From Naegleria gruberi (Eukaryota): 8,183 bases of DNA. Shown piece by piece: positions 1 through 8,183 of the stretch. The notes below the pieces were generated by a model, which did not search any database, was not told the DNA's origin, and saw only the letters and a list, made by a program, of their open reading frames with translations. Numbering within the stretch: position 1 is the stretch's first letter; each line of letters begins with the position of its first letter. Both the position numbers and the translations under genes were made by a program. The stretch lies in NCBI GenBank assembly GCA_000004985.1, contig GG739082.1; one strand, written 5' to 3'.

Positions 1-17
1 GNAGCCGAATATTAAAG

Positions 18-794
18 TTGAACGCAGCTAATTTCGAGCAGAACTTTGATATTGCTATTTCTAATTGTTTCGACATGTTCATTGTAGTTGGTGGATCATC
101 ATTGAAGATTTTCGATAAATCAAAAGCTGTCACCTCTGAAAATTCCCTTTTATTTAATATCAAGTATAGGGAATTTTCGTTTCATTGCTTGCGATTGGTG
201 ACTGAGAATTCAGAGGAATTTATTTATGCAAGTAAAAGTGGAGGAATTATTAAAATTAGAGTGAAGGATTTGATGGAAGGAAAGGAAGGAATTGTGTGGG
301 AATGTAAAAAATCAAACACGAATATTTGGGGATTGGATTTGATGGGAAATCAAGTGTTTTTTATAGATTACAATAGATCAGTAATTTGTAAAGCAAATAA
401 GGAAACAGGAAAGGATGAAGGTGAAGATGTTATTCATTTATTTAATGGATATGGAATTGAATTTTTATCTGAAAGTGAAATATTGACATCCAATCAACAA
501 TCTTTAGAAATTTTCAAAAAACAAGAAAATAATTGGATTTCTAAAAGAAGAGTGGTTATTCCCAAGTGTTCTACCGCTTATTCAATATTTTATGAGAAGG
601 AATCTGGCTTAGTTTACTTATCTGATACTGAAAATAATCGAATTTTTGTCATTAGATTGTTTGATTTCTCAATTGTTAAAACATTTGAAGATTCTAATGC
701 CATTTCAAGAAATTTCGGATTGTTTGTTGATAAGCGAACTGGTTTACTCTATGTTGTTAATAACAAATCCAAAGAAATTTCTATTTTTCAATAA
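18..794 (+). CDS. NHL-repeat-like beta-propeller protein. The frame is open from the window start; the TTG start at 18 is an ORF-caller artefact. The first in-frame ATG is at 75, so the gene is either 5'-partial or starts at 75. The stop is TAA at 792-794.
   Basis: Continuous 258-codon ORF. Its motifs recur with about 40-aa spacing and resemble NHL or six-bladed propeller blades: GLVYLSDTENNRIFVI, GLLYVVNNKSKEISIF, NQVFFIDYNRSVICKA, GGIIKIRV. There are no upstream stops in frame back to nt 3. I identified the family from the motifs by eye, not by a search. Confidence 0.5.
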   Translation: MNAANFEQNFDIAISNCFDMFIVVGGSSLKIFDKSKAVTSENSLLFNIKYREFSFHCLRLVTENSEEFIYASKSGGIIKIRVKDLMEGKEGIVWECKKSNTNIWGLDLMGNQVFFIDYNRSVICKANKETGKDEGEDVIHLFNGYGIEFLSESEILTSNQQSLEIFKKQENNWISKRRVVIPKCSTAYSIFYEKESGLVYLSDTENNRIFVIRLFDFSIVKTFEDSNAISRNFGLFVDKRTGLLYVVNNKSKEISIFQ

Positions 795-935
795 TACTTT
801 CGTATGTCAGTTGACCAAATGGTGATTTTCAACAATTCGCACCAGTGGTTATCATCTATGGACGATGAAGAGAACAAGAAAGAATTTAAACTTGATCAAT
901 TTTTAATATTTTAAATAATTTTTACTTTTAAAAAA

Positions 936-1621
936 ATGTCTCACATTGACGATGAACTATCCTGCTGCTGTTGTTGCATTCTCATCGATGGATCATCTCT
1001 CTCTCATCAACCCTCCAACAATGTGTATTACCATAAATTGAGAGAAAAATTCAATGAACAACGTAAAGGCTATACTAAATGGTTACAAGCTCAAGTAAAT
1101 TTCATTCAATTACAGAGATTACGTAGAAGATCCGAATCAATTGCAGCATCACACACTTATCAGCATCTTCCTATTGAATTTTTATTTGATGATTATTTGG
1201 TAATTATGGCAATGAAGAATTTTCCATTGAATTATTCACATATTGTAAAACAATTACCATTTGTTTTGAATAGGACATCATTATTTAGACTTGCGTTTAA
1301 GAATTGTTATTCAGATCTGTTGTTTCAAGCCTCAGAAACAGCCAGGAAAGATCCAGAAATTGCACAAATGATTGTTCACTTTAAAGGAACAGAATTGGAA
1401 TTTCTCTCTGACGAATGTAAAGCCAATAGGAATGTGGTGTTATCTCCCGTTGGAAGTAGTGGATCAATGATTGAATTTGCGAGTGAAGAGTTGAGAAATG
1501 ATGAGGAAATTATTTTGGCTGCTGTTAAAAATGGTTACGTCAACTTTCCCAAATCAATATTCGAAAGATATCCTCAAGTAGCTGTGGAATGTATGGTTTT
1601 ATATTGGAATTCTAGAGTGAG
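936..1621 (+). CDS. DUF4116-repeat protein, 3'-truncated by the assembly gap (only the N-terminal 228 aa are visible).
   Basis: ATG at 936 in the A-rich context ttttaaaaaaATG, with an in-frame TAA at 915-917 upstream. The C-terminal part carries at least two DUF4116-type repeats: ...TELEFLSDECKANRNVVLSPVGSSGSMIEFASEELRNDEEIILAAVKNGY... These match the DUF4116 consensus (A/L x x A S E E L R N D x E I V L x A V x x N G). The ORF is still open where the N run begins at 1622. Confidence 0.7.
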
Positions 1622-4600
1622 NNNNNNNNNNNNNNNNNNNNNNNNNNNNNNNNNNNNNNNNNNNNNNNNNNNNNNNNNNNNNNNNNNNNNNNNNNNNNNN
1701 NNNNNNNNNNNNNNNNNNNNNNNNNNNNNNNNNNNNNNNNNNNNNNNNNNNNNNNNNNNNNNNNNNNNNNNNNNNNNNNNNNNNNNNNNNNNNNNNNNNN
1801 NNNNNNNNNNNNNNNNNNNNNNNNNNNNNNNNNNNNNNNNNNNNNNNNNNNNNNNNNNNNNNNNNNNNNNNNNNNNNNNNNNNNNNNNNNNNNNNNNNNN
1901 NNNNNNNNNNNNNNNNNNNNNNNNNNNNNNNNNNNNNNNNNNNNNNNNNNNNNNNNNNNNNNNNNNNNNNNNNNNNNNNNNNNNNNNNNNNNNNNNNNNN
2001 NNNNNNNNNNNNNNNNNNNNNNNNNNNNNNNNNNNNNNNNNNNNNNNNNNNNNNNNNNNNNNNNNNNNNNNNNNNNNNNNNNNNNNNNNNNNNNNNNNNN
2101 NNNNNNNNNNNNNNNNNNNNNNNNNNNNNNNNNNNNNNNNNNNNNNNNNNNNNNNNNNNNNNNNNNNNNNNNNNNNNNNNNNNNNNNNNNNNNNNNNNNN
2201 NNNNNNNNNNNNNNNNNNNNNNNNNNNNNNNNNNNNNNNNNNNNNNNNNNNNNNNNNNNNNNNNNNNNNNNNNNNNNNNNNNNNNNNNNNNNNNNNNNNN
2301 NNNNNNNNNNNNNNNNNNNNNNNNNNNNNNNNNNNNNNNNNNNNNNNNNNNNNNNNNNNNNNNNNNNNNNNNNNNNNNNNNNNNNNNNNNNNNNNNNNNN
2401 NNNNNNNNNNNNNNNNNNNNNNNNNNNNNNNNNNNNNNNNNNNNNNNNNNNNNNNNNNNNNNNNNNNNNNNNNNNNNNNNNNNNNNNNNNNNNNNNNNNN
2501 NNNNNNNNNNNNNNNNNNNNNNNNNNNNNNNNNNNNNNNNNNNNNNNNNNNNNNNNNNNNNNNNNNNNNNNNNNNNNNNNNNNNNNNNNNNNNNNNNNNN
2601 NNNNNNNNNNNNNNNNNNNNNNNNNNNNNNNNNNNNNNNNNNNNNNNNNNNNNNNNNNNNNNNNNNNNNNNNNNNNNNNNNNNNNNNNNNNNNNNNNNNN
2701 NNNNNNNNNNNNNNNNNNNNNNNNNNNNNNNNNNNNNNNNNNNNNNNNNNNNNNNNNNNNNNNNNNNNNNNNNNNNNNNNNNNNNNNNNNNNNNNNNNNN
2801 NNNNNNNNNNNNNNNNNNNNNNNNNNNNNNNNNNNNNNNNNNNNNNNNNNNNNNNNNNNNNNNNNNNNNNNNNNNNNNNNNNNNNNNNNNNNNNNNNNNN
2901 NNNNNNNNNNNNNNNNNNNNNNNNNNNNNNNNNNNNNNNNNNNNNNNNNNNNNNNNNNNNNNNNNNNNNNNNNNNNNNNNNNNNNNNNNNNNNNNNNNNN
3001 NNNNNNNNNNNNNNNNNNNNNNNNNNNNNNNNNNNNNNNNNNNNNNNNNNNNNNNNNNNNNNNNNNNNNNNNNNNNNNNNNNNNNNNNNNNNNNNNNNNN
3101 NNNNNNNNNNNNNNNNNNNNNNNNNNNNNNNNNNNNNNNNNNNNNNNNNNNNNNNNNNNNNNNNNNNNNNNNNNNNNNNNNNNNNNNNNNNNNNNNNNNN
3201 NNNNNNNNNNNNNNNNNNNNNNNNNNNNNNNNNNNNNNNNNNNNNNNNNNNNNNNNNNNNNNNNNNNNNNNNNNNNNNNNNNNNNNNNNNNNNNNNNNNN
3301 NNNNNNNNNNNNNNNNNNNNNNNNNNNNNNNNNNNNNNNNNNNNNNNNNNNNNNNNNNNNNNNNNNNNNNNNNNNNNNNNNNNNNNNNNNNNNNNNNNNN
3401 NNNNNNNNNNNNNNNNNNNNNNNNNNNNNNNNNNNNNNNNNNNNNNNNNNNNNNNNNNNNNNNNNNNNNNNNNNNNNNNNNNNNNNNNNNNNNNNNNNNN
3501 NNNNNNNNNNNNNNNNNNNNNNNNNNNNNNNNNNNNNNNNNNNNNNNNNNNNNNNNNNNNNNNNNNNNNNNNNNNNNNNNNNNNNNNNNNNNNNNNNNNN
3601 NNNNNNNNNNNNNNNNNNNNNNNNNNNNNNNNNNNNNNNNNNNNNNNNNNNNNNNNNNNNNNNNNNNNNNNNNNNNNNNNNNNNNNNNNNNNNNNNNNNN
3701 NNNNNNNNNNNNNNNNNNNNNNNNNNNNNNNNNNNNNNNNNNNNNNNNNNNNNNNNNNNNNNNNNNNNNNNNNNNNNNNNNNNNNNNNNNNNNNNNNNNN
3801 NNNNNNNNNNNNNNNNNNNNNNNNNNNNNNNNNNNNNNNNNNNNNNNNNNNNNNNNNNNNNNNNNNNNNNNNNNNNNNNNNNNNNNNNNNNNNNNNNNNN
3901 NNNNNNNNNNNNNNNNNNNNNNNNNNNNNNNNNNNNNNNNNNNNNNNNNNNNNNNNNNNNNNNNNNNNNNNNNNNNNNNNNNNNNNNNNNNNNNNNNNNN
4001 NNNNNNNNNNNNNNNNNNNNNNNNNNNNNNNNNNNNNNNNNNNNNNNNNNNNNNNNNNNNNNNNNNNNNNNNNNNNNNNNNNNNNNNNNNNNNNNNNNNN
4101 NNNNNNNNNNNNNNNNNNNNNNNNNNNNNNNNNNNNNNNNNNNNNNNNNNNNNNNNNNNNNNNNNNNNNNNNNNNNNNNNNNNNNNNNNNNNNNNNNNNN
4201 NNNNNNNNNNNNNNNNNNNNNNNNNNNNNNNNNNNNNNNNNNNNNNNNNNNNNNNNNNNNNNNNNNNNNNNNNNNNNNNNNNNNNNNNNNNNNNNNNNNN
4301 NNNNNNNNNNNNNNNNNNNNNNNNNNNNNNNNNNNNNNNNNNNNNNNNNNNNNNNNNNNNNNNNNNNNNNNNNNNNNNNNNNNNNNNNNNNNNNNNNNNN
4401 NNNNNNNNNNNNNNNNNNNNNNNNNNNNNNNNNNNNNNNNNNNNNNNNNNNNNNNNNNNNNNNNNNNNNNNNNNNNNNNNNNNNNNNNNNNNNNNNNNNN
4501 NNNNNNNNNNNNNNNNNNNNNNNNNNNNNNNNNNNNNNNNNNNNNNNNNNNNNNNNNNNNNNNNNNNNNNNNNNNNNNNNNNNNNNNNNNNNNNNNNNNN

Positions 4601-6214
4601 NNNNNNNNNNNNNNNNNNNNNNNNNNNNNNNNNNNNNNNNNNNNNNNNNNNNNNNNNNNNNNNNNNNNNNNNNNNNNNNNNNNNNNNNNNNNNNNNNNNN
4701 NNNNNNNNNNNNNNNNNNNNNNNNNNNNNNNNNNNNNNNNNNNNNNNNNNNNNNNNNNNNNNNNNNNNNNNNNNNNNNNNNNNNNNNNNNNNNNNNNNNN
4801 NNNNNNNNNNNNNNNNNNNNNNNNNNNNNNNNNNNNNNNNNNNNNNNNNNNNNNNNNNNNNNNNNNNNNNNNNNNNNNNNNNNNNNNNNNNNNNNNNNNN
4901 NNNNNNNNNNNNNNNNNNNNNNNNNNNNNNNNNNNNNNNNNNNNNNNNNNNNNNNNNNNNNNNNNNNNNNNNNNNNNNNNNNNNNNNNNNNNNNNNNNNN
5001 NNNNNNNNNNNNNNNNNNNNNNNNNNNNNNNNNNNNNNNNNNNNNNNNNNNNNNNNNNNNNNNNNNNNNNNNNNNNNNNNNNNNNNNNNNNNNNNNNNNN
5101 NNNNNNNNNNNNNNNNNNNNNNNNNNNNNNNNNNNNNNNNNNNNNNNNNNNNNNNNNNNNNNNNNNNNNNNNNNNNNNNNNNNNNNNNNNNNNNNNNNNN
5201 NNNNNNNNNNNNNNNNNNNNNNNNNNNNNNNNNNNNNNNNNNNNNNNNNNNNNNNNNNNNNNNNNNNNNNNNNNNNNNNNNNNNNNNNNNNNNNNNNNNN
5301 NNNNNNNNNNNNNNNNNNNNNNNNNNNNNNNNNNNNNNNNNNNNNNNNNNNNNNNNNNNNNNNNNNNNNNNNNNNNNNNNNNNNNNNNNNNNNNNNNNNN
5401 NNNNNNNNNNNNNNNNNNNNNNNNNNNNNNNNNNNNNNNNNNNNNNNNNNNNNNNNNNNNNNNNNNNNNNNNNNNNNNNNNNNNNNNNNNNNNNNNNNNN
5501 NNNNNNNNNNNNNNNNNNNNNNNNNNNNNNNNNNNNNNNNNNNNNNNNNNNNNNNNNNNNNNNNNNNNNNNNNNNNNNNNNNNNNNNNNNNNNNNNNNNN
5601 NNNNNNNNNNNNNNNNNNNNNNNNNNNNNNNNNNNNNNNNNNNNNNNNNNNNNNNNNNNNNNNNNNNNNNNNNNNNNNNNNNNNNNNNNNNNNNNNNNNN
5701 NNNNNNNNNNNNNNNNNNNNNNNNNNNNNNNNNNNNNNNNNNNNNNNNNNNNNNNNNNNNNNNNNNNNNNNNNNNNNNNNNNNNNNNNNNNNNNNNNNNN
5801 NNNNNNNNNNNNNNNNNNNNNNNNNNNNNNNNNNNNNNNNNNNNNNNNNNNNNNNNNNNNNNNNNNNNNNNNNNNNNNNNNNNNNNNNNNNNNNNNNNNN
5901 NNNNNNNNNNNNNNNNNNNNNNNNNNNNNNNNNNNNNNNNNNNNNNNNNNNNNNNNNNNNNNNNNNNNNNNNNNNNNNNNNNNNNNNNNNNNNNNNNNNN
6001 NNNNNNNNNNNNNNNNNNNNNNNNNNNNNNNNNNNNNNNNNNNNNNNNNNNNNNNNNNNNNNNNNNNNNNNNNNNNNNNNNNNNNNNNNNNNNNNNNNNN
6101 NNNNNNNNNNNNNNNNNNNNNNNNNNNNNNNNNNNNNNNNNNNNNNNNNNNNNNNNNNNNNNNNNNNNNNNNNNNNNNNNNNNNNNNNNNNNNNNNNNNN
6201 NNNNNNNNNNNNNN
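1622..6214. other. Assembly gap of 4,593 N. The X-containing ORFs in the track (936..6227, 1574..6223, 1599..6443, 1612..6255) come from translating this run.
   Basis: Uninterrupted n characters from 1622 to 6214. Confidence 0.99.
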
Positions 6215-6462
6215 CAGAGGCAATTAACATACACCCAACGAATACTATAACACATCCTCCAACTACAAATGATACAACTTGAATGGCAGTTGCATATTCT
6301 TTTGGAATGAAATCAAATCTCTTAATACCAGACATGATACCAATTAGGAGAATGATCAAAATGGCCAACATGACAAATAATGTGGCAATAATGGTCATTG
6401 AGGTTCGAATAATTTTGGAGGTTTCCTTAGTGATGGCTCTCATCAGTGTAGCTGTACTCCAA
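6215..6462 (-). CDS. Exon 2 of the same membrane protein gene, truncated at its 3' end by the gap.
   Basis: In frame with exon 1 after splicing: F-WSTATLMRAITKETSKIIRTSMTIIATLFVMLAILIILLIGIMSGIKRFDFIPKEYATAIQVVSFVVGGCVIVFVGCMLIAS... It adds two more predicted TM helices (TM4 and TM5). The frame is still open at the gap edge. Confidence 0.6.
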
Positions 6463-6506
6463 CTAGTATTTGTGTGTTAAAATATTTTGGAAATTCGAAT
6501 ACTTAC
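6463..6506 (-). other. Spliceosomal intron, 44 nt, GTAAGTATTC...ATACTAG on the minus strand.
   Basis: The minus strand reads ...AACATGTT|GTAAGTATTCGAATTTCCAAAATATTTTAACACACAAATACTAG|TTGGAGT... The donor GTAAGT is consensus and the acceptor ends in AG. Removing the 44 nt joins TT + T into TTT (Phe) and continues in frame into the downstream 82-codon open frame, which is rich in hydrophobic helices. Confidence 0.65.
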
Positions 6507-6958
6507 AACATGTTTTGAACGAAAACAATGATTGAAAACAGTGTCAAGAAATTACTTGTCATTGTAAAACTGTTCAGACCAAGAAATACTTGCATGGCAA
6601 TAAATAATTTCCATTCAATTAATTGTCCTGCTTCAATCTTTTCTCTGATGACTAATTGTAAGGTTTCGTTTACAACTCTTACAAGTAAACTAAATATTTG
6701 AACTGTTACATAAATACCAGTCATAATGAACAGTATCGTTTGGTTTCTCTTTAGTTTCAGTTTTCTTGTAACTCTAATGATGAATCCAATAAGAACAAAA
6801 ATGTAAACTGAAAAGAGAATGAGAAATATTATTGTATTCGAAAGCACTAAACCACTGGCCCAAATAGGTTTCATTTGATCCAAGGTAACATTCGTATAAC
6901 CTTCACCATTTACAATTACTGATGATGAATCTAATAGTGCAAATAAACGTTCTGACAT
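6507..6958 (-). CDS. Exon 1 (with start codon) of a multi-pass, 7TM-like membrane protein gene. It ends in codon phase 2 at the GTAAGT donor.
   Basis: ATG at 6958-6956 in the context acaaaaaATG. The ORF encodes hydrophobic helices ASGLVLSNTIIFLILFSVYIFVLIGFII, TILFIMTGIYVTVQIFSLLV and WKLFIAMQVFLGLNSFTMTSNFLTLFSIIVFV. N-glycosylation sequons NVT and NET sit in predicted extracellular segments, and the predicted cytosolic loop RVTRKLKLKRNQ is basic (positive-inside rule). The apparent stop at 6505-6503 is the TAA inside the donor GTAAGT. Confidence 0.65.
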
Positions 6959-7040
6959 TTTTTGTATGATTATTTGTAGATGTTGGTTATTGTGTTGTTC
7001 TTGAAAATGGGTATCGATGCTAGATCATAGATTCGAATAT

Positions 7041-7058
7041 CTTCTCTTTATAGAGAAG
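7041..7058. promoter_or_regulatory. Perfect 7-bp stem with a 4-nt loop, cttctct-ttat-agagaag, about 85 nt upstream of the membrane-protein ATG. Function unknown.
   Basis: Exact inverted repeat read directly from the sequence. It directly abuts the palindromic ATTCGAAT at 7031-7038. Confidence 0.2.
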
Positions 7059-7488
7059 GGAAAATAATCATGACTATTTGAAATCAAATTAGTAGAAATG
7101 AAAACATGATTGGAAGGAAGCTATCAATTCTATATTTATTCGAATCTATTTATTAGGACGAGCCAAAAAAGTACAAGTCGAAAGGTCATACACATCAGTT
7201 CATTACCAACATTTCTGCAAAAAACATTTGGCTGATGTCCAGTAAAGAGGCAGATGGAATGTATTCTTTTCTCCTGTCTGAAATAATCTCAGTACTATAC
7301 CCAATTGTCTTTATTTTATCGAAACATATGCTCAAAAAAATTGTCATACTATGGTCCCACCCTTGTCCACCCTCAAAGGTTCTATCCTAATACTTTAGAA
7401 TGTGATTTAACCAATTCTCAATTATTTAACTGGAATAAATTTTGAAACGTGCAAATTTGAAACTGTCTTTTAATTTGTTCAGATTGAT

Positions 7489-8183
7489 TTAATTTTTTCT
7501 AATCCAATCCGCTACCCGTTTTGTCGCCTGTTCTTGAACTTCTAAACTAAACACCAGTAGATCTGTTTTACCATCCACATAGGCATCTTTTGCGAGACTT
7601 AAACACTCACTAAACAATCTGTCAGCTACTCTGCCATTGTACTGTTCTAATCTAGTTTGTGGAATTTGGGTTTCTAGTAATTGCAAGAGATGCTCTTCTT
7701 CAAATTGGATAAGATTATCTGGATGTTCTATGGAATACTTTTTAACCAACAAGACCAATATGTTGACGATATCTGAATATGATAAAGCAGAAAATGTAAT
7801 GTGTTTTCTAATTCTAGATTTCAATCCTGGGTTAATCTCTATGAAATTAGCAATTTCTTGGTCATAGCCTGCAAAAACAATAATTGGAGTATCGTCTTTG
7901 CCACTAGTGAGTTCCGTCATGATAACCTCAATACATTCCTTTCCAAAATCATTGCTTGATTTTCCTCTTGAAAGAGAGTATGCCTCATCAATAAACAGCA
8001 CACCACCTCTGGCTTCATCAATCACCTTTTGAGTTTTTGGTGCTGTGTGTCCTACATATTCACCAACAAGATCGGNCCTTCCCACTTCTTTGACAACATT
8101 CTTCTTGATAATTTGGAGCTTGTGAAGAATATTAGAAACCAATCTAGCAACCGTTGTTTTGGCAGTTCCTGGTGGTCCTCTGA
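7489..8183 (-). CDS. AAA+ ATPase of the CbbX/SpoVK family. It is 5'-partial: the N-terminus lies beyond the window end. The TTG at 8142 scored as Met in the ORF track is internal (Leu).
   Basis: Reading upstream of 8142 the frame stays open to the window edge: RGPPGTAKTTVARLVSNILHKLQ... The Walker A-like motif is GPPGTAKT. Walker B is GGVLFIDEAYSL. The downstream block IIVFAGYDQEIANFIEINPGLKSRIRKHITF parallels the CbbX sensor and arginine-finger region (ILAGY...NPGFRSRI...F). The stop is TAA at 7491-7489. An n at 8077 gives one X residue. Confidence 0.85.
   Translation of the reverse strand, partial: RGPPGTAKTTVARLVSNILHKLQIIKKNVVKEVGRXDLVGEYVGHTAPKTQKVIDEARGGVLFIDEAYSLSRGKSSNDFGKECIEVIMTELTSGKDDTPIIVFAGYDQEIANFIEINPGLKSRIRKHITFSALSYSDIVNILVLLVKKYSIEHPDNLIQFEEEHLLQLLETQIPQTRLEQYNGRVADRLFSECLSLAKDAYVDGKTDLLVFSLEVQEQATKRVADWIRKN

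What the first reader, a model, noticed from the sequence alone, without database searches (positions are those of the whole stretch)
6215..6958. Two separate minus-strand ORFs are one spliced gene for a 7TM-like membrane protein, joined by a 44-nt GTAAGT intron
The stop that ends ORF 6503..6958 is the TAA inside a consensus donor GTAAGT. Forty-four nucleotides later an AG acceptor restores the exact frame of the long hydrophobic ORF that runs to the gap edge. The joined product has at least five predicted TM helices. Its basic loops alternate with loops carrying N-x-T sequons (NVT in the N-terminal tail, NET in the first outer loop), which fits an N-out receptor topology. This single feature most strongly shows the locus is eukaryotic and that a prokaryote-style ORF list fragments its genes. 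The receptor family is not identifiable by eye; it could be a lineage-specific chemoreceptor-type family.
Basis: seen in the sequence. Interest (0 to 1): 0.5.

Follow-up and report, generated by a model that had tools for sequence, protein, structure and literature searches.

The report
Spliced Naegleria seven-helix membrane protein gene
The two minus-strand ORFs are one Naegleria gruberi gene, split by a real 44-base intron, that encodes an uncharacterised seven-helix receptor-like membrane protein; the same spliced protein is already in GenBank from another scaffold, so this only corrects a truncated gene model.

Summary
On the minus strand, ORF 6958..6503 ends at the TAA inside GTAAGT (6506..6501). 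Removing 6506..6463 (44 nt, GT..AG) joins a split Phe codon (TT|T) to the hydrophobic ORF that runs into the N gap (1622..6214).

The window is an 8183-bp Naegleria gruberi scaffold. Its annotated model, NAEGRDRAFT_76683, is only the unspliced 151-aa ORF. A 443-aa N. gruberi protein on a 379,849-bp scaffold, NAEGRDRAFT_70000 / XP_002674996.1, matches the window's spliced product over all 233 visible residues, junction included.

Five homologous genes (six loci) from N. lovaniensis and from environmental contigs carry an intron at the same codon and phase. Their lengths are 40, 59, 75, 95 and 104 nt, and their sequences are unrelated. The motif FVQxxFWxTAxLxRAIS spans the junction, and the split Phe is invariant.

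The family was found only in Naegleria and in environmental contigs, and every named member is "hypothetical". Receptor function is inferred, not shown. No transcript evidence was available here. The result is ordinary: a gene-model fix whose correct form is already public.

The parts
6507..6958 (-). Exon 1 of the 7TM gene. The start ATG is at 6958..6956. The exon is 452 nt: codons 1-150 plus the first two bases (TT) of the Phe151 codon. It encodes the N-terminal tail with the conserved G-Y-x-N-V-T sequon, then TM1, TM2 and most of TM3.
   Evidence: sequence and translation; identical to residues 1-150 of XP_002674996.1; the N-terminal MS and the GYxN[VI][TS] motif are conserved in homologues.
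6463..6506 (-). Spliceosomal intron, 44 nt, phase 2, GC 0.25: GTAAGTATTCGAATTTCCAAAATATTTTAACACACAAATACTAG. The in-frame TAA at 6505..6503 is the apparent stop of the 151-aa ORF.
   Evidence: Same position and phase in L002 (59 nt), L003 (75 nt), L006 (95 nt), L007 (104 nt) and L004/L005 (40 nt). Its removal is required to give the annotated 443-aa protein.
6501..6506 (-). 5' splice site, GTAAGT.
   Evidence: the only GTAAGT in the window on either strand. The four N. lovaniensis genes examined (L002, L003, L006, L007) also have GTAAGT, and the environmental one (L004/L005) has GTGAGT.
6476..6480 (-). Possible branch-point motif TTAAC, ending 13 nt before the 3' end of the intron. This is weak and inferred only.
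   Evidence: TTAAC lies 10-15 nt from the 3' end in the three shortest homologous introns. The motif is common in AT-rich DNA, so it is suggestive only.
6463..6464 (-). 3' splice site AG (context CTAG|T).
6215..6462 (-). Visible 5' part of exon 2. It holds the third base of the Phe151 codon and codons 152-233, then runs into the assembly gap. It encodes the end of TM3, the basic loop MRAITKETSKIIR, TM4, and TM5 as far as ...CMLIAS.
   Evidence: The continuation is supplied by P0002 on contig L001 and by P0003: 210 more codons with TM5's end, a long inner loop, TM6, TM7 and a Ser/Thr-rich tail.
1622..6214 (.). Assembly gap (4593 N) that removes the 3' 210 codons of the gene from this scaffold.
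6444..6613 (-). TM3 helix (residues 116-157 of the model), interrupted in the DNA by the intron. It contains the family motif FVQNM-F-WSTATL.
   Evidence: continuous helix 116-157 with block pLDDT 88-92; the motif is conserved, and F151 and T154 are invariant in the 9-sequence alignment.

Best explanation
Window 6215..6958 (minus strand) is the 5' 233 codons of a two-exon Naegleria gruberi gene. It is a second, gap-truncated copy (or redundant assembly) of NAEGRDRAFT_70000.

The primary transcript carries a 44-nt U2-type GT-AG intron (6506..6463). The spliceosome removes it and joins TT|T into the Phe151 codon in the middle of the conserved TM3 motif FVQxxFWxTA. Without splicing, translation stops at the TAA inside the donor and yields a 3-helix, 151-aa fragment.

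The spliced mRNA encodes a 443-aa protein with seven transmembrane helices, the N-terminus outside and the C-terminus inside. The short N-terminal tail carries a conserved N-glycosylation sequon. The inner loops 1 and 2 are basic. There is a roughly 50-residue loop between TM5 and TM6 and a roughly 90-residue disordered Ser/Thr-rich C-terminal tail.

The fold is that of the GPCR/rhodopsin 7TM superfamily. The family has so far been found only in Naegleria and in unassigned environmental contigs.

Most likely role (inferred, not shown): a cell-surface receptor that passes an extracellular signal to cytosolic partners through the TM5-TM6 loop and the tail, possibly heterotrimeric G proteins.

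Shown here: the gene structure, the conserved intron position, the seven helices and the fold class. Inferred: actual splicing in vivo, topology, glycosylation and receptor function.
For: **Gene structure**
- Searches give the exact donor, acceptor and phase.
- One search identifies the window as the N. gruberi 8183-bp scaffold whose model is the 151-aa ORF only.
- Searches show a 443-aa N. gruberi protein (EFC42252.1 / XP_002674996.1, on a 379,849-bp scaffold) that is identical to the spliced product over residues 1-233, including ...VQNMFWSTATLMRAI....

**Comparative support**
- 34 relatives in an exhaustive search. The full-length ones have about 150-190 residues N-terminal to the MRAITK-equivalent position.
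- the motif FVQxxFWxTAxLxRAIS is contiguous across the junction in all 10 full-length homologues, and F151 is invariant. About 12 ORF-call fragments start right at the junction.
- the intron is in the same codon and phase in five other genes (six loci), with lengths of 40-104 nt. All are GT[AG]AGT..AG, all have an in-frame stop, and their sequences are unrelated.
- no other GT..AG pair reproduces the family motif.

**Protein**
- the positive-inside pattern is consistent with N-out only if TM3 is counted as a helix.
- the AlphaFold2 model has pLDDT 79.8 and pTM 0.74, with seven long helices and TM3 continuous across residue 151.
- all top Foldseek PDB hits are GPCRs.
- Literature (PMC9283941): Naegleria has G-alpha subunits that appear to need an exchange factor, yet only one recognisable candidate GPCR. 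The authors mention additional unassignable 7TM proteins.
Against: - **No transcript evidence was obtained.** No spliced-junction sequence was found in metagenome or metatranscriptome contigs. No transcript-derived protein spanning the junction was in the protein collection. The 443-aa model and the N. lovaniensis models are themselves gene predictions.
- **The closest genomic relative is uninformative on the intron.** L001 (98.5% identical) has an identical intron. It also carries a 1-nt insertion that frameshifts exon 1. This is either an assembly error or a sign that some copies are decaying.
- **No sequence link to a known receptor family.** Nothing was found in Pfam or among PDB sequences.
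- **Too few substitutions to test selection.** The window and L001 differ by 3 synonymous and 3 non-synonymous changes.
Confidence: 0.9

Rival explanations
1. There are two independent genes. A 151-aa three-helix membrane protein ends at the TAA, which is the current annotation of this scaffold (NAEGRDRAFT_76683). A separate downstream gene starts at ATG 6443 (MRAITK...). No splicing occurs.
For: Both ORFs begin with ATG and are listed as separate ORFs. Public databases hold unspliced models of exactly this kind: P0001 at 151 aa, P0002 at 286 aa, and N. gruberi NAEGRDRAFT_68067 at 249 aa starting MRAVNK.
Against: - The ORFs are only 59 nt apart (6503 to 6443), with no room for a promoter or a 3' end.
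- The conserved motif FVQxxFWxTA straddles the two ORFs in every full-length homologue.
- The interruption sits in the same codon in six loci, always flanked by GT[AG]AGT..AG.
- The model makes TM3 one continuous helix across the junction.
- Seven helices give a consistent positive-inside topology; a 3 + 4 split does not.
- The same genome's main-scaffold annotation already splices the two parts.
Confidence: 0.03
2. The window copy is not a functional gene. It is an assembly-redundant haplotig, or a chimeric small scaffold or decaying duplicate, of the NAEGRDRAFT_70000 locus. Under this reading the splice is real only for the main-scaffold copy.
For: - The scaffold is only 8183 bp and 56% of it is N.
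- The visible 233 residues are 100% identical to the main-scaffold protein.
- The near-identical environmental contig L001 has a different upstream neighbour beyond window 7196.
- L001 carries a frameshift in exon 1.
Against: - The window copy itself has an intact start, intact splice sites and open exons.
- This rival concerns copy number and assembly, not the gene structure, so it is compatible with the best explanation.
- The main scaffold's DNA could not be retrieved to compare flanks.
- The neighbour-based test returned no Naegleria hit.
Confidence: 0.5
3. The protein is a 7TM protein but not a signalling receptor. It could be a transporter or channel-like protein, a Golgi 7TM protein of the TMEM87/GOST type, or a retinal-binding rhodopsin.
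Against: - TM7 (SVIWQFLNCTGVLIFGILILFLFYPLF) has no lysine, and none is conserved in the family alignment. A retinal Schiff-base rhodopsin is therefore unlikely.
- There is no lumenal GOLD-type domain: the N-terminal tail is only about 30 residues.
- The architecture is the usual GPCR layout: a short glycosylated N-tail, a long TM5-TM6 loop and a long Ser/Thr-rich tail.
- All 50 Foldseek hits listed (of 605) are GPCRs.
Confidence: 0.3

Closest known systems
N. gruberi predicted protein NAEGRDRAFT_70000 (EFC42252.1 / XP_002674996.1 / UniProt D2VM39), 443 aa
   Same: It is identical to the window's spliced product over residues 1-233, including the exon-exon junction. It comes from the same species.
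   Different: It lies on a 379,849-bp scaffold and is complete. The window copy is cut by a gap after codon 233, and its own annotation (NAEGRDRAFT_76683) stops at the intron. Neither protein has a name, a domain assignment or any experimental data.
Naegleria orphan 7TM paralogue family: N. gruberi P0004, P0005 and P0007; N. lovaniensis C9374_011672, _011240, _012248, _000881, _013491, _007817, _004659 and _010713; plus environmental ORFs
   Same: They are 23-72% identical. They share the seven-helix layout and the motifs GYxNVT, KRNxKILF, FVQxxFWxTAxLxRAIS, SGIxVxxTIK, RVQSPFKITFGLL and LFYPxF. They have the same phase-2 intron in the Phe codon.
   Different: Intron lengths range from 40 to 104 nt. 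The N-terminal tails, TM5-TM6 loops and C-tails vary in length. Several members are annotated only from the second exon.
G-protein-coupled receptors (classes A, C and D/Ste2; Dictyostelium cAR-like)
   Different: - Sequence identity is 6-14%.
- No Pfam 7tm_1/2/3, Dicty_CAR, Git3, STE2/STE3 or Frizzled match reaches threshold.
- The class A signatures DRY, CWxP and NPxxY are absent. The corresponding places read FWxTA...RAIS and LFYPxF.
- G-protein coupling was not tested.
Naegleria 7TM-RGS proteins (PMC9283941)
   Same: They are Naegleria 7TM proteins proposed to regulate heterotrimeric G proteins.
   Different: The protein here has no RGS domain or any other recognisable cytosolic domain. No sequence comparison with the 7TM part of those proteins was made.

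Membership tests
U2-type spliceosomal intron | GT at the 5' end and AG at the 3' end, with an extended donor consensus | tested here: met
   GTAAGT...CTAG at 6506..6463.
U2-type spliceosomal intron | Removal restores a continuous reading frame that matches homologous proteins without a gap | tested here: met
   The joined sequence QNM-F-WSTATLMRAI aligns column for column with the FVQxxFWxTAxLxRAIS motif of 9 other full-length homologues, and F151 is invariant. It is identical to XP_002674996.1. None of the other 46 frame-preserving GT..AG pairs reproduces the motif.
U2-type spliceosomal intron | Position and phase conserved in homologous genes, while the intron sequence and length are free to vary | tested here: met
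   Six loci share the same codon and phase 2. Lengths are 40, 44, 59, 75, 95 and 104 nt, with no sequence similarity beyond the splice sites.
U2-type spliceosomal intron | Branch-point motif upstream of the acceptor | tested here: inconclusive
   TTAAC lies 13 nt from the 3' end here and 10-15 nt in two other short introns. YTRAY motifs are frequent in AT-rich DNA.
U2-type spliceosomal intron | Absence of the interval from mature mRNA | not testable with these tools
   No cDNA or RNA-seq data are accessible. Exact-junction scans of metagenome contigs found nothing. N. gruberi RNA-seq exists under PRJEB23822.
Seven-transmembrane (GPCR/rhodopsin-like) fold | Seven membrane-spanning helices in one bundle | tested here: met
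   The AlphaFold2 model has helices at 32-66, 71-109, 116-157, 163-199, 205-263, 276-318 and 322-376, with pLDDT 79.8. Hydropathy finds 6 strong segments plus a more polar TM3.
Seven-transmembrane (GPCR/rhodopsin-like) fold | Structural superposition on solved 7TM receptors | tested here: met
G-protein-coupled receptor (any named class) | Significant match to a class profile (Pfam 7tm_1, 7tm_2, 7tm_3, Frizzled, Dicty_CAR, STE2, STE3, Git3 and others) | tested here: not met
   Nothing reaches a gathering score for the protein or for any of the 26 family members. One member gave a single stray STE3 hit at E 0.0087. The profile search against PDB sequences was empty.
G-protein-coupled receptor (any named class) | Class A microswitch motifs (E/DRY in TM3, CWxP in TM6, NPxxY in TM7) | tested here: not met
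   In alignment A1 the TM3 end reads FVQxxFWxTA, TM6 reads FGLLxGLLxC..Q, and TM7 ends LFYPxF.
G-protein-coupled receptor (any named class) | Ligand-dependent activation of a heterotrimeric G protein | not testable with these tools
   This needs biochemistry. Naegleria does encode G-alpha subunits limited by nucleotide exchange (PMC9283941).
Microbial (type I) rhodopsin | Conserved retinal-binding lysine in TM7 | tested here: not met
   There is no lysine in TM7 of this protein or of its homologues.

The most novel reading that the evidence does not exclude
This Naegleria-restricted orphan 7TM family has at least 4 genes in N. gruberi and at least 8 in N. lovaniensis, and none has a detectable domain. 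It could be a previously unrecognised class of G-protein-coupled receptors. Such receptors would supply the missing exchange factors for the slow-exchanging G-alpha subunits described in Naegleria, where only one cAR-like candidate GPCR is recognisable by sequence.
Probability: 0.2. Interest if true: 0.5.

Novelty: already known. Interest (0 to 1): 0.13.

Why it matters
In practice this is a gene-model correction. NAEGRDRAFT_76683 (151 aa) should be merged with the downstream ORF. At least two other family members look truncated at the same intron: N. gruberi NAEGRDRAFT_68067 and N. lovaniensis C9374_004659.

The correct spliced protein is already public, so nothing new about gene structure is learned.

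The modest wider point concerns the family. It is an unnamed, Naegleria-restricted group with a GPCR-like fold. It belongs to a genus whose G-protein signalling has many G-alpha and RGS proteins but almost no recognisable receptors. One species of that genus, N. fowleri, is a lethal human pathogen. The family is a reasonable candidate list for receptor hunting, but that idea is untested.

Tried and rejected
- **Pfam.** Searches with the 233-aa and 443-aa products and with all 26 family members gave only noise.
- **PDB by sequence.** The single sequence and the profile found nothing.
- **afdb50 fold library.** It was unavailable, so no comparison with predicted structures of annotated proteins was possible.
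- **Contig look-ups.** P0001, P0003 and P0004 are not on record. The main-scaffold DNA and the closest paralogue's intron therefore could not be inspected.
- **Transcript evidence.** Exact spliced-junction scans of metagenome contigs, for the window gene and for the environmental homologue, found no cDNA-like sequence.
- **Haplotig test.** I searched with the neighbouring AAA ATPase to see whether the window is a haplotig of the main scaffold. Only bacterial CbbX/SpoVK-like proteins at 36-56% identity were listed, with no Naegleria hit, so the question stays open.
- **RGS neighbour.** I checked whether the RGS gene next to the N. lovaniensis homologue in L002 is a 7TM-RGS protein. Its ORFs look soluble, so I dropped the lead.
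- **Ciliate genetic code (TAA = Gln).** Read-through would run only 22 more codons to a TGA. I rejected this because the organism is Naegleria and the homologues fix the junction.
- **Second short intron.** I considered GTAAGAG...TTAG at about 6685..6655, around the site of L001's extra A. It is 31 nt in the window, so removing it breaks the frame.
- **Selection test.** The window and L001 differ by 3 synonymous and 3 non-synonymous substitutions, too few to say anything.

Full report
**1. What the sequence shows.**

Read on the minus strand, the 151-codon ORF that starts at ATG 6958 ends ...CAA AAC ATG TTG TAA GT. Its stop codon (6505..6503) lies inside GTAAGT (6506..6501). Forty-four bases after the G of that hexamer there is an AG (6464..6463).

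Exon 1 (6958..6507) is 452 nt and so ends with two bases of a codon, TT. The base after the AG is T. Splicing therefore makes a Phe codon and continues W S T A T L M R A I T K E T S K.... This is the frame of the hydrophobic ORF that stays open until the scaffold gap begins at 6214.

The gap is 4593 N (1622..6214), more than half of the window. The joined visible product is 233 aa.

**2. Is it more than chance?**

By itself, it is only weakly so. GTAAGT occurs once in the window, at this site, but one occurrence somewhere is what shuffles give (mean 1.23). I also enumerated the GT..AG pairs near the junction. Forty-seven of them leave the short visible stretch free of stops. "An AG restores the frame" is therefore not strong evidence on its own. 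The comparison with other sequences settles the matter.

**3. Identity of the locus.**

The 151-aa ORF is an exact match to "predicted protein [Naegleria gruberi]" on an 8183-bp contig (EFC35660.1 / XP_002668404.1, NAEGRDRAFT_76683). The window is therefore a small N. gruberi scaffold, and its public gene model is the unspliced first ORF.

The second ORF matches P0002. This is a 286-aa ORF call on an environmental metagenome contig (L001, 3674 bp) that is 98.5% identical to window 6215..7196 and still contains the identical 44-nt interval. P0002 supplies the part lost in the gap.

Looking up P0002's 90%-identity cluster gave the key result. Its other member is a 443-aa N. gruberi protein, EFC42252.1 / XP_002674996.1 / NAEGRDRAFT_70000 / UniProt D2VM39, on a 379,849-bp scaffold. 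Its first 233 residues are identical to the window's spliced product, including ...FVQNMFWSTATLMRAI.... Its length is exactly what I had calculated for exon 1 plus the junction plus P0002 (157 + 286 = 443).

**4. Comparative test of the intron.**

An exhaustive phmmer search with P0002 found 34 relatives. Those that carry names are all "predicted" or "hypothetical" proteins of N. gruberi or N. lovaniensis. The rest are unnamed ORFs from environmental assemblies.

- In the alignment of full-length members, the motif FVQxxFWxTAxLxRAIS runs straight across the junction. The Phe encoded by the split codon is invariant.
- About a dozen shorter database entries begin at or within a few residues of the junction. 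This is expected if unspliced ORF callers, and some annotation pipelines, break at the same place.
- I fetched genomic DNA for four N. lovaniensis members and one environmental member and located the interruptions (analysis).
- In every case an intron sits after the second base of that same Phe codon.
- The boundaries are GTAAGT...AG, or GTGAGT...AG in the environmental gene.
- The lengths are 59, 75, 95, 104 and 40 nt, against 44 nt here.
- Every intron has an in-frame stop, and the intron interiors show no sequence similarity to one another.

A position and phase that are conserved, flanked by conserved coding sequence, with free intron length and sequence, is the classical signature of a genuine and ancient intron. 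It does not depend on any one gene prediction.

**5. What the protein is.**

Hydropathy gives six strongly hydrophobic segments plus a more polar one (residues about 115-150). The basic loops fall on one side only if that polar segment is counted as TM3.

An AlphaFold2 model of the 443-aa protein, built with the 26-sequence family alignment, is confident (mean pLDDT 79.8, pTM 0.74). It has seven long helices: 32-66, 71-109, 116-157, 163-199, 205-263, 276-318 and 322-376. TM3 is continuous across residue 151. The last 60 or so residues are disordered.

- Foldseek against the PDB returns only GPCRs among the 50 hits listed, though weakly (E from 5e-3, TM-score 0.3-0.55).
- The fold class is therefore clear, a 7TM GPCR/rhodopsin-like bundle, but no receptor class stands out.
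- By sequence there is nothing. No Pfam family matches the protein or any of the 26 relatives, and no PDB sequence matches, even with a profile.
- TM7 has no lysine, which argues against a retinal-binding rhodopsin.
- There is no large extracellular or cytosolic domain.
- The layout is the usual receptor one: a short N-tail with a conserved G-Y-x-N-V-T sequon, a long TM5-TM6 loop and a Ser/Thr-rich tail.

**6. How it most likely works.**

Shown: the gene has two exons, the intron position is conserved, and the product is a 7TM protein with a GPCR-like fold.

Inferred:
- The spliceosome removes 6506..6463.
- The protein inserts N-out and C-in and is N-glycosylated at N23.
- It acts as a surface receptor that signals through its third inner loop and its tail.

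G-protein coupling is a reasonable guess. Naegleria has G-alpha subunits whose nucleotide exchange is rate-limiting, and so presumably need a receptor. Only one sequence-recognisable candidate GPCR has been reported, and the authors mention additional unassignable 7TM proteins (PMC9283941). Nothing here tests that guess. I put receptor function at roughly one in three, and G-protein coupling specifically at about one in five.

**7. Rivals.**

- *Two separate genes.* This is effectively excluded by the 59-nt spacing, the junction-spanning motif, the conserved interruption and the continuous TM3 helix.
- *A non-receptor 7TM protein.* This remains open.
- *A redundant copy.* The window copy may be a redundant haplotig, a chimeric scaffold or a real second locus. 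This is unresolved. The visible coding sequence gives a protein identical to the main-scaffold one, and the scaffold is tiny and mostly gap. The near-identical contig L001 has a different upstream neighbour beyond window 7196. I could not retrieve the main scaffold's DNA, and a search with the neighbouring AAA ATPase did not help. This question concerns copy number, not the gene structure.

**8. Caveats.**

No transcript evidence was available. Two exact-junction scans of metagenome contigs were empty. The 443-aa model and the N. lovaniensis models are predictions.

L001 has a one-base insertion that frameshifts exon 1. With only 3 synonymous and 3 non-synonymous differences, I cannot say whether that is an assembly error or a decaying allele.

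**9. Verdict.**

The finding is ordinary: it corrects a truncated gene model on a fragmentary scaffold, and the correct spliced protein is already in GenBank and UniProt. The protein family is unnamed, restricted to Naegleria as far as the databases show, and has a GPCR-like fold. That is mildly interesting as a lead for Naegleria receptor biology, but it is not a discovery about this locus.

Noticed in passing
window 7197..8183 versus L001 1..973: The environmental contig L001 is 98.5% identical to window 6215..7196 but diverges completely upstream. L001 has a 323-aa ORF ending at L001:973, whereas the window has an AAA ATPase gene. The cause could be a rearrangement between strains, a segmental duplication, or a chimeric join in this small scaffold.
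   Followed up: partly
L001 1506 (equivalent to window 6671): There is a one-base A insertion in exon 1 of the near-identical environmental copy. It frameshifts the gene, so the ORF call there is 108 aa. This is either an assembly error or a pseudogenised allele.
   Followed up: partly
window 7489..8142 (-): An ORF encodes the C-terminal part of a CbbX/SpoVK-type AAA+ ATPase. All 120 listed database hits are bacterial or metagenomic at 36-56% identity, and no Naegleria protein was listed. It may be a gene of bacterial ancestry in the amoeba. There is a single N at 8076.
   Followed up: partly
window 936..1621 (+) and 18..794 (+): Two further ORFs are present. One has DUF4116 repeats (E 6e-17) and runs into the gap. 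The other, 258 aa, has a marginal NHL-repeat match and looks like part of a beta-propeller protein.
   Followed up: no
P0005 (N. gruberi NAEGRDRAFT_68067, 249 aa) and P0016 (N. lovaniensis C9374_004659, 316 aa): These other annotated family members start at or within a few residues of the conserved intron position (MRAVNK..., ..LTSWKTARLMRAIT). They probably lack their first exon in the public annotation, the same error as in the window.
   Followed up: partly
L002 756..2622 and 5625..7544; L003 1..766; L004 3250..3876: Family members in N. lovaniensis and in environmental contigs sit next to signalling genes: an RGS-domain protein, a hybrid histidine kinase, a cyclic-nucleotide phosphodiesterase and a BLUF-domain protein. 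Such genes are very abundant in Naegleria, so this may be coincidence.
   Followed up: no
L004 387..426 versus L005 2945..2984: Two environmental copies of the same homologue differ at the base before the acceptor (CGAG versus CCAG) but keep the AG and the 40-nt intron length.
   Followed up: no

What the first reader, a model, noticed from the sequence alone, without database searches (positions are those of the whole stretch)
7489..8183. CbbX/SpoVK-type AAA+ ATPase in a eukaryotic context, with a deviant P-loop (GPPGTAKT: Ala replaces the second invariant Gly)
The protein aligns by eye over its whole visible length with the CbbX (red-type RuBisCO activase) / SpoVK branch of AAA+. The Walker A is GPPGTAKTTVA where CbbX has GNPGTGKTTVA. 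The sixth P-loop position (GxxxxGK[ST]) is encoded by GCC (Ala), a single transversion from GGC (Gly). That glycine is almost invariant because its backbone contacts the beta-phosphate. The change is therefore either a sequencing error, a degenerate or regulatory pseudo-ATPase, or a genuine lineage variant. Separately, this bacterial or plastid-type family is not part of the core eukaryotic AAA+ set, so it is a candidate horizontally acquired or organelle-related gene. The N-terminal region that would show a transit peptide or extra domains lies outside the window.
Basis: partly seen in the sequence, partly recalled or inferred. Interest (0 to 1): 0.5.

Follow-up and report, generated by a model that had tools for sequence, protein, structure and literature searches.

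The report
Truncated CbbX-like ATPase gene in Naegleria
The end of this small Naegleria gruberi scaffold carries the last 230 codons of an unannotated, bacterial-type "CbbX/SpoVK/EccA" AAA+ chaperone ATPase. Its ATP-binding loop has one alanine where glycine is usual, a change that also occurs naturally in working ATPases, so the finding is real but fairly ordinary.

Summary
On the minus strand, 8181→7492 (stop 7489-7491) encodes 230 residues of an AAA+ module. It matches SpoVK, CbbX and EccA models at E 1e-42 to 1e-47, and CbbX is the best solved sequence and fold. The Walker A reads GPPGTAKT, with Ala7 = GCC at 8161-8163.

The window is a whole 8,183-bp Naegleria gruberi scaffold. It contains a 4.6-kb N gap and a neighbouring gene with a 44-nt spliceosomal intron. 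The ATPase gene has host-like codon usage, no gene model, and no relative above about 52% identity.

Every other catalytic element is intact, so a decayed pseudo-ATPase is unlikely. These are Lys8/Thr9, Walker B D65/E66, pore-loop Tyr42, the sensor-1 GY, NPGLKSR with Arg123, and sensor-2 Arg184.

Ala at this P-loop position is rare in the family (8 of 545 motifs; 0 of 120 closest hits) but has precedents. All four otherwise intact modules of a Kutzneria protein read GNPGTAKT, and MCM helicases read GDPGTAKS.

The codon lies 20 nt from the scaffold end, and an ambiguous base sits 85 nt from it. A base-call error therefore cannot be excluded without reads.

Bacterial origin is plausible, because the closest named hits are bacterial. 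My tree is unresolved, however, and eukaryotic members of this clade are already described. This is a new member of a known kind, of low interest.

The parts
7492..8181 (-). Coding sequence for the C-terminal 230 residues of a SpoVK-CbbX-EccA-clade AAA+ ATPase. It runs from the Walker A to the C-terminus and is truncated at the scaffold end. 8182-8183 are the last two bases of the preceding codon.
   Evidence: Open frame; family matches; fold match to CbbX; host-like codon usage with GC3 0.29
7489..7491 (-). TAA stop codon of the ATPase gene
8155..8178 (-). Walker A / P-loop G2-P-P-G-T-A-K-T9. It deviates at Ala7 (GCC, 8161-8163) and retains Lys8 and Thr9.
   Evidence: Ala is 0/120 in the closest hits and 8/545 motifs in 150 representative relatives.
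8074..8076 (-). Codon 36 containing the ambiguous base n at 8076 (NCC = Thr/Pro/Ala/Ser). This marks low base quality near this scaffold end.
8056..8058 (-). Pore-loop-1 tyrosine Tyr42 in DLVGEYVGHTAPKT, equivalent to CbbX Tyr114
   Evidence: Alignments. The role of Y114 is from PMC5437159.
7984..8001 (-). Walker B V61-L-F-I-D65-E66
   Evidence: Invariant columns D65 and E66
7864..7869 (-). [quoted passage not shown]
   Evidence: Invariant A104, G105, Y106. Clade definition from PMC11513918.
7813..7833 (-). N117-P-G-L-K-S-R123: conserved Asn plus arginine finger (second region of homology)
   Evidence: Invariant N117, P118, G119, S122, R123
7630..7641 (-). Sensor-2 motif Y-N-G-R184 in the helical lid; aligns with ANAR/GNGR of CbbX/SpoVK-type proteins
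   Evidence: Invariant R184

Best explanation
This is the 3' part of a real, unannotated nuclear gene of Naegleria gruberi. It encodes a member of the SpoVK-CbbX-EccA-like clade of classical AAA+ ATPases.

By homology it should assemble into a ring, bind ATP between subunits, and use the pore-loop tyrosine Tyr42 to pull on a segment of one dedicated client protein. ATP contacts would come from Walker A Lys8/Thr9, Walker B Asp65/Glu66, arginine finger Arg123 and sensor-2 Arg184. That makes it a narrow-specificity remodelling chaperone rather than a protease partner.

The client is unknown and is not RuBisCO. It would be specified by the N-terminal region, which the assembly lacks.

The alanine at the sixth P-loop position is most likely a true lineage variant that still permits ATP binding and hydrolysis, as in MCM helicases and a four-module Kutzneria relative.

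Shown: sequence, frame, family, motif integrity, host context. Inferred: oligomeric state, threading mechanism, activity of the Ala variant.
For: Family and fold.

Clade signatures from PMC11513918, namely GY, the Asn before the Arg finger, and the sensor-2 Arg, are all present and fall in invariant alignment columns.

Host gene: the scaffold is N. gruberi, a neighbouring gene is spliced, and GC3 is 0.29 with AGA-Arg preference, as in the neighbouring genes.

The frame is intact for 230 codons.

Ala precedent within the family: Kutzneria P0129 has GNPGTAKT in 4 of 4 modules, each with intact Walker B, GY, Arg finger and sensor 2.

Ala precedent in an active AAA+ family: S. solfataricus MCM reads GDPGTAKS and P. 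furiosus MCM reads GDPGVAKS in solved structures.

Codon argument: an error would require an original GGC, which is a minor Gly codon here (5/42). GCC is a common Ala codon (9/38).

My rough estimate used about 1% natural Ala in the family, a 0.1-5% per-base error rate at a poor contig end, and those codon frequencies. It gives roughly 2-45% for a base-call error. This is an inference, not a measurement.
Against: There is no independent copy of the sequence. No identical or near-identical protein exists in 5.8 billion clusters or 1.84 billion representatives, and no close metagenomic locus was found.

The codon is 20 nt from the scaffold end, and an uncalled base lies 85 nt from it.

None of the 120 closest homologues has Ala.

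No expression evidence and no gene model exist.

From memory, not tested here: the equivalent Gly-to-Ala change in Ras (G15A) greatly lowers nucleotide affinity, so tolerance depends on context.
Confidence: 0.62

Rival explanations
1. Base-call error. The true codon is GGC (Gly) and the P-loop is the canonical GPPGTGKT. The apparent variant comes from low-quality sequence at the very end of a small, poorly covered scaffold.
For: The codon lies 20-22 nt from the scaffold end. Ambiguous bases occur at 8076 and at position 2. The scaffold is 56% gap. A single transversion suffices. Gly is found in 120/120 of the closest homologues.
Against: GGC is a minor Gly codon in this window (5/42), and the two other P-loop glycines use GGA. 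The surrounding 230 codons have no frameshift or stop. Natural Ala variants exist in this family and in MCM.
Confidence: 0.25
2. Genuine Ala, but in a module with weakened or non-hydrolytic nucleotide binding. It would be a regulatory or structural subunit, for example the last module of a multi-module protein, comparable to the mainly structural plastid CbbX subunit in Cyanidioschyzon.
For: Many relatives carry 3-8 tandem modules, and the query often matches their last module best. Some relatives have a degenerate first module with GNSGTAKS. A division of labour between CbbX isoforms is documented (PMC5437159). Ras G15A has reduced nucleotide affinity (from memory).
Against: In the degenerate GNSGTAKS modules the Walker B, GY and sensor 2 are also lost. 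Here all of them are intact and sit in invariant columns.
Confidence: 0.1
3. Bacterial contamination, or a very recent bacterial insertion, at the scaffold end.
For: The closest named homologues are bacterial.
Against: The best identity anywhere is only about 44-52%. GC3 of 0.29 and the codon preferences match the neighbouring Naegleria genes. The gene lies on the same contig, 530 bp from an intron-containing gene.
Confidence: 0.01
4. A functional red-type RuBisCO activase (true CbbX), or a relic of a lost plastid.
For: CbbX is the best PDB sequence and fold match.
Against: The query scores no better against the CbbX model than against SpoVK or EccA (150.6, 160.4 and 146.1 bits), and all are far below the cut-offs. 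It does not fall in a supported CbbX clade. CbbX is tied to red-type RuBisCO operons or plastids (PMC5437159), whereas Naegleria is an aplastidic heterotroph (general knowledge).
Confidence: 0.01

Closest known systems
CbbX, red-type RuBisCO activase (Rhodobacter sphaeroides; PDB 3SYL/3SYK/3ZUH)
   Same: It is the best solved-structure match by sequence (E 1.4e-36; about 45% identity over the core in my alignment) and by fold. It shares the pore-loop motif DLVG-Y-GHTAPKT, Walker B LFIDEAY, AGY, NPG..SR and the sensor-2 Arg.
   Different: Walker A has Ala in place of the second Gly. The lid is divergent (AF2 pLDDT about 50; Pfam AAA_lid_6 not detected). There is no RuBisCO context. The TIGR02880 score is 150.6 against a cut-off of 459.25. 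The N-terminus is unknown.
SpoVK (Bacillus subtilis), MurG-activating sporulation chaperone
   Same: It gives the highest NCBIfam score (160.4 bits, model positions 48-226 of 261). It belongs to the same higher-order clade and shares the clade signatures.
   Different: SpoVK proper is restricted to sporulating Bacillota (PMC11513918). The score is far below the cut-off of 422.95, and the host here is a eukaryote.
EccA1, type VII secretion AAA+ ATPase (PDB 9LUR)
   Same: E 9.3e-31. It has GPPGTGKTT(I/V)AR, the same 'GPPG' start as the query.
   Different: EccA has an N-terminal TPR/beta-helix domain and a T7SS context. Neither can be tested here, and neither is expected in a eukaryote.
Eukaryotic SpoVK-EccA-like proteins (SF-1 RNA-helicase fusions noted in PMC11513918; Cymbomonas tetramitiformis KAK3240587.1, a C3H1-domain protein of 4,442 aa with a 3,823-aa cluster representative)
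   Same: They show that this clade already has eukaryotic members, often large and multi-module. The Naegleria fragment could be the last module of such a protein.
   Different: Identity to them (about 37-38%) is no higher than to bacterial proteins (40-52%). No specific grouping is supported.
Kutzneria sp. AAA family ATPase HTI25389.1 (P0129)
   Same: It is the only relative found with the same GTAKT Walker A in otherwise intact modules, and all four of its modules have it.
   Different: It is actinobacterial, has four tandem modules, and starts the motif GNPG rather than GPPG. It is about 41% identical and does not group with the query in the tree, so its Ala variant probably arose independently.
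MCM replicative helicases (e.g. S. solfataricus MCM, PDB 3F9V)
   Same: The P-loop core is identical, G-T-A-K-[ST], in an active AAA+ ATPase.
   Different: MCM belongs to a different AAA+ clade (pre-sensor-1 hairpin superclade). The resemblance is confined to this one position.

Membership tests
Classical AAA+ ATPase (Pfam PF00004) | Profile score above the curated cut-off | tested here: met
   52.1 bits against 21.2, residues 2-130
Classical AAA+ ATPase (Pfam PF00004) | Canonical Walker A GxxGxGK[ST] | tested here: not met
   The motif is GPPGTAKT, with Ala at the sixth position and Lys8/Thr9 present. The same deviation is the norm in MCM, so it does not exclude AAA+ membership.
Classical AAA+ ATPase (Pfam PF00004) | Walker B hhhhDE and an arginine finger in the second region of homology | tested here: met
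   VLFIDE with D65/E66, and NPGLKSR with R123; all fall in invariant columns
SpoVK-EccA-like higher-order clade (PMC11513918) | [quoted passage not shown] | tested here: met
   A104-G105-Y106 are invariant in alignments A1 and A2
SpoVK-EccA-like higher-order clade (PMC11513918) | [quoted passage not shown] | tested here: met
   N117 in NPGLKSR is an invariant column. The N+4 position is Lys121 here, where R. sphaeroides CbbX has Arg, and it varies across the family.
SpoVK-EccA-like higher-order clade (PMC11513918) | Second arginine finger (sensor-2) retained | tested here: met
   R184 in YNGR aligns with ANAR/GNGR and is an invariant column
SpoVK-EccA-like higher-order clade (PMC11513918) | [quoted passage not shown] | not testable with these tools
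   This region lies beyond the scaffold end; the window starts one residue before the P-loop.
CbbX (red-type RuBisCO activase, TIGR02880) | Equivalog score of at least 459.25 bits | tested here: not met
   150.6 bits, model positions 65-211 of 284. A fragment cannot reach the cut-off, but the score is also no better than for SpoVK or EccA.
CbbX (red-type RuBisCO activase, TIGR02880) | Co-occurrence with form IC/ID RuBisCO (operon, plastid or nuclear copy in red-lineage algae) | not testable with these tools
   The criterion is from PMC5437159. The host is Naegleria gruberi, a heterotroph without a plastid (general knowledge). Its genome could not be searched here.
CbbX (red-type RuBisCO activase, TIGR02880) | Phylogenetic placement inside the CbbX clade | tested here: inconclusive
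   In an NJ tree of 114 modules with 200 bootstraps, no clade containing the query exceeds 20% support.
SpoVK (TIGR02881) | Equivalog score of at least 422.95 bits, and occurrence in sporulating Bacillota | tested here: not met
   160.4 bits. The host is a eukaryote. The phyletic restriction is from PMC11513918.
EccA (TIGR03922) | Equivalog score of at least 466.65 bits; N-terminal TPR domain; T7SS locus | tested here: not met
   146.1 bits. The N-terminus is not available, and the neighbours are eukaryotic genes.

The most novel reading that the evidence does not exclude
The alanine is real, and the gene is a Naegleria-specific bacterial-type AAA+ chaperone acquired long ago from an unsampled bacterial lineage. 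Its P-loop would have converged on the MCM-type G-T-A-K-[ST] motif and would tune nucleotide affinity or turnover for a dedicated, still unknown client.
Probability: 0.3. Interest if true: 0.35.

Novelty: new member of a known kind. Interest (0 to 1): 0.17.

Why it matters
The practical gain is modest. It adds an unannotated gene fragment to the N. gruberi catalogue and another eukaryotic representative of the SpoVK-CbbX-EccA clade of narrow-specificity chaperones, whose eukaryotic members are uncharacterised. If the Ala is real, this protein and the Kutzneria four-module protein give a natural test case for how far the "invariant" second P-loop glycine can be replaced in classical AAA+ modules. 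It does not bear on any long-standing open question.

Tried and rejected
1. I looked for an independent copy or orthologue to verify the Ala codon.
- The full-fragment search of 5.8 billion protein clusters gave a best identity of about 50% and no Naegleria hit.
- The exhaustive HMMER search of 1.84 billion representatives listed only multi-module relatives at 31-46% identity among its best 150.
- The lineage-specific C-terminal 114 aa alone found nothing at E <= 10.
- The metagenome scan gave 70 loci, the best at 53%, mostly a GVGKT subfamily and none with Ala.
- The bacterial genome scan gave 4 Firmicutes loci at 39-48%.

2. An exact look-up of the neighbouring 151-aa ORF found nothing. That ORF is in fact exon 1 of a spliced gene.

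3. Phylogeny was attempted with an NJ tree using Kimura distances on 114 modules with 200 bootstraps. Placement is unresolved. The nominal sister group, modules of P0184/P0146/P0128, has 20% support. No ML program and no eukaryote-wide sampling were available.

4. Contamination is rejected on codon usage and on linkage to an intron-containing gene.

5. A true CbbX function is rejected (see the rival explanations).

6. Literature searches for Naegleria with CbbX or SpoVK found no paper.

7. The PNAS 2024 supplement is not held, so I could not check whether Naegleria is in that paper's tree.

8. tRNA, Rfam and tandem-repeat scans of the window were all empty.

9. The query submitted had Asp at position 36. 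The codon is actually NCC (Thr/Pro/Ala/Ser). This has no material effect on the results.

Full report
**1. What is in the sequence**

The window is AT-rich (about 30-36% G+C). A run of N occupies 1622-6214, and single ambiguous bases sit at positions 2 and 8076.

Translating the reverse complement from 8181 gives one uninterrupted frame of 230 codons ending in TAA at 7489-7491. It begins RGPPGTAKTTVARLV. A script confirmed the codon coordinates:
- Ala7 is GCC, the reverse complement of 8161-8163.
- Lys8 is 8158-8160.
- The ambiguous base makes codon 36 NCC, which can encode Thr, Pro, Ala or Ser.

**2. Where it comes from**

The + strand ORF at 18-794 is 100% identical to a "predicted protein [Naegleria gruberi]" whose only contig is 8,183 bp long. 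The window is therefore an entire small scaffold of the N. gruberi assembly, and the ATPase gene is cut off by the scaffold end rather than by the window.

A minus-strand gene starting at 6958 stays open into the gap only if a 44-nt GTAAGT...TAG intron (6463-6506) is removed. This shows the eukaryotic context directly.

The ATPase ORF uses codons like its neighbours: GC3 is 0.29, Arg is mostly AGA, and GGA is the preferred Gly codon.

No gene model for the fragment exists in the protein collections.

**3. Family**

| Test | Result |
|---|---|
| NCBIfam SpoVK | 4.1e-47, 160 bits |
| NCBIfam CbbX | 5.1e-44, 151 bits |
| NCBIfam EccA | 1.3e-42, 146 bits |
| Pfam AAA | passes its cut-off |
| PDB by sequence: R. 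sphaeroides CbbX | 1.4e-36 |
| PDB by sequence: EccA1 | 9.3e-31 |
| PDB by sequence: Afg2, p97 | about 1e-6 to 1e-5 |

The three NCBIfam scores are nearly equal, and all lie far below the equivalog cut-offs.

An AlphaFold2 model built on 59 sequences has pLDDT above 90 for the alpha/beta core. The four-helix lid is at about 50. Foldseek places CbbX first at 4e-12, seven orders of magnitude ahead of Cdc48.

A 2024 study defines a "SpoVK-EccA-like" higher-order clade by four features (PMC11513918):
- a GY signature in the sensor-1 region;
- a conserved Asn before the first arginine finger;
- a retained sensor-2 arginine;
- a bihelical hairpin before the Walker A.

The first three are present here as G105-Y106, N117 and R184. 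All sit in columns that are invariant across 59 aligned sequences. The fourth lies outside the assembly.

The fragment is thus a secure member of this clade. It is not assignable to CbbX, SpoVK or EccA proper.

**4. The P-loop alanine**

Frequency of Ala at this position in relatives:
- Among the 120 closest proteins, every Walker A has Gly.
- None of the Walker A motifs matched by a pattern scan of the 70 metagenomic loci has Ala.
- Among 545 Walker A motifs in 150 representative, mostly multi-module relatives, eight have Ala.

Those eight fall into two kinds.
- Four are degenerate first modules (GNSGTAKS/GDSGTAKS). They have also lost Walker B, GY and sensor 2.
- Four are the four modules of one Kutzneria protein (HTI25389.1). 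All read GNPGTAKT, and each has intact Walker B, AGY, N(P/S)GLRSR and ANGR.

The Naegleria fragment resembles the second kind. Lys8/Thr9, Tyr42, D65/E66, G105-Y106, N117...R123 and R184 are all intact. A decayed pseudo-ATPase is therefore unlikely.

Outside the family, I recalled that MCM helicases normally have Ala or Ser at this position. The PDB sequences confirm it: S. solfataricus MCM reads GDPGTAKS and P. furiosus MCM reads GDPGVAKS. Ala at this position is therefore compatible with an active AAA+ site. It is not harmless in every P-loop protein, however. From memory, Ras G15A has very low nucleotide affinity.

**5. Could it be an error?**

No read data and no second copy of the locus could be obtained.

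Points in favour of an error:
- The codon is 20-22 nt from the scaffold end.
- An uncalled base lies 85 nt away.
- The scaffold is more than half gap.

Points against an error:
- The required original codon, GGC, is a minor Gly codon here (5 of 42), while GCC is a common Ala codon (9 of 38).
- The other two P-loop glycines use GGA.
- The 690 nt of coding sequence contain no frameshift.

I combined about 1% natural Ala in the family with a per-base error rate of 0.1-5% and these codon frequencies. This gives roughly 2-45% for an error. It is my own rough inference. I take about 25% as a working value.

**6. Origin**

Every closest relative that carries an organism name is bacterial or a red-algal plastid CbbX. 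The bacteria are Ruminococcus and other Clostridia, Schleiferilactobacillus, Leptospira, Dormibacteraeota, Kutzneria, Thermus, Proteobacteria and Myxococcales. One of the best full-length matches sits in a compact bacterial gene array next to an IS element.

Identity never exceeds about 52%, and the query is almost equidistant from CbbX, SpoVK-like and EccA sequences (41-48%). A neighbour-joining tree of 114 modules gives it no sister group with more than 20% bootstrap support.

Eukaryotic members of the clade exist:
- the literature notes SF-1 helicase fusions;
- a 3,823-4,442-aa Cymbomonas protein appeared among the hits;
- one roughly 1,650-aa five-module relative lies next to a MET10-like gene, which suggests a fungal origin (inference).

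The gene is thus bacterial-type, and an old transfer is plausible. It is not demonstrated, and the family's presence in a eukaryote is not new. Nothing speaks for an organellar link.

**7. Likely function**

By homology with CbbX, SpoVK and EccA, the protein most likely forms a ring. It would use ATP hydrolysis and the pore-loop tyrosine to remodel one dedicated client (PMC5437159, PMC11513918). The missing N-terminal region would recruit that client. RuBisCO is excluded as the client on biological grounds.

**8. Verdict**

The P-loop variant is probably genuine and probably tolerated, but it is unverifiable here. HGT is possible but unproven. This is a new, truncated member of a known clade, of low interest.

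Noticed in passing
window 1622-6214: A 4,593-nt run of N (scaffold gap) makes up 56% of the scaffold. The long mechanical ORFs at 936-6227(+), 1574-6223(-), 1599-6443(-) and 1612-6255(-) are artefacts of translating N.
   Followed up: yes
window 936-1621 (+): This is the start of a gene encoding a DUF4116-domain protein (Pfam PF13475, 6.1e-17). It runs into the gap and is truncated by it.
   Followed up: partly
window 18-794 (+): This ORF is 100% identical to an annotated N. gruberi 'predicted protein' of 239 aa, with only a weak NHL-repeat hint (E 6e-4). It identified the organism and showed that the window is a whole scaffold.
   Followed up: partly
window 6215-6958 (-): A multi-pass membrane protein gene has a 44-nt GTAAGT...TAG intron at 6463-6506. 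The spliced frame stays open into the gap. It has no Pfam family, and the unspliced 151-aa ORF is not on record.
   Followed up: partly
window 8076 and window 2: Single ambiguous bases lie near both scaffold ends. The one at 8076 is inside the ATPase gene (codon 36 = NCC). They indicate low base quality at the ends.
   Followed up: yes
P0129 (Kutzneria sp. HTI25389.1), residues 483, 763, 1042, 1319: A bacterial four-module relative has the rare GNPGTAKT Walker A in every module, while all other catalytic motifs are intact. It is a natural case of Gly-to-Ala fixed across tandem modules.
   Followed up: partly
P0139, P0195, P0227, P0269, residues about 74-85: Bacterial multi-module relatives carry an N-terminal degenerate module with G(N/D)SGTAKS. 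This module lacks Walker B, the GY signature and sensor 2, so it is probably a non-catalytic first module.
   Followed up: partly
L001-L070 (metagenome loci): Most metagenomic relatives recovered through the back-translated peptide patterns belong to a subfamily with GxPGVGKT rather than GTGKT (59 of 68 motifs). Their origin was not examined.
   Followed up: no
L078 503-3790 and 5504-10468: A 1,654-aa relative with multiple AAA modules (P0128) lies 1.7 kb from a POR_N + FAD_binding_1 + NAD_binding_1 gene. That architecture resembles fungal sulfite reductase Met10, which suggests this roughly 1,650-aa multi-module group is eukaryotic, possibly fungal.
   Followed up: no
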